64,000 nucleotides of DNA from NCBI GenBank assembly GCA_963843145.1, contig CAWJJC010000023.1:32001-96000 (forward strand), read 5' to 3'. A program made the translations under genes and the position numbers. A model generated the notes under the pieces. It made no database searches. It saw nothing but the letters and a program-made list of their open reading frames with translations, and had not been told where the DNA came from. This DNA is from an uncultured delta proteobacterium (GTDB taxonomy: Bacteria > Desulfobacterota > RBG-13-43-22). Shown here one piece after another: positions 1-64,000 of this stretch (the first letter of the stretch is position 1; every line of letters starts with the position of its first letter).

Positions 1-318
1 ATTAATATCCTCAAGGCGACGGTGCGCCCGAAGGAAGAGGGCCGTTTGGTGATTGAATTGAACGGCAATAAAGAGGCGGTAAGTCGCGGCTTAAATTACC
101 TGAAGGAGATCGGGATCCAGGTGGAACCCCTGGCCCAGGAAGTCCGCTATCTAAAAGACCGCTGCGCCCATTGCACGGCCTGTATCCCCCACTGCCCCAC
201 CGAGGCGCTCTCTCTCGACCGGGAGGAAATGAAAGTTTCCTTTCACGGCGAGCGCTGTATCATCTGTGAGGCCTGTTTGCCCGTCTGCTCCTACAAGGCT
301 ATGGAGATCCAGTTTTAG
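1..318 (+). CDS. NIL domain plus 2x[4Fe-4S] ferredoxin protein (5' partial)
   Basis: Frame is open from base 1 (INILKATVRPKEEG, NIL-like). Carries CAHCTACIPHCP and CIICEACLPVCS ferredoxin motifs. Confidence 0.85.
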   Translation: MNILKATVRPKEEGRLVIELNGNKEAVSRGLNYLKEIGIQVEPLAQEVRYLKDRCAHCTACIPHCPTEALSLDREEMKVSFHGERCIICEACLPVCSYKAMEIQF

Positions 319-405
319 TCGCCCCGGGAACTGAAACGGGAGGCAAAAAGGGAATGAAAGCGAAAAACGCTGCTAAATAGAGACGGATTTGGAACCTTTA
401 CACTC

Positions 406-434
406 AGGGCGGGGGGAAAACCCCCGCCCTTTTC
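406..434 (+). terminator. Rho-independent terminator between convergent genes
   Basis: AGGGCGGGGG-GAAAA-CCCCCGCCCT hairpin followed by a T run. Confidence 0.75.
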
Positions 435-460
435 GTTTGAGTCTCTTTCGCCGGTTCGGA

Positions 461-1258
461 CTATTTCTCGGGCCATTCCAGCCGAATGTCCCGACCCAGA
501 AAATCCCGGGCGATGGTTTGGGCATTCGGGGTGAGGTCCGACACAAAAAAACGATGCCCCCCTTCAGCCCCTTCGGCGGCCGACAGCGTCCCGGCGACGG
601 CCGGGTTTTCTTCCAGATAGGTCTTTACCCAACCCGCCACCTCCTCCGAAGAATCAATCACCCGAACGCGGCGTCCGATCTTGTTCTGGATAATCGGTTT
701 AAGCAGGGGATAATGGGTGCAACCCAGCACCAGGGCGTCGAGCTGCCTCAGTTTCAACGGGAAGAGGTATTTCCGAACGATCTGCTTGGTTTCCGGGCGC
801 TTCAGCCAACCTTCCTCCACCAAAGGCACCAGCAGGGGGCAGGCCTGGGAAAATACCTGGATATCACCCCGCAAGGTTTTTAGAGAGCGTTCATAGACAC
901 CGCTGCCGATAGTCGCCCGAGTACCGATGACTCCCACCCGCAAATTGCGGGTCACTTCCAGCGTCCTTTTTACCGCAGGGGCGATGACTTCGAAAATCGG
1001 GACATCATATCTTTCCCGGAGGATATCCGCAGCCACCGACGAAACGGAATTACAGGCGATGACAATAATCTTGGCTCCCTGAGCCAAAAGAAATTCCATA
1101 TCCTCGATGGCGTATTCGGTGATGGTTTTAGGACTTTTGGTGCCGTAAGGGGTCCGAGCCGTATCCCCGAAATAGACGATCCGATATTCGGGAAGTTGCT
1201 CCAATATTTCGCGCACCACGGTTAATCCGCCGATGCCGGAATCAAAAATGCCGATCAT
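461..1258 (-). CDS. murI: Glutamate racemase
   Basis: IGIFDSGIGGLTV, IACNS and LGCTHYP motifs. Confidence 0.97.
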   Translation of the reverse strand: MIGIFDSGIGGLTVVREILEQLPEYRIVYFGDTARTPYGTKSPKTITEYAIEDMEFLLAQGAKIIVIACNSVSSVAADILRERYDVPIFEVIAPAVKRTLEVTRNLRVGVIGTRATIGSGVYERSLKTLRGDIQVFSQACPLLVPLVEEGWLKRPETKQIVRKYLFPLKLRQLDALVLGCTHYPLLKPIIQNKIGRRVRVIDSSEEVAGWVKTYLEENPAVAGTLSAAEGAEGGHRFFVSDLTPNAQTIARDFLGRDIRLEWPEK

Positions 1259-1434
1259 GTCTCCTCACATCCTTTTGTTTTTGACAGCTAAACAGATATT
1301 CGGTTACCTGTCAAGATGATAGCCTCGGGCGGGAAGGATCTTGCTGAACGTCCCCAGGGACATTTGAACTGAACAGCCGAACCCTGCGGCCCTGCCAGGC
1401 CGCTCTGATTAACGCCCGGTCTTCGATTTCATCC

Positions 1435-1464
1435 TTGACAGAATCTCTGGCCCCTTGTTATTTT
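1435..1464 (+). promoter_or_regulatory. Putative sigma-70 promoter
   Basis: TTGACA with an AT-rich -10 box (TG-T-TATTTT) upstream of the deacetylase gene. Confidence 0.45.
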
Positions 1465-1492
1465 ATATTGTTATATTTCTTAGGACCGCTTC

Positions 1493-2527
1493 ATGAAAAC
1501 CGGCATTGTTCGAGAACCCATCTACCTGGAGCATCTGCGGGGCTTCCCCCATGTGGAGAGTCCCCGCCGTTTGGAAGTACTCTATGACCTGCTCGACCGA
1601 AATTTTTCCGGACGTCTTTATCCGGTGTCTTCCCGGGAGGCCGCTCCGGAGGTACTCGCGGCCATCCATACCCCGGATCATATCCGTCGAGTAGCGGCGA
1701 CAGCCGGCCGGAATCATGTTTCTTTAGACCCGGACACCCAAACCACGGCCCAATCCTATGAGGCCGCCATTCACGCCGCGGGCGGGTTGACGGCCTTGAT
1801 CGACGCCTTGCTGGATGGTGAAATCGAAAATGGATTTGCCCTGGTGAGGCCCCCGGGACATCATGCCGAAGCCCAACGGGCCATGGGTTTTTGTTTGTTC
1901 AACAATGTCGCTATAGGAACCGCCTATGCCCGACAGCGGCGCGGGCTGGAACGCATCCTGATCGTCGACTGGGACCTCCATCATGGAAACGGTACCCAGC
2001 ATTCCTTCTGGAACAGTCCGGAGGTCCTTTATTTCTCCACTCACCAGTACCCCTATTATCCGGGTACCGGAGGTTTGCAGGAAGTGGGCGGGAAAGAGGC
2101 GCCGGGGTTTACGGTCAACGTTCCCCTCTCGAGCGGCTGTCTGGATGAAGACTTTGCCCAGATTTTTGAACGGATACTGGTCCCCATCGGGAGGCAATTC
2201 AAACCCGAATTGATCTTAATCTCCGCCGGCTTTGACACCTACTATGAAGATCCCCTGGGGGCCATGATGGTCACCCCCAAGGGTTTTGCCCGTCTGACCC
2301 GCATTGTCCAGGGATTAGCTAAAGAGGTTTGTGGGGGGCGGCTGTTATTGGCCTTGGAAGGCGGGTATCACCTGAATGGCTTGCGCCAATCAGTCCTGGC
2401 GGTCTTAAAGGAACTTCAAGGGGACTCCGTCTTGTCTCCCGAAGAAACCGCGGCGGACAACCGGGCCGACTTAGCCGTCGTGCGGCAGGTCTGGAATGTC
2501 CAACAGCATTATTGGAAAAGAGGTTAA
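1493..2527 (+). CDS. Histone deacetylase family (Zn-dependent) protein
   Basis: RPPGHHA, GFCLFNN, DWDLHHGNGTQ, SAGFD and LEGGY motifs. Confidence 0.95.
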   Translation: MKTGIVREPIYLEHLRGFPHVESPRRLEVLYDLLDRNFSGRLYPVSSREAAPEVLAAIHTPDHIRRVAATAGRNHVSLDPDTQTTAQSYEAAIHAAGGLTALIDALLDGEIENGFALVRPPGHHAEAQRAMGFCLFNNVAIGTAYARQRRGLERILIVDWDLHHGNGTQHSFWNSPEVLYFSTHQYPYYPGTGGLQEVGGKEAPGFTVNVPLSSGCLDEDFAQIFERILVPIGRQFKPELILISAGFDTYYEDPLGAMMVTPKGFARLTRIVQGLAKEVCGGRLLLALEGGYHLNGLRQSVLAVLKELQGDSVLSPEETAADNRADLAVVRQVWNVQQHYWKRG

Positions 2528-2535
2528 TAGCGAAT

Positions 2536-2820
2536 ATGTTTCTTTCAAATGAAGAAGTGCTGCACATCGCCCAACTGGCTCGGCTGCAATTAAACCCGGA
2601 GGAGGTCGGCCCGATTGCCCGACAGATGAACGACATTCTGATTTATATGGAGAAATTGAATGAACTGGACACCAGCGGTGTCGAAGCTACCTCCCACGCC
2701 CTCCATTTGGCGAATGCCTTTCGTGAAGATCAGGTCCAATCCTCCTTGCCGGTAGAGGAATCCCTGGCCCTCGCCCCGGAACAGGGTCGATCCGCCTTCG
2801 TCGTGCCGAAGGTTATTTGA
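2536..2820 (+). CDS. gatC: Asp/Glu-tRNA amidotransferase subunit C
   Basis: 94 aa, HIAQLARL ... LNELDTSGV ... FVVPKVI, directly upstream of gatA. Start reassigned to the ATG at 2536. Confidence 0.95.
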   Translation: MFLSNEEVLHIAQLARLQLNPEEVGPIARQMNDILIYMEKLNELDTSGVEATSHALHLANAFREDQVQSSLPVEESLALAPEQGRSAFVVPKVI

Positions 2821-2832
2821 GGTCATCATATA

Positions 2833-4293
2833 ATGACGCTTCCCTTTGAACTGACTATTGCCCAGGCCCACGAATTTCTGACCAAACGAGAAATCAGCTC
2901 CGTCGAATTGACCCGGGCGGTCCTGGACCGGATAACCCGGGTGGAACCTCAGATCGGCGCTTTTATCACCGTGACCCCGGAAGCGGCCCTCAAGCAGGCT
3001 GAAGCAGCCGATCGGCGCATCGCTGCCGGACAAATTCTTCCCCTGACCGGTATCCCCCTGGCCATCAAGGATTTAATCTCCACCAAGGGACTTCGGACCA
3101 CCTGTGCGTCACGGATACTGGAAAACTACGTCCCGCCCTACGATGCTACGGTCATCACCCGTCTTCAAGACCTGGACGCGGTAATGGTCGGGAAAGCGAA
3201 CCTGGATGAATTTGCCATGGGCTCTTCAACGGAGAATTCCGCTCTACAGGTGACCCGGAATCCCTGGAACGCGGATTATATCCCCGGCGGATCCAGCGGG
3301 GGTTCGGCAGCGGCGGTAGCCGCCGGGGAGTGTCTAGGGGCTTTGGGTTCGGACACCGGGGGCTCCATCCGCCAACCGGCGGCCCATTGCGGGGTGGTGG
3401 GGCTGAAACCCACCTACGGACGGGTATCCCGCTACGGGTTGGTAGCTTACGCCTCCTCTTTGGATCAGATCGGCCCTTTAGCCAAAACCGTGGCCGACTG
3501 TGCGCTTCTCCTTCAGGCCCTGGCCGGGCATGATCCCCGGGACTCCACCTCGGTACCGCGGGAAGTGCCCGATTACCCCGCTTCCCTGAATCAGGGAATC
3601 CAGAACCGTATGATCGGCATCCCGAAGGAATATTTCGTCGAAGGAATGGACCCGGAAGTCGAACAGGCCATCCGGCAAGCCATTAGGGTTTTAGAGAAAG
3701 AGGGAGCTCGCTGCCAGGAAATAACCCTGCCCCATACTGAGTACGCCATCGCGGTTTATTATATCATCGCCACGGCCGAAGCCAGTTCCAACCTGGCCCG
3801 TTATGACGGGGTTAAATACGGTTTCAGGGAAAGGGAGAGCCGAAAATTGATGGACATGGTTCAGAAAACCCGTTCCCTGGGGTTTGGTCCCGAAGTGGTC
3901 AGGCGGATCATGTTGGGAACCTACGTGCTTTCAGCGGGATATTATGACGCCTATTTTCGGAAGGCCTCTCAGGTCAGGACCCTGATCAGCCAGGATTTTC
4001 GTCAAGCCTTTGATCAGGTGGATCTGATACTCACTCCCGTAGCCCCCACCACGGCCTTTCGGCGGGGGGAAAAAACCGACGATCCGTTGAAAATGTACCT
4101 GACGGACATCTTTACCATTTCGGCCAACCTGGCCGGCATTCCCGGTCTGGCCCTGCCCTGCGGTTTCAATTCTCAGGGATTGCCCATCGGCCTGCAAATC
4201 TTAGGCAACCATTTTGAGGAAGAAAAAATTCTCCAGGCCGGGTCGGCCTTCGAACAGGCCACGGATTTTCACCTCCGCCGCCCACCCCTCTAA
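2833..4293 (+). CDS. gatA: Asp/Glu-tRNA amidotransferase subunit A
   Basis: Amidase signature [34 protein letters not shown] and RRIMLGTY. Confidence 0.97.
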
Positions 4294-4430
4294 AAACGCC
4301 GGGCGCAGAGCGCGGAGCGCTTGGCGCGGGATAACGGAAGTAATGGAAGAAGGGCCTGAGGAGGAATAATGGATTGAAGGGTGCGGCCGTTTTTGGCCTT
4401 GCGCTCCGCGCTCTGCGCCCAGCGTTTTTA
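4291..4430. repeat. 30-bp inverted repeat built from GCGC heptamers, overlapping the stop codons of both convergent genes
   Basis: 4291-4320 TAAAAACGCCGGGCGCAGAGCGCGGAGCGC matches the reverse complement of 4401-4430 at 29 of 30 positions. Confidence 0.85.
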
Positions 4431-4898
4431 TGGTTGTTCCGCCTGCTCCAGGATCTCTCCCATCGCGCAGGCCGTGTCCCCTACCAATTTTCTACAGAGT
4501 TGGCGTCGCCCATTGGGGCCGGAGTAAAAAGCCTTCACTGCTTCCCGGTCCGACCAGTTGACCTGGGCGATATTCCGGCAATCCACTCCACCGTATTCTT
4601 TGGTCAGGTCCTCAAACCGCTTAGCCAATTTATAATTCAGGCGCCACATAAGGGGATGGTCCTTCTCCTCCGGGCGATCCTTGCCATAGAGGCTGGAAAG
4701 AAAGGCTATGCCTCCGGTCAGGCAGCCACAGACCCTTCCGGTGCTGGCGACCCCGCCGCCGAAGGCGCCCACGGCTTTTATCAGGGTTTCATCCTCTTGG
4801 TTCATTTTTTCCTGGCCCACGGCCAGAACGGCCTGGCTTCAGTGAAACCCTTTTGAAAAAAGGTTTTCCGCTTTTTGACGCATCTCTTCAGGGGTCAT
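4428..4898 (-). CDS. C-GCAxxG-C-C family selenoprotein (Sec at codon 20)
   Basis: SD GAGGAG and ATG at 4898 give MTPEEMRQKAENLFSKGFH-TGA-SQAV, in frame with the GAFGGG ... VCGCLTGG ... DCR ... LCR ORF. A hairpin follows the TGA. Confidence 0.85.
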
Positions 4899-4930
4899 CC
4901 TCGTCTCCTCCAACCATCTTTTCGCTTCAA

Positions 4931-5725
4931 TTAGGAACGATTACGCTCGTAGATAATCCGTAGGCCCTCCAGGGTCAAATAACTGTCCACCGCCTCGATG
5001 GTCTTGGACTCCGAAGCGATCAGCGGGGCCAGCCCCCCGGTGGCGATTACTTTGGGCCGCTGGGGGACGGCCGCCATGATCCGCTCGACCAAGCCGTCCA
5101 CCAGGCCGGTATAACCATAAATAATGCCCACATTCATGCTGCTGATGGTGTCTTTGGCCAATACGGTTTTGGGTTTGGAGAAAATTTCCACTCGGGGGAG
5201 CTTGGAGGCCTTCTGAAAAAGGGCCTCACAGGATATCAGGATACCCGGGGCAATCGCACCCCCCAAATACTCCCCCTTATCGGAAACATAATCAAAGGTG
5301 GTGGCCGTCCCAAAATCCACTACGATCAAGTTCGTTCGGTATTTTTCGTAGGCCGCCACGGCATTGACAATCCGGTCCGCCCCGACCTCTTTAGGGTTGT
5401 CGTAATAGATGGGCATACCGGTTTTTATTCCCGGCCCCACAAAAAGCGGATGCAGGCTGAAATACCGCAGTCCGAATTCCTCCAGGGTGTTCAGCATGGG
5501 AGGCACCACGCAGGAAATGATCAGGTCGTTCACCTGGGAAAGACCCAGGCTGCGACTGGCGAACAGGTTGCCGATCAGGATGCCCATTTCATCCAAGGTC
5601 CCGTCTCGTTCGGTGCGAATCCGCCAGTCACACACCCGCTCTTTCTGCCGATAGACCCCCAGGACCGTGTTGGTATTCCCCACGTCCATTACCAGTAACA
5701 GGTCTTTGGACGACGTCCTAGGCAT
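4931..5725 (-). CDS. coaX: Type III pantothenate kinase
   Basis: [28 protein letters not shown] and ATGG motifs. Confidence 0.96.
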
Positions 5726-7073
5726 TGAATTCCCTTTCAATAACCTGGGCTGTTTCCTCGGCCAGCAAAGCAATTAAGGCCTCATTCTCCCCTTCCAGCA
5801 TCACCCGGACTAAGGGTTCCGTTCCTGAAAAGCGGACCAGGATCCGGCCCTTTTCCCCTAATTTCTTTTCCACTTTTTGAATCTGCTGGGTGACGGCGGG
5901 AAAGCGCTCCAGGCTTTTTCGTTCCCTGATCCGGACGTTGATCAATTTCTGGGGATATTTTTCCATGATATCGGAAAGGTCCGAGAGACTTTTTTCCTCC
6001 TGCTGCATGATGGCCAAGACCTGCAAGGCGCTGAGGATCCCGTCTCCGGTGGTGTTATGGTCCAAAAATATCAGGTGCCCGGATTGCTCTCCTCCTAAAT
6101 TGCATCCTCTCCTGACCATCTCCTCCACCACGTAGCGGTCCCCCACCTGGGTGCGTACCAGCCGGATGCCCTGCTGCCGCAGGGCCACTTCCAATCCCAA
6201 ATTGCTCATCACCGTGGCCACCAGGGTATTCTTTTTCAAACGCTTTTCCTTGAACATTCGATTCGCGCAAATGGCCATCACCTGGTCACCGTCGATCATT
6301 TCGCCGTTTTCATCCACCAGGATCACCCGATCCCCATCCCCATCAAAGCTGATGCCCAGATCGGCCTTCTTCTTTCGGACCATGGCGCCGACCAGACCGG
6401 GATAAAGGGCGCCGCAATTTTTGTTGATATTTTCACCGTTGGGTTTAGCCCCCAGCAGCGTGACCCTGGCCCCCAGCTCCTCAAAAACGGTCGGTGCCAC
6501 CCGATAGGTTGCGCCGTGGGCGCAATCCAAAACCAGGTGCAGCCCTTCCAGGGTTAATTCCTGGGGAAAGGTATTTTTCAGGAAAACGATATAGCGGCCG
6601 ATGGCATCCTCGATCCGAAAGGCCTTGCCCACCTGGTTGGCGGTGATCCCGGGTACCGCCAGGGTTTCCGAGAACATGAGCGCCTCAATCCGTTCCTCCA
6701 CCTCATCCGGAAGTTTAAAACCGTTTCGCGAAAAAATTTTTATCCCGTTGTCCTGATAAGCGTTGTGAGAGGCGGAAATGACAATCCCGGCGTCGGCCCG
6801 CATGCTCTGGGTTAAAAAGGCGATCCCCGGCGTGGGCAAAGGCCCGATCAAAAGAACGTCCCCTCCCATAGAACAGATCCCGGCCGTAATGGCATTTTCC
6901 AGCATATACCCGGAAAGGCGGGTATCCTTGCCCACCACGATCTTGTGCCGCCGCGTTTTGTCCTTAAAGATATAAGCGCAGCCCTTGCCTAATTGTAAGG
7001 CCACTTCCGTGGTCATGGGGTGGACATTGGCCACTCCGCGAATGCCGTCGGTTCCAAAAAGCTTTCGCATCAC
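5718..7073 (-). CDS. glmM: Phosphoglucosamine mutase
   Basis: [20 protein letters not shown] and GGEQSGH motifs. Confidence 0.97.
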
Positions 7074-7079
7074 TCCTCC

Positions 7080-7757
7080 TTAGGGGGTACCGATTTTCTT
7101 GATCTTAACTTCCACTTCAACGGTCTGGTTTCGAGACAAATGGATCTGCAGGGAACGGAAGTCCAAATTAACTTCCTGAACCAGGGATTCCTGCCGACCA
7201 CCGATATCAACGGGCTTGGTGGAAAGATTTTCCAGATCCTTGATTACTTCTTCCGATCCGGACACTTCCACCTCTTCCGGCCGGATCCTGACCGATTCCA
7301 CTTCATAACCGCTCGCCGGTCGCCCGATGACCCGGGCCCGGACCGGGATCATTTTTTTTATTTGTTTTTGCAGGACCACCACCACCTGGGTGGGATGAAT
7401 ACGGGTAACGGCCACCCCCCGGGGAAGCCGAATTCCCTCCGAGGAGATGGAATAGGTAATCGTTCCGGCCCTGGTGTTGGACAGATCGAGGCTTTTGCTC
7501 AAGTTGCGCGTCGTCAGGGAACGGATCAAACTGCGCGGTCCGTTGACCCGGATGTCGATCCCCTGGGGGAGGTTATTCACCACGATCATGTCCCGAGGCA
7601 TGTTCACCAATTCCAAAGGGATGGTCAATCCCACTTCGGCCCGCTCCTCGCCGACCACTAAGAACCAGAGAATGACCGCCAAGACCAGGGCTAAAATTTT
7701 AAAAATTATGTTTCTCAACCCTGGGAACCTCCGGTTTTTCGGGGGCCGAACAGCCAA
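7080..7757 (-). CDS. cdaR: CdaR/YbbR-like diadenylate cyclase regulator
   Basis: N-terminal TM segment KILALVLAVILWF, YbbR-type beta repeats, and position between cdaA and glmM. Start is approximate. Confidence 0.85.
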   Translation of the reverse strand: MAVRPPKNRRFPGLRNIIFKILALVLAVILWFLVVGEERAEVGLTIPLELVNMPRDMIVVNNLPQGIDIRVNGPRSLIRSLTTRNLSKSLDLSNTRAGTITYSISSEGIRLPRGVAVTRIHPTQVVVVLQKQIKKMIPVRARVIGRPASGYEVESVRIRPEEVEVSGSEEVIKDLENLSTKPVDIGGRQESLVQEVNLDFRSLQIHLSRNQTVEVEVKIKKIGTP

Positions 7758-8530
7758 TAGGTGCGGGGGGCCTTTTCCTGGGTAAACAGGGTTTGCAGCA
7801 CCCGCTTCAGGGTGGTGGAATCCAACCCTCGAGTGAAACGTCCTTTAATGGCCACGGAGATCCGGCCCGTCTCCTCCGAAACCACAATCACCACCGCGTC
7901 CGTTTTTTCAGTTAGCCCCAAGGCGGCCCGATGGCGGGTGCCGTAGCTCCGACTAACCTTGGCGCTGCGGGTCAACGGGAGATAGCAGGCCACGGCGGCA
8001 ATCTGGTTATCGCGGATGATCATGGCCCCGTCATGAAGGGGGGACTGGGTGTGGAAGATACTGACGATCAGTTCCCACCTAACCCGGGCCTCCAAAGCGG
8101 TCCCGGTCTGCACGATCTCCCCCAGCCCGGTTTGCCTTTCTAAAACGATCAGGGCCCCGGTGGAATGGCTGGAAAGATAGACCGCGGCCCGGATGACCTC
8201 TTCAATCGTTTGCAGGGTCTCGGCCGTAGTTTTGACAAAAGGGCTTCGCCCTACCTGGGCCAACACCCGACGGATTTCCGACTTGAAAAGAATAATGATG
8301 ACCAAAATGATGGAACTCAGAAAGCTGCTCAGTATCCAGTTTAAGGTCAATAATTCAAGCTGGCGGGCCGCCAAAAAGGCGATAAAAATGACGAGCAAAC
8401 CGATGATGATCTGAACGGCCCGGGTGCCTTTAATAAACAGAAAAAGCTGATAAATCAGGATGGCCACCAGGAGGATATCCAGCCCATCCTGCCAACGGAT
8501 ATTAGTCAGGGTCAACCAGAGGTTGTTCAT
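7715..8530 (-). CDS. cdaA: Diadenylate cyclase
   Basis: Three TM helices plus PLHDGA, GTRHRAA and VSEETG motifs. Start reassigned to MNNLW at 8530. Confidence 0.95.
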   Translation of the reverse strand: MNNLWLTLTNIRWQDGLDILLVAILIYQLFLFIKGTRAVQIIIGLLVIFIAFLAARQLELLTLNWILSSFLSSIILVIIILFKSEIRRVLAQVGRSPFVKTTAETLQTIEEVIRAAVYLSSHSTGALIVLERQTGLGEIVQTGTALEARVRWELIVSIFHTQSPLHDGAMIIRDNQIAAVACYLPLTRSAKVSRSYGTRHRAALGLTEKTDAVVIVVSEETGRISVAIKGRFTRGLDSTTLKRVLQTLFTQEKAPRTYWLFGPRKTGGSQG

Positions 8531-9390
8531 GGGGTCGGTGCCTCCCGCAAGGCATCCACCACCTGAAGCACTTGTCGATTGGAGTCCACCCGATGAACCC
8601 GGATCATATGGGCCCCCAACCAAGCCGAAAGAGCCGAAGTGGCCGCCGTACCCCATTCCCGTTCTCCGGGAATTTGCTGACCGGTGAGCTTACCGATAAA
8701 TGATTTCCTTGAGGTTCCAATCAAAACCGGGCAGTCCAGGTCCGAAAGAATATCCAATCGTTTGATCAATAATAAATTATGCTCCCAGGTCTTGCCGAAT
8801 CCGATGCCCGGATCGATTATCACCCGGTCCCGGGCGAGGCCCTGTTGCTGGGCCCAGAACAACCTTTCCTCAAAAAAAGAGTGAACCTCTTTTAACAGAT
8901 CCCCATAGTGCGGCCGGGACTGCATATCCTGCGGAGTCCCCTGCATATGCATCAGAATAACCGGCGCTCCATGATTCCGCAACACTTCGGTCATGGCCGG
9001 ATCCAGGCGCAGCGCGCTGATATCATTGACCAGGGCCGCACCGGCGTCTAAGGCGGCCTCCGCCACCTGGGACTTATAGGTATCCACCGAAATGGGGATC
9101 GGAACCCTTTTGACCAGTTCCCGGATAACCGGAATGATGCGCTTCAGTTCCTCCTCCACCGCCAAGGGCTGTGAAAAAGGCCGGGTGGACTCTCCCCCGA
9201 TATCCAGAATATCCGCTCCCTCGGCGGCGAGGGCCTCCCCCTGGGCAACGGCCTGCTCTCGCCCGTAAAAAAGACCGCCGTCGGAAAAAGAATCAGGGGT
9301 GACATTAATCACCCCCATGATCAGAGTTCTTCCCCCAAACGACAGGTGAAAATGGTCCCACGACCACTCATATTTCTTTCGGATGACCAT
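8527..9390 (-). CDS. folP: Dihydropteroate synthase
   Basis: INVTPDSFSDGG, GGESTRP, DPGIGFGK and SRKSF motifs. Confidence 0.97.
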   Translation of the reverse strand: MVIRKKYEWSWDHFHLSFGGRTLIMGVINVTPDSFSDGGLFYGREQAVAQGEALAAEGADILDIGGESTRPFSQPLAVEEELKRIIPVIRELVKRVPIPISVDTYKSQVAEAALDAGAALVNDISALRLDPAMTEVLRNHGAPVILMHMQGTPQDMQSRPHYGDLLKEVHSFFEERLFWAQQQGLARDRVIIDPGIGFGKTWEHNLLLIKRLDILSDLDCPVLIGTSRKSFIGKLTGQQIPGEREWGTAATSALSAWLGAHMIRVHRVDSNRQVLQVVDALREAPTP

Positions 9391-9400
9391 TATTTTTTAC

Positions 9401-9609
9401 GACGCTTCGCCCTTTGGGATGGGTACCCGCCCATATCTGGTATGGCCGAAGGGTCTCGGTGGAATGGTTTGCTCCCGCCTCAGGCGGGACTTTTTAGGTT
9501 CTAACCCGCCCCCCGTGTTTTTAAATCTTCCTGGTGGCAGGGCTGGCCCGGAAGGCACTAAAAGTCTCTGCGTTTGGGCCTGCTTCAAACAAAATTAATA
9601 ACTTAGGCC
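9401..9609 (+). repeat. Inverted-repeat element family, copy 1 (lacks the right terminal repeat)
   Basis: Starts GACGCTTCGCCCTTTGGGATGGGTACC. Colinear with 28246-28440 and with the reverse complement of 31728-31830. Confidence 0.8.
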
Positions 9610-11417
9610 GTAGCCAAGGTTGCCCCCGGGTCCGGTCCCTGGATCAAACGATCAATGGTGTCTCCATCCAGGGATTCTTTTTCCAGCAGGCTCTGCGCTA
9701 AACGATGCAAGACCTCCAAATTTTCCGCCAAAATATTTTTTGCCTTTTCGTAACTTTCCAAAATCAGCTTCTTGACTTCCAGGTCTATTTTTCGGGCGGT
9801 TTCCTCGCTATAATCCCGGTGTTGGGCAATTTCCCGGCCCAGGAAAATCTGTTCTTCTTTTTTTCCAAAAGTCAAGGGGCCGAGTTCGTCGCTCATTCCC
9901 CATTCGCAGACCATTTTTCGCGCCAATTCAGTGGCCCGCTCCAAATCATTACCTGCCCCGGTGGTCAGTTGTTTCAGGACCAATTCCTCGGCCACCCGTC
10001 CGCCTAAAAAGATCACCAGGTTTTTCATCAGAAAATCTTTGGGATAGGTGTGTTTTTCGTCGATGGGCAACTGCTGGGTTAAACCTAACGCGCGTCCCCT
10101 GGGAATAATGGTCACTTTATGAATGGGATCCGTTCCGGGCAACATCTTGGCTACCAGGGTATGGCCGGCTTCGTGATAGGCGGTATTTCTTTTTTCCTCC
10201 TCGCTGATGATCATGCTCCGCCGCTCGGCTCCCATCAAGACTTTATCCTTGGATGTTTCGAAGTCACTCATATCCACTTTTTCTTTCCCCAATCGGGCTG
10301 CCAGGAGCGCCGCCTCATTGACCAGATTTTCCAAATCCGCTCCTGAAAAACCGGGCGTGCCCCGGGCCAAAATACTTAAATTCACCCCTTCGGCCAAGGG
10401 AGTTTTCCGGGTATGAACCTTAAAGATTTCTTCCCGCCCTTTGACATCCGGCACCGGGACCACTACCTGCCGGTCGAATCGGCCGGAACGCAAAAGGGCC
10501 GGATCCAGAACATCCGGGCGATTGGTGGCGGAAATCAGAATGACGCCCTCAGTGGATTCAAAACCATCCATCTCCACCAGCAACTGGTTCAGGGTCTGTT
10601 CCCGTTCATCGTGTCCGCCGCCCAAACCGGCGCCTCGATGACGACCCACGGCGTCGATCTCGTCGATGAAGATAATACAGGGTGCATTCCGCTTGCCCTG
10701 GATAAATAGGTCCCGAACGCGGGAAGCCCCCACGCCCACGAACATCTCCACAAAATCGGATCCGCTGATACTAAAAAAAGGGACTCCGGCCTCCCCGGCA
10801 ATGGCTTTGGCCAGCAAGGTTTTTCCCGTACCGGGTGAGCCCATGAGCAGGACTCCTTTGGGGATCCGCCCGCCCAAACGGGTAAATTTCTTGGGATCTT
10901 TCAAAAAATCGATAATCTCCCGCAACTCTTCCTTGGCTTCTTCGATTCCCGCCACGTCATTAAAAGTGACTTTGGGCCCCTGGTCTGATTGGAGCCTGGC
11001 CCGGCTCTTGCCGAAGGCCATGGCCTTCCCCCCACCGGCCTGCATCTGGCGCATGAAGAAAATCCAGACCCCAATCAAAAGCAGCATGGGAAACCAAGAG
11101 ATCAGGATGGTCATATACCAGGGGGACTCATCCAAGGGTCTGGCCGTGATTCGAATCCCTTTGTCCCGCAACGTTTTTATCAGTTCGGGATCTCTGGGGG
11201 CGTAGGTCTTGAATTTTTTTCCCCCCACCAGAAAGCCCTGAATGTCATCCCCCTGGATGGTGACACTCAAAACCTCCCCTTTTTCTACGGAGGCTAAAAA
11301 ATCCGTGTAACTGACCGGCTCCTTGGTTGTCTGGGGCTTATTAAACAGATTGAAGAGCGCTATCATAACCAGGCTGATCACCAGCCATAAGGCCAAATTT
11401 TTATAAAAAGGGGTCAA
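9603..11417 (-). CDS. ftsH: ATP-dependent zinc metalloprotease FtsH
   Basis: Two TM segments, Walker [17 protein letters not shown] and the HEAGH zinc motif. Confidence 0.98.
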
Positions 11418-11490
11418 ATTTCTTCTCCTTCAACACTATTTCCTGTAATCATTTAAATTACCACAAAAACCCCTTGATCTCAAACCCTTT

Positions 11491-12894
11491 TTACGTTATC
11501 TGGAGCTTCAGGCGAAGGGCCTGTCGAGATTGTTCGTTCAAAGCAAAGGGGTCCCCGATTTCCAGACCGGCGACCCAAACAATCTCTCCTCCGGAAATGA
11601 TTAGCGGGATCCGGTCACGCTGGGACCGGGGTATTTTCCTATCTATAAAAAACCGGTGGACCTTTTTGGCGCCCCTTAACCCCAGCGGCCGGAAACGGTC
11701 ACCAGCCTGAGCATTGCGAACCAACAAAGGCCACCGGATTTTTCCCCAATCCACCAAAGCCTGGTCTTTAATGAAAGTCTTTTTGACCGTTTGGGGATCG
11801 ATTGGAACCTTTTCGAAGGAAAGCTCCAGACCAATTTCCCGGATAGTAAGCGTTCCCGGCCCATCGACCTGCTCGGAAAAAAGGCTTGGGGAGAGGGAAA
11901 CGGAAACGGCGGGTTGAAGAATTATCCGGTCGCGGTCCCAGGAGGCCTGCAGCCCTCCGGGTAGATCCAATCTGCCCTGGAGGGATGGGCCGCAAACCAC
12001 GTTTACCAAGGAAAGCAGGTGTACCGAACCGATTGACTTCAAATCCCCCTTAACCTGAAATATCGCCTTCTGAAACAGGCGGGAAAGGATGGCCGGGGGG
12101 AGTTTTTTTAAGCCACTCCGAGAAATTTGAACCCCCGCCTCCAGCGGCACCAGGACTCGGGCCGTAATTTGCTCGGTTTTTTCCTGCAGGAAAGCCTCAT
12201 CTTCCTTCAACAGGCCGGCCGTTCGATTCAATTGGGTAATGATATTAGGAGAGAACTTCCCCAATTCGGGCAACAATTGGTGACGCACCCGGGCCCGGAG
12301 AAAACGACGGTCCTTATTGGATTCATCCTCCAGGTAGGGGATGTCCCGTTCGCCTAAATAGGTCAGGATTTCCGTTCGGTAGGTGGCCAACAGGGGGCGG
12401 ATAAAGCCCTCGCGCTGTAAAGGAATCCCGGCCAACCCACCCAGTCCTGCCCCTCGGATCAAGCCGATCAGCACTTCTTCGGCCTGATCATTGGCGGTAT
12501 GGGCCAGGGCCACTTTGTCGGCCTTTTGATTCACAAAAAATGACCTGAAGACTCGGTAACGCAGCTCCCGGGCCGCTTCCTGGAGGGATAATTTATTCTC
12601 CTGCTGAAAGGCCTGGACGTCCACTTTGGAAGTGGAGAAAGAACAACCCCAGCGCCCGGCCCAACGCCGAACAAAATCTGCTTCCTGGTCCGCGGCTCGG
12701 CGTAACCCGTGATGGCAATAAAGGGCGATTACTTCCAAACCCCAGGGTTGGCGCAATTCATTTAAAATGGAGAACAGGGCCATGGAATCCGGCCCACCGG
12801 AGACTCCGACGATAATTCTGGATCCGGGCCCGAAAAGCCGGTTGTTTTCAATAAAACGCTTTACCGCTACGGTCAATGACGGCTTTCTGCTCAT
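11491..12894 (-). CDS. tilS: tRNA(Ile)-lysidine synthetase
   Basis: VSGGPDS PP-loop, AHTANDQAE, C-terminal GDRFRP...G domain, and position upstream of ftsH. Confidence 0.96.
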   Translation of the reverse strand: MSRKPSLTVAVKRFIENNRLFGPGSRIIVGVSGGPDSMALFSILNELRQPWGLEVIALYCHHGLRRAADQEADFVRRWAGRWGCSFSTSKVDVQAFQQENKLSLQEAARELRYRVFRSFFVNQKADKVALAHTANDQAEEVLIGLIRGAGLGGLAGIPLQREGFIRPLLATYRTEILTYLGERDIPYLEDESNKDRRFLRARVRHQLLPELGKFSPNIITQLNRTAGLLKEDEAFLQEKTEQITARVLVPLEAGVQISRSGLKKLPPAILSRLFQKAIFQVKGDLKSIGSVHLLSLVNVVCGPSLQGRLDLPGGLQASWDRDRIILQPAVSVSLSPSLFSEQVDGPGTLTIREIGLELSFEKVPIDPQTVKKTFIKDQALVDWGKIRWPLLVRNAQAGDRFRPLGLRGAKKVHRFFIDRKIPRSQRDRIPLIISGGEIVWVAGLEIGDPFALNEQSRQALRLKLQIT

Positions 12895-12959
12895 AGGTTC
12901 ACCGGTTTTTTAATTCGAAAATAGAATCGAACACCGCTTTTTAGGCGTTTTGTTTTTGC

Positions 12960-13077
12960 CGTCATCCCGGACTCGATCCGGGATCCAGGTGACCCATGAC
13001 CTTCACTGCCCTGGATTCCGGCCATTCGACAATGCTCATGGCCCTGAGCTAGCCGAAGGGCTTTCGCCGGAATGACG
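12960..13077. repeat. Composite REP-like palindromic element with a nested second palindrome
   Basis: GTCATCCCGGACTCGATCCGGGATCCAG ... CTGGATTCCGGC[39-bp insert]TTTCGCCGGAATGAC. Confidence 0.75.
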
Positions 13078-13237
13078 ACCTAACAAATTGAATAAACATA
13101 AATTTTCATGCCTCGGGGTGCCCGCCCCGGGCATGGGGGTTTAGTGCTTAATAATAATCCAATTATTTTTTGTTCGTCCTTAAGGATCCCCAAATTGCAG
13201 GATTCCCACAAGGTAATTATACCCTATTTAATAATGC

Positions 13238-13266
13238 TTGACCATTTGATCCGCTCCCTCTACAAT
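13238..13266 (+). promoter_or_regulatory. Putative sigma-70 promoter
   Basis: TTGACC-N17-TACAAT upstream of the ORF at 13317. Confidence 0.6.
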
Positions 13267-13316
13267 TTTTCAGGATAGATTCCCTTTATTCTTAAGATCG
13301 ACTGGAAGATAGCATC

Positions 13317-13589
13317 ATGGGGTCGGAATACCAAGTAATGGGTAAAATCATTGAAATTCGGGGGTCCGGAGTATGCTCCTACGGACACCAGGTCGGCGAG
13401 ACCTTTGAATTCAAGGAAATGGGGTCCGCCATCTGCCAGTGGGCGCAGAACAGTATCTTCCCTTTTTATACGGTACTCAAGTTCGGGGGGAAGTTCCCGT
13501 GGCTGAAGGACCCGGACCGCCTGCAGGTGTCTTGTCCGGACCCGGCCAACGTGGTCGTCTTTGAACTCTGGAGGGAAGAAAATAAGTGA
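13317..13589 (+). CDS. TIGR04076-like small Cys-rich protein
   Basis: GVCSYGHQVGETF, ICQWA and VSCPDP..VVFE pattern. Confidence 0.8.
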   Translation: MGSEYQVMGKIIEIRGSGVCSYGHQVGETFEFKEMGSAICQWAQNSIFPFYTVLKFGGKFPWLKDPDRLQVSCPDPANVVVFELWREENK

Positions 13590-14026
13590 AAATCATAGCG
13601 GTCTCCATCAGCGAACAAAAAGGAGTGCCCAAAAAAAATATCCCCCAGGGCTTGCTCCTGGAAAACTTCGGTTTGGAGGGTGATGCCCATGGGGGGCCCT
13701 GGCACCGCCAAGTCAGTTTGCTGGCCATGGAAAGCATACAAAAGATGCAGGATCTCGGCCTGAAGGTTCGACCCGGCTCCTTTGCTGAAAATCTCACCAC
13801 GGAGGGGATCAATTTACCGGCCTTACCGATTGGGACCCGATTGCGGATCGGCCCCGAATCTTTGGCGGAGGTTACCCAGATCGGCAAGGTCTGCCATGAC
13901 CGCTGCGCCATTTATCGCCTGGCCGGCGACTGTGTCATGCCCCGGGAAGGGATCTTTGTTCGAATTCTTAAGGGCGGCCCCGTAAAACCGGGCGATCCGA
14001 TAACCCTCCTCGAAAGAGAAACCTGA
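13586..14026 (+). CDS. MOSC domain protein
   Basis: GLEGDAH, RQVSLL, FAENLTTEG, TQIGKVCH..C and CVMPREGIF motifs. Confidence 0.93.
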   Translation: MKIIAVSISEQKGVPKKNIPQGLLLENFGLEGDAHGGPWHRQVSLLAMESIQKMQDLGLKVRPGSFAENLTTEGINLPALPIGTRLRIGPESLAEVTQIGKVCHDRCAIYRLAGDCVMPREGIFVRILKGGPVKPGDPITLLERET

Positions 14027-14040
14027 CCAAAAATATTTTA

Positions 14041-14427
14041 ATGGCACAGGTCCACCGGCTTACCGCTAAAAACTGCCTTTATTACCAACGCGGACATTGC
14101 ACCAAACCCCAGAACTCCATCCCCCCGGAGGAGGGAACCTGTCTCCTGATTGTGGAGCGAAAAAAAATCGGCCGTCAAGCCCTGGACCGTTTAAAGCGCC
14201 TGGAGCGTTTTGACCTTTCGCGACCGGGAGCGGACCGAATGATCGCTGAGAAGTACATCGTGGATCGGAACCTAAAGGAAATGACCAAAGTCCAATGTAA
14301 AAATTTTATCGACTCCGGGGTCAACTTCCCCCCCTGCCTGCACCAGGTCAGCACCGGATGCGCCCTGAAGATGAGACGTTGTCAGGGACGATGTCCGGAC
14401 TACGAAATAAAGCCACAAAACCCATAA
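14041..14427 (+). CDS. Cys-rich hypothetical protein
   Basis: 128-aa ORF in operon position with 8 Cys residues. Confidence 0.6.
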   Translation: MAQVHRLTAKNCLYYQRGHCTKPQNSIPPEEGTCLLIVERKKIGRQALDRLKRLERFDLSRPGADRMIAEKYIVDRNLKEMTKVQCKNFIDSGVNFPPCLHQVSTGCALKMRRCQGRCPDYEIKPQNP

Positions 14428-14456
14428 AAACCTCGTTAAAAAGGTATTAATAACCT

Positions 14457-15584
14457 ATGAACAACCTGGAAATCATCCACCGCGGCGACCCGAACGGCAA
14501 CGGATGGGTCATCCGCCTGCCCTTGCCTTCGGGCCGAACCCTCTTCGGACTGGCGACTGAGAACATTTACGGCGGCGACTGGGACCTGGGCCCCACCTGG
14601 AACTATGTCGTTCAGGGCGAGTTTCCCTTCTTAATCGATACGGGCCGCTTCGGTATGGGAGGCCGGTTGTTGGAAATGCTGAAGCAAACCGACCTTCACT
14701 CGGAAGATTTAAAAGGAATATTCCTTACCCATGGCCATGAGGACCACGACGGGGGATTACCGGAACTGGCCCGGGAAACCAGCGCTTCGGTCTGGGTCCA
14801 TCCTCTGTACGACCTCCTCCGTCGCTCTTACCCCAACCAGGCCCCTCTGGCCACCAAGGAGGACTTCTCGGCCTCCTGCTGGCATTGCTTCATGCCCGAG
14901 ACCTTTACCCAGTCCCATTGCCGGGAATACCACCGCCAGAGAGATGATTTGAAAACAAACCGCCTGGAAGGATTGCGCTTTCCGCTGGATGGAGCGGTTA
15001 ACCTGCATCATCTGCCGGGACACTGTCCGGACGCTTTGGCCTATCAAATCGGATCGGAAGCCCTGATTGTGGGAGATACCCTGCTACCGGACATCACTCC
15101 CCATCCTTCCCAGGAGGCCTTTTATCCACTCATCCAGCCCCTCCTGCCTCCAGAATTCCCACCCCTGTCGGCCTGTTATGGTCTGCGGGCTTATATCCGA
15201 TCATTAAAACGGCTGGCGGTCTTGGGCCGGGATTACCCTGGGATGCAGGTCCTGCCGGCCCACCGCTTGTTTTACAATGACCGCTGGGGGATAATCGAGC
15301 TAAGGGAAAGAAGCGAAGAAATTATCGAGCACCACCTTCAGCGTTGTGCCTCGATCCTGGAGGTCTTGAAGAAGGGCCCGATGACGGCGGAGGAAATCGC
15401 CCGTGCCTACTACGAGGCAAAGTTGCTAAAGGGGTTCGGAATCAAGATGGCGGAAAATGAAATAAAAAGCCACCTGGAGTTACTGGAGCATAGCGGGGAT
15501 ATCCTTCGGTCGGGTGAAGGGATCGCCTCGGCCACCGGGAAAACCGATTTTGAAAACTATATTCAACGGATCGAGGCCGATTGA
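14457..15584 (+). CDS. MBL-fold metallo-hydrolase with a C-terminal winged-helix-like region
   Basis: LIDTG, THGHEDHDGG, PGHCPD, GD and LPAH motifs. Confidence 0.9.
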   Translation: MNNLEIIHRGDPNGNGWVIRLPLPSGRTLFGLATENIYGGDWDLGPTWNYVVQGEFPFLIDTGRFGMGGRLLEMLKQTDLHSEDLKGIFLTHGHEDHDGGLPELARETSASVWVHPLYDLLRRSYPNQAPLATKEDFSASCWHCFMPETFTQSHCREYHRQRDDLKTNRLEGLRFPLDGAVNLHHLPGHCPDALAYQIGSEALIVGDTLLPDITPHPSQEAFYPLIQPLLPPEFPPLSACYGLRAYIRSLKRLAVLGRDYPGMQVLPAHRLFYNDRWGIIELRERSEEIIEHHLQRCASILEVLKKGPMTAEEIARAYYEAKLLKGFGIKMAENEIKSHLELLEHSGDILRSGEGIASATGKTDFENYIQRIEAD

Positions 15585-16281
15585 TTCGAGGGAAGATCCT
15601 TATAATCTAAAAAATATATCTCTTTAGTAACCTGAACCGCTTCCGTTTTCCCCCCTCCAAACCGGGTCATCGTCTCGGCAGCCAGTAATAGTCCCTCCTG
15701 GATAGGCTCTTTATCAACCCCTGGGACGGCGTAGGCATAAAAAAGCACCCGGCGGGTGTTTTCGGAAACCCGTGTTTTTTCGTCCGCCCCTGGCAGAGAA
15801 CGCAAACAATATCCTTTTCGTCCCGAAGCACGATCTCCCGGTCCTTCAGTAGAAATTCCCTCTTGCCCAGGCCTCGGCAGACTTCCCCTTCTCCGGCCAG
15901 GTCCAGCAACAAAGCTCCTCTAAAACAATCGGCATCCGTCACGGCCACCAGGATGCCGGCGCACATTTCGGCCATAAAATGGGCGTCGATCATTAGATTA
16001 TAGCGGGGAAAACCGCTTTGGATGGTCCGCTTCAAGTGCTTGGGTAGAGGGCACTCATAACCGAAGGAATGAAAAAACCGGTCGTAGGCCTCGATACGTC
16101 CGGTAATCCGGGCCAGGGTTTCCTTCTTCCGCATGAGACGCAGGTGCTTGCGCTTAAATTCATCAAAACCCGGGGGATTGAGCGGGTTTAGGCAATCCGA
16201 TATCAACGCCAGTCCAAAAGCGAGACCGGGATAGGCGGCCTTATAAGCTTCCGAAATCGAAAATTCAAGAGAAGTAGTCAT
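15563..16281 (-). CDS. B3/B4 (PheRS-beta editing-like) domain protein, frameshifted near 15788
   Basis: The two ORFs join as CVLCQ-GADEKTRV if one G is added to a G run. Has FPRYNLMID and LRDEKDI segments. Confidence 0.7.
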
Positions 16282-16333
16282 TGTCTTGGCCCCGTTGGCG
16301 GACTGCTGATCGAGACACTCCCATCTCCCCCTT

Positions 16334-17408
16334 TCAGGCGATTTTCACCACCCAGCCGAAGGGATCTTTTTTATCTCCATACTGAATGCCCGTTATTTCG
16401 TCATAAAGCCGTTGGGCCAGCGGTCCGGTTTTCCCGTCGGCCACGGGAATAACCTGCTCCTGGAAGCCGATTTCGCCCACCGGGGAAATTACCGCCGCCG
16501 TGCCGGTGGCGAACATCTCCTTCAGCTTGCCGTCTTGGGAGGTCTTTAGTACCTCATCGATGGTAATGGGACGCTCGGTCACTTTGATCCCCCAGTTTTT
16601 CGCCAGGTGGATAACGGAGTCCCGGGTCACGCCGGGGAGGATTGTCCCGGCCAAAGGGGGAGTAATCAGTTCATCCTGGATCAGGAAAAAAATATTGCTG
16701 GTTCCCACTTCTTCCACATACTTATGCTCGGCTGCGTCGAGCCAGAGCACCTGGGTGTAGCCCATCTCCTGGGCTTTGGAGGCGGCAAACAGGCTGGCGG
16801 CATAGTTCCCGCCGGTCTTGGTCTCGCCCACGCCGCCTTTGGCGGCCCGAACATACGATTTGGTAACGTAGATCCGGGTGGGGCTGAAACCCTCCGGGTA
16901 GTAGGGACCCACCGGCCCGAGGATGATGAAAAAAAGATAGCGGCTGGAGGGCTTGACTCCCAGGGCGGCCTCGGTGGCGATCATAGTCGGACGAATATAT
17001 AAGGAAGTCCCCGGAGAGGAGGGGATCCAGTCTTGGTCCAAAAGGATAAGCGCTTTCATCCCTTGCATAAAAATATCCGGATCCGTCTCCGCCATGCACA
17101 GGCGCCGAGCCGACCGATTCCAGCGCTCAATATTCTTGTCCGGGCGAAAAAGGGCAATGGTCACCGTCAGTCCAGCGGTAGGCCTTCAACCCTTCAAAGA
17201 TCTCCTGGCCGTAATGAAGTACCATGGCCGAAGGGTCCAGTGAAAGGGGTCCGTAGGGCACGATCCGAGGGTCGATCCAGCCCTTTCCCTTTTCGTAATC
17301 CATAAGAAACATATGGTCGGTGAAATATTTTCCAAAGCCCAGTTCAGACTCGCTTTTCGGCCTCGGCCGCCGGCCGATGGTGGTAGATTTGGTGATAGGG
17401 ATTTCCAT
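16334..17408 (-). CDS. ilvE: Branched-chain amino acid aminotransferase, frameshifted near 17160
   Basis: The N-terminal part (LGFGKYFTDHM, LHYGQEIFEGLKAY) and the C-terminal part (YIRP, KTGGNY, EEVGTSN, ILPGVTR, GTAAVISP) lie in different frames. Confidence 0.93.
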
Positions 17409-17596
17409 GAATCAACACTCCTCCCGAACAGTATTTATTTCGAAATCTAAAGAAACTTACTCCCTATCTTTTCTTTACCACTTTTTCAATCGAATATCCA
17501 CCCTTTCAGAGATGTTGAAATTTCCAATTAAATGTATTATTATTAAGAAAAAGGGCTGAGCGGGCCCTTCACTTATATATATACAGGGAGAAAAAA

Positions 17597-17848
17597 ATGA
17601 CCCATCACGAACCTTCCCCGGCTCCAGAAGAAAAGGCTGACTTTTTTACCGCCGAGATGGAAGACGGCGAACTGGTTATGAAACCCTTCTGTAAATGCGG
17701 CAACATCCTGGATGAAAAATATTTCTGTGAGAAATGTCAACGCCAATGCCTGTGCACCGACATTATCTGCGCCGATGAAACCACCTTCCGCTTTGTCCAG
17801 GACAACCCCCCGTTTAAGAAGTTCAGGTTCTTTCTGGCCTCAAAGTAA
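17597..17848 (+). CDS. Small zinc-finger-like hypothetical protein
   Basis: Good SD sequence. Contains CKCG..L ... CEKCQRQCLC. Confidence 0.7.
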   Translation: MTHHEPSPAPEEKADFFTAEMEDGELVMKPFCKCGNILDEKYFCEKCQRQCLCTDIICADETTFRFVQDNPPFKKFRFFLASK

Positions 17849-17977
17849 CTAATAAAATTACTTTTTTAAGCAGCCGCCGTTTCGCCTGTCGGCCAGGGAT
17901 GAGGCCGAAGTCTCAGCCCATATCCAATCAACCCCTCGTCTCCAATTTTGATATTTATAATGAAAGGAAACCCAACG

Positions 17978-18847
17978 ATGGAAGACCATAAACCGGCTAT
18001 TAAACCCGCTGACCGGGGCGAATCGATCATGCCGATTCACGGCACTTTTAATTTCCAGTGCGGCCCCGGGGTCACCTGCTTCACGAATTGTTGCCGCGAC
18101 GTCACCATCTTTTTGACCCCCTATGACATCCTGCGGATGAAAACTGCCTTGGGAATCTCTTCCGAAGATTTTATCGCCCAGTATGCCCTGCCTATGACCG
18201 GAACCGACTCCGGTCTTCCTATTTTTATCCTGAAAATGGGCGAGGGCCCCGAGAAACGCTGTGCTTTTGTCGATCCCCAGAAAGGGTGCCGGGTCTATGA
18301 AGAACGCCCCTGGGCCTGCAGGATGTACCCCTTGGACAGCCGGGAAGGAGATGAAGGAGAAGAAGAGTTTTTCGTCACCGCCGACCCTCAAAAATGCCGG
18401 GGTCTATTGGCCGAACATTCCCTGACACCGGCGGAATGGGAAATAAACCAGGGTCTGAATGTATATAAGGAGGTAGAGGAACTTTTCAACCAGGTGACTT
18501 CGGCCCAGCGAATCTGGGGAGACCATAAATTGGACGGCAAAGTCCAGAGTATGATCATCCTGGCCTGTTACGATACCGAACGGTTTCGAAAATTCGTCTT
18601 TGGAAGCAACTTTTTGAAACTCTTCGATCTTTCTCCTGAAGAAATCGAAACCCTGAAGACCGATGACCTGGCCTTGCTCAAACTCGGATTTAAATGGCTG
18701 CAATTCGGCCTCCTGGGAAAATCCACCCTGCCGGTGCGGGAAGAAGTCATCAAGGCTAAAGAGAAAGAACTGGGGGTTACTCTTCCTAAAGACGACGGGC
18801 TTTGGAAAAACCCGGAGATAAAGAAACCCCAGGGTCTTGGCCGTTAG
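17978..18847 (+). CDS. YkgJ family (CxxCxxCC) cysteine-cluster protein, paralog 1
   Basis: CFTNCC, LTPYD, CAFV...GCRVYEERPWACRMYP motifs. Confidence 0.92.
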   Translation: MEDHKPAIKPADRGESIMPIHGTFNFQCGPGVTCFTNCCRDVTIFLTPYDILRMKTALGISSEDFIAQYALPMTGTDSGLPIFILKMGEGPEKRCAFVDPQKGCRVYEERPWACRMYPLDSREGDEGEEEFFVTADPQKCRGLLAEHSLTPAEWEINQGLNVYKEVEELFNQVTSAQRIWGDHKLDGKVQSMIILACYDTERFRKFVFGSNFLKLFDLSPEEIETLKTDDLALLKLGFKWLQFGLLGKSTLPVREEVIKAKEKELGVTLPKDDGLWKNPEIKKPQGLGR

Positions 18848-18855
18848 TCAAAAAA

Positions 18856-19614
18856 ATGAACTCCCCAGAACCCTTTCAGTTCCTGGAAAAGGAGACTTTT
18901 TCCTTTGCCTGCCATCCGGGGGTGCCCTGCTTCACGGAATGCTGCCGGGACCTGCGGTTGATCCTGACACCTTATGATATTTTGAGATTAAAAAACCGCC
19001 TGGGTCTGCCTTCCGGCTCCTTTCTGGATGACTACACCGATCTCAAATTGGGTGAAACCAACGGCTTCCCGGCGGTATTTTTAAAAATGGAGGCCAATGA
19101 ACGTCGAACCTGTCCCTTCGTAACCTCTCAGGGCTGTCGGGTTTATGAAGACCGGCCCGGAGCCTGCCGGATCTATCCGGTGGGCCGGGGCGCATCCAAA
19201 AACGAGAGCCAGGGTCCAGCCCGGGAGATCTTTTTCGTGGTCCGGGAACCCCATTGCCTGGGATTTCAGGAAGACACCGACTGGACGGTCGAGGGCTGGT
19301 CCAAAGATCAAGGCCTGGAACGGTACAACTATTTTAATGACCGCTGGATGGAGATCATCACGCATCGGGGTTCCTTGGGAGCGAGCGAGGTTATCCCCAA
19401 GAAAATGCAAATGTTCGCCATGGCCAGCTATAATCTTGATCAGTTCCGGGGTTTTGTCCTGGGCAGTCGATTTCTCGCCCTTTTTGAATTGCCCGAAGAA
19501 ACCAGGGAGAAGATTAAAACCGACGATGAGGCGTTGTTAGCGTTGGCCTGTCAATGGCTTAAGTTTGCCCTTTTTGCTGAAAAGACCCTTACTCTGAGGA
19601 AAAACAATGAGTGA
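18856..19614 (+). CDS. YkgJ family cysteine-cluster protein, paralog 2
   Basis: CFTECC, LTPYD, CPFV...GCRVYEDRPGACRIYP motifs. Confidence 0.92.
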   Translation: MNSPEPFQFLEKETFSFACHPGVPCFTECCRDLRLILTPYDILRLKNRLGLPSGSFLDDYTDLKLGETNGFPAVFLKMEANERRTCPFVTSQGCRVYEDRPGACRIYPVGRGASKNESQGPAREIFFVVREPHCLGFQEDTDWTVEGWSKDQGLERYNYFNDRWMEIITHRGSLGASEVIPKKMQMFAMASYNLDQFRGFVLGSRFLALFELPEETREKIKTDDEALLALACQWLKFALFAEKTLTLRKNNE

Positions 19615-20143
19615 ATCCTGCCCCGGAGAAAAATACAAATCCGGCCTGCTGCCCCTTTCCGCCGGTGAAACTATCAAAGAAGAGGTCATCCGGGATAGAA
19701 TCCTCCGCCTTTTATTGAGCGAAAAGGGATATCAGGAAGAGGACCTGGAACTGGATATGCCTTTCAGCCTGGTTATAGGTCCGGATACCTTTTCGCTGAA
19801 GGCCTCCATCCTAATTCAATTGGGCGGAAAAAAGGTGATGCTGATCAAATGCGGCGCCGGCTCCATCCTGGCCCGGGAGCGGGCTACCCTCGCCCTGGCC
19901 CGTATATTCACCGACTATCAAATTCCCCTCAGCGTCGTGACCAACAGCGAAGACGCCACCCTGTTGAATACCTTGAACGGGGAAACCCTGGAATGCGGCT
20001 TGGCGGCTATTCCGGGAAGGGGGCAACTCCTCGATCGTCTGGAGGGGCTGTCTTTTGTGCCGCTCCCGGACAAACGTCTGAAAATGGAAAAGCAAATCTT
20101 GTCGGCCTTTGAGGCCCTGGGCCTGCATGGGGAATGCCGCTAA
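19607..20143 (+). CDS. Stand-alone HsdR N-terminal-like domain protein
   Basis: EEVIR..ILRLLL.EKGY, MLIKC and VVTN pattern. No helicase or methylase genes nearby. Confidence 0.75.
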   Translation: MSESCPGEKYKSGLLPLSAGETIKEEVIRDRILRLLLSEKGYQEEDLELDMPFSLVIGPDTFSLKASILIQLGGKKVMLIKCGAGSILARERATLALARIFTDYQIPLSVVTNSEDATLLNTLNGETLECGLAAIPGRGQLLDRLEGLSFVPLPDKRLKMEKQILSAFEALGLHGECR

Positions 20144-20171
20144 AACCGCTACTTGATCTGAATATCGGTTT

Positions 20172-20933
20172 TTATTGCTTCCCGATATACCCGGCTCTTT
20201 CCCGAATGAGCGCGTCGATTTCCTTCCGGTTTTTGATCATGAAATCAAGCATCTGTTTGGAAAGGAAGGCCAACTGAGGAATGTCCCGGGCCTGTATCTC
20301 CTCGATTTTGAACAGGATCTCGTTCCGGTACAGGTAGGCAACGATCGCGTCCTCCGCATCCAGTTGAACCTCGAACCGGTCCCTCAAATACTCCAGCCAG
20401 CGTCCAAACTCCTGGGAATGGTCCAGATGGTCGACCGGAATCCCGCTCTCTAAACTCAACTGTTTGAAGGTCCCCGGCTCGGTTCCCGACCCTTTGAGGT
20501 AATCGAGTACATGGGCGAATTGATGAATCAGCGTGGAATCTTGAATTTGGGGGGTAATGGCCAGATAAAAATGCGTAGGGTCGTTTTCCTTGGTCTTCCG
20601 AGTATTGACCAGAATAGCGGCGCTGCCTTTTAGACCCTCCAGAGGGATTTCCTGACCGGAAACCCCCAAATTCCGGTAAGCCTCCAGGTCGACGCACTTG
20701 ATCCCCATCGAGCTATCCAGAATCCCGTCTTGGACCAAGGCCTCGATCATTGCCCTGGACCGGCCGTAATGGACCTCGGGTAAGCCGCAGATCTTACGGC
20801 CGGCTTCCGGGTCCAAGACTTCCTTTTTCCTTAGGACCAGTTCCCCTTCCCGGCCCATATGGCACTTTTTGAATTTTTTCCCGCTTCCGCAGGGGCAGGG
20901 ATCGTTTCGTCCTGTTTTGGACAAAGGTTCCAC
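20172..20933 (-). CDS. SEC-C motif protein
   Basis: N-terminal GRNDPCPCGSGKKFKKCH. Confidence 0.88.
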   Translation of the reverse strand: MEPLSKTGRNDPCPCGSGKKFKKCHMGREGELVLRKKEVLDPEAGRKICGLPEVHYGRSRAMIEALVQDGILDSSMGIKCVDLEAYRNLGVSGQEIPLEGLKGSAAILVNTRKTKENDPTHFYLAITPQIQDSTLIHQFAHVLDYLKGSGTEPGTFKQLSLESGIPVDHLDHSQEFGRWLEYLRDRFEVQLDAEDAIVAYLYRNEILFKIEEIQARDIPQLAFLSKQMLDFMIKNRKEIDALIRERAGYIGKQ

Positions 20934-20938
20934 TTCGG

Positions 20939-21205
20939 TTAATCCTCAATGATGTCGCACTTCAAGGCATCGTAAGACCATACCGGAAGTGGGCCCGTCT
21001 CGCCATTTTCCGGATTGTACCGGTGGCGGTAAGAGGCCTTGGCCTTCATGGTCTTCATGGTCCAGTCCCAACCCCGGACAAAATAGGGGCATTCGTCATT
21101 AAAACAGATGTACTGAAATTCCGATCCCCAGGTGGAAGCGGCCGGCGTTTTCCACTTCTTCATTTTCTGCCCGCAATGGGGGCATATGGTTTTATCCTCT
21201 TCCAT
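20939..21205 (-). CDS. Small zinc-ribbon protein
   Basis: CPHCG ... CFNDECPY motif. Confidence 0.8.
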   Translation of the reverse strand: MEEDKTICPHCGQKMKKWKTPAASTWGSEFQYICFNDECPYFVRGWDWTMKTMKAKASYRHRYNPENGETGPLPVWSYDALKCDIIED

Positions 21206-21390
21206 CGATTCTCTTTCCTCCCGTATTCAGTTACTCAAGTCTTGATTAAAGTAATCGGCTGAGGCCTTTTTGTCAACTTTCTCCCGATAGTAATGTACCA
21301 TGGGAATGTCCTGGGATGAGGGAAACGTGGCTATGCAGTTTTTTCCAGCCCCCTGGAGGGAACCAAAGGCCGGAAACAAGTCTGATTTTA

Positions 21391-22095
21391 TCAGAACCCC
21401 AGATAGGCCTTGCAGACCTGCTCATCCTGGAGCAGGTCCCGGGCCGGTCCTTCCCTAACGATCTCGCCATTCTCCAAAACATAGGCCCGCTGGGCGAGAT
21501 TGAGGGAATGATGGACATTCTGTTCGACCAGGAGGATAGTGATGCCATCCTGATTAATCTGCCGGAGGATGGCAAAGATGCTGTTGACCAGCAGGGGAGA
21601 AAGGCCCAAAGAGGGTTCATCCAGCATAAGGATCTTGGGGTTGGACATGAGTCCCCGTCCGATGGCCAGCATCTGCTGTTCCCCGCCGGAAAGGGTCCCC
21701 GCGGTCTGGGACTGACGCTCCTCCAATCGGGGGAATAGGGCGTAAATTTTTTTCAGGTTTTCCTTCTTGAATTTTCGGGCTTTCGGGTTCAAGGCCCCCA
21801 GATCCAAATTTTCCAGAACGGTCATAGTCGGGAAGAGTTGCCTCCCTTCCGGGATCTGGATGATCCCCATTTCCACGATAGCCGAGGTCGATCGGTTCTG
21901 GATGGGCTGATCGTTCCAGGTGATGGTACCGCGCTTCGGTCTCAGGATCCCGGAGATGCCGCGGATGGTGGTGGACTTCCCGGCCCCGTTGGAGCCGATG
22001 AGGGTGACGATTTCCCCTTCCCGCACTTCCAACGAGACCTCCCGCAGGGCCTGGAGATCCCCGTAAAACACGTCGATATGCTCAACTCGGAGCAA
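21391..22095 (-). CDS. livF: LIV-type ABC transporter ATP-binding protein
   Basis: GSNGAGKST, LSGGEQQMLAIGR and LDEPSLGL motifs. Confidence 0.93.
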   Translation of the reverse strand: MLRVEHIDVFYGDLQALREVSLEVREGEIVTLIGSNGAGKSTTIRGISGILRPKRGTITWNDQPIQNRSTSAIVEMGIIQIPEGRQLFPTMTVLENLDLGALNPKARKFKKENLKKIYALFPRLEERQSQTAGTLSGGEQQMLAIGRGLMSNPKILMLDEPSLGLSPLLVNSIFAILRQINQDGITILLVEQNVHHSLNLAQRAYVLENGEIVREGPARDLLQDEQVCKAYLGF

Positions 22096-22807
22096 AGCAG
22101 AATTCCTCCCCCAGGTAGGCTTCCACGACCAGTGGGTTCTTGACTACCTCCTCCGGCGCCCCCTCGGCTATCTTCTCCCCGAAATTGAGCACCAGGATGC
22201 GCTGAGACAGGGCCATGACCCCTCGCATCACGTGTTCGATCAACAGGATGGTAACCCCCCCCCGGTTGATCTCCCGAATCAACCCGATCAGGATATCGGT
22301 CTCCGTCGGGTTGATCCCGGCCATTACCTCGTCGAGCATCAGCAGCTTCGGGTCCGTGGCCAAAGCGCGGGCCAACTCCAGCCGCTTCCGGTTGGGCAGG
22401 GTCAGTTCATTGCCCAGGGCCCGGCGCTTATCCTTGAGTCCGACAAACTGGATGACCTGGTCGGCCTTTTTCGTGGCTTCCTTCAAATCCTTCAACCGGT
22501 TAAAAGCGGCCACGATGACATTGTCCAGAACGCTCAGTTCCAGAAAGGGTTTAACGATCTGAAAGGTCCGGACCAGCCCCCGCTGGCAGATCTGGTGAGG
22601 TTTAAGGCCGAGCAGCGGCTGGTTTTGGAAAAAAACCCGGCCGCTGTCCTGTTTGATAAATCCGGTCAGGATATTGAACAGAGTCGTTTTCCCGGCCCCG
22701 TTAGGGCCGATCACCGCCATGATTTCCCCGGACCGGATCTCCAGGGATACATTATCCAGGGCCCTAAGTCCCCCGAAGTTTTTCTCGATGTGGTCAACCG
22801 CCAGCAT
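22082..22807 (-). CDS. livG: LIV-type ABC transporter ATP-binding protein
   Basis: GPNGAGKTT, RTFQ, LDE and AYLG motifs. Start reassigned to MLAVDH. Confidence 0.92.
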   Translation of the reverse strand: MLAVDHIEKNFGGLRALDNVSLEIRSGEIMAVIGPNGAGKTTLFNILTGFIKQDSGRVFFQNQPLLGLKPHQICQRGLVRTFQIVKPFLELSVLDNVIVAAFNRLKDLKEATKKADQVIQFVGLKDKRRALGNELTLPNRKRLELARALATDPKLLMLDEVMAGINPTETDILIGLIREINRGGVTILLIEHVMRGVMALSQRILVLNFGEKIAEGAPEEVVKNPLVVEAYLGEEFCFAPS

Positions 22808-22812
22808 ACCGG

Positions 22813-23781
22813 TTAATCTTTTTCCTTGATGAAGAAGGGTCTTAACTTTCGGTTCAATAGGGGCATGATCCCCCGGGGAAAGAAAAACACGGCGAAGATC
22901 AACACAAAACCGTAAATGACCATGTGCAGCCCTGGACGCCCTATCTCGCTCAAGTACGCCCGGGTCCATTCGGCGGGCAGGGTGATCAGAAAAGAGCCCA
23001 CGATGGGCCCCAAAACGGTTCCCATTCCGCCGATGATCGGCCGGAGAATAATCTCGATGGACATGCCCATGCTCATCACCCGATCCGGGCTCAGGTGAAA
23101 GATCCGGTTGGCATCGAAGGTCCCGGCCAGGGCCGTCATGAAAGCGCTCAGGGAAATGGCCAGCATTTTATATTTGAAGGTATTGACGCCCAGGCTCTCC
23201 GCCGCGTCCTCGTCTTCCCGGATGGCCACCAGATAGCGTCCGGCCTTGGAAAGCTCCAGTATCCGCACCACCATAACCGAAAAAAGCAGTAACCCTAAAG
23301 AAACATAATAATAGGGGAGATTGCCCCGGAACTGCATGTTCCAAAAACCGGGATGGAAATCGATAAACAATCCCATAAACGAACCGAGACTGTCCATTTG
23401 CAGGGCGATCAGTCGCCCGATTTCAGCAAAAGCAATAGTAATCAGTACGAAATAGACCCCCCGTAGACCAAACCTAAACCCCAGGAAACCGACAATGAGT
23501 CCGACCACCGTGGCCAGCAGACCTCCGGCAAACATCCCGACCCAGGGGGTCAATCCGAAGACCATGACCAGACGCGTCGAGGTGTAGGCCCCGATCCCCA
23601 GGTACAGGGAATGGCCCAGGGATATGTTGCCGGTATAACCGGTCAGAATATTCCAACACTGACCCAGGTAAGCATAATAAAAAATAAGGATGAAGATTTC
23701 CATCCAGTAGTTGTTTAGAACTCCAGGAAGCAGGAGGAGCACGGCCAGGCAGAGCGCCAGGAAGACATAGAGGCGTTTCAT
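22813..23781 (-). CDS. livM: LIV-type ABC transporter permease
   Basis: GYTGNISLGH, AIREDEDAA and GGMGT motifs. Confidence 0.92.
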   Translation of the reverse strand: MKRLYVFLALCLAVLLLLPGVLNNYWMEIFILIFYYAYLGQCWNILTGYTGNISLGHSLYLGIGAYTSTRLVMVFGLTPWVGMFAGGLLATVVGLIVGFLGFRFGLRGVYFVLITIAFAEIGRLIALQMDSLGSFMGLFIDFHPGFWNMQFRGNLPYYYVSLGLLLFSVMVVRILELSKAGRYLVAIREDEDAAESLGVNTFKYKMLAISLSAFMTALAGTFDANRIFHLSPDRVMSMGMSIEIILRPIIGGMGTVLGPIVGSFLITLPAEWTRAYLSEIGRPGLHMVIYGFVLIFAVFFFPRGIMPLLNRKLRPFFIKEKD

Positions 23782-24650
23782 CAGGACTTGCCCCCGAAAA
23801 GGCCCTGAGGCCGAAAAAGCAGGATCACCACCATGATGGTGAAGCTGACCACCTGCTTCATGGAACTGGGCAGGAAGACCGTCCCCAGAGATTCGGCCAC
23901 GCCGATGATCAGACCGCCCACCAGGGCGCCGGCCAGACTGCCCATCCCCCCCAGGATGACGATGACAAAAGAGACCATGGTATAGGGGGCCCCCATGGTG
24001 GCCTTGGCCGGCATCAAGGGCACCAACAGCGCTCCGGCGGCACCCACACAGGCCGCTCCGATCCCGAAGCAGATGCCGTAAAGGCGGTTGATATGGGTCC
24101 CGATGATCAGGGCGCCGAGGCGGTTGTCGGCCGCGGCCCGGATGGCTTTGCCGATAGTGGTTTTCTTGAGGAATACCAGGACAATGAAGGTGATGACGAT
24201 GGACAGGACAAAGGCGATCAAGCGGGGCACGTCCACGGTCAGCGGTCCCAGCCGGAAGGAGGCCAGGGCCAGGCTGGTCTTGGGGCTGATGTCGCTGCCC
24301 CCCCAGATCATCAGGGTGCCGTTTTCAAAAATGATGGCCAGCCCGACCAGCACCAGCACCTGCATGGCCTCGGGCAAATCCAAAATACGATTGACGAAGA
24401 TCAGTTGGACCAGATAGCCGACCCCAAACATCAGCCCGGCCACGATCGGCAGGGACAGATAAGGGTCGATGCCCCAGCCCAGCAACAGCGTGATGGACAG
24501 GAACATGGCAAAGACCATCATCTCGCCGTGGGCGAAGTTGATGACCTTCATGACCCCGAAGATCAGGGAGAGGCCTAGAGCGATCAGGCTGTAGACCCCC
24601 CCCATCAAAAAACCCTGCAAGGCCAACTGCAGGACCAGCGTCCAGTCCAT
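23781..24650 (-). CDS. livH: LIV-type ABC transporter permease
   Basis: LIALGLSLIFGV..VINFAHG, GGMGS and RPQGLFG motifs. Confidence 0.92.
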   Translation of the reverse strand: MDWTLVLQLALQGFLMGGVYSLIALGLSLIFGVMKVINFAHGEMMVFAMFLSITLLLGWGIDPYLSLPIVAGLMFGVGYLVQLIFVNRILDLPEAMQVLVLVGLAIIFENGTLMIWGGSDISPKTSLALASFRLGPLTVDVPRLIAFVLSIVITFIVLVFLKKTTIGKAIRAAADNRLGALIIGTHINRLYGICFGIGAACVGAAGALLVPLMPAKATMGAPYTMVSFVIVILGGMGSLAGALVGGLIIGVAESLGTVFLPSSMKQVVSFTIMVVILLFRPQGLFGGKS

Positions 24651-24653
24651 GAA

Positions 24654-25937
24654 CTACCCTCGATCCCAGAGCTGCTTCCAGGGAAAAACGTAGGGCGCCT
24701 CGGCCGAATCTTTGGGCAGGACCACCTTGACCCGGTCGTCCACCTTGGGGTCCGGAAGGACCTGCACCATGGCCGCCGTGGCGTTGATGTTGTCGCCCTT
24801 CTCGTCAAAAACCACCGGGCCCCCGACCATGGGATGGTCTTTGAAATTCGTCTTGCGCAAGGCCTCCCGCAGAGCCGCCGGGTCCGTCGACTTAGCCCGC
24901 TCCAGGGCGTCGGCGATCACCATGACCCCGGTGTAGGCATACCCGGAGTTGGTATCCAGATATTTTCCGGGATATTGTTTTTCAAACTTCTTGTTCATTT
25001 CTCTATAAACGGGGCTCTTGGGATTGACCCAGGGCACGTTATCCATGACGTAATAGGCCAGTTTGTCCATATCGCGGATGAATTCCGGTTCGTACCATCC
25101 CGGGCTTCCCGGGCTGATGATCCCCACGAGTTCCACTCGCTGCTTGTACAATTCCCGGATCAGAAGTTTGGCATCGCCGGGACGGGATACGGGACACAAT
25201 AATTCCGGTTTGGCCGCCTTGAGTTTGGCCACCTCGGCCGAGAGATCTTTGACCCCCAGCGGGTATTCGATGTGCTCGACGATTTCAAAGGGAAGCTTGT
25301 GGTCCTTGACATACTTAATGAACGCGGCCCCCTGTCCTCGCCCGAAGGCGTCTCCGGCGTTGGCCACGGCGATCCGCTTGATGGTCACTCTCTTTTCCTT
25401 GAGGATCTGATCCAGATAGATCCCCATGCTTTTCATGAAATACTCGACCTTGGGGAAGCAGCGAAACACGTTCTTATAGCCCTTGGCGGTAATGGCATCC
25501 AGGGCGGCCACGTCGATGACAAAAGGGATATTCCGCTGTTCGGACAGAGTGGCAATGGCCATGGCCACGCCGCTTAAAAAGGGACCCACCAGGCAGACGG
25601 CCCCTTCTTTGATCTGCCGCTCGGCCACGGTCCGGCCCACCTCCTCCTTGGCTTCGTTGTCCCCCAGCAGGAGTTTCAGCTTGGCCCCGCCCAGGGACTT
25701 GATGCCGCCCCGGGCGTTGACTTCATCCGCAGCCAGCTTGTTGCCCCGTTGCATGGCAATGCCGATATCTGGAAGCGGTCCGGTAATCGGCTGAATGGAA
25801 CCGATGGTGATTTCCTTCGGCTGGCTCCGGACGATGGCCGGAAAACCAGTGATGGCCGTGACCGCGCCGACGGCTGCTGAAGTCTTCAGAAATGTCCTCC
25901 GGTCAATACCTTGGGGCTTACCTTGCTTCTCTTTCAT
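24654..25937 (-). CDS. LIV-type ABC substrate-binding protein with a Tat signal
   Basis: IDRRTFLK twin-arginine signal and type 1 periplasmic binding protein features. Confidence 0.92.
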   Translation of the reverse strand: MKEKQGKPQGIDRRTFLKTSAAVGAVTAITGFPAIVRSQPKEITIGSIQPITGPLPDIGIAMQRGNKLAADEVNARGGIKSLGGAKLKLLLGDNEAKEEVGRTVAERQIKEGAVCLVGPFLSGVAMAIATLSEQRNIPFVIDVAALDAITAKGYKNVFRCFPKVEYFMKSMGIYLDQILKEKRVTIKRIAVANAGDAFGRGQGAAFIKYVKDHKLPFEIVEHIEYPLGVKDLSAEVAKLKAAKPELLCPVSRPGDAKLLIRELYKQRVELVGIISPGSPGWYEPEFIRDMDKLAYYVMDNVPWVNPKSPVYREMNKKFEKQYPGKYLDTNSGYAYTGVMVIADALERAKSTDPAALREALRKTNFKDHPMVGGPVVFDEKGDNINATAAMVQVLPDPKVDDRVKVVLPKDSAEAPYVFPWKQLWDRG

Positions 25938-26101
25938 GGTTTCCTCCTTTTACCAACAGGGTTAATAAGAACTAAATCGAATTCAACTTATTATCGTTTC
26001 AATCTTTTTGCTTCACGTCAAGTGGTATTTTTATCACAAACCGATGACTTTTTTCAATAGTTTTTGAAAGGTTAGGCCCTAACCCGAAAAACAAATGTTT
26101 T

Positions 26102-27403
26102 TTAAAGGGCTTCGATCTCCGGCAGAATCACCCCTCCTGAGGGAATCACGTGGACTTCAGGTGAAGGGCAGTAGCGGGCGCTAATGGCTATAGCCTGGTC
26201 CAGGTCCTCGGCATACACATACCCCATGCGTTCCACCGTCGTCCGGGGGATGTCTCCGGAGACCAGGACAATCTTGAATTGGTGCTGCGCCGCCAGAGCG
26301 AAAGCCAAAGCCATATTGTAGTCCACGGCCCCGCCCTCCATGATCAAACGCCTTTCCGAAAAATGGGCCAGGACTCCCCCGAACAAGTCCCCGGCCTGCC
26401 GGGACCGGAACCTTTCAAAGCTGGCGATAAAGGGCTCCGGCAAATTCCCCGAGCAGTCCGCGGCCAAAATGATGCAGCCCCCCGGTTTGGTTACCAGGGA
26501 AGCCGGTACCAGGGGTTTGACGATTTGGGGCCCTTCCCGGTAGGGGAAGGAGGTGGTCACGGTGAGGTCGGCCCGTTTGGGGAAACGCCGGGTAGTCAGG
26601 GCCCGGCAAATCCGGGCGCCGGCCCGATGGGCCTCGATCGGATCTCCGGCCACTAGATCGGCCAGGGCATCCTTTTGGTCCAGGACCCCGTTGACCACAA
26701 AATGCAAAGGCACCGACCGGGCCAGGGCGCAGACTTCCTCATAAAAAGGGTTCCCGTCTAATTTTCCCAGACCGGTGCCGGATTGAAAGGTATAATGGAA
26801 ATGATGCTCGGTAATGGCTTCCAGATCGGCCACTCCGGGAAAGAGGATCTTCCCGCCTCCGCCGAAACCGTTCATGGGATGGGGGAAGATAGACCCTATT
26901 CCGAGGCGGAAGGTGGCCTCCATGACGCGGCGGTTGATCTTGACCCCATGTCCGGTTTTCAGTCGGGCGGCCGGCACCAGATCGGCGGCCCGGCAGTCGT
27001 GGTTCACGAACTCGTACCGGTCGACCAGTTCCTGCCCGAAGGCCCCTTCAATTTCCTCCTGTTCCAAGCCCCGGTGGGTGCCCAGAGAAAATATGATCAC
27101 GATTTGCCGGTCCGGGATCCTTTTTTTCCCCAGGAGTTCCAGGATCGCTTCCAGGATGATTTTCTTGGGAGAGGGCCGGGTCAGGTCTTCGATGAGCACT
27201 GCCACCCGGTCCTTTTCGGTAACCAATTCCGATAACGGGGGGGCGCCGATAGGGCTTTGCAGGACCGACCGGGTTTTATCCCGGATATTGTCCACTCCCG
27301 GGGAATCCTCAAAATCCGCGAAAGATAATATTTTCCAGGCCGAGGGGACCGTCAGGGGTGTCTTCCGGTTCTGGTATTGGAGAAAAAGATCCTTCATCAT
27401 CAC
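26102..27403 (-). CDS. LarA-family nickel-pincer racemase/epimerase homolog
   Basis: PIGAPPL, EDLTRP, LGTHR, NHD, FPHPMNGFGGGGK..PG motifs. Confidence 0.88.
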   Translation of the reverse strand: MMMKDLFLQYQNRKTPLTVPSAWKILSFADFEDSPGVDNIRDKTRSVLQSPIGAPPLSELVTEKDRVAVLIEDLTRPSPKKIILEAILELLGKKRIPDRQIVIIFSLGTHRGLEQEEIEGAFGQELVDRYEFVNHDCRAADLVPAARLKTGHGVKINRRVMEATFRLGIGSIFPHPMNGFGGGGKILFPGVADLEAITEHHFHYTFQSGTGLGKLDGNPFYEEVCALARSVPLHFVVNGVLDQKDALADLVAGDPIEAHRAGARICRALTTRRFPKRADLTVTTSFPYREGPQIVKPLVPASLVTKPGGCIILAADCSGNLPEPFIASFERFRSRQAGDLFGGVLAHFSERRLIMEGGAVDYNMALAFALAAQHQFKIVLVSGDIPRTTVERMGYVYAEDLDQAIAISARYCPSPEVHVIPSGGVILPEIEAL

Positions 27404-27472
27404 CTCACAAAACGTTTAACCAAAAATAAATGAATATTTGGTTTAAATTCTCAGGTAAACATATGCAAAAAT

Positions 27473-28219
27473 CTAAAAACGACTTTTTGCCCGCTTCAAG
27501 CAGGACTTAATTTCCTCTCCCTTTAGGCGAAAGGCCTGCTTCACCAGGGAGTAAAGCGGTCCCCGAATTTGACTCAACTTCGGCAGAGGCTTGAATTCTG
27601 AAAACCCCAAACCTGAAGGATCCAGGGATGGCAACATCAGTTTCTTTTCCAGCTCCGGTACGGCCCGGGGATCGGTGTTTTCTCCCAGGACCCCTTTCAA
27701 TTCACCGCTGCCCTCTATCGCCTTAATAAAAGCTAGAATCTCCTGAAGGCTGTAGGAGAGTGAAAATTTGGCCAAATCCTCATTAAAGAGCCGGACCCTT
27801 TTCTCCAAAGCCAGGACTTTTTCCAGGAGCGTTTGACTTCGCCCCCAGGCCAGGTCATACATTTGGGTGATCAGGGCCTGGTATTTGGCCTTAGAAGTTA
27901 AAGCAAACGGCAGTGCACAGATTGCCACGGCTTCCGAAAATGTACGCTCCGGAGGGTCCGGGACCGTGAGGAGCGGTCTCTCCCGTCCGAGGAGAGCGAA
28001 GAAGGAATTCATCGTTTCCGGATCCAGCAACAGGTCCCCAATCAAGGCCAGCGGGACCTGCACCTCCTGAGCCCATCTCTTTTGGATCTCTTTCGCCCGG
28101 CTGATCAGATCCTCCCGCTCCTCCTCCAATTCCCGACGGGTCCCGAAATAATTTTCGGCGATCTCCTTTTTGACCTGATAGGCCAGGGCCGCCGCGATGT
28201 CACCGACCTGTGTTGCCAA
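27473..28219 (-). CDS. Hypothetical helical protein
   Basis: 248-aa ORF with SD AAGGA and coiled-coil character. Confidence 0.75.
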   Translation of the reverse strand: MATQVGDIAAALAYQVKKEIAENYFGTRRELEEEREDLISRAKEIQKRWAQEVQVPLALIGDLLLDPETMNSFFALLGRERPLLTVPDPPERTFSEAVAICALPFALTSKAKYQALITQMYDLAWGRSQTLLEKVLALEKRVRLFNEDLAKFSLSYSLQEILAFIKAIEGSGELKGVLGENTDPRAVPELEKKLMLPSLDPSGLGFSEFKPLPKLSQIRGPLYSLVKQAFRLKGEEIKSCLKRAKSRF

Positions 28220-28245
28220 GAGATTCCTTCTTTATTTTATTGACC

Positions 28246-28556
28246 CTTCGCCCTTTTGAGCGGGTCCCCCCCAGATCTGGTACGGCCTTCCGGTCTCGGC
28301 GAAAGGGTTTTCCACCTTGCTTTATAGATTCTAACCCGGCCCCTGTGTTTCTAAATCTTCACGGAGGCAGGGCCAGCCTGGAAACCATCTAAAGCCTCTA
28401 GGTTTGGGCCTGGTTCAAATAAAATTAGGTGCTTAGGCCCGGATTCGAAGTCCGGAGTATCTTTGGAAAACCCTTTCGCCGAGACCGGAAGCCCACCAAG
28501 GCCCGATTTCAGTTTAATCTACCAGATCTTTTGGCCACCCACCCAAAAGGGCGAAG
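28246..28556 (+). mobile_element. Inverted-repeat element family, copy 2 (MITE/REP-like, longest copy)
   Basis: Terminal repeats CTTCGCCCTTTTGAGCGGGT / ACCCACCCAAAAGGGCGAAG. Internal perfect 28-bp inverted repeat at 28287-28314 / 28464-28491. Confidence 0.75.
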
Positions 28557-28595
28557 AACCATTTTACCCCAGTATTTTTTTCCAACAAGCGCCAA

Positions 28596-29598
28596 CTAAA
28601 TCCTGTTGTCCTGGATGGACCGCAAAGACAACCCTTCCTGCCAGAGTAGAAAAATACCCAGCAACGTGATGGGGATGAAATAAGCGAGCCAAAGGATAAT
28701 TGAAAAGGTCTTTGCCAGGTTGGGCTCGATCCCAAAAAAAGCCAGAGCGGCGGCACAGGCCCAATGAAAGGTCCCGATATACCCCGGGGCCGAGGGAATA
28801 CTCACCCCGAAAATCAATATGATCTCCACAAAAATAGCCTGCAGCAGGGTTAAATGAAGGCCGAACCCAAAAAAAAGCAAGTAAACGCCAAGACTTGAGA
28901 CAATCCACAAAAGCAGCGAATACCCTTTGATAATTAAAATGTCCTGTCCCCGCCGCAGGATCTCCAGACCGAACACGAAAGAGTTGATGATTTCCAGGAT
29001 CCGGTTGGATAACCGGGCGGGAAAAGGTTTAAGCACCTGCCCGATCAGTCGATTCAAGCGATGGTTATGAAAACGCAGCAAAACCAGAATGACCAAAACC
29101 AGGAAGTAAAACAGAAAACTGAACCAACCAATCATCTTTAATCCGGGTCGGCGTTAAAAACGATGTCGAGGTCTCCGGAAAAGGCATGAAAAGAAGCACT
29201 CCTAAGAACAAAAGCAATACGGAAAAACCGTCAAAGAGCCTCTCAACCACCAGTGTCGCCAAGCAAGCGGTTTTGCTTATTTTTTCCCGATCCCCGAGAA
29301 TAAAGGCCCGGACCAATTCCCCGATACGGGCCGGGAGGATATTGTTGGCCATAAATCCGATCGCCGTGGCCTTGAACAATTCGAGAAGTCCGACGCTCTT
29401 GATCGGGCTTAACAAATAGCGCCAGCGAACGGCCCGAATCCAGAGGCAGAACAGGTTGATCAGCATAATCGGAATAGTATAAAAATAGTTGACGCTTTGA
29501 AAGGCAATCCATATTTCCCGGATATCGACATTTCTAAAGAAAAAGAAGGCAAACAGGATCGAAACGGCGAAACCAAACCAATATTTCTTTTTGGTCAT
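28596..29598 (-). CDS. Lysylphosphatidylglycerol synthase TM / UPF0104 flippase-like membrane protein, frameshifted near 29138
   Basis: RAVRW, NNILPARIGELVR and ERLFD in the N-terminal ORF; PSAPGYIG in the C-terminal ORF. Confidence 0.85.
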
Positions 29599-30314
29599 TT
29601 ACCCTTCTTCCCGCGGGAAAACCGAAGGGCCAGCACCGCCCGGGTATAATTGATCAGTTGTTTTCTGAACTGGGTTTTACTTTCTCCCCCCAAGCGAAAT
29701 TCATAGACCACCGGGACTTCCCGGAGGACAAAGCCCTCCTGCAGGGCATGATAAATCAAGCGAATAGCATAATCGCCATAGCCAAAATAGATAGGTTTAT
29801 CCATCAGCCGTAAAAAAAGAGTTCTTTTGCCCACCAGGAAGCCGCTGAGGTTATCTTTGATCGGGGATCCCAAACCCCAGCGAATAAAAACGTTAAAGAA
29901 CCAACTTCCCCAGTACCGTAACCGGGACGTTTTCATACCCCCGCCCGGCAAATATCGGGAGCCGATGACCAGGTCAGCACCGTTCGTCTTCCTGATCATC
30001 TCGGGGAGGTAACGGGGATGATGGTTAAAATCCGTGTCCATCACTCCGATCAGTTCCGACTCGGCCATAGAAATCCCTCTAGCGATAGCCGTGGCCAATC
30101 CCCGCTCTTTATCTCGAACGATCAGGCGGACGGCCTCCGAACCCCCAAAAGCCTCTCGAACCGCCTCGGCGGTCCCATCCGGGCTGTTATCATCTACCAC
30201 GATGACCTGGACCTTCAAGGGCGGGACCGCCAAGGCTTCCAATATAGCCTGAATCAGGGCGACAATATTGGTCCGTTCATTATAGGTGGGCAGGACGATA
30301 GAGATATCGATGAT
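29595..30314 (-). CDS. GT2 polyprenol-phosphate glycosyltransferase (DPM1-like)
   Basis: ISIVLPTYNE (in frame, upstream of the ORF-track start), VVDDNSPDGT, MDTD and GSRY motifs. Confidence 0.88.
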   Translation of the reverse strand: MIDISIVLPTYNERTNIVALIQAILEALAVPPLKVQVIVVDDNSPDGTAEAVREAFGGSEAVRLIVRDKERGLATAIARGISMAESELIGVMDTDFNHHPRYLPEMIRKTNGADLVIGSRYLPGGGMKTSRLRYWGSWFFNVFIRWGLGSPIKDNLSGFLVGKRTLFLRLMDKPIYFGYGDYAIRLIYHALQEGFVLREVPVVYEFRLGGESKTQFRKQLINYTRAVLALRFSRGKKGK

Positions 30315-30419
30315 GCTGACTCCTTTGAAAAATCAAAACTAGCCAAAAATATTTGAAATATTTTTAGATTCTGACATCCATTGTTAGAGACAAATTCTCA
30401 GAACAATGGATGTAAGAAT

Positions 30420-31514
30420 CTAAAGGCTGATAAATTCTTGAATTAGGGCCACGACGGTGTCAATCTCCCCCCAGGTCAATCCGGCCCCCGAAGGCAAAGA
30501 GATCCCCAGGGCCGAAATTTTTTCAGCTATGGGAAAAGAACCGCTTCCCACATAAGGCGGCATGGTAGGAATTGGATAAAACAGGGGCCTGGACTCTACC
30601 CCGGCCCGGGCCAGAAAGTGAATCAATTCATCCCGGTTTTTATTGAGCTCCGGCTTCAATAAAATGGAATAAAGCCAATAAACATTTTTGGCCCAGGAAG
30701 CTTCCGGGGGTTGGATTACCCCCGCCACCTCCTCAAACTTTTCATGGTAATAGCGGGCGATTTGCCTCTTTTTTTCTAAAATGGCCTCCAGTTTGGTCAT
30801 TTGACCCAAACCGATGGCGGCTTGAACATTGGTCAGGCGGTAATTGAACCCCACCAGGGGATGCCAGTATTTCCGCTCTGTGGACATCCCGTGATCGCGC
30901 AAAATGCGGGCCCGGGCAGCCCAGTCCGGATCGTTCGTGACGATCATACCCCCCTCCCCGGTGGAGATGATTTTGTTGCCGTAAAAACTAAAACAGCCCA
31001 AATGTCCGAGGCCCCCTACTTTTTTGCCGTTATATTCGGCGCCATGGGCCTCAGCGGCATCCTCAACCACCCAAATAGACGCTCTCTCCGCCAACTCCCA
31101 AAGGGGTGCCATGTCGGCGGGATGCCCATAGAGATGAACCGGGATGACCGCCTTGGTCCGCGCGGTAATCCTTGAGGCCACCTGCTCCGGGTCCAACGTC
31201 CAGGTCTCCTCGCTGACATCGGCAAAAACCGGTTTGGCCCCGGCATGGACCACCACATTGGCCGTGGCAATAAAACTTAAAGCCGGGACGATGACTTCAT
31301 CCCCCGGACCTATTCCTAAGGTCACTAAGGATAAATGCAGGGCCGTGGTCCCGTTGGAAGTGGCGACTCCAAAGCGCGTCTGGCAAAATTCCGCAAAGGC
31401 TTTTTCAAAGGAAACGATATATTTCCCTTGCGAAGAAATCCAACCCGTATTCAGACAATCCATAACCCGGTCGATCTCCTGATGATCGATCAAGGGTCCC
31501 ATGATAGGAATCAT
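30420..31514 (-). CDS. DegT/DnrJ/EryC1/StrS sugar aminotransferase (perosamine-synthase-like)
   Basis: NGTTALHL, EDAAEAHG, SFYGNKIISTGEGG and GFNYR motifs. Confidence 0.94.
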   Translation of the reverse strand: MIPIMGPLIDHQEIDRVMDCLNTGWISSQGKYIVSFEKAFAEFCQTRFGVATSNGTTALHLSLVTLGIGPGDEVIVPALSFIATANVVVHAGAKPVFADVSEETWTLDPEQVASRITARTKAVIPVHLYGHPADMAPLWELAERASIWVVEDAAEAHGAEYNGKKVGGLGHLGCFSFYGNKIISTGEGGMIVTNDPDWAARARILRDHGMSTERKYWHPLVGFNYRLTNVQAAIGLGQMTKLEAILEKKRQIARYYHEKFEEVAGVIQPPEASWAKNVYWLYSILLKPELNKNRDELIHFLARAGVESRPLFYPIPTMPPYVGSGSFPIAEKISALGISLPSGAGLTWGEIDTVVALIQEFISL

Positions 31515-31695
31515 TAGGTGCCTCGCTTGAGGTGATGATGGGCTTAACCCGTTTATTGTTCGGCCGTCAGTTTGGAATAGGAGGTTAATACCCCCAACTT
31601 GAGCCCAAACGGTTAAATTTACCCGAGCACTCGAAACTTTTCAAGCAAATTAAGAAGTCGGGTTTTTTGACTGGCTATTGAAAAGAAGGGGGCTG

Positions 31696-31826
31696 TTCGC
31701 CCTTTTGGGTGGGTGGCCGCAATATCGGGTTAGAACCTAAAAAGTCCCGCCCGAGGGAGTAAACCCTTTCGCCGAGCCCCTTCGGCCATACCCGATATGG
31801 GGGGGTACCCACCCAAAAGGGCGAAG
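31696..31826 (-). mobile_element. Inverted-repeat element family, copy 3
   Basis: Perfect 19-bp terminal repeats TTCGCCCTTTTGGGTGGGT at 31696-31714 / 31807-31825. Body matches copy 1 in reverse orientation. Confidence 0.75.
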
Positions 31827-31927
31827 CGTCAAAAGGGTAAACGCGCGGTAAAGGGGATATTAGATCCGGGTGGCCCGGAAACGGCAAACCAGGTTCTAAA
31901 GGAGTTTATTGGGGGATCCGGGTGAAT

Positions 31928-32528
31928 TTAAAAGCTGATAACTTTTTCCGCCACTTGCAGACTGGTGACGATATCCAGCATATTGGTTGTTTCGCCCACC
32001 TTTTTCTGTTCCAACAAGCCGAAATGATTCAGGCATGTGCCGCAGACGAGAACCGAGACGCCTTGCTCGGCCAGCCCCTGAATAAGCGGCAGGGATTCCG
32101 CTCCCTCGATGGTCAATTTGACCCCGGAATTCAAAAAAACCAAGCGCCAGAGACTTTTTCCCATTTCCTTCAAAGTCTTCAAAAAATTGAGCATGAGTTG
32201 GCTGCCCAGGTAGTCATCCCCTGTTCCTAACTTATCCTTGGTAATCAAGATGATCGTTTTTTGAACGCCCTGAATCAGATCCTGAACAACGGCTTCGCAG
32301 GCCGGTCCACCCCGCCCGCCTTTCGGCGATAATCTTAAAATCCGATTCGGCGGTCTCGACGCTGACCCCAAAGCCCCGGCTTTCCAGAAATCTTTTGACG
32401 TTTTCCGCTGAAGCCGGATTGTCCACCAGGACCTGAAAGTGATTCAACTGGGGGTGATTCTCAATATAATCCCGGGCTTCAGTGACCGGCAAGGGGCAGG
32501 ACAGGCCGCGGCAATTCAGAGTCTCCAT
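31928..32528 (-). CDS. yedF: Selenium metabolism protein YedF (TusA/SirA plus DsrE domains), frameshifted near 32310
   Basis: CRGLSCPLPV and VDN in the N-terminal ORF; LGTGDDYLG, FLNSGVKL, CGTCL and GETTNM in the C-terminal ORF. Confidence 0.88.
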
Positions 32529-32660
32529 TCATTCCTCTCGAATAAGTTGTTAACCAATTATTTAAATTTACTCCTTTACTTTATAAGTAGCGCCTTGGAG
32601 GGAGTCAAATAGGAAATCAGGCGAATAGCAAGGCGCTAAAATAGATTTTTTCTATATTAT

Positions 32661-34379
32661 TTAGGACGGGATCGCGGATGGCTTCCCGGCAACCGGCACC
32701 GGAGGCGGAGATTCAGGAGAAGCGACCGTCTTCCTGGAAGGTTCCAAACAGCTTTTCCCCATGTTCAGTTCCTCCATAATGGCAAAAGAAATGTCCCGGG
32801 CAATCTCGCTGATCTGCTGGTAACTGTTCAGCAGTTCCAGGTGCAGGTTGCTGGTCTCTTCGCTTTCTTTGACCCCTTCGGTTAAGCGGTGAATATGGTT
32901 TTGGCGATACTCCCGGATCAGGGCACTGATCCGGGGCTGGGCGGTTACCGCCTCTTCAGCCAGGTAATAATCGTTCTGAACCAGCCCCTTGTGGGTCAGA
33001 CGTAACTGGTCGATCACCCGATGGATCGTGTTCAGCAGTTCCCTTTCCCCCTGAGGGGAGAAGGAGGCTCTCTGCGCCAATTTGGTTTCAATCCTATATT
33101 TTATATCCCGTTCGATTATGTCGCTGATTTTCTCCAGATTGTCCAGGACATGGATTAAGCCGATGGCGTATTGGTGTTCATCGCTACTCAGCGGCTGACG
33201 CAGGACCTTGGTCAGGTAGTCCACGGCGGCCTTAAAGAGCACATCCATCACCCTCTCCCGATAGGCGATTCGCTCCAGAAAATATCGCTTACCGTGGGTG
33301 ATGGTCCGTTCCGTATACCAGAGCATGCGCAGGGTTCCGGCCGAAAGCCGCACCGTTTCCTTGTGGGCCAACCCGATGGCCACTGCCGGCAGGTTGATGA
33401 CCTCCTCGCGCAGAAATTTAGGCTCCAGCTCCGGAATTTTTTTGTCGGGCACCAGCCATTCCAGGAAACGGCTCCCATAACGGCTGAACGGCAGGAAGAC
33501 GGCGGCCAGGCCGACATTAAAAACGGTATGGGCATTGGCCACCTGGAAGGGCGGGTTGGCGGTCAGGAAGGACAGGAAGGCAGCCAGCCAGGGTACCAGA
33601 AAGAAAAAAAGAACCGTCCCCCCCAACTTGGAAAAAAAATGGGACAGGGCCACCCGCTGGGCTTCCCGGCGGGATCCGATGCTGGAAAGCAGGGCGGTGA
33701 AGGAGGTTCCCAGGTTGCACCCGAGAATAAGATAAATTGCGCCGGGAAGATCGATGAGCTGGTAGCCGGCCAGGGCCATGATGATGCCCAGCACCGCTGC
33801 GCTGCTGTGGATCAGGAAGGTGATGACCGAGGCGGCCGCGATGGCCAAAAGCGGATGATTGCTGACCGAAAGCAGGAGTTGGGTGAATTCCGGGACCTTC
33901 TGAAGCGGATGCAGGCTATCGCCCACAATCTTCAGACCGAGGAACAGCAGGCCGAAACCCATGACGGCCTGGCCGATTCGGCGGTATCGGTCTTGCTTGG
34001 CGAAAAAAACGATGGGCGAGCCGATCCCCACGATCAACAGCGACAGCTCCGTAAATTTCAGAGCGATCAACTGGGCCGTGACCACGGTTCCGATGTCCGC
34101 CCCCAGAATTACCGGCATGGATTGCCGCAGGGTGATGACCGCCGCGTTGGTAAGACCTACCAAGATAACCGTCGTGGCCGTGCTGCTCTGAAAGAGCATG
34201 GTGACCAGGACCCCGGCCAGGACTCCCAGTATAGGCCTGCGGGTCACCGACTCCAGCAGACGCCGCAACTGCTTTCCCAGAATCTTCTGCAGTCCGTCCC
34301 CCATGACCTGGATCCCGTAAAGAAGGATCCCGATACCGCCGAAGAGGCCTAAGAGAATGGTTATCCAGGGGATGGGCAC
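32661..34379 (-). CDS. Na/Pi cotransporter family protein with PhoU-like C-terminus
   Basis: QSSTA, GADIGT, HSSAA, GCNLGT and ANAHTVFN motifs. Confidence 0.93.
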   Translation of the reverse strand: MPIPWITILLGLFGGIGILLYGIQVMGDGLQKILGKQLRRLLESVTRRPILGVLAGVLVTMLFQSSTATTVILVGLTNAAVITLRQSMPVILGADIGTVVTAQLIALKFTELSLLIVGIGSPIVFFAKQDRYRRIGQAVMGFGLLFLGLKIVGDSLHPLQKVPEFTQLLLSVSNHPLLAIAAASVITFLIHSSAAVLGIIMALAGYQLIDLPGAIYLILGCNLGTSFTALLSSIGSRREAQRVALSHFFSKLGGTVLFFFLVPWLAAFLSFLTANPPFQVANAHTVFNVGLAAVFLPFSRYGSRFLEWLVPDKKIPELEPKFLREEVINLPAVAIGLAHKETVRLSAGTLRMLWYTERTITHGKRYFLERIAYRERVMDVLFKAAVDYLTKVLRQPLSSDEHQYAIGLIHVLDNLEKISDIIERDIKYRIETKLAQRASFSPQGERELLNTIHRVIDQLRLTHKGLVQNDYYLAEEAVTAQPRISALIREYRQNHIHRLTEGVKESEETSNLHLELLNSYQQISEIARDISFAIMEELNMGKSCLEPSRKTVASPESPPPVPVAGKPSAIPS

Positions 34380-34400
34380 CGGCTAGAAGGACCTTTCTAT

Positions 34401-34500
34401 TTAATCAATCAGTACCGGGCATGGAGTGCGGTGCAGCACCTTCTGGCTGACGCTGCCGATGATGACCCCGCGCAGCGGGCCTTTTTCACGCCCTCTCGGA
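34401..34500 (-). pseudogene. Universal stress protein C-terminal remnant
   Basis: Reads PRGREKGPLRGVIIGSVSQKVLHRTPCPVLID*, with an upstream in-frame stop and no start codon. Confidence 0.7.
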
Positions 34501-34537
34501 GACCTTCTGAAATATATGACTTTTTATAAAATTATAG

Positions 34538-34553
34538 AGCAAATCACATGCCA
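34538..34553 (-). promoter_or_regulatory. Sigma-54 promoter (-24/-12)
   Basis: TGGCAT-GTGAT-TTGCT on the minus strand, upstream of the usp remnant and the Na/Pi transporter. Confidence 0.7.
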
Positions 34554-34860
34554 TCTAGCGACTCTGGGATCTAAAACAGTTAATCTAATAAATTTAAATG
34601 GTTACAATAGGTTCCCCTCGATAGCTTTTTCGTGTTTCTTGAATTTATTGAAATTCCTGACAGAGGTGTAACCTGACCAAGTGATTTGTGCCCTGACAAC
34701 TGGCCCATTCATCCTCCCCTTGGCCAGGGTGAACGGGATGACGATCCCTAGAAAGCCTGTCATCATTTGATTGACCCTGAAACCTGAATTTGGTAAACCA
34801 AATACATTTAGCCAGAGACAACCGGTTTGATTACCTTTATCCAACGCTGGAGAAAGCAAG

Positions 34861-36735
34861 ATGTTCGAAGAAAAATGGGTATCGGCCGATGAGGCCTTGA
34901 GCCGGATAAAAAAGGGGAGCCGGGTCTTTATCAGCTCCGGCTGCGGGGAACCCCAATACTTGGTAGAACGGCTGGTCAAACAGGCCGAGCGTTTCTTTGA
35001 CGTCGAGATTATTCATGTCCTGAGCATTCGGGATCCCGGTTACTCTTCCACCGGGTTGAGCCACCACTTCCGGGTCCGGACTTTCTTCGTGGCCGGCCGC
35101 GGGGCCCGGGAGGCAGTCTGGGAAGGACGGGCGGAATACATCCCTATTTTCATTTCCGACATCCCCCGACTGTTCAACGACCGGCGCCTGGAGATCGACA
35201 CCGCTTTAATCCAGGTTTCCCCGCCGGACAAAAACGGTTATATGAGCCTCGGAATTGCCGTGGACGTGGCCAAGGAAGCGGTGGAGGCCGCCGGAACGGT
35301 CATCGCCCAGGTCAACCCGGCCATGCCGACCACCCTGGGCGGCGGCTTCATCCACATTCGCGATGTCGATTTCCTGGTCGACAAGGAGGAGCCTCTGCTC
35401 GAGGTGGGGAGGCCCCCGTTGAGCGAAACCGATTGGGCCATCGGTCGCAACGTGGCCCGCCTGGTGGAAAACGGGTCCACCCTACATGCCGGTCTGGGGC
35501 ATCTCCCGGCCACGGCCCTGCTGTCCCTGAAGGACAAAAAAGATTTGGGCATCCATACCGATATGCTTACCGAGGCCTACTTGGAATTAATCCGTTCCGG
35601 GGCCGTCACCAACGAGAAGAAAGAGATCAACCGTAAAAAGGCCATCGCCTCCTACTGCCTCGGCGGCCGCGAGCTGTTCGATTTCGTGCACCTGAATCCC
35701 TTTGTGGAATTCCATCCGGTGGCTTACACCAATGACCCCAATGTCATCAGCCAGCACGATTCGATGGTTTCCATCCATGAGGCCCTGGAGGTTGATTTTT
35801 CCGGGCTGGTCTGCACCTCCAGTGGCCGGAACCGGATCTATAGCGGCATCGGCGGCCTGGTCGATTTCATGCGTGGCACCTCACGGGCCCGGCAGGGGAA
35901 GTTTATCATTGTCTTGCACTCCCTGACCCGGGACGGCCAAGCCTCCTGCATCGTCCCCGGCATCCCCCCCGGTTCGGGGCTGATAGCCAGTCGCGCGGCC
36001 GTTCAGTACGTGGTGACCGAATTCGGGTGGACGAATTTGCATGGCAAGTCCCTTCGGGATCGGGCCATTGCCCTGTTAGAGATCTCCCACCCCAAGTTTC
36101 GCCAGGAGTTACTGAACCGGGCCCAGTTGGATGGACTGCTGGCCCATGGTGAACCGATCACCTTCTCCACCGCCGGTATCTACCCGACGGAAATGGAAAA
36201 GAAATTCACCCGTCGCGATCAGTCCTTACTGTTGCGGCCGGCCAAACCCACCGATCTCCGCTCCATCCAGGAATTTTTTTACGGGCTCAGCGATCAGGAC
36301 ATATACTACCGGTTTCTCCGTTCCAAGCACACCTTTCCCCGGGAAGAAATGGCCGCCATCGTGGATATCGACTACCATAACCGGATGACCCTCCTGGTCC
36401 TCTCCGGCGACCCGGCCTTTGAGAAAATCGTGGCGCTCGGGCGCTATATCGCCGAATCCGCCCAGGGGTTAGCCGAAATCGATATCGCGGTGAGCCCGGA
36501 TTACCGCCGTCTAGGCCTCGGGCAGGCGGTGCTTGACGTTCTTTTCGAAACCGCCAGAAACAAAGGCTTCCAGGGGATTAAGGCCCTGGTGGATTACGAC
36601 AACCCCAGGATGATCATGCTTCTCAAGAAAATGGGCTATAACATGCGGGCCACCCTGGATCACGGGGTCTATGAAATCGAAATTCTGTTCGAGGAAAAAT
36701 CCGAGGAGCCCTCCTTCGTGGTTACGTATGCCTGA
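34861..36735 (+). CDS. Acetyl-CoA hydrolase/transferase-like domain fused to a GNAT acetyltransferase
   Basis: ALIQVSPPD..G..SLG, VNPAMP, SGIGG..DF.RG and VVTEFG, followed by GNAT-like YYRFL and YRRLGLG. Confidence 0.9.
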   Translation: MFEEKWVSADEALSRIKKGSRVFISSGCGEPQYLVERLVKQAERFFDVEIIHVLSIRDPGYSSTGLSHHFRVRTFFVAGRGAREAVWEGRAEYIPIFISDIPRLFNDRRLEIDTALIQVSPPDKNGYMSLGIAVDVAKEAVEAAGTVIAQVNPAMPTTLGGGFIHIRDVDFLVDKEEPLLEVGRPPLSETDWAIGRNVARLVENGSTLHAGLGHLPATALLSLKDKKDLGIHTDMLTEAYLELIRSGAVTNEKKEINRKKAIASYCLGGRELFDFVHLNPFVEFHPVAYTNDPNVISQHDSMVSIHEALEVDFSGLVCTSSGRNRIYSGIGGLVDFMRGTSRARQGKFIIVLHSLTRDGQASCIVPGIPPGSGLIASRAAVQYVVTEFGWTNLHGKSLRDRAIALLEISHPKFRQELLNRAQLDGLLAHGEPITFSTAGIYPTEMEKKFTRRDQSLLLRPAKPTDLRSIQEFFYGLSDQDIYYRFLRSKHTFPREEMAAIVDIDYHNRMTLLVLSGDPAFEKIVALGRYIAESAQGLAEIDIAVSPDYRRLGLGQAVLDVLFETARNKGFQGIKALVDYDNPRMIMLLKKMGYNMRATLDHGVYEIEILFEEKSEEPSFVVTYA

Positions 36736-36800
36736 TCCCCGGCACCCCTTTCCGCTCCAGAATTTCCGCCCCTTATTATTCTGCCGGAAGCGAATACGCT

Positions 36801-37967
36801 TTGGTCCGCACCAGCCTTTACCTCTTTCTAATCGTTTTTCTAACCGGCTACGGTTTGGTTAACGCCTATATTTTCATCCGGGGCTGGCCGGCCACGGCCT
36901 GGATGCGGCGTTTTTGGCGAAAGGCCGTCCTGCTGCTCTTCTGGCTGTCCGTCCTCTCCTACCCCCTGGGCCGTTTTTTAAGCAGGCTGGTGCCTCTTCC
37001 GGGAGAAGACGGGCTGGTCCTGATTGGATCTTTTTATCTGGCCGTCATGATTTACCTGTTTTTGGGTTTGCTTTTTCTGGACATCCTCCGTCTAATCCGC
37101 TACTTGACCCCAACAGTCCTGAAAAAACGCTTTCGGCCCTTCGGGATAGCCCCCCGAACAAAATTTCTGCTGGTGATCGGCATCGTACTGATCACGGTAT
37201 CCCTGGGACACTGGAATGCCGTACACCCTCGAATTCGAAACCTGGAGATAATCCTCCCTCAATCCACCGGTCCCAGGAAACAATTGAGCGTGGTCATGGC
37301 CTCGGACCTGCACCTGGGGCGGATCATTCGCAACTCCCGCCTGGAAAAAATCGTCGGGCTGATTAACGAATTGAAACCGGACCTGGTCCTGCTGGCCGGA
37401 GACCTGACCGATGAGGACATTTCTTTTCTCTCGGATCAGAACACGGCCGCTATCCTGCAGCGGATCCAGGCCCCTTTAGGCGTCTATTCGGTTACCGGGA
37501 ATCACGAATACTATGGTGGGATAAAAAAAGCCGTGGCCCTCTTAAAACAGGGAAAGGTACAGGTCTTGGAAGACCGGACCGTCCGGATCGGCGACTTCCT
37601 TTACCTGGTCGGACGGAAAGACCGGACGGCGGAACGGTTTGGAGAGCAAAGAAAACCGTTGGGGGAACTGATGAAGGAGGTGCCTTCCGGATACCCCGTT
37701 ATCCTGATGGACCACCAGCCCTTCCAGTTGGCGGAGGCCCAGCGGCAGGGCGTTGGTTTGCAGTTATCCGGGCATACCCATAACGGGCAGCTTTTTCCGA
37801 TCAATTACATTGTGGGACGGATTTTTGAAAATCCCTGGGGCTACCTCAAAAAAGGGAATACCCACTATTACGTTTCCTGCGGGGTGGGCACTTGGGGTCC
37901 GCCGGTGCGCACCTGCAGTATCCCCGAAATTATTCATATCCGCTTGACCCTCCAGCCGGGTTCCTAA
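36801..37967 (+). CDS. Membrane-anchored metallophosphoesterase (YkuE/YaeI-like)
   Basis: N-terminal TM helices plus SDLHLG, GDL, GNHE and SGHTHNGQ motifs. Confidence 0.92.
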   Translation: MVRTSLYLFLIVFLTGYGLVNAYIFIRGWPATAWMRRFWRKAVLLLFWLSVLSYPLGRFLSRLVPLPGEDGLVLIGSFYLAVMIYLFLGLLFLDILRLIRYLTPTVLKKRFRPFGIAPRTKFLLVIGIVLITVSLGHWNAVHPRIRNLEIILPQSTGPRKQLSVVMASDLHLGRIIRNSRLEKIVGLINELKPDLVLLAGDLTDEDISFLSDQNTAAILQRIQAPLGVYSVTGNHEYYGGIKKAVALLKQGKVQVLEDRTVRIGDFLYLVGRKDRTAERFGEQRKPLGELMKEVPSGYPVILMDHQPFQLAEAQRQGVGLQLSGHTHNGQLFPINYIVGRIFENPWGYLKKGNTHYYVSCGVGTWGPPVRTCSIPEIIHIRLTLQPGS

Positions 37968-37978
37968 AAATTCCGCCG

Positions 37979-38083
37979 CTTCGCCTTTTTGAGTGGGTAC
38001 CCCCCAGATCTGGTATGGCCGTGGGGATTTCAGCGATTAATGGGCTACCAAAATATTTGTGGCCACCCACCCAAAAGGGCGAA
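37979..38083 (+). mobile_element. Inverted-repeat element family, copy 4 (minimal)
   Basis: CTTCGCCTTTTTGAGTGGGTACCCCCCAGATCTGGTATGGCC ... GGCCACCCACCCAAAAGGGCGAA. Confidence 0.75.
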
Positions 38084-38184
38084 CAACCAAAATTCCTTAG
38101 CCCAAGAAAAACTTCTTCGGCCCCTGGTCGGTACGGACGCTATGGACGGCGCAGGACAGGCAGGGATCAAAAGAATAGATTCCC

Positions 38185-39096
38185 TTATTGGGTAGGAACC
38201 ACCGTTTTGGAGAGTTTGACCGGGTTCAGACGGATAATTAAACCCTCCAGGCTGATCCGGTCTAGGTGGGGAACGGTCCGGTGAAAAGAGAATAGGTAGG
38301 CACCCTCCACCAGCTCCGGTTTGAGGAAGGGGAGGCAGTGTTGACGGAAATCTTCATAGGCCAGGGTATTCATCAGGTCAAAGCATTTCAAGGTTTCGGG
38401 ATATGGTCTTTTCGATTTCCGTCCCTGGCAGTCAAAATCCCGGGGAAGAACGCGATCCAGTAAAGGAAGGAGGTCTACTTGGTCCTTATCCACTGTTCCC
38501 AGAAGCCTGATAAAATTGACCGGGATGAATCTTTTTCTGTTGGGAAGCTTATAAAACATGCGTCCTTCCGGATCGATTTTTATTTCCTTGTAATTGGTCC
38601 CCAGGTTCCAATTCGAAGAACGCACATTATGATTGATGGCCAAATCCTGGAGCCCGAGACGCCAGTTTTTGAGGTTATAAAGGCTGGCCTGATCCGCTGA
38701 ATTGGTTTGAGTTGGGGGAAAGCAGGGTTCCAGGAGAAAGCGAAAGTAGTTCTGGGAAAGTGACTGGTTGAGCCGGGTTAACTCCTGGATTTCCCGATTC
38801 AACTTGCGGGCGGTCTTCAGCCAACCTTCTCCCAGCCGCCTGACGTATAATTCCTTAAAGTGCTGGAAGGACTCGGGGTTGCGATCATGGTTCAGCTTTT
38901 CAAAGGCCAGATTGAGCTCGGCCACTTTTCTGTTTCTCAGCGTTTTTAAGGGTTCGTTTCCTAGAGGCGCTCGGTCGGGATGATAAATCATGATCAAGGC
39001 CCGGTAAGAGGACCGGATCAGGGCAAACAGCTCCTTTCCTTCCAGCGTTCGGACGATTTCCGGAGAAAGCCCTAATAATTCAAAAGGGTTCTTCAT
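38185..39096 (-). CDS. J-domain protein (class C)
   Basis: NPFELLGL, YR.L..IYHPD and LNLAFEKL motifs. Confidence 0.82.
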   Translation of the reverse strand: MKNPFELLGLSPEIVRTLEGKELFALIRSSYRALIMIYHPDRAPLGNEPLKTLRNRKVAELNLAFEKLNHDRNPESFQHFKELYVRRLGEGWLKTARKLNREIQELTRLNQSLSQNYFRFLLEPCFPPTQTNSADQASLYNLKNWRLGLQDLAINHNVRSSNWNLGTNYKEIKIDPEGRMFYKLPNRKRFIPVNFIRLLGTVDKDQVDLLPLLDRVLPRDFDCQGRKSKRPYPETLKCFDLMNTLAYEDFRQHCLPFLKPELVEGAYLFSFHRTVPHLDRISLEGLIIRLNPVKLSKTVVPTQ

Positions 39097-40475
39097 GACG
39101 TAAAGATCTTGCCGGGATTGAGGATGTGATTCGGATCAAAGAGGTCCTTGATTTTTTTCATCAGGGCCAGGGGCAGCGGATCGATTTCCCAGGACAGGTA
39201 GGACGCTTTAGCCAGACCGATTCCATGCTCCCCCGAAAGGGTGCCTCCCAGTTCGATAACGGTCCTGAATATATCTTCAACAGCTAGGTGGGCTTTGTCC
39301 TCTTGGTTGGATATTTTTTTATCAAACATGACATTCACATGAATATTGCCGTCTCCGGCGTGCCCGAAACAGACCACCAAAAGGTCGAATCGGCGCCCGA
39401 TTTCCTGGAATCTGCGGATGGCTTCAGGAATATGCGCCCGGGGCACCACGATGTCTTCATTGATCTTATTGGGGCGGATGCGAAAAAGGGCGGGGGAGAT
39501 GGATCGCCGGGCCTTCCAGAGATCCTCCGCCTCCTGAGGTGACGAAGCGGTCCGGATCCCTACGGCTCCCAGTTGTTCGCAGGCCTGGACCACCCGGCGG
39601 CTCTGACGATTCACCAGGTCCCGATCTCCATCGACCTCGATAAGCAGGGCGGCTTCCGCCTCCCGGGGGAAATCCAGATCTAAAAACTGGTCCACCGCCT
39701 GAAGGGAGGGTTGATCCATGAATTCCAAGCTGGAGGGGACGATGCCGGCCTGTAATATTTCCACCACCGCCCGGGTGGCTAAATCCAGCCGGTCAAAAAA
39801 AACCAATACCGGCTGACGGGTTTCGGGCTTAGGCAGCAGCTTAACCGTGAATTCAGTAAAAATCCCCAAGGTCCCTTCCGAGCCGACCAATAGGCGGGTC
39901 AGGTCATAACCCACCACCCCTTTGGCGGTTCGGGTACCGGTCTTCAGAATTTCACCGGTCGGCAGGACCACGGTCAAACCCAGGATGTAATCTCGGGTCA
40001 CCCCGTATTTCACCGCCCGGGCGCCTCCGGCACACTCGGCCACATTCCCTCCCAAAGTGGAAAAACGTAAGGAAGCAGGATCGGGAGGATAGAAAAGGCC
40101 CACCGCTTCCACTGCGGTTTGCAGGTCTCGGTTGACCACGCCCGGTTCAACCACGGCCAAGAAATTCTGGGTATCGATATTTCTGATTCGGTTAAACCGG
40201 CTCATGACCAGAACCAGTCCCCCCTGAATCGGAACCGACCCGCCGCTCATCCCGGATCCGGCCCCTCGGGGGATCACCGGGAACCGGTATTCATTCGCTA
40301 ATCTCAAAATAGCGCTGATTTCTTCAGCGCTCCCGGGAAAAGCTACGGCCTCGGGCATCGCCTGGAAGGCGGTGGCGTCGTAGGCATAGCACTTCAGTTC
40401 AGTTTCCTGATCGGTGATCTGCCCCGGACCAACGATTTCACTTAGGGCCTGATAGGTTTCCTGGCTGAAAGGCAT
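39093..40475 (-). CDS. glcD: FAD-linked oxidase (GlcD / D-lactate dehydrogenase family)
   Basis: PRGAGSG, YPPDPAS, GSEGTLG, GHAGDGNIH, SGEHGIG and LNPGK motifs. Confidence 0.88.
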   Translation of the reverse strand: MPFSQETYQALSEIVGPGQITDQETELKCYAYDATAFQAMPEAVAFPGSAEEISAILRLANEYRFPVIPRGAGSGMSGGSVPIQGGLVLVMSRFNRIRNIDTQNFLAVVEPGVVNRDLQTAVEAVGLFYPPDPASLRFSTLGGNVAECAGGARAVKYGVTRDYILGLTVVLPTGEILKTGTRTAKGVVGYDLTRLLVGSEGTLGIFTEFTVKLLPKPETRQPVLVFFDRLDLATRAVVEILQAGIVPSSLEFMDQPSLQAVDQFLDLDFPREAEAALLIEVDGDRDLVNRQSRRVVQACEQLGAVGIRTASSPQEAEDLWKARRSISPALFRIRPNKINEDIVVPRAHIPEAIRRFQEIGRRFDLLVVCFGHAGDGNIHVNVMFDKKISNQEDKAHLAVEDIFRTVIELGGTLSGEHGIGLAKASYLSWEIDPLPLALMKKIKDLFDPNHILNPGKIFTS

Positions 40476-40493
40476 GGAATTTATAATACTGGC

Positions 40494-41420
40494 TTAATAT
40501 CCAAATTCGGTTAGGGCGGCCGGGTTTGAATGTCGGACCTTCAGCGTTTGCAAATGATCGACCGGAACTCGCTCTAAATACTCCCGGCGGCTTCCCACCC
40601 CGTAGACCCATTCCTGGAACCATTCCCGGCTGCCCTCCTCAGTTCGGGTGGCCCGGGCATATTCCGGATAGACCGGGTCATCGTGGCCGTAATAGCCTTG
40701 AACCGCTGACGGGTGGGCGCCCCAAGGCTCTTCCACCACTCCTGAGACGGTAAACCCCGGGATGATAGTCCGGTTGGGATCGCTGCGGATCACCTCCGGG
40801 TCAACGATCTCCTCAGTAATAATGAGCACCGCTTTGGCGGCTCTGGCCGCCGCGGCGCTGACGCCCATGTTCCCCCAGAGATGGGCGTTTCCCTGGGGAT
40901 CGGCTCGCTGGACATGAATAATGGCCAGGTCGGGCTCCATGGCCCGAACCAGCAGCAGCGGATCCCCGGTGAAAGGGCAGGGGCTCACCTTAAACGCCGG
41001 ATTGTCCCGAATGATGTGGGAGCCCAGCAAGGTACGGGCGGGGAGATAAGGAACCCCTAAGGCAGCGGCCTGCAAACCCAGGGCAATGGTAAAATTGGAG
41101 TGATTTTCCATCACCAGGGGGTGCGGCCTTCCCTGCTCCACGGCCCGGCGCAGATGATACCCGATTCCGGTACTGACATTGCCTACCCAAGCGGCCTGGA
41201 TCCGGGTAACACAGCCTCCCCCGATCAATTGATCGAAGAGCATATCGGATATCGGCCCGATTAGGGTTAGGTCTCTGATGCCTTGACGGATTAATTCGTG
41301 CCCGGCGGCAAAAGGAATCAATCCCTCCAGGGAAGTGCCCAAGGCTATGGACATACCGGGGGTAACCAGTCTGGAAACGGCCTCGGGCATGGACATCAGC
41401 TTGGATTCGGTCAAAAACAT
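40494..41420 (-). CDS. CoA-transferase subunit A (glutaconate CoA-transferase GctA-like)
   Basis: PFAAGHELIRQG, AAALGVPYLP, PDLAIIHVQRAD..GN and PWGAHPS motifs. Start reassigned to MFLTESK. Confidence 0.88.
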   Translation of the reverse strand: MFLTESKLMSMPEAVSRLVTPGMSIALGTSLEGLIPFAAGHELIRQGIRDLTLIGPISDMLFDQLIGGGCVTRIQAAWVGNVSTGIGYHLRRAVEQGRPHPLVMENHSNFTIALGLQAAALGVPYLPARTLLGSHIIRDNPAFKVSPCPFTGDPLLLVRAMEPDLAIIHVQRADPQGNAHLWGNMGVSAAAARAAKAVLIITEEIVDPEVIRSDPNRTIIPGFTVSGVVEEPWGAHPSAVQGYYGHDDPVYPEYARATRTEEGSREWFQEWVYGVGSRREYLERVPVDHLQTLKVRHSNPAALTEFGY

Positions 41421-41472
41421 AAGTTGATTAATGTAACATTTGTATTTTAAAAAGAAAAGAGGTAAAAAGATA

Positions 41473-41501
41473 TTGACAAAAGACTCATTTTTTTTGATAG
41501 T
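41473..41501 (+). promoter_or_regulatory. Putative sigma-70 promoter of the thiolase/acyl-CoA dehydrogenase operon
   Basis: TTGACA-N17-GATAGT. Confidence 0.6.
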
Positions 41502-41595
41502 TACAAGTTTAATGGACTTACCGGTTGCGAGGTTATCAAGATTGTAAGCCGCCGGAGGGGGATAAACCCCTTTCCGGTCAAAAAAGGAGGAAGGT

Positions 41596-42771
41596 ATGCG
41601 GGAAGTGGTCATAGTCAGCGGTACCCGGACCCCCATCGGACGGTTCGGTGGCACACTAAAGGATGTAAGCGACATGGACATAGGCGCCTTGGTCATTCGA
41701 GAGGCCCTCAAGCGGGCCGGGATATCAGGGGAACAGGTGGATGAGGTAATCTTCGCTTCCGGGTATCGGACCGGCGATCTGCCCATCAATTCAGCTCGAG
41801 TGGTGGCTGTCAAGGGCGGGATTCCCATCGAAAAACCCCAGTTTACCATTACCAAGGCCTGCGGTGGAAGCCTGAGGGCCGTATCCCTGGCCGCCCAGAT
41901 CATCAAGAGCGGGGATGCGGATGTTATCGTGGCCGGCGGCATGGAGGTTATGAGTCGGGCGGCCTATCTGTTGAAAAATGCCCGCTGGGGATATCGTCTG
42001 GGTCATGGACAACTAATGGACCAATTAATCCTCTTTGACCCCCTGTCCGGAAATACCATGGGAGAGACCGCAGAAAACGTGGCCGTCAAATATCAGGTGA
42101 CCCGCCAGGAGCAGGATGAGCTGGCCTTGATCAGCCAGCAGCGGGCCGAAGCCGCCATCAAGGGTGGAAAATTCAAAGAAGAAATAGTTCCGGTGGAAAT
42201 CCCCCAGAAGAAAAAGCCTCCTCTGGTCTTTGATACCGACGAGCACCCCCGGTTGGGAACCACCATGGAGGCCCTGGTCAAGCTGCAGCCGGCCTTTAAG
42301 AAAGACGGTACGGTAACGGCCGGCAATTCCAGCGGGATGAACGACGGGGGTTCCGCATTGATCGTCATGGCCAGGGAAAAAGCCGAGGCCTTGGGATTAA
42401 AACCTTTAGCCACCATCGTCTCCTACGCCTCAGCCGGTGTCGAACCTTCCCTGATGGGCATCGGTCCTATCCCGGCCACTCGAATGGCCCTGGAAAAAGC
42501 CGGGTTGACTGTTAATGATCTGGATTTGATCGAGCTCAACGAGGCCTTTGCCTCTCAAGCGGTAGTCTGCATTAAGGAATTGGGTATGCATCTGGACAAG
42601 GTCAATGTGAACGGCGGGGCCATTGCCCTGGGGCATCCGATTTCCGCCTCGGGCGGGTGTTTGCTGGTTAAGCTGCTTTATGAGATGGGTCGACGAAAAG
42701 CCCGCTACGGCCTGACTACCATGTGCATCGGCGGCGGCCAGGGAATTGCCCTGATTGTTGAACGAAAGTAA
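41596..42771 (+). CDS. Acetyl-CoA C-acetyltransferase (thiolase)
   Basis: KACGGS, NEAFA, GHPISASG and CIGGGQG motifs. Confidence 0.96.
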   Translation: MREVVIVSGTRTPIGRFGGTLKDVSDMDIGALVIREALKRAGISGEQVDEVIFASGYRTGDLPINSARVVAVKGGIPIEKPQFTITKACGGSLRAVSLAAQIIKSGDADVIVAGGMEVMSRAAYLLKNARWGYRLGHGQLMDQLILFDPLSGNTMGETAENVAVKYQVTRQEQDELALISQQRAEAAIKGGKFKEEIVPVEIPQKKKPPLVFDTDEHPRLGTTMEALVKLQPAFKKDGTVTAGNSSGMNDGGSALIVMAREKAEALGLKPLATIVSYASAGVEPSLMGIGPIPATRMALEKAGLTVNDLDLIELNEAFASQAVVCIKELGMHLDKVNVNGGAIALGHPISASGGCLLVKLLYEMGRRKARYGLTTMCIGGGQGIALIVERK

Positions 42772-42827
42772 GACCTCCAATCGTTTTCGTGTTTTGAACT
42801 TCGGATCTATAATGTAAGAATCAACTC

Positions 42828-43982
42828 ATGTTTCTTCATCTCAGCCCGGAACAGCGGGCGCTTCAAAAACAGGTTCAGGCCTTGGTGGCGGAACGGATCG
42901 CCCCGCGGGCGGCGGAAATCGATGCCCGGGACGAGTTCCCTCAGGAAAGCTACCTGGCCTTCAAGGAGACCGGCCTGCTCAAGCTGTCCCTTCCCAGGGA
43001 GTACGGCGGGATAGGGGCGGATGCCACCACCCTCTGCCTGGTGATTGAGGAGATCTCCAAGGCCTCCCCGGCCTCGGCCTTGTTGGTCTTTCCCACCCAG
43101 GCCGTGATCCGAACCATCCGGGAAGTGGGCACGGAGGAACAAAAGCAACGTTTCTTTTCCGCTATGTCGGCCGGGGACAAACTGGCCGCCTTCTGTCTGA
43201 CCGAGCCCAGCTACGGCTCTGATGCCGGGTCCCTGCAAACCCGGGCGAACCTGGAAGGTGATCACTATCTGGTGAACGGATCCAAAACCTATATCACCCA
43301 AGGCCCACACGCTCATTTCTACCTGGTTTTTGTCCGAACCGGGCCCGGGAAACGGACGGCCGGCATCAGCGGGCTTATTATCCCGCGTGATACCCCGGGA
43401 TTATCCTTCGGAAGAAAAGAGCGCAAAATGGGGCTGGGGGGATCGGTCACTGCCGAGATGATCTTTAAGGATGTCCGGGTGCCCAAAGATAATCTGCTCC
43501 TCTCCGAGGGGCAGGGATGGACTATTCTTTCGCGGCACTCCAACCCCATGAGGGTCTGGGGGGCCGCCTCCATGGCCCTGGGAATCGCCGAAGGAGCTTA
43601 CGAGGCCGCTCTGGAATTTGCCAAAAGAAGGGTCCAATTCAAACGAAAAATAGCGGCCTTCCAAAGTATCCGCTTCATGCTGGCCGACATGATAATGTCC
43701 ATCGAGGCTACCAAATCTATGATTTACCGGACCGCCGGTTTGATCGACGCCGGGGAGGGCACCTTTCGGGATATTGAAACCCTGGTATCCATGTCCAAGT
43801 GTTATGCTTCCGACATGGCTATGAAGGTAACCATCGATGCCGTTCAAATCTTCGGCGGGGCCGGGGTTCTCAAGGGCTGCCCGGTGGAGCGAATGATGCG
43901 GGACGCCAAAGCGATTCAAATTTTCGATGGCAGCAACCAGATTCAACGGATGATCGTTTCGAAAAATATTATTTTAGATTAA
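42828..43982 (+). CDS. Acyl-CoA dehydrogenase
   Basis: FCLTEP..GSD, NGSKTYIT, RVQF, QIFGGAG and RDAK..QIFDGSNQI motifs. Confidence 0.94.
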   Translation: MFLHLSPEQRALQKQVQALVAERIAPRAAEIDARDEFPQESYLAFKETGLLKLSLPREYGGIGADATTLCLVIEEISKASPASALLVFPTQAVIRTIREVGTEEQKQRFFSAMSAGDKLAAFCLTEPSYGSDAGSLQTRANLEGDHYLVNGSKTYITQGPHAHFYLVFVRTGPGKRTAGISGLIIPRDTPGLSFGRKERKMGLGGSVTAEMIFKDVRVPKDNLLLSEGQGWTILSRHSNPMRVWGAASMALGIAEGAYEAALEFAKRRVQFKRKIAAFQSIRFMLADMIMSIEATKSMIYRTAGLIDAGEGTFRDIETLVSMSKCYASDMAMKVTIDAVQIFGGAGVLKGCPVERMMRDAKAIQIFDGSNQIQRMIVSKNIILD

Positions 43983-43993
43983 GGAGAATTATT

Positions 43994-45157
43994 ATGGATT
44001 TTGAATTATCGGAAGAATTGCAAGCGGTACGGGAGATGGCCCGCGATTTTGGAGCCGAAAAGATCGCCCCCTTTGCCGACAAGTGGGATATGGACCATTA
44101 TTTTCCCTATCAGGAAGTCATCAAGCCCATGGGCGAACTGGGATTTTTCGGGACGGTGATCCCTGAAGAATACGGTGGGAACAATATGGGCTGGCTGGCG
44201 GCCATGATCCTGACCGAGGAGCTCGCCCGAGCCTCTAGTTCTCTGCGGGTTCAGATCAATATGCTGGCCCTGGGCTGCGCCTTCACTATATTTCGCTACG
44301 GATCCGAGGGCTTAAAGGAAAAATATATCTCCAAGCTGGTCAACGCCGAATACCTGGGCGGTTTTGGCATCACCGAACCCAACGCCGGTTCGGATGTCAT
44401 GTCCCTGAAATCCACGGCCGAGGACAAAGGGGATCATTGGTTGATCAACGGTTCCAAGACCTGGATCTCCAATGCCAGTATCGCCGACGTACTCATTTAT
44501 TACGCTTACACCGATCGCTCGGCCGGCGGCCGGGGCCTGTCGGCCTTTGTCATCGAGCCGCGGAATTTCAACGGGATTTCCACCACCGATCTGGACAAGC
44601 TAGGTTCCCGCTCGTCCCCCACCGGGGAGCTTTACCTGGAGGATACCCGCGTTCCCAAGGAAAATATCCTGGGCAAACCCGGAGACGGGGCCAAGATCGT
44701 TTTTGGTTCCCTCAATCAGACCCGGCTCTCGGCGGCCGCCGGCGGCGTGGGACTGGCCCAGGCCTGTCTGGACAGCGTGACCAAGTACTGCAACGAGCGC
44801 GAACAGTTCGGCAAACCCATCGGTCAGTTCCAGATGAACCAGGACATGGTGGCCCAGATGACCGTGGAGATTGAAGCCGCTCGGTTGCTGGTTTATAAAG
44901 CCGCCTGGCAGAAAGATCAGGGCAACCTGAACAACAATTTAGAAGTGGCCATGGCCAAATACTTCGCCGGCGAGGTGGTCAACAAGGCCTCCAATTTCGC
45001 CCTGCGGATTTTAGGGGCTTACGGCTATTCCACCGAATACCCGGTGGCCCGGTATTACCGGGATGCCCCCACCTATTTCATGGTGGAAGGCTCGGCCAAT
45101 ATCTGCAAATGGATCGTGGCCCTGGATCAGTTGGGCATCCGGAAAGCGAACAAGTAG
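43994..45157 (+). CDS. acd: Glutaryl-CoA dehydrogenase, non-decarboxylating (glutaconyl-CoA-forming)
   Basis: SSSLRVQ and MVEGSANICK (Val before the catalytic Glu, as in the Desulfococcus enzyme), adjacent to gcdA. Confidence 0.88.
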   Translation: MDFELSEELQAVREMARDFGAEKIAPFADKWDMDHYFPYQEVIKPMGELGFFGTVIPEEYGGNNMGWLAAMILTEELARASSSLRVQINMLALGCAFTIFRYGSEGLKEKYISKLVNAEYLGGFGITEPNAGSDVMSLKSTAEDKGDHWLINGSKTWISNASIADVLIYYAYTDRSAGGRGLSAFVIEPRNFNGISTTDLDKLGSRSSPTGELYLEDTRVPKENILGKPGDGAKIVFGSLNQTRLSAAAGGVGLAQACLDSVTKYCNEREQFGKPIGQFQMNQDMVAQMTVEIEAARLLVYKAAWQKDQGNLNNNLEVAMAKYFAGEVVNKASNFALRILGAYGYSTEYPVARYYRDAPTYFMVEGSANICKWIVALDQLGIRKANK

Positions 45158-45195
45158 GGGCAGCATGCCTCGCCGAAAAGCAGCTAACGATAGTT

Positions 45196-45291
45196 GGGAA
45201 TGATGGAATATTGGGATGGTGGAATAAAGGCAGTCTGAAAATAGCCTTTCTCCATCCCATTGTTCCACTATTCCATCATTCCATTATTCCC
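45196..45291. repeat. Inverted array of degenerate 8-mer tandem repeats (GGAATRAT-like)
   Basis: GGAATGAT GGAATATT GGGATGGT GGAATAAA ... TGTTCCAC TATTCCAT CATTCCAT TATTCCC. Confidence 0.8.
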
Positions 45292-45325
45292 GAACGTATT
45301 TCAGACCTGAGGAGGTTTTTTAACG

Positions 45326-47101
45326 ATGCACCCTTATTTTAAGAAAATGGACGACTTGGGCAAGCCTTTAAAGCCCGCTCAGTTCGACAAGATGGCGGAA
45401 AACCGGGCCCAGATCGATGCGGTCCTGATGGAAGTGGCGGCCGAGGTCGAGCGGGTCAAAAACGCGGGTTTACCGGCCGAAAAAATCCATAAACGAGGGG
45501 AGATGACTGTTTGGGATCGGATCGAGTATCTGATCGATCCCGGGACCTTCTGTCCCTTGCATACCCTTTACAATCCCCGGGACAATGAAGAAGGGATGAC
45601 CGGGGTAATCGACGGCCTGGCCCGGATCAGGGGCAAGTGGTGCGTCCTGATCGGGTTCGACAACAAGGTGATGGCCGGGGCCTGGATCGCCGGGCAGGCG
45701 GAAAACCAGCTTCGGGTGACCGATCTGGCCAAACGGCTCCGAATCCCTCTGGTTTGGCTGGTCAACTGTTCCGGGGTCAAGCTCCCTGAGCAGCAGGAAG
45801 TATATGCCGACCGGCGCGGCAACGGGACCACCTTCTTCCGCCATGCCGAACTGGAACAAATGGGCATCCCCATCCTGGCCGGGATCTACGGCACCAACCC
45901 GGCCGGCGGCGGATACCAGGGAATCAGCCCGACCATTCTGCTGGCGCACAAAAACGCCAACATCGCTGTCGGGGGAGGCGGGATCGTCAGCGGCATGACC
46001 CCTAAAGGGTCCTTTGATGAAGAAGGGGCCGAACAGATTATTGAGGCCACCCGTCATTTCAAACAAGTTCCGCCGGGCAGCGTGGGGGTCCACTTCGACC
46101 AAACCGGCTTTTTCCGGGAGGTCTATGAAAATGAAACCGAAGTCCTGGAGGCCCTCAAGGGATACATGGCCGAGATGCCGGCCTATCATCCCCGGTTTTT
46201 TCGGGTGGCCGAACCGGCCGAACCCAAGTTCCCTTTGTCCGATCTGCCTTCCCTGATTGCCTTCAACCAGAAAGCGGTTTACGATTTCGACAATTTCTTG
46301 GCCCGGCTGGTCGACAACAGCGAGCACCTGGAATTCCGCCCCGGGTTCGGCCCGGAGGTCTATACCGGCTTGGTGAAGATCGACGGTTTCCTGATGGGGG
46401 TGATCGGCAACCGGCAGGGATTTCTCGGTCCCCAGTATCCGGAATACACCAACGAATACATGGGGGTCGGCGGCAAGCTTTACCGCCAGGGTTTAATCAA
46501 GATGAACGAATTCGTCACCCAGTGCGGCCGGGACCGAGTGCCGGTTATTTGGTTTCAGGATACCTCGGGAATTGACGTGGGCGATATCGCCGAAAAGGCA
46601 GAACTCCTGGGGTTGGGCCAGTCGTTGATCTACTCCATCGAGCAGACGGATGTGCCTATGATGCTGGTGGCCCTGCGCAAAGGCACGGCGGCGGCCCATT
46701 ACATCATGGGTGGGCCGACGGCCAACAACCACAACGCCTTCACCCTGGGCACGGCCACCACCGAAATCTACGTCATGCACGGGGAAACCGCCGCGGTGGC
46801 TTCCTTCGCCCGCCGGCTGGTGAAAGAAAAGGACGCCGGCCGCCCCCTCCAGCCGACCATCGACAAGATGAACGAACTGGCGCAACAGTACTATAACAAT
46901 TCCCGTCCGGTCTACTGCGCCAAACGGGGTTTCGTGGACGAGATCGTCCGCTACGAAGACCTACGGAAGTACCTGGTGGCCTTCACCGATTCCGCCTACC
47001 AGAATCCAAAATCGATTTGCCCCCAGCACCACCTGATGCTGCCTCGCTTGATCCGGGCGCAGATCGTCAAAGGTTTGGACCGGCCGAAAAAGGAAAGCTA
47101 A
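45326..47101 (+). CDS. gcdA: Glutaconyl-CoA decarboxylase alpha (carboxyltransferase) subunit
   Basis: NCSGVKL, GTNPAGGGY, GGKLYRQGL, QDTSGIDVG, RKGTAAAHY and SICPQH motifs. Confidence 0.93.
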   Translation: MHPYFKKMDDLGKPLKPAQFDKMAENRAQIDAVLMEVAAEVERVKNAGLPAEKIHKRGEMTVWDRIEYLIDPGTFCPLHTLYNPRDNEEGMTGVIDGLARIRGKWCVLIGFDNKVMAGAWIAGQAENQLRVTDLAKRLRIPLVWLVNCSGVKLPEQQEVYADRRGNGTTFFRHAELEQMGIPILAGIYGTNPAGGGYQGISPTILLAHKNANIAVGGGGIVSGMTPKGSFDEEGAEQIIEATRHFKQVPPGSVGVHFDQTGFFREVYENETEVLEALKGYMAEMPAYHPRFFRVAEPAEPKFPLSDLPSLIAFNQKAVYDFDNFLARLVDNSEHLEFRPGFGPEVYTGLVKIDGFLMGVIGNRQGFLGPQYPEYTNEYMGVGGKLYRQGLIKMNEFVTQCGRDRVPVIWFQDTSGIDVGDIAEKAELLGLGQSLIYSIEQTDVPMMLVALRKGTAAAHYIMGGPTANNHNAFTLGTATTEIYVMHGETAAVASFARRLVKEKDAGRPLQPTIDKMNELAQQYYNNSRPVYCAKRGFVDEIVRYEDLRKYLVAFTDSAYQNPKSICPQHHLMLPRLIRAQIVKGLDRPKKES

Positions 47102-47145
47102 GAAGGGATTCGATCCCTTCCGAAAATTATCCGAATTAGAGCTCG

Positions 47146-47186
47146 ACAAGGTCCAGGCGATTCATCTTGCCTGGACCTTGTATTTT
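47146..47186 (+). terminator. Rho-independent terminator
   Basis: 13-bp stem ACAAGGTCCAGGC / GCCTGGACCTTGT followed by ATTTT. Confidence 0.75.
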
Positions 47187-47257
47187 AAAGCTCCGAAATT
47201 GGAGAGTGTGGGTGCAGTCGCACCCCAAAAAAGATCGCCGGGAGTGGTTTTTTAGTT

Positions 47258-47284
47258 TAGGAAAATCCGCCCTTCTGCCGATAA
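47258..47284 (+). promoter_or_regulatory. Possible sigma-28 promoter
   Basis: Perfect -10 GCCGATAA at 47277-47284, with a weak -35 (TAGG) at N15 spacing. Confidence 0.4.
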
Positions 47285-47370
47285 GTTAGGCATTCCGCAG
47301 TCTGTCTTATTCAAACTTCAATCCTTATTCTTTCCACAGAACCCATCCCTCAGGGGGGGTTGGGGCGGAG

Positions 47371-48279
47371 GTGCAAAAAATGAAACATCGGCTGGTCTTC
47401 GGTGGTTTAACCGCCACAATTATCCTAGTTTTGGGGATGGTTCACCCGGTTTGGCCGGATAATAAACTGTTTTTACCCTTGGTTATTACATCAGCCAATC
47501 CCCAGCCGACTACGGCCATTATCGTAGACCACACCAGCACCGATTTGAGTAAGATCCCGGCCCAGTGGATTACCCAGGCCAAAACGATGTTGCGGGCCAG
47601 TTACGGCCATACCTCCCATGGCAGCCAGTTGATTACCGGGATGCAGGCCATTGAGAGTAATAGTTCTCTAAACGTGAATCATCTTTTTGATTTCAATACC
47701 AGCGGGACCGCAGAAACGGGGGTTCAGTCTATAAAAGATTCCACCCCATCCGGGGACCTGGGAAACCCGGATCGAACCTCCTGGGCCAGCCGGACGCAGG
47801 ATTACTTGAAGAGCACCGCGGGTCAGAACCGCAATCTGGTGGTCTGGTCCTGGTGCGGACAGGCGGATACCTCCAACCCGGCCGATATAGACACCTATTT
47901 GAATTTGATGAACCAGTTGGAGAATGAATTTCCGAATGTCCGTTTTGTCTACATGACCGGCCATTTGGTGGGAAGCGGTCCTAGCGGCGACCTATATCAA
48001 CGCAACGATCAAATCCGGAATTATGTCCGGACCCACAACAAAATCCTCTTCGATTTTGCCGACATCGAAAGCTACGCCCCGGACGGGACCTATTATCCTA
48101 ATGAAAGCGACGGCTGCAACTGGTGTTCCGCCTGGTGCAGCGCCCACCCGGCCGACTGCACCAACCTGCCTCCCCTCGGGTCCTGCGCCCATTCTCACGA
48201 GTTCAACTGCTACCGCAAGGGAATCGCCTTCTGGTGGCTTCTGGCCCGTCTGGCCGGTTGGGATGGGGCAACTCAGTAA
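47371..48279 (+). CDS. Secreted hypothetical protein (possible SGNH-like hydrolase) with FLPLV motif
   Basis: Signal peptide, KLFLPLV, YGHTSHGSQ, WSWCGQ, FDFADIES and a Cys-rich C-terminus. Confidence 0.8.
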   Translation: MQKMKHRLVFGGLTATIILVLGMVHPVWPDNKLFLPLVITSANPQPTTAIIVDHTSTDLSKIPAQWITQAKTMLRASYGHTSHGSQLITGMQAIESNSSLNVNHLFDFNTSGTAETGVQSIKDSTPSGDLGNPDRTSWASRTQDYLKSTAGQNRNLVVWSWCGQADTSNPADIDTYLNLMNQLENEFPNVRFVYMTGHLVGSGPSGDLYQRNDQIRNYVRTHNKILFDFADIESYAPDGTYYPNESDGCNWCSAWCSAHPADCTNLPPLGSCAHSHEFNCYRKGIAFWWLLARLAGWDGATQ

Positions 48280-48290
48280 TTATTCATCCC

Positions 48291-50388
48291 CTATCGCCTC
48301 TTCGCTGCCGTCGGCCTATTTACGGGGCCCCCCTCCGAGGGCGATAATTTGATGACCACCGGATCCCCGGTGGTGGTGGAGATAGCCACGTCATCCACGA
48401 AAAAATTACTGGTATACCCTTCATCGGTTACCACCTTGAAGGTCAGATCCAGCGTCTGTCCCCGGTACCCCGATAAATTGACCGTGTCCTGCACCCACCC
48501 GTTGGTGTTGTTATTGGCGCATAAATCATATCCTTTAAGGTTCTGCGTCCCCAGGAAGACTCCGGCGGTATCATAACCGCAGAGATCATTCGAACCGATC
48601 CAGTACCAAAAACTGAGGGTCTGCGCAGTATCGGGGACCTTGATCTTTTGGGATAAAACGGAAATCTCGAAATCGGCCCCTCCCAGCCAGGCCGCCCAAG
48701 TCCCGCTATGGGGTGTGATCTGCAGTCCTTCGACCGGAGTCATAACCAGCATGTACCCGTTGCTGGAGGACTCCTGCCAGGTGCCGTCACGCCCGGACTC
48801 AAAATCACCGTTTCGAAGGGCGGCGGAAGACGTCGGTTTCCACCGGATTATTAACAACCAGGGGGAAATAGATCCACTGGGAGGCCGTGAAGGGCGGGGA
48901 GTAAATCACATAATTGGCCGAATAACCGATATTGGAAGTGCCCCGGGTGATCCGCATATAGCCGCTTTCTCCCCAGGAGGCCCCCCAGGAGTTTCTCATA
49001 ATCCAAGTGTTTTCAATATCGTTCCAGCCGACCAGCACCACGGCGTGATTGACCCCGCCACCGCAATAATTTCTTTCGTCGGTACTAAAAACGCCTCCCC
49101 GGTAGCCCTGCATCTTCGGGCCGGAACAGACCGCTACGGCCACCGGCCCATAACTGTAGATGGCATTTTTGATCGCTTCCGCGGTCGGGATGCTGGAATC
49201 ATTGCCCACGTAACTCCAGTTAATCAGCCGGTAAGGGTGGCTGAACACCCGGTTACAGGATTGGGTGGCGCCCACGTAGGGAAAATCCGCTTCCAAAACG
49301 GCCCCGGGCTGGGTCTGGTTGATGGCGGTTTGATTGTAATGGTATTCATGGGCCCACCAGCCGCCGTTGCAACTATACCCGTCGGTGTTACAGGAAAGCA
49401 GGAATTCCTCCGAGAGGTCCGTGGTCAAGCTGCTTTTCCATTTCAGATTGGCTTCAAAGGGACCGACCGTGCCGAAGGCCCAGCAACTCCCGCAATTTCC
49501 CTGGTCCCGGACCGGGGTGAGTATCCCGGAATCCCTCCAGTCAAAGGAGGCAGGGAGTCCTAGTGTCGGCGTGCCGGATAGCGGGGCTTTCCGGTCAGCG
49601 GAGAAACGGGGTTGATCGATAGGCGGTTCTGGATTGCTCAAATCGGAAATCAGGGAGATCTCAGCCGCCTGGAGGGTGATTTCCATCTGGGGGGCCTGGG
49701 ATTCGATCCAGGGGCGACGATAGAGGAGCCGAACGGCGGTTTCCCCCTCCGTCACCCCTTCCAGAGAAATAATTTGTCGGGCGGAACCCCCCAACCTACT
49801 TCCCGAAGATTGAAATTGCACCGCTTCCCCCGGTTTCAATTTCAGCGCCTCCAGGGTTTGAATTTCCCAGACATAGCCGCTGGCCAGATTGGATTCCAGG
49901 ATTAAGGCCAGAGGTTCACCGGACTTGACGCTTCCCCTCAATTCCAGCAGGGACGGGCCATCAGTAAACGGCAGGGTTGGATCAGTAGCCAGGAACAAGG
50001 CCTTCCGAAACTGCCCCCACCCCTCAGTTCCCTGAAGCTGGATCTCATAGGTCAGACGGCCTTCCGGGCCGACCTGTTTCCGGAGGTTAGGGGTAACCCT
50101 CTGGGCCTTGAGTTTCCCCAGGAGTTGATCGGCTAAGAGCCGATCGATCTTAGCTTCCCGATCCCTCACTTCCGGGCTGAAAGCAATTTGGACCTCCGCT
50201 TCCCAATGCTGATCGGACAAAAAGCGGGCCGCGGTTTGGCTGTGAGCCGGAGAACCGGAAACCATCCCAAAAAAAGTTAAAATCAGAATGGTAATCCTCA
50301 CCAATAAGGGAGCGAAGATAGGATTAGATATGGACACGCTGAAGCACTCCTTCCATTGTGGCCCGATACTATTAGTGGTACTGCGCAC
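48291..50388 (-). CDS. Secreted chagasin(I42)-papain(C1A) fusion protease with C-terminal beta-sandwich domain, paralog A (frameshift near 48838)
   Basis: I42 motifs ESNLASGYVW, LGG, YRRPW. C1A motifs DQGNCGSCWAF, NHAV, RNSWG. Then YFPLV, and an NGDFESG domain in the next frame (48291-48857). Confidence 0.85.
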
Positions 50389-50714
50389 TTTTGGATAGGT
50401 AGTTCTCCAAAAGGAAAAATCGCCTTATTTTATCAGGATAGTTTAATAATCATAATCGCCACCGTCAAGAGGGAAGTCCCCTGGCCATTCCCCGAGGAGA
50501 TCTAAAGGAAGTCCAAAAAATTCCGATTTACCCCGTGGCCTGTCAATAACTCCGGAAAGGTCTTGATGAAGGACCTGCAGGAAATCCGGCTTTCCGTCGG
50601 ATAGCCCTGCAGGCGTGGGGTGGGCAAGTGATAAATTTTCCAACAAAATCGTTTGTGCGATCGGGGGCTTTAATGGGCCGGAGTGAGCTGATCCTCAATG
50701 GGGATTTAGAAGTT

Positions 50715-52877
50715 TTATCGGCCTTTCTCCGCCGATGGCCGGGCGGACTTTCTTATCCCGGGAGAAAACGACATCCTGGTTTTAGGGATCTCGCCTGAGC
50801 CTCTCAACGACTGCGGCGACTGGGCCCCCACCAGGATGGACACATCATCCAACAGGAGGGCTGCTGAAAAATCTCCGGTAGGATCAGGGGCGATCTCCGC
50901 CTTAAAGGTCAGATCCAAGGCTTTACCCTGAAAATTTGCCGGAATAGCTACCTTTCATTCGTCCAGCCGAAGAGTTCCTGGTTGCAAATCGTAGGTTTTT
51001 ATAGGGGTAGTGTCCAAGATAAACCTCCCCATAACTCCCTCCAATATTATCGTTGGAGTCGATCCAATACCAATAATCGAGCTCAGTGGCATCCGCGGGA
51101 ACAGTGATGCGTTGGGTGAGCGTGGCGACCTCAGCAGGATCTCCACCCAACCAGGCGGCATAAATTACCGCTATGATTAGAAATATCATAATCGGATAAA
51201 TTGACAATTACAAATTCTTGCCAAGAATTAGCTCGAAGTGATTGCCCAGGTCCCATCCGGCCCGTTTTCAAAATCCCCGTTGCAAACGATTTGCTGGCAG
51301 GCGCCTTTATCGTTCAAAACCACCGGCAAATAGACCCAATGGGTGACGGCGGTTTGCGGCGGGGACGGCGGAGGCGTTGGAGGTAACGGCGGAGGACTGG
51401 ACGTATAGACCACGTAATTGGCCGCATAGCCGATATTGGAAACATTTCTTTTTATTCGCATATAACCGGACTCACCCCAGCCGGTTCCCCAGGAATTCTT
51501 CATGATCCAGGTATCGGTGGCATCGTCCCACCCAACCAGCACCACGGCATGGTTGACCTGCCCGGTCTTGCAAACATTTTTTTCATCGCTGGAAAAAATC
51601 CCCGAGCGATAACTGGAGAAGGCCGAACCGGCGCAAACAGCCGCAGCAACCGGCCCGTAGGTGGCGATGGCGTATTTAATGGCTTCCACCGAGGGCACCC
51701 CGTAAGAATTGCCCACATACTTCCAGCTTTCAATCTTCTGGTAATGGGCATGAGGAGGATTGCAGACGCTGTTGCTGGCGGTATAGGGAAAAAGGGTTTC
51801 CAGTACCGATCCCGCTTCGAGTTCACCGGACACCTTTTTGTCCTTGTGATAATCGTGGGCCCACCAGCCGCCATTGCAGCTCCAACCGCTGTCGTTGCAG
51901 GAAAGCAGATATTGCTCGGAAAGATCGGCTAATTCCCCCCCGCTGATCAACAGCTTGGCCTCCAAAGGTGCTACGGTGCCGAAGGCCCAACAGCTCCCGC
52001 AGGATCCCTGATTTTTGACGGGGGAGACATAATTCTGCCCATTCACGCTGCGCCAATCAAAGGAAGACGCCAATTGCAGCGAACCGGAGGCGATTTCCTC
52101 TCCTGGGGTAGTGGTAACCAGGGCTGCCGGGCGCCTCAACGGGGGGTTGGGATTACCTAAGTCGGCCACCAGGGCGATCTCGGGAACTTGAATGGTAGTC
52201 TTTCTTTTAGGGACCTGATCGCCCAACCAGGGCCGGCGGTAGGTAAACTGGACAGAGGTTTCAACATCCTCCAGTCCTTGCAAATAGATAATCTGGGTCA
52301 TGGGGGCACCCAATAGATCACTTTTGGACTCGAAAACGGCATCCCCCTGCTGAAGGACCTGTTGGGCATTCGCAGTCGTGAGTTCCCAGATAAACCCGGT
52401 CGAGGGATTGCTTTCCAAAATCACTGGGATGGACTCCCCTTTTTTGACCCTGCCAATCAGTTCCAGGGCCACCGGGCCATCGGTCAACGGGATGGTCGGA
52501 TCGGCGACGACAAAAATCACTTTTCTAAACTGATCCAACCCCTCGTTTCCCTGGAGAGTGATCGTATAGGTAAAGCCGGCATTTCTTTCCAGACTCCGGG
52601 ATAAATGATAGGCTACCCGATGTGGTTGAACCTGTTCCTGGAGGGTTTGTCGAAGCTTCTGAACTATCCCTGATTCCTGCGCAGCCAAGTCCGGGCTGAA
52701 GGTGATGGCAATGTCCGCTTCCCAATCTTGAATCCCGGTTTGAATTAATTCACCAAAGCACTCTCCCGACCCGAAGGAGATCAATGTGATCAAAGTTAAA
52801 GAAAAGAAGAATGCCAACCCGCCCAACAGCCTCTTCAACGGGTTGAAGTTTTCACGAAAGCGATTGAAATTATTCAT
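50715..52877 (-). CDS. Secreted chagasin(I42)-papain(C1A) fusion protease, paralog B (tail 50715-51230 broken by several frameshifts)
   Basis: ESNPSTGFIW, LLGA, YRRPW; NQGSCGSCWAF, NHAV, KNSWG; YLPVV; NGDFENG. Tail fragments AAWLGG...YWYWI and LDLTFK...LDDVSI match paralog A. Confidence 0.85.
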
Positions 52878-52932
52878 AGTCGTTTATTAGGTGTAATTCC
52901 TGAGTTGCTTTTCCCTTATTTGCTCAGTACTC

Positions 52933-52959
52933 TTATCGGCATTTCCCGGACAAACTTAA
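52933..52959 (-). promoter_or_regulatory. Sigma-28 (FliA/SigD) promoter
   Basis: TTAAGTTT-N11-GCCGATAA against consensus TAAAGTTT-N11-GCCGATAA, about 55 bp upstream of the protease ATG. Confidence 0.75.
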
Positions 52960-53241
52960 ATCCTGTCCCGCCTTTTGCGGAGGTGGGATAAACCGCTCGA
53001 AATCGTTCCCCCGATCAGCCGGGTCGGGCTAAAACGAAAAAATTTCCTCACCGCTTTCATTTTATTGTCCGTTTTACCGATAAGGCCGGTAAAGGAGCGG
53101 ACCAACTGTCTTTTTACAGAAAATTTGGAAAGTTAAGCAATCCTTGTGGTAGACCGGCGACGGGGTTGCCGCCGGGTTTCCGGCGCGCTTCCGGCCCGGG
53201 CATAATTCAAGACGCCGCCGACTGACGCGAAAGGGGGTACA

Positions 53242-55278
53242 TTGACCAGGCCGGATCATAGAAAAGGAAGAAAAGCCGGATTTTTTCGAATCAGGAGAGA
53301 TAAACCCTCAGCCTTGAATTTCAAGACCGATATATCCGAGCGGAGGCGCTTGGAGAAGGAGCTCAAAAGTTCGGAAAAATTCTATCGAACGTTGATTGAG
53401 AACGCCATCACCGGCGTATATCTGATGGAGCCTGGCCGGTTTATCTTTGTCAATCCGCGCTATTGCGAAATGAGCGGTTATTCTTCCGAGGAATTGCTTA
53501 TCCTGGATCCCTTGTCGCTGATCGCCCCGGACTATCGGGAAGAAATTAAATCCCGGTTGAACAAACGTTTCAGCGGGGAGGAACCCTGGGCCGAATACGA
53601 AACCCGAATGATATGCCGGGATGGCTCTTTTCGGGATATCCTCATCCGGGCCGTTCGGATCGAATATGACGGCCGGCCGATGGTTCTGGGCAATTTTTTC
53701 GACATCAGCAGCCGGAAACAGGCCGAAAGGGCGTTGGAAGAAAAGGAAAAGAAATTTCGTTTGCTCTACGAGGATGCCCCACTGGGATACCAGTCTCTGG
53801 ATAAAGAAGGACGGCTGCTGGAAGTCAATAAGGCCTGGCTGGATCTATGGGATTACCGGCGCGATGAAGTCCTCGGCCGCTGGTTCGGGAATTTTCTGAC
53901 CCCGGAATCCCAAAAATTGTTCGCCGCCCGTTTTCCCTGCTCCGAAGGGAATGAAGCCCTTCACGGGGTGGAATTTGAAATTCTGCGTCGTGATGGGTCC
54001 TCCAGGACAATTGCCGTCACCGGACGAAGGAGCTTGGAACGCTCCGGCCAAATGAACCAGACCCATTGCATTATTCAGGATATAACCAATCGAACCCAAT
54101 TCGAACGACAGTTGCGCCAAGTCCAGAAAATGGAAGCCATCGGCACCCTGGCCGGAGGAATAGCTCATGATTTTAATAATCTGCTGGGGGCCATTCTTGG
54201 GTACGCGGATTTGGCCCTCCTGGGCGCCTCCGGCGACTCTTCCCTGCGACACAATCTGGAACAGATTCTCCAAGCCGGATTTCGGGCCAGAGGGTTGACT
54301 AAACAAATATTAGCCTTCAGCCGGCAATCCGAGCAGGAGCGCAAACCCCTCCGGATCGGTCCGATTATCGAGGAAACCCTCAAGCTAATGAAGGCCTCCA
54401 TCCCTTCCACCATTAAAGTCCAGGCCCTTATTGCTGATGGAGAAGACCTGATCTTCGGAGACCCTACTCAAATCCATCAGGTCATCATGAACTTGTGCAC
54501 CAATGCGGCTCAGTCCATGCGTGACCAGGGGGGGATACTAAACGTGCGTTTGTTTCCCATTGAGATCCCTATAGAAGAGAAACATTGGCATCCCGATTTG
54601 TCAGCGGGCCCTTTTCTTAAGCTGGAAGTTGAAGACACCGGCCAAGGGATAGAGCCCAGATGGCTGGATAAGATTTTTGATCCCTTCTTCACCACTAAAG
54701 ACCCCGGTGAGGGCACAGGAATGGGTCTGGCCGTAGTGCACGGGATTGTCAAAAGTCACGGTGGGATAATCGGCGTTGAATCCGAACCCGGGAAAGGCAG
54801 TCTTTTCACCGTTCTTCTCCCGAAAATCCAACACGAAACCCTACCTGAACCTATCGAAGTCAGTCCAATGCCCACTGGGCGGGAGAGGATCTTATTGATT
54901 GACGATGAGGAGATTTTGGTCGACCTGGGGAAACAAATGCTGGAGTACCTGGGGTACCAGGTCACGACCCGAACCAGCAGCCTGGAGGCCCTGGAATTAT
55001 TCAAGAGCCAGGCCGACCGGTTCGATCTGGTCATAACCGATCACACCATGCCCCAGATGACCGGATTGGACCTGTCCAAGGCCCTGTTGGAGCTCAGGCC
55101 CGGAATCCCCATCCTCCTTTGCACGGGCTTTAGCGAAACCATCACCCCGCAGAAGGTTCAGGCCCTGGGCATTCGGGAATTAGTCATGAAACCGATCGTC
55201 TTTAAAGAATTGGCCGGAATCATCCGCCAGACATTAGACAAATATCAAATTCCGCTCCAACGTTCTTTAGCTCAATAG
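53242..55278 (+). CDS. Hybrid sensor histidine kinase (2 PAS, HisKA, HATPase, REC)
   Basis: [44 protein letters not shown] and KP motifs. Start is uncertain. Confidence 0.94.
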
Positions 55279-55346
55279 ACATCTAATCCGTCAAGTTCTT
55301 GACTTAATCAAGCGTCTGGAAGGCTAGCGGACCAGCCCTTCGAGAT

Positions 55347-55402
55347 TAACCTATTGAAATAAGGATATTATTAAAAATTTAATTTTTGGTACAATTCTTG
55401 AA
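55347..55402 (+). promoter_or_regulatory. Sigma-54-like promoter with upstream IHF-like site
   Basis: TGGTAC-AATTC-TTGAA at 55387-55402, and TAACCTATTGAAA (reverse complement TTTCAA-TAGG-TTA) at 55347-55359. Confidence 0.45.
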
Positions 55403-55411
55403 TAAATAGTA

Positions 55412-55516
55412 TTAAGGTCAACGAAAGAAATATCTCCCTCGACTCGACCTTGAATCCCTTCCCTCTTCGGCCTGTCCGTTTGCGGATTGAAATCCCCGGG
55501 CAGGCCCTGCCTTTTG
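55412..55516 (+). ncRNA. Candidate small RNA
   Basis: Lies downstream of the orphan sigma-54-like promoter. CT-rich stretch, GGCCTGTCCG...CGGGCAGGCC stem and T run, with no credible plus-strand CDS. Confidence 0.3.
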
Positions 55517-55535
55517 CTGAAAGACAAAAGAGTTT

Positions 55536-55946
55536 TCAGTCAGCGATCAGGTTGAATTCCAGGACTTGGATCTCTCCCGGGTCGAGGGAACCTTTGACCG
55601 GATGCGGACCCAAGCGGACTTTTTTTCCGATGAGTCCCATATCTGCCGTTTCCGGGTCTCTATTCACAATCAACCCCATCACCCAGGGTCCCTGTTCCAG
55701 CTCGACCAGGGCAAGAACATAGGGGGGTTGTTTGCCTTCCGGGGCTACCCGGATGACCGTGAAGGTGCGGATCGCGCCCTCCCCTTTAATCTCCGCCGGA
55801 AACAAGTTTGGCCCTCGGCAGGTTCGGCAGACTCCTTGAGGGGGAACGGTGTAGGTCCCGCAGGATGGGCAGTGCAACCCCAATAATTTTCCCTCCCTCA
55901 GGCCCTGCTGGTATTGCTCAAACGTTAAGGGATATTCCATCTTCAA
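55536..55946 (-). CDS. DUF35 Zn-ribbon/OB-fold protein (thiolase partner)
   Basis: CPSCG...PP..VCRTC and PYVLALVELEQG motifs; overlaps the thiolase stop codon. Confidence 0.92.
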   Translation of the reverse strand: MKMEYPLTFEQYQQGLREGKLLGLHCPSCGTYTVPPQGVCRTCRGPNLFPAEIKGEGAIRTFTVIRVAPEGKQPPYVLALVELEQGPWVMGLIVNRDPETADMGLIGKKVRLGPHPVKGSLDPGEIQVLEFNLIAD

Positions 55947-57109
55947 CTCCTGAAAATGAGGTTGCAGACTGTTCCGAAATCTCCGCCCAGGGTGTCCACC
56001 AGCCCCACCCGGGCTCCAGCCACCTGGCGGGCACCACTTTCCCCGCGCAGTTGTTCTACGATCTCCACCACCTGGGCCGCGCCGGTGGCCCCAATCGGAT
56101 GCCCCTTGGCCTTGAGGCCCCCCGAAGGATTAACCACCACCCTGCCCTTGAAGGTCGTCTCCCCTTTAGCCGCCGAGTCATGGGCTTGTCCGAAATCGTA
56201 AAAACCCAAACCCTCCAAGGCCAGGATTTCGGCAATGGTAAAACAATCATGGAGTTCCACCACATCGATATCCCGGGGAGTCAGTCCTGACTGCTCATAG
56301 GCTGCCTGAACCGAGGTTTCCCGGGCCTTGACCCGAGTCAGATCCTGCTGACGGTATAATGGTCCGGCCGAGGCCTGGCCCATCCCGACGATATAAACGG
56401 GTTTTTTCGTCAGCTTCCGGGCCGTCCCGGCCTCCGCGATGACCACCGCCGCCGCGCCGTCAGAAAAAGGGCAGCAATCCAACAACTGCAGGGGATCGGC
56501 CACCATCATTCCGGTCAGCACCGTTTCCGCCTGAATGATTTTCTGAAAATGGGCCTTGGGATTCAGGAATCCGTGGGAATGGTTTTTGACCGCCACCTCT
56601 GCCATGTTCCTCTTTAGAACCTCCAGGGGGATTCCATACTTGTGGGCGTACAGATGGGTAGCCATGGCAAAGACCCCTGGGAAAGTCAGCCCCACCGCCG
56701 ACTCGTACTGGGCCTGGCAAGCCATGGCGAAGGTCCGGGTGGCCAGAGGCGTGCCCATTCGGGCGGCCCGTTCGGTACCCCCGGCCAGGACCAGGTCGTA
56801 AACCCCGGAGGCCACCAGCAGGGCCGCATGGCGTATGGCCACTGTAGCCGTGGCACAGGCCGATTCGAAGCGGGTGGCCGGGGCCGATACGGGCAGGCCT
56901 AGCTCCGCGTGGGCAAAGGGCGCCATGTGCAGTTGCCCCTCCTCAAAATCACCCAGACAGTTGCCGAAAAACAGAGCCTGCAACGCCTTGGGTTCCAGGT
57001 TGGATTGTCCAATAGCTTCCAGGCCCGCTTCGGCAAACATCTCCAGATTGCTCTTCCGGGAAATGCCGAATTTGGTCATCGCCGCCCCCACTACTGCAAC
57101 CTCCCTCAT
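55943..57109 (-). CDS. SCP-x-type thiolase family protein
   Basis: ESACATA, DCCPFSDGAAA, ELHDCFT and NPSGGLKAKGHPIGATG motifs. Confidence 0.93.
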   Translation of the reverse strand: MREVAVVGAAMTKFGISRKSNLEMFAEAGLEAIGQSNLEPKALQALFFGNCLGDFEEGQLHMAPFAHAELGLPVSAPATRFESACATATVAIRHAALLVASGVYDLVLAGGTERAARMGTPLATRTFAMACQAQYESAVGLTFPGVFAMATHLYAHKYGIPLEVLKRNMAEVAVKNHSHGFLNPKAHFQKIIQAETVLTGMMVADPLQLLDCCPFSDGAAAVVIAEAGTARKLTKKPVYIVGMGQASAGPLYRQQDLTRVKARETSVQAAYEQSGLTPRDIDVVELHDCFTIAEILALEGLGFYDFGQAHDSAAKGETTFKGRVVVNPSGGLKAKGHPIGATGAAQVVEIVEQLRGESGARQVAGARVGLVDTLGGDFGTVCNLIFRS

Positions 57110-57164
57110 GCACCCCTCCTATTCATAGTTCCTTTGTCCGGTATTCAACATCCTACGATCGGCT

Positions 57165-57932
57165 TTACTTCGCCCCCATCCTCAATCCGCCGTCCAAACG
57201 GATCACTTCCCCATTCAATAGGGGGTTTTCAATGATCTGGGCCGCCAGCATGGCGAATTCCACCGGCCGTCCCAAACGTTTCGGGAAAAGGGTCATGTTG
57301 ACCAGGGACTCATAGACCTTGGGAGACATGCCGGCCATCATGGGGGTTTCAAACAATCCGGGGGCGATCGTCACGATTCGAATCCCATAGTTGGCGAACT
57401 CCCTGGCAATAGGCAGGGTCATACCGGCCACCCCTGCCTTGGAGGCGGCGTAAGCCGCCTGACCGAACTGGCCTTCATAGGCTGCGACTGAAGAGGTATT
57501 TACCATCACGCCCTTTTCACCGTCCTCGTTAGGTTGATTTTTGTTGATCTGCTCGGCGGCCAGGAGGATCACGTTCATGGTGCCGATCAGGTTGATTTGG
57601 ATTACCTGATTGAACCGGGCGATGTCCATCGGCCCCTCTTTTCCCAGCACCCTGCCGGGAGTGGCCACACCGGCACAGTTCACCACGAAATGGATAGCCC
57701 CGAAAACTTCCATGGTTTTGGAAATGGCCTCTTTCACGCTGGCCTCATCCGTCACATTGGTTTTACAGAACAGCGCATCTCCACCTAATTCGGAAGCCAC
57801 TTTTTCCCCCCGATCCTGGGCAAAGTCGAGGATCGACGCCTTGGCCCCTTTCCCCATTAAATAGCGCACCGTGGCCTGCCCCAAACCGGAAGCCCCGCCG
57901 CTGACCACGGCTACCCCACCCTTAATCTCCAT
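57165..57932 (-). CDS. SDR 3-hydroxyacyl-CoA dehydrogenase (HSD17B10-like)
   Basis: SGGASGLG, NCAG, YAASK and IRLDGGLRM motifs. Confidence 0.93.
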   Translation of the reverse strand: MEIKGGVAVVSGGASGLGQATVRYLMGKGAKASILDFAQDRGEKVASELGGDALFCKTNVTDEASVKEAISKTMEVFGAIHFVVNCAGVATPGRVLGKEGPMDIARFNQVIQINLIGTMNVILLAAEQINKNQPNEDGEKGVMVNTSSVAAYEGQFGQAAYAASKAGVAGMTLPIAREFANYGIRIVTIAPGLFETPMMAGMSPKVYESLVNMTLFPKRLGRPVEFAMLAAQIIENPLLNGEVIRLDGGLRMGAK

Positions 57933-58159
57933 CTTCTTCCCCCTCTCTTCTGAATTAATGAAATATTATCAAACGTTATTATGAGGTTAGCTTCATTCCT
58001 GGTCCCATGAACCGGGGCTATCATAGTAGGCTTATTTTGACAAGTCAAGACGTTGCCGACTGGCCGGCGCCTTCGTTTTGACCTTTCGCTGACCTGAGAA
58101 GATCCGCGGTGGAGTGGATGGGGAACGATTTGAGGTGAAGGACAGATTTCAATAAGCGG

Positions 58160-59215
58160 TTAAAAACGAAAAAGGGAGGCCCCCCAGGTAAAACCGGCCC
58201 CAAAAGAGGTAGTCAGAACCAGATCGCCTCGTTTGATCCGATCGGAGCGGACCCCTTCATCCAGGGCCGTGGGAATGGTGGCCGCCGAGGTGTTGCCGTA
58301 CTTCTGAACGGTCAGGATCACCTTTTCCAGGGGGACTTCCATCAGCTTGGCCACGGCCTCGATGATCCGCAGATTGGCCTGGTGGGGAATAAACCAATCG
58401 ATCTGCCGGCGGGAGATTCCACCTTCTTCCAGGGCGGCTTTCGAGGCTTCCGCCATGGAACGGACGGCATGTTTGAAGACCTCATGGCCCTTCATCTTTA
58501 CGTATTGGAGTCGCCGGTCGATCATCTCATGGGTCGGCGGGTTGAGCGAGCCGCCACCGGGGACATTCAGGAGTCCCCAAAGGTCGCCATCGGAATAGAT
58601 CCGGGTGGAAAGGAGTTCTCCCTCCCCTTTTCGGGTGAGCTGCCCCAGAACGACCGCTCCAGCCCCGTCTCCAAAAAGCACGCAGGTATTTCGATCCTCA
58701 AAATCGGTTCGGTGCGAAACGATCTCCCCCCCCACCACTAAGACTCGTTGATGGGATCCATCCTGCATAAACTTCTGGGCCACGGCCAGCCCGTATATGA
58801 ATCCCGGGCAGGCGGCATTGATATCAAAAGCCACGGCCTTTTTGGCCCCAAGCCGGTGCTGGACTATGCAGCCCGCGGAAGGAGAGGGCATATCCGCCGT
58901 GGAGGTGCCGATAATAATCAGGTCCAGTTCCTTCGGAGAAACGCCCGCCATTTCCAGGGCTTTTTCCGCGGCCGGGACCGCGAGATCGCTCAGGGCCTGC
59001 CCGGGCAGAACCATCCTTCGTTCTTTAATTCCGGTCCGACTGACGATCCATTCGTTGGAGGTATTTACCAGGCCTTCGAAATAAGCGTTGGGGACGACCC
59101 GTTCGGGAATAAAGGATCCTGTCCCCAAAATGCGCACTTTCTTCAATTGAATGTCTTTCCCCCCATCGTCTTTGATGCTTTGAGAATTATTATCATTTGA
59201 AATACTATTTATCAA
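58160..59215 (-). CDS. fabH: 3-oxoacyl-ACP synthase III
   Basis: RTGIKERR, AACPGF, FGDGAGA, PHQAN, YGNTSAA and FGAGFTW motifs. The true start may be the TTG at 59146. Confidence 0.93.
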   Translation of the reverse strand: MINSISNDNNSQSIKDDGGKDIQLKKVRILGTGSFIPERVVPNAYFEGLVNTSNEWIVSRTGIKERRMVLPGQALSDLAVPAAEKALEMAGVSPKELDLIIIGTSTADMPSPSAGCIVQHRLGAKKAVAFDINAACPGFIYGLAVAQKFMQDGSHQRVLVVGGEIVSHRTDFEDRNTCVLFGDGAGAVVLGQLTRKGEGELLSTRIYSDGDLWGLLNVPGGGSLNPPTHEMIDRRLQYVKMKGHEVFKHAVRSMAEASKAALEEGGISRRQIDWFIPHQANLRIIEAVAKLMEVPLEKVILTVQKYGNTSAATIPTALDEGVRSDRIKRGDLVLTTSFGAGFTWGASLFRF

Positions 59216-59314
59216 ATTATTTTTTTAAGCAAATAAACCCTTTGACAGGGATCCTCCCGGGTTGTTAGATTTAGCGCTCAGGCGGAAATTTTAATGGAAA
59301 TCGGAGGGGATCGT

Positions 59315-59725
59315 ATGACTTGTCATTTACACCACACCCATTTATTTGCTTCGGACCTAAACAAAACTATCCAATTTTATTCGGAATATTTTGACGGTCG
59401 GGTGGTGATGGACCTGGAGATGGCGGGTTCCAGAAATGTTTTCCTGAGCATCGGTCGGGGGAGGCTTCACTTTTATGACCAGGCCCCGAAGAATCCAGTC
59501 CGGGGGAATATCCACCACATAGGTATTCAAACCGACAACCTGGAGGGGATGGTCAAAAAACTCACCGCCGGAGGGGTGCCCTTAAAGAAAGGGATAACGG
59601 ACTTTGGATTCTGGAAATACATCACGGTCCTGGCGCCGGACAACGTCCTGATTGAACTTTTTCAGGTCGACAAGACCCAGTTGTCGAAAGAACAGAGCGC
59701 CTATTTTAATCAAGACCATCCTTAA
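59315..59725 (+). CDS. VOC/glyoxalase family protein
   Basis: LHHTHL, IHHIG and PDNVLIEL motifs. A TTGACA-N18-TAGATT promoter lies upstream. Confidence 0.9.
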   Translation: MTCHLHHTHLFASDLNKTIQFYSEYFDGRVVMDLEMAGSRNVFLSIGRGRLHFYDQAPKNPVRGNIHHIGIQTDNLEGMVKKLTAGGVPLKKGITDFGFWKYITVLAPDNVLIELFQVDKTQLSKEQSAYFNQDHP

Positions 59726-60046
59726 AGGCTGTCGGCCTGGTCATAGCGCCGATAGGTCCGCCTTCATCTGTTGATGTATCCGCCCGCGATATTCGTGTAG
59801 ACGGCCCGCGGGCCGCCAGCCGACCTGCAGCGACGAGCCGATTCATCCACCTCCACTCATCGTGGACTGATAATTGATGCACCGGAGCCGACCGACACGG
59901 TCAAGAGCCTGAAAATTCCTTTTTAATGGGTCTGGGAGGATTGCGGTCGACCGGCCCGATCAAACGCCCCAAGGCCGGTCCGGCGAAAGCGTATTACACC
60001 AATTGAAATTATAATCGAAAGGGGAAAGTAAAGCTGAATTGGGCTG

Positions 60047-60734
60047 CTATACCATCAAATATTTCCTCTTGATTTCCTCGTTTGCCTCAAGCTCGGCCAC
60101 TGTACCACTGAAGCGCATGTGCCCGTTGTCGATTACATAGGCACGGCTGATTATCTTTAGGGCCGACCGGATATTCTGCTCAGAAAGCAAAATCGAAATG
60201 CCAGCTTCTTTCAGCCGCAGGATTTGTTCCTCCAGGTTTTTGACGATGAGCGGGGCCAATCCCTCGGTGGGCTCGTCCAGGAGGAGGAGGTCGGGACTAC
60301 CCATGAGGGCCCTGGCGATGGTCAGCATCTGCTGCTCCCCCCCGACAGATGACCGGCCCGTCTGGTCCCGATCTCCCGGAGGGCCGGAAAAGGTCATAGA
60401 CCCGATCCTTGTTCCACTGGGACGACCGAGAGTGAACGATCTCCAGGTTGTCTTCCACGGACAGGTCGGCGAAGACCCGACGGTCGTCGGGCACATAGCC
60501 GATACCTTTGCGGAAGAGAGCATAGGGCTTTATGCCCCTAAGGTCTTCTCCATTGAACGAGATGGTCCCTTCCTTCGGAGGAGTAAGCCCCATGATGCTT
60601 CGCATGGTGGTGCTCTTGCCGGCGCCATTTCGGCCCAGGAGTCCCACCACCTCTCCCCTGGAGACGGTAAGGGAGATATCGAAAAGGACGTGACTCGAGC
60701 CGTAATAGGTATGGATGTGCTTTACATCAAGCAT
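60047..60734 (-). CDS. livF: LIV-type ABC ATP-binding protein, frameshifted near 60340-60390
   Basis: GRNGAGKST in the N-terminal ORF; GGEQQML and LDEPTEGL in the C-terminal ORF. Confidence 0.88.
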
Positions 60735-61477
60735 CCGTCGTCCCCTCCCAGATAGGCGTCCTGGACCGCCTGGTTGCAGCGCACTTCCTCGCAGGTACCC
60801 TGGATAATCGTTGCTCCCCTTACCATGACCATGATTCGACTGGCGATGCCGAAGACGATCTCCATGTCATGCTCGCAAAAAAGGATGGTCAGGCCCAGCT
60901 TCTCGGATATGGCCTTGATGAGGGCGATACACCGTGCCGTTTCCTCCGGGGCCATACCGGCCGTGGGCTCGTCAAGGATGAGAAACTCGGGATTCCCCCC
61001 TAGAGCCATGGCGATCTCCAGGACCTTTCGGTCTCCGTGGGAGAGCAATGCGGTGGTGCGGTTTTTCTTTTCTGCCAGTCCAACGTCCGACAGGATGCGA
61101 TGGGTCTCCTCCAAGGCCAGTTTCGAAGAAGGGGTGAACAGATTCCAGGTCTTCCGTTCCCGTGACAAGACGGCCACCTGGACGTTTTCGAAGACCGTCA
61201 GCCGCTGAAAGACATTGACGACCTGAAAGGACCGAGTCAGGCCTTTGCGGCAGACCTTGTGGGGCGGAAGCCCGGTAATGTCTTCGCCTTTGAAAAGGAT
61301 CCGTCCGGAATCGGATTTGATGATACCCGAAATCAGGTTGAAAAGGGTCGTCTTACCGGCCCCGTTGGGACCGATGACAGCCACGATCTCCCCTTGATTC
61401 ACCTGCAAGTTAGCCTGGAATACGGCCTGGAACCCGTCGAAGGCTTTCGATAAGGACTCGACACGTAACATACTCAC
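60722..61477 (-). CDS. livG: LIV-type ABC ATP-binding protein
   Basis: GPNGAGKTT, LSHGD, LDEPTAGM and EHDM motifs. Confidence 0.92.
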   Translation of the reverse strand: MSMLRVESLSKAFDGFQAVFQANLQVNQGEIVAVIGPNGAGKTTLFNLISGIIKSDSGRILFKGEDITGLPPHKVCRKGLTRSFQVVNVFQRLTVFENVQVAVLSRERKTWNLFTPSSKLALEETHRILSDVGLAEKKNRTTALLSHGDRKVLEIAMALGGNPEFLILDEPTAGMAPEETARCIALIKAISEKLGLTILFCEHDMEIVFGIASRIMVMVRGATIIQGTCEEVRCNQAVQDAYLGGDDGCLM

Positions 61478-62415
61478 TCCTTGGCCGGTTTCAGCTTACC
61501 TTCCCCCCAGCCCAGAACTCCGTCGGGCAGGAAGAAGATGACCAGCATGAAGATGATCCCGAGCACAAGTGCCCAGTAGCCCGTGTAGGTACTCACGAAG
61601 GTCCTGATGCCCACTATCAGGGAGGCCCCAAGCATGGGTCCCAGGAAGGTGAGCCATCCTCCGAGGAGGCACATAATGACCGTTTCCATGGAGAGGGTCC
61701 AAAAGAGCATATCGGGAAAAGCCGTATTGTCCACCACGACGAAGAGGGTCCCGGCCACCCCGGCAAAAAAGGCCACGATCACCAGGGTCAGGAGTTTATG
61801 TCCTCGGACGTTGATGCCGATCATGGCCGACCTGACGGGGTTGTCCCGGATGCCCTGGAGGGCGCTGCCGAAGGGTGATTTCAAGATACGGTACATGGCC
61901 GTCATGGATAGAGCGGTGACCACGAGGGTAAAGTAATAGGCCCCTATGCCGGTAGAGATGATGTCGGGCACGGTAATGCCGTGGAGGCCGTCATCTCCGC
62001 CGGTAAAGGAGTACCAGCGGTAGACGACGACCCAGACCAGGGAGCCCAGCGAGATCTGCAGCATACCGAAGTAGAGTTTGGAGAGACGGATACAGATCAC
62101 CCCCATGATGAGGCCCAGGAACGCCGCCACCAGGGGCCCCACGACGAAACCCAGCCAAGGCGAGAAGCCTGTTTTGAGGATCATCAGGGCCGTCCCATAA
62201 GCGCCAATCCCATAAAAGACGGCATGATGGAGCTGGTAGATCCCTCCGAAACCCAGGGCCAGGTTGTTGCTGGTGGCCAGTAACCCGTAAAGGAGCATGA
62301 CCGAAAACAGATAGACGTAAAACCTGGGCAGAAAAAAAGGAACCAGACACAAAAAGGCCAGTCCGACGATCAATCCGATTTTTCCTTTTATGCTGAACAG
62401 ACCTTGTGTGGCCAT
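61474..62415 (-). CDS. livM: LIV-type ABC permease
   Basis: YFGML, TGGDDG, SPFG...IRDN and LLGG motifs. Confidence 0.9.
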   Translation of the reverse strand: MATQGLFSIKGKIGLIVGLAFLCLVPFFLPRFYVYLFSVMLLYGLLATSNNLALGFGGIYQLHHAVFYGIGAYGTALMILKTGFSPWLGFVVGPLVAAFLGLIMGVICIRLSKLYFGMLQISLGSLVWVVVYRWYSFTGGDDGLHGITVPDIISTGIGAYYFTLVVTALSMTAMYRILKSPFGSALQGIRDNPVRSAMIGINVRGHKLLTLVIVAFFAGVAGTLFVVVDNTAFPDMLFWTLSMETVIMCLLGGWLTFLGPMLGASLIVGIRTFVSTYTGYWALVLGIIFMLVIFFLPDGVLGWGEGKLKPAKE

Positions 62416-62428
62416 AGAGGGGCTCCTC

Positions 62429-63331
62429 CTACCAGGTTGACTTGAGTAATCCCGTGGGCCTGAGCAGGAGCACGACGACCACTGCCAGATAGGGGAAGAT
62501 GATGCCGAACTTGGGCCAGATCAGGATGCCCAGGGATTGGGTCAGTCCGAAGATGAGGGCCCCCAGGAGGGCCCCCCAGATGTTGCCCAGGCCACCCATG
62601 ATGACGATCAGGAAGGCCTCGATGATGAGCGTATGGTCCATCCCCAGGGTAACGCTTACCGTGGGGGCCACCAGGACCCCGCCCAAGCCGGCCAGAAAGC
62701 AGCCGATGACGAAGACTATTGCAAATATCCAGCTCACGTTGATACCAACGGCCCCGACCATCTCCCGGTCCACCGCGGCCGCCCGGGCGATCTTACCCAA
62801 CTTGGTTTTGTTGACCATGAGCCAGAGGGACACGGCGATGATGGGGCCGGCGACCAGGAGAAAGATATTGTACCTAGGGAAAGGAAGCCCCCCGAAAAGA
62901 GGCACGGCCCCCTGGAAGACCCGGGGGACGGGTACGGACTTGTACTCGCCCCCCCAGACCATTTTTACCAGGTCTCCGAAGACCAGGGAGAAGGCAAAGG
63001 TGAGCAGGATGAGCATCAGGTGTTCCCGCTCGTAGAGGAACTGGAAGATCCCCCGCTCAGACAGGAAGCTGATGAAGGCCACCGCCAGGGGTGCCAGGAG
63101 GAGGGCCATCCAGAAGCCAAAGCTCCCGCCGCCGAAGACCTTCGATACCGTGAAGGCCACAAAGGCGCCGATCATGTAGAGCGAACCATGGGCCACATTC
63201 GGTATCCGAAGTACTCCCAGGATGAGGCTCAGGCCTGATGAGACGATGAAAAGGATCGTCGTCCGGCTGAGGCCCACAAAGATCTGGCAGAGCACCGCCG
63301 GCGGGCATAGGGCATAAACAAGGTCCATCAC
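62429..63331 (-). CDS. livH: LIV-type ABC permease
   Basis: SGLSLILGV...NVAHG, GGLGN and RPTGL motifs. Confidence 0.9.
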   Translation of the reverse strand: MMDLVYALCPPAVLCQIFVGLSRTTILFIVSSGLSLILGVLRIPNVAHGSLYMIGAFVAFTVSKVFGGGSFGFWMALLLAPLAVAFISFLSERGIFQFLYEREHLMLILLTFAFSLVFGDLVKMVWGGEYKSVPVPRVFQGAVPLFGGLPFPRYNIFLLVAGPIIAVSLWLMVNKTKLGKIARAAAVDREMVGAVGINVSWIFAIVFVIGCFLAGLGGVLVAPTVSVTLGMDHTLIIEAFLIVIMGGLGNIWGALLGALIFGLTQSLGILIWPKFGIIFPYLAVVVVLLLRPTGLLKSTW

Positions 63332-63354
63332 AGCACTCCCTGAACAGGTCCGGT

Positions 63355-64000
63355 TTAGGGCTTTCTCTGCTTCAAGATCTCGTCGCAGGTCGGCATATAG
63401 TCCTTGGCCGGTATGACCTGGGTATCCCCTGAGACGAGGAAAGGATATTTGGGGTCCTTTTTGGTGATGCCCCAGTACATGGGCAGCTCGAGCTGATGGT
63501 CACAGGCCCGGATGGTCAAGGGACCCACGGGTGAATCAAGGGTCATGCCCTCAAGGGCCTTGATGAAGGCCTCTTTATCCACCTTTCCGGCCTTTTTGAA
63601 ACCTTCGGCGATGAACTCGGCCGTCATGTAACCGATCAGGGCCGTGGCCTTGGGATATCGCTTATAGGCCATATAGAACTCATCGGCAAAGGCCTTATTG
63701 GCCGGGGTATTGGGATAATAAAAGAGATACTGACTGGTCCCATAGACCCCTTCAGGGGCATTCAAACCCTGGGGCATCAGGGTTCCCAGTTCGGTGGCCG
63801 TGTGTTGATAGAAGGGCAGCTTCTGATTCAATCCCGTGGCCTTGGCCGCTTTCTGGAAGTTGACCATACCACCGCCGCCTGTGGCCACGATCAGGAAATC
63901 GGGTTTGGCCGCCAGGATCTGGGTGATATAAGGGGTGAAATCAGCCTCCCCCACCTTCCACCAGGACTGTCCGAGGAGCTGGACCCCCGGTTTTAGTTTT
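63355..64000 (-). CDS. LIV-type ABC substrate-binding protein (5' partial)
   Basis: GEADFTPYITQI.AAKPD and SPVG...R..DHQ segments; runs off the end of the window. Confidence 0.88.
   Translation of the reverse strand, partial: KLKPGVQLLGQSWWKVGEADFTPYITQILAAKPDFLIVATGGGGMVNFQKAAKATGLNQKLPFYQHTATELGTLMPQGLNAPEGVYGTSQYLFYYPNTPANKAFADEFYMAYKRYPKATALIGYMTAEFIAEGFKKAGKVDKEAFIKALEGMTLDSPVGPLTIRACDHQLELPMYWGITKKDPKYPFLVSGDTQVIPAKDYMPTCDEILKQRKP

Follow-up and report, generated by a model that had tools for sequence, protein, structure and literature searches.

Our analysis of the window, by which we mean the whole 64,000-nt stretch of DNA, revealed two genes encoding papain-family cysteine proteases that carry a chagasin-type inhibitor domain (I42) in the same polypeptide. 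We read these genes, A and B, as a long-established tandem pair of paralogs, each encoding a secreted bacterial cysteine endopeptidase of the papain family (C1A), an explanation that, taken as a whole, we regard as evenly balanced between right and wrong. Their features are as follows.

51228..52877, minus strand: gene A, a 549-codon open reading frame (ORF) with ATG at 52877 and TAA at 51230-51228
52761..52877, minus strand: gene A residues 1-39, a basic start followed by a ~20-residue hydrophobic stretch, read from the sequence as a putative signal peptide or signal anchor
52467..52760, minus strand: gene A N-domain, residues 40-137, family-specific, with a predicted beta-alpha-beta-beta-alpha fold (pLDDT 84-90)
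52170..52466, minus strand: gene A I42 domain, residues 138-236 (Pfam core 52185-52448; loops NPSTG, LLGAP, and RPW)
52077..52169, minus strand: gene A Pro-rich spacer, residues 237-267, with a conserved ADL(G/S)NPxPP motif
51411..52070, minus strand: gene A Peptidase_C1 domain, residues 270-489, with Gln290, Cys296, His443, and Asn461
50718..51301, minus strand: gene A C-terminal MAM-like remnant, in three frames, with about five frame changes past the in-frame stop
48805..50337, minus strand: gene B, a 510-codon ORF with ATG at 50337, the frame being open to a GTG at 50388
49948..50241, minus strand: gene B N-domain
49651..49947, minus strand: gene B I42 domain (Pfam core 49672-49929; loops NLASG, RLGGS, and RPW)
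48925..49557, minus strand: gene B Peptidase_C1 domain (Pfam match)
48835..48850 (approximate), minus strand: single frame change in gene B, splitting the protease ORF from the C-domain ORF
48291..48857, minus strand: gene B C-domain ORF, 188 codons in a different frame, an NGDFE-initiated MAM-like/choice-of-anchor-J-like beta-sandwich

The two genes share 47% identity across 481 aa, and direct DNA repeats occur at A and B with a spacing of 2504-2507 nt. The sequence-only reading had described tandem paralogs with a common architecture, and up to the C1 domain this was borne out, with Pfam matches in both minus-strand genes. More specifically, the gene A ORF encodes the signal, N-domain, I42 domain, spacer, C1 domain, and 17 residues from the start of the C-terminal domain, and its product is identical to database protein P0001; the gene B ORF (database counterpart P0035) terminates in the out-of-frame tail VETDVFRRPSKR followed by a stop. 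A-type and B-type sequences form separate clades, each with 100 SH-aLRT support, that co-occur on contigs of several relatives, indicating that both copies have long been retained. No conserved partner genes were found near the fused genes at loci L001, L002, L004, L011, L015, and L036. A 302-aa neighbor of the pair (47371-48279) is absent from 78 of 78 loci. Searching positions 47000-54000 against Rfam gave no match, and promoter and terminator scans were near shuffle expectation.

We assign A and B to Peptidase family C1, subfamily C1A, on the basis of HMM match and catalytic residues. PF00112 (Peptidase_C1) matched A with 176.4 bits and B with 171.8 bits (cut-off 20.7), the matches running from profile positions 1/2 to 211/216 of 220. 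The catalytic set comprises Cys and His, the oxyanion Gln, and the orienting Asn (papain C25, H159, Q19, and N175). The corresponding Q290, C296, H443, and N461 do not vary across an alignment of 46 relatives, consistent with the intact C1A set noted earlier, and gene B carries the motifs QGNCGSCWAF, NHAV, and NSWG. Likewise, the reported absence of an I29 propeptide held, as no PF08246-type match was obtained at E≤1 for the whole proteins or at E≤10 for the pro-regions.

The presence of an I42 domain in both proteins, proposed from the sequence, was supported by Pfam PF09394 (Inhibitor_I42; cut-off 27.2), which matched residues 144-231 of A with 59.9 bits and residues 154-239 of B with 44.6 bits. 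A profile of fused I42 domains matched solved ICP/chagasin chains with E values of 5.6e-19 to 7.7e-8, the top match being P. aeruginosa ICP 2wgn (2wgn_B), and eight strands are predicted in A residues 136-233, where AlphaFold2 pLDDT in 10-residue blocks is 67-94, mostly 84-94. According to PMC2607524, the described binding site of chagasin consists of loops L2 (NPTTG), L4 (two hydrophobic residues plus GxGG), and L6 (RPW/F). We found L6 to be RPW in both A and B. At L2, gene A has the conservatively changed NPSTG and gene B has NLASG; at L4, they have LLGAP and RLGGS, respectively, versus the canonical GxGG. The departure at L2 and L4 is strongest in B. The inhibitory loops, not the strands, are the best-conserved portions of the domain: among 46 relatives, N157, G161, W164, G190, R215, and W217 either never vary or reach at least 90% conservation, and 117 of 150 fused proteins contain RPW. 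Mean pairwise identity is 43% for I42 versus 29% for the N-domain and 28% for the spacer. A word search with I42 only reached close relatives only. The difference between the paralogs at the key L2 loop, to which the sequence-only reading had drawn attention, is clade-wide, with NPSTG and NLASG each conserved in its own clade; that it reflects different tuning is speculative.

Also as described earlier, both genes encode an N-terminal hydrophobic segment and a ~100-aa unrecognized domain with no match in Pfam, NCBIfam, or the PDB. Residues 13-34 of A are modeled as a helix by AlphaFold2, and A and B would, judging from their sequences, be secreted. For the N-domain, the PDB sequence search returned nothing significant (the best hit, at E 0.07, being a designed protein), hhalign indicated that it is unrelated to I42 (probability 0.1%), and the ESM Atlas gave no usable match for either the N-domain or the whole protein. 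In a search of 1.84 billion proteins, its profile reached just 70 clusters; 56 of these were scanned, and 31 also carry I42 and C1. The N-domain thus lies almost exclusively upstream of I42-C1, which fits its membership in a pro-region.

Between I42 and C1 lies a spacer of 17-53 aa (median 29; 150 proteins) that measures 20-39 aa in 133 of the 150, a domain being inserted at this point at just three loci (L018, L020, and L025). Its residues 247-267 in A have pLDDT <50 (AlphaFold2), and the Pro-rich stretch is a candidate processing region. The most economical reading of these sequences is that I42 would act as a cis-acting inhibitory pro-region, because of the following features: (i) I42 lies directly N-terminal of C1; (ii) its inhibitory loops are its best-conserved part; (iii) the spacer to C1 is length-constrained; and (iv) separate C1 and I42 genes neighbor each other elsewhere. 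The pro-region would then consist of the family-specific alpha/beta N-domain plus the chagasin-type I42 domain, replacing the helical I29 propeptide. Following export, loops L2, L4, and L6 would plug the enzyme's own active-site cleft, as free chagasin does in trans, keeping the enzyme latent until cutting in the ~30-residue Pro-rich spacer and subsequent loss or degradation of the pro-region would activate it. We infer these steps of cis-inhibition, cleavage, and activation, and give an even chance to the proposal as a whole, i.e., a secreted C1A pre-pro-enzyme inhibited in cis by I42 and activated by spacer cleavage.

Several observations weigh against this proposal or fail to favor it. The full-length AlphaFold2 model (pTM 0.43) leaves the spacer disordered and is of low confidence near the catalytic helix; it does not show I42 docked on the cleft and speaks neither for nor against such docking. 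The top pairs from inter-domain MI/APC covariation (160 sequences) are uninterpretable without a structure and confounded by phylogeny. Close C1-only relatives are likewise without a recognizable prodomain, so the prodomain may be dispensable for folding. Where the two modules are split, I42 has a gene of its own that usually lies downstream of the protease gene, an arrangement that fits a trans-acting safety inhibitor equally as well as a prodomain. Chagasin-type binding is, moreover, very tight, so release after cleavage would require an extra step. A precedent is the subtilisin I9 propeptide, a tight inhibitor that needs degradation for activation, and staphopain-staphostatin operons exemplify the joint encoding of a protease and its cognate inhibitor; both systems involve protease and inhibitor families other than C1A and I42. 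Also unfavorable to the proposal are the departures of L2 and L4 from the canonical motifs, the failure to identify a cleavage site, and the 3' frame breaks in both genes.

With chagasin/ICP (MEROPS I42; T. cruzi chagasin 2nqd, P. aeruginosa ICP 2wgn, and amoebiasin-2 3m86) the architecture shares the Pfam family, a profile match to the solved chains at E 5.6e-19 to 3e-13, and counterparts of the three loop motifs, L6 as RPW and L2 and L4 in variant form, but those proteins are free-standing, trans-acting, and of 105-132 residues, whereas here I42 is an internal domain (residues 138-236) of a protease precursor with the N-domain ahead of it. The I29 propeptide of cathepsin-L-type C1A zymogens likewise sits immediately ahead of the catalytic domain, with the cleft-blocking role that is proposed here for I42. 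In contrast, it is helical and has no sequence relationship to the present pro-region, for which an all-beta Ig-like domain plus an alpha/beta N-domain are predicted. The same modules are also linked as gene pairs, known from RefSeq annotations or HMM matches. Separate C1 and I42 genes are adjacent at 7 of 10 loci on plasmids, in the Bacillus cereus group, Deinococcus aetherius, and Streptomyces canus, and at two Cytophagia loci from metagenome-assembled genomes (L063 and L067). Such pairs comprise two genes with I42 mostly downstream, whereas I42 in A and B precedes the protease within a single polypeptide; the fusion thus joins a widespread protease-inhibitor gene pair.

The fused form is common. 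Both I42 and C1 are present in 116 of the 120 best database relatives, and among the 86 C1 ORFs that occur at 78 species-representative loci, 34 are I42-C1 fusions, mostly from Chloroflexota. One homolog, at L014, belongs to Levilinea saccharolytica KIBI-1. The statement that chagasin-type proteins are normally separate therefore stands for the characterized ones but not for sequence databases, where the fused form is abundant. Similarly, the suggestion of an uncharacterized system stands insofar as no paper on a natural I42-C1 fusion was found in the non-subscription literature searched, but the architecture is that of a single gene, very common in databases and without conserved partners. 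Multidomain prokaryotic C1A proteins were explicitly set aside without analysis in a papain-family survey of 2023 (PMC10380794). A and B are ordinary members of a large, database-visible, uncharacterized architecture.

Comparison with intact orthologs (P0002, 722 aa; P0006, 715 aa; and P0031, 681 aa) showed that the NGDFE beta-sandwich described by the sequence-only reading exists but lies outside the protease reading frame in both genes, the gene A frame ending at its TAA (51230-51228) 17 codons into the C-terminal domain. The ancestral gene would have encoded ~700 residues and ended with this MAM-like beta-sandwich, which probably serves in binding or anchoring. PF20773 matched it with 28.3 bits (cut-off 26.9), though at profile positions 117-164 of 191 only, and PF00629 (22.2 versus 26.4 bits) and NF038128 (29.1 versus 30) remained below cut-off. 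The out-of-frame module may reflect either assembly indels or real truncation. That the breaks are real and that A and B are decaying pseudogenes, whose proteases are unmade or lack the C-terminal module, is in our judgment unlikely, albeit a serious contender. It would account for the gene A tail, where about five frame changes and a stop fall in roughly 500 nt and none in the preceding 1650 nt, and the tails of P0012, P0017, and P0040 are likewise out-of-frame translations of the same region. However, the protease parts of A and B are intact, and the gene B C-domain ORF is conserved as well as in intact orthologs (77-90% identity to the C-domains of seven of them, whose own range is 76-95%). 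Splits also affect two unrelated genes of the window, one for LPG_synthase_TM (28596-29598) and one for a LivF-like ABC ATPase (60047-60734), a pattern typical of assembly indels, which makes assembly error a live explanation. Programmed frameshifting in gene B was considered and rejected, as inspection of a 97-nt segment by eye revealed no slippery heptamer and the majority of orthologs have an unbroken frame.

Other roles for I42 have to be weighed against the pro-region. The domain could be permanent in the mature enzyme, staying on the cleft to exclude substrates or modify specificity, as in cathepsin C (dipeptidyl peptidase I), a C1A enzyme whose N-terminal beta-barrel exclusion domain, not an I42 member, sits on the cleft in cis and is kept in the active enzyme. 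For the protein as a whole, sequence and fold searches both rank cathepsin C first, the full model aligning with 1jqp and 3pdf_A over 346-348 columns, more than the catalytic domain alone, and no cleavage site was identified in the spacer. With an rmsd of ~17 A and a model pTM of 0.43, domain placement in this alignment is unreliable, and the conserved loops cover the catalytic Cys itself in chagasin, which would yield a dead rather than a restricted enzyme; we therefore consider permanence quite improbable. Improbable, too, is that I42, once released, acts in trans on papain-like proteases of competitors or grazers or on the paralog (A on B, B on A). Consistent with such action, the conserved L2 loops of the paralogs differ, and at L011 a lipoprotein-type stand-alone I42 gene directly follows the fused gene; all characterized I42 proteins act in trans, according to PMC2607524 and the preprint 10.64898/2026.06.02.729523. 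Yet a tethered I42 is locally very concentrated, so whatever affinity it has for C1 enzymes would be exerted first on the cleft of its own protein, and fused genes are single in most loci examined. Finally, we regard it as very unlikely that the domain is now non-inhibitory and serves just as an Ig-like spacer or for adhesion, as do many Ig-type modules of secreted bacterial proteases. In favor of this view, relatives bear many accessory beta-sandwich modules (including Flg_new_2, PPC, CARDB, fn3, and BACON), and neither L2 nor L4 follows the canonical motif. Against it, the domain's loop residues rather than its strands are most conserved, and both its place directly ahead of the catalytic domain and the length of the spacer are fixed.

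Returning to the cis-inhibitory pro-region, we advance only tentatively the broader idea that I42, with a dedicated N-domain, was captured as an intramolecular pro-region in a large bacterial papain clade, taking the role that I29 has in eukaryotic enzymes, with the loops of A and B tuned to different release thresholds. To this clade the window contributes merely two further members, both damaged. If I42 is a cis prodomain, the family would represent a second, independent route to a papain-type zymogen, in which a trans-acting inhibitor was recruited as a propeptide, and its weakened chagasin loops would form a natural series in which to study how a tightly binding inhibitor is made releasable. 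I42-C1 enzymes are frequent in Chloroflexota and related anaerobes, where they may aid extracellular protein breakdown in sediments and digesters.

Genes A and B, tandem minus-strand paralogs whose conserved motifs are marked by short DNA repeats at a spacing of 2504-2507 nt, encode proteins that are 47% identical across 481 residues. Their open reading frames (ORFs) are as follows:

52877-51228, minus strand, gene A ORF, 549 codons
50388 (GTG start), minus strand, gene B ORF, 527 codons

The database gene call for gene B (P0035, 510 aa) places the start at ATG 50337, as does the ortholog alignment. Pfam searches bore out the sequence-only reading that both paralogs join an I42 (chagasin-type inhibitor) domain to a C1 (papain-type protease) domain: Inhibitor_I42 matched A residues 144-231 (59.9 bits) and B residues 154-239 (44.6 bits; cut-off, 27.2), and Peptidase_C1 matched both proteins (A, 176.4 bits; B, 171.8 bits; cut-off, 20.7). 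The catalytic set described in that reading is indeed intact, with Gln290, Cys296, His443, and Asn461 (gene A numbering) invariant in an alignment of 46 relatives and, as had also been claimed, no I29 propeptide is recognizable: none was found in A or B even at E ≤ 10 on isolated pro-regions.

The I42 segment of A matched solved chains of P. aeruginosa ICP (2wgn, 3.6e-6) and chagasin (2nqd, 8e-6), and a profile built from ten fused I42 domains matched solved chagasin-family chains down to 5.6e-19. One published account gives the chagasin loop motifs as NPTTG, hydrophobic-GxGG, and RPW/F (PMC2607524); aligned to these, the three loops (L2, L4, and L6) read NPSTG, LLGAP, and RPW in gene A, and NLASG, RLGGS, and RPW in gene B. 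Among the 46 aligned relatives, L2 residues G161 and W164 are invariant, and conservation is 90% or higher at N157, G190 (L4), R215, and W217 (L6).

Ahead of I42 lies the N-domain (A residues 40-137), which is unrelated to I42, had no match in Pfam, NCBIfam, PDB sequences, or the ESM Atlas, and adopts a predicted beta-alpha-beta-beta-alpha layout in the AlphaFold2 model (pLDDT 84-90). A nine-sequence N-domain profile recovered only 70 proteins at E ≤ 1e-3 from 1.84 billion representatives. Pfam was run on 56 of these, the other 14 being either very long (six) or known from the gene A search (eight). Of the 56, 31 carried I42 and C1, 6 (short proteins) I42 only, and 2 C1 only, with 8 short domain-less fragments and 9 multi-stretch or unrelated, apparently spurious, matches. 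By this content, the N-domain is a dedicated module preceding I42-C1.

When gene A was searched against a protein database, 2747 of 8000 scored candidates passed E ≤ 1e-3. PF00112 and PF09394 occurred together in 116 of the best 120 of these. Source names included "C1 family peptidase," "C1A family cysteine protease," and "protease inhibitor I42 family protein," and the few named relatives at ~50% identity were Deltaproteobacteria or Desulfobacterota MAGs. Species-representative genomes yielded at least 581 relatives among at least 608 matched stretches. Among the matches listed (78 loci), I42 lay upstream of C1 within one ORF in 34 of 86 C1-bearing ORFs (Chloroflexota, 25 of 27; Myxococcota, 4 of 5; Pseudomonadota, 4 of 5; Thermodesulfobacteriota, 1 of 7), and no locus exceeded 45% identity, which means that the representatives do not include the lineage of the window itself. 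In the tree, A and B belong to sister clades of 16 and 11 rows (100 SH-aLRT each) joined at 87, and in several relatives A-type and B-type proteins lie on contigs of equal length; the duplication is therefore old, and both copies have been kept. Four of the loci are laid out as follows:

L014, 5860-10917, fused ORF of cultured Levilinea saccharolytica KIBI-1, 1686 codons: N-domain, I42, C1, Flg_new_2 repeats, C11 clostripain, PPC
L018, 5767-8607; L020, 1952-4759; L025, 972-3587: order I42, MAM-like, C1

The first thus places two cysteine protease families (C1 and C11) inside one secreted protein; in the other three, ~240 residues separate inhibitor from protease, as against the usual narrow spacer of 17-53 aa.

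Separate C1 and I42 genes were also found as neighbors. One Cytophagia locus (L067) has a stand-alone secreted I42 ORF, one stop codon, and then a C1 ORF that carries a separate signal peptide; another (L063) has the reverse order, and at L011 a lipoprotein-type I42 gene directly follows the fused gene. Ten plasmid records matched C1, and in six of them (B. wiedmannii, Bacillus sp. BR3, B. cereus C1L, B. cereus VKM B-370, Deinococcus aetherius, and Streptomyces canus), a gene annotated "protease inhibitor I42 family protein" lies just downstream of a "C1 family peptidase" gene, with one gene between them in D. aetherius. Of the others, B. cereus MLY1 has, at the same place, an I42 ORF that the annotation does not list, and three (Methanosarcina vacuolata, Ralstonia RRA.1, and Deinococcus KNUC1210) have no I42 neighbor. 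The fused form thus unites a protease-inhibitor gene pair that is itself widespread, an argument for the two modules acting on each other.

Around A and B, the window carries the following genes:

47371-48279, plus strand, apparently secreted protein of 302 aa, Cys-rich at its C-terminus, gene converging on gene B
53242-55278, plus strand, PAS-PAS-HisKA-HATPase-REC hybrid kinase, adjoining gene A and divergent
55536-57109, minus strand, and 42828-47101, plus strand, metabolic genes: DUF35/ChsH2-like OB-fold protein and thiolase pair, two acyl-CoA dehydrogenases, carboxyl transferase, two Liv-type ABC transporter clusters

The 302-aa protein had no Pfam, NCBIfam, or PDB match and is absent from all 78 related loci; the best 120 of its 6412 database relatives (52-88% identity) are for the most part unnamed sequences ("hypothetical protein") of Anaerolineae, Chloroflexi, and Deltaproteobacteria MAGs, and it lies on contigs equal in length to those of three protease relatives. 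A REC-PAS-HisKA-HATPase kinase (L036, 8037-10553) directly follows the N-domain-I42-C1 gene of a Syntrophorhabdaceae locus; a kinase beside the fused gene in both places may be coincidence. The metabolic genes, of a fatty-acid and amino-acid fermentation type, are consistent with a syntrophic Desulfobacterota-like anaerobe.

The NGDFE-initiated C-terminal domain (C-domain) had been read as part of both proteins, but intact orthologs used as tblastn queries (P0002, 722 aa, 83% identical; P0006, 715 aa; and the B-type P0031, 681 aa, 85% identical) placed it out of frame in A and in B. Gene B matched in one frame down to 48838 and in another from 48863 to 48294, and gene A in one frame down to 51219 and then in three frames through to 50718. 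By three-frame translation, gene A stops directly after NGDFENGPDGTWAITSS, and the rest of its C-domain is traceable only if the frame is changed about five times. The tail with which gene B ends, VETDVFRRPSKR and a stop, is out of frame, and KPTSSAALRNGDFESG... carries on in the next frame. One rival explanation is that A and B are pseudogenes; the C-domain ORF of gene B is 77-90% identical to those of seven intact orthologs, the same range as among those orthologs (76-95%), and so has not decayed. Two genes unrelated to A and B are likewise broken, each into two ORFs that overlap and lie in different frames:

29598-29065 and 29135-28596, minus strand, LPG_synthase_TM gene (profile positions 2-143 and 150-302)
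60734-60297 and 60523-60047, minus strand, LivF-like ABC ATPase gene (ABC_tran positions 2-88 and 110-136)

Four broken genes among about fifty in the window point to assembly indel errors. Alternatively, uncoupling of the C-domain could be real and recurrent, for which the tails of relatives P0012, P0017, and P0040 count, since they read as translations of this linker and C-domain region in a wrong frame. These three and P0037, P0042, and P0043 stop at, or close to, the junction of linker and C-domain (two exactly at ...LRNGDF), which may reflect contig ends, errors that recur, or a real uncoupling.

The A and B products would be pre-pro-enzymes whose pro-region, comprising the N-domain and I42, blocks the catalytic cleft in cis until the spacer between I42 and C1 is cut. 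This cis block is the best-supported reading because I42 is fixed in position directly N-terminal to the catalytic domain, the spacer keeps within narrow limits of length (17-53 aa with a median of 29, seen in 150 of 182 proteins examined, a similarity-retrieved and hence biased set), the inhibitory loops are conserved, and I42 (43%) is conserved above the N-domain (29%) and spacer (28%). Its rivals take I42 to be an exclusion-type domain that stays in place permanently, an inhibitor that is set free after secretion and acts in trans, or an Ig spacer without inhibitory function. Counted against the cis block are the fold search of the AlphaFold2 model, which returned C1 enzymes only (cathepsin C first), the lack of a recognizable prodomain in C1-only relatives, and the lack of a known cleavage site in the spacer. 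The model itself (pTM 0.43), with the spacer predicted to be disordered (247-267) and parts of the catalytic domain at low confidence, is uninformative on I42 docking.

Full-text searches of the literature outside subscription journals turned up no paper on a natural I42-C1 fusion; the published work found there concerned free chagasin-type inhibitors only. It includes a 2026 preprint on a Pseudomonas lipoprotein inhibitor (10.64898/2026.06.02.729523) and a review of inhibitor mechanisms (PMC7863939). NCBIfam gave no match to a curated family model for the architecture. We rate the finding as a C1A zymogen with a putative I42-type pro-region, an architecture that is common in databases and to which the window contributes two damaged copies.
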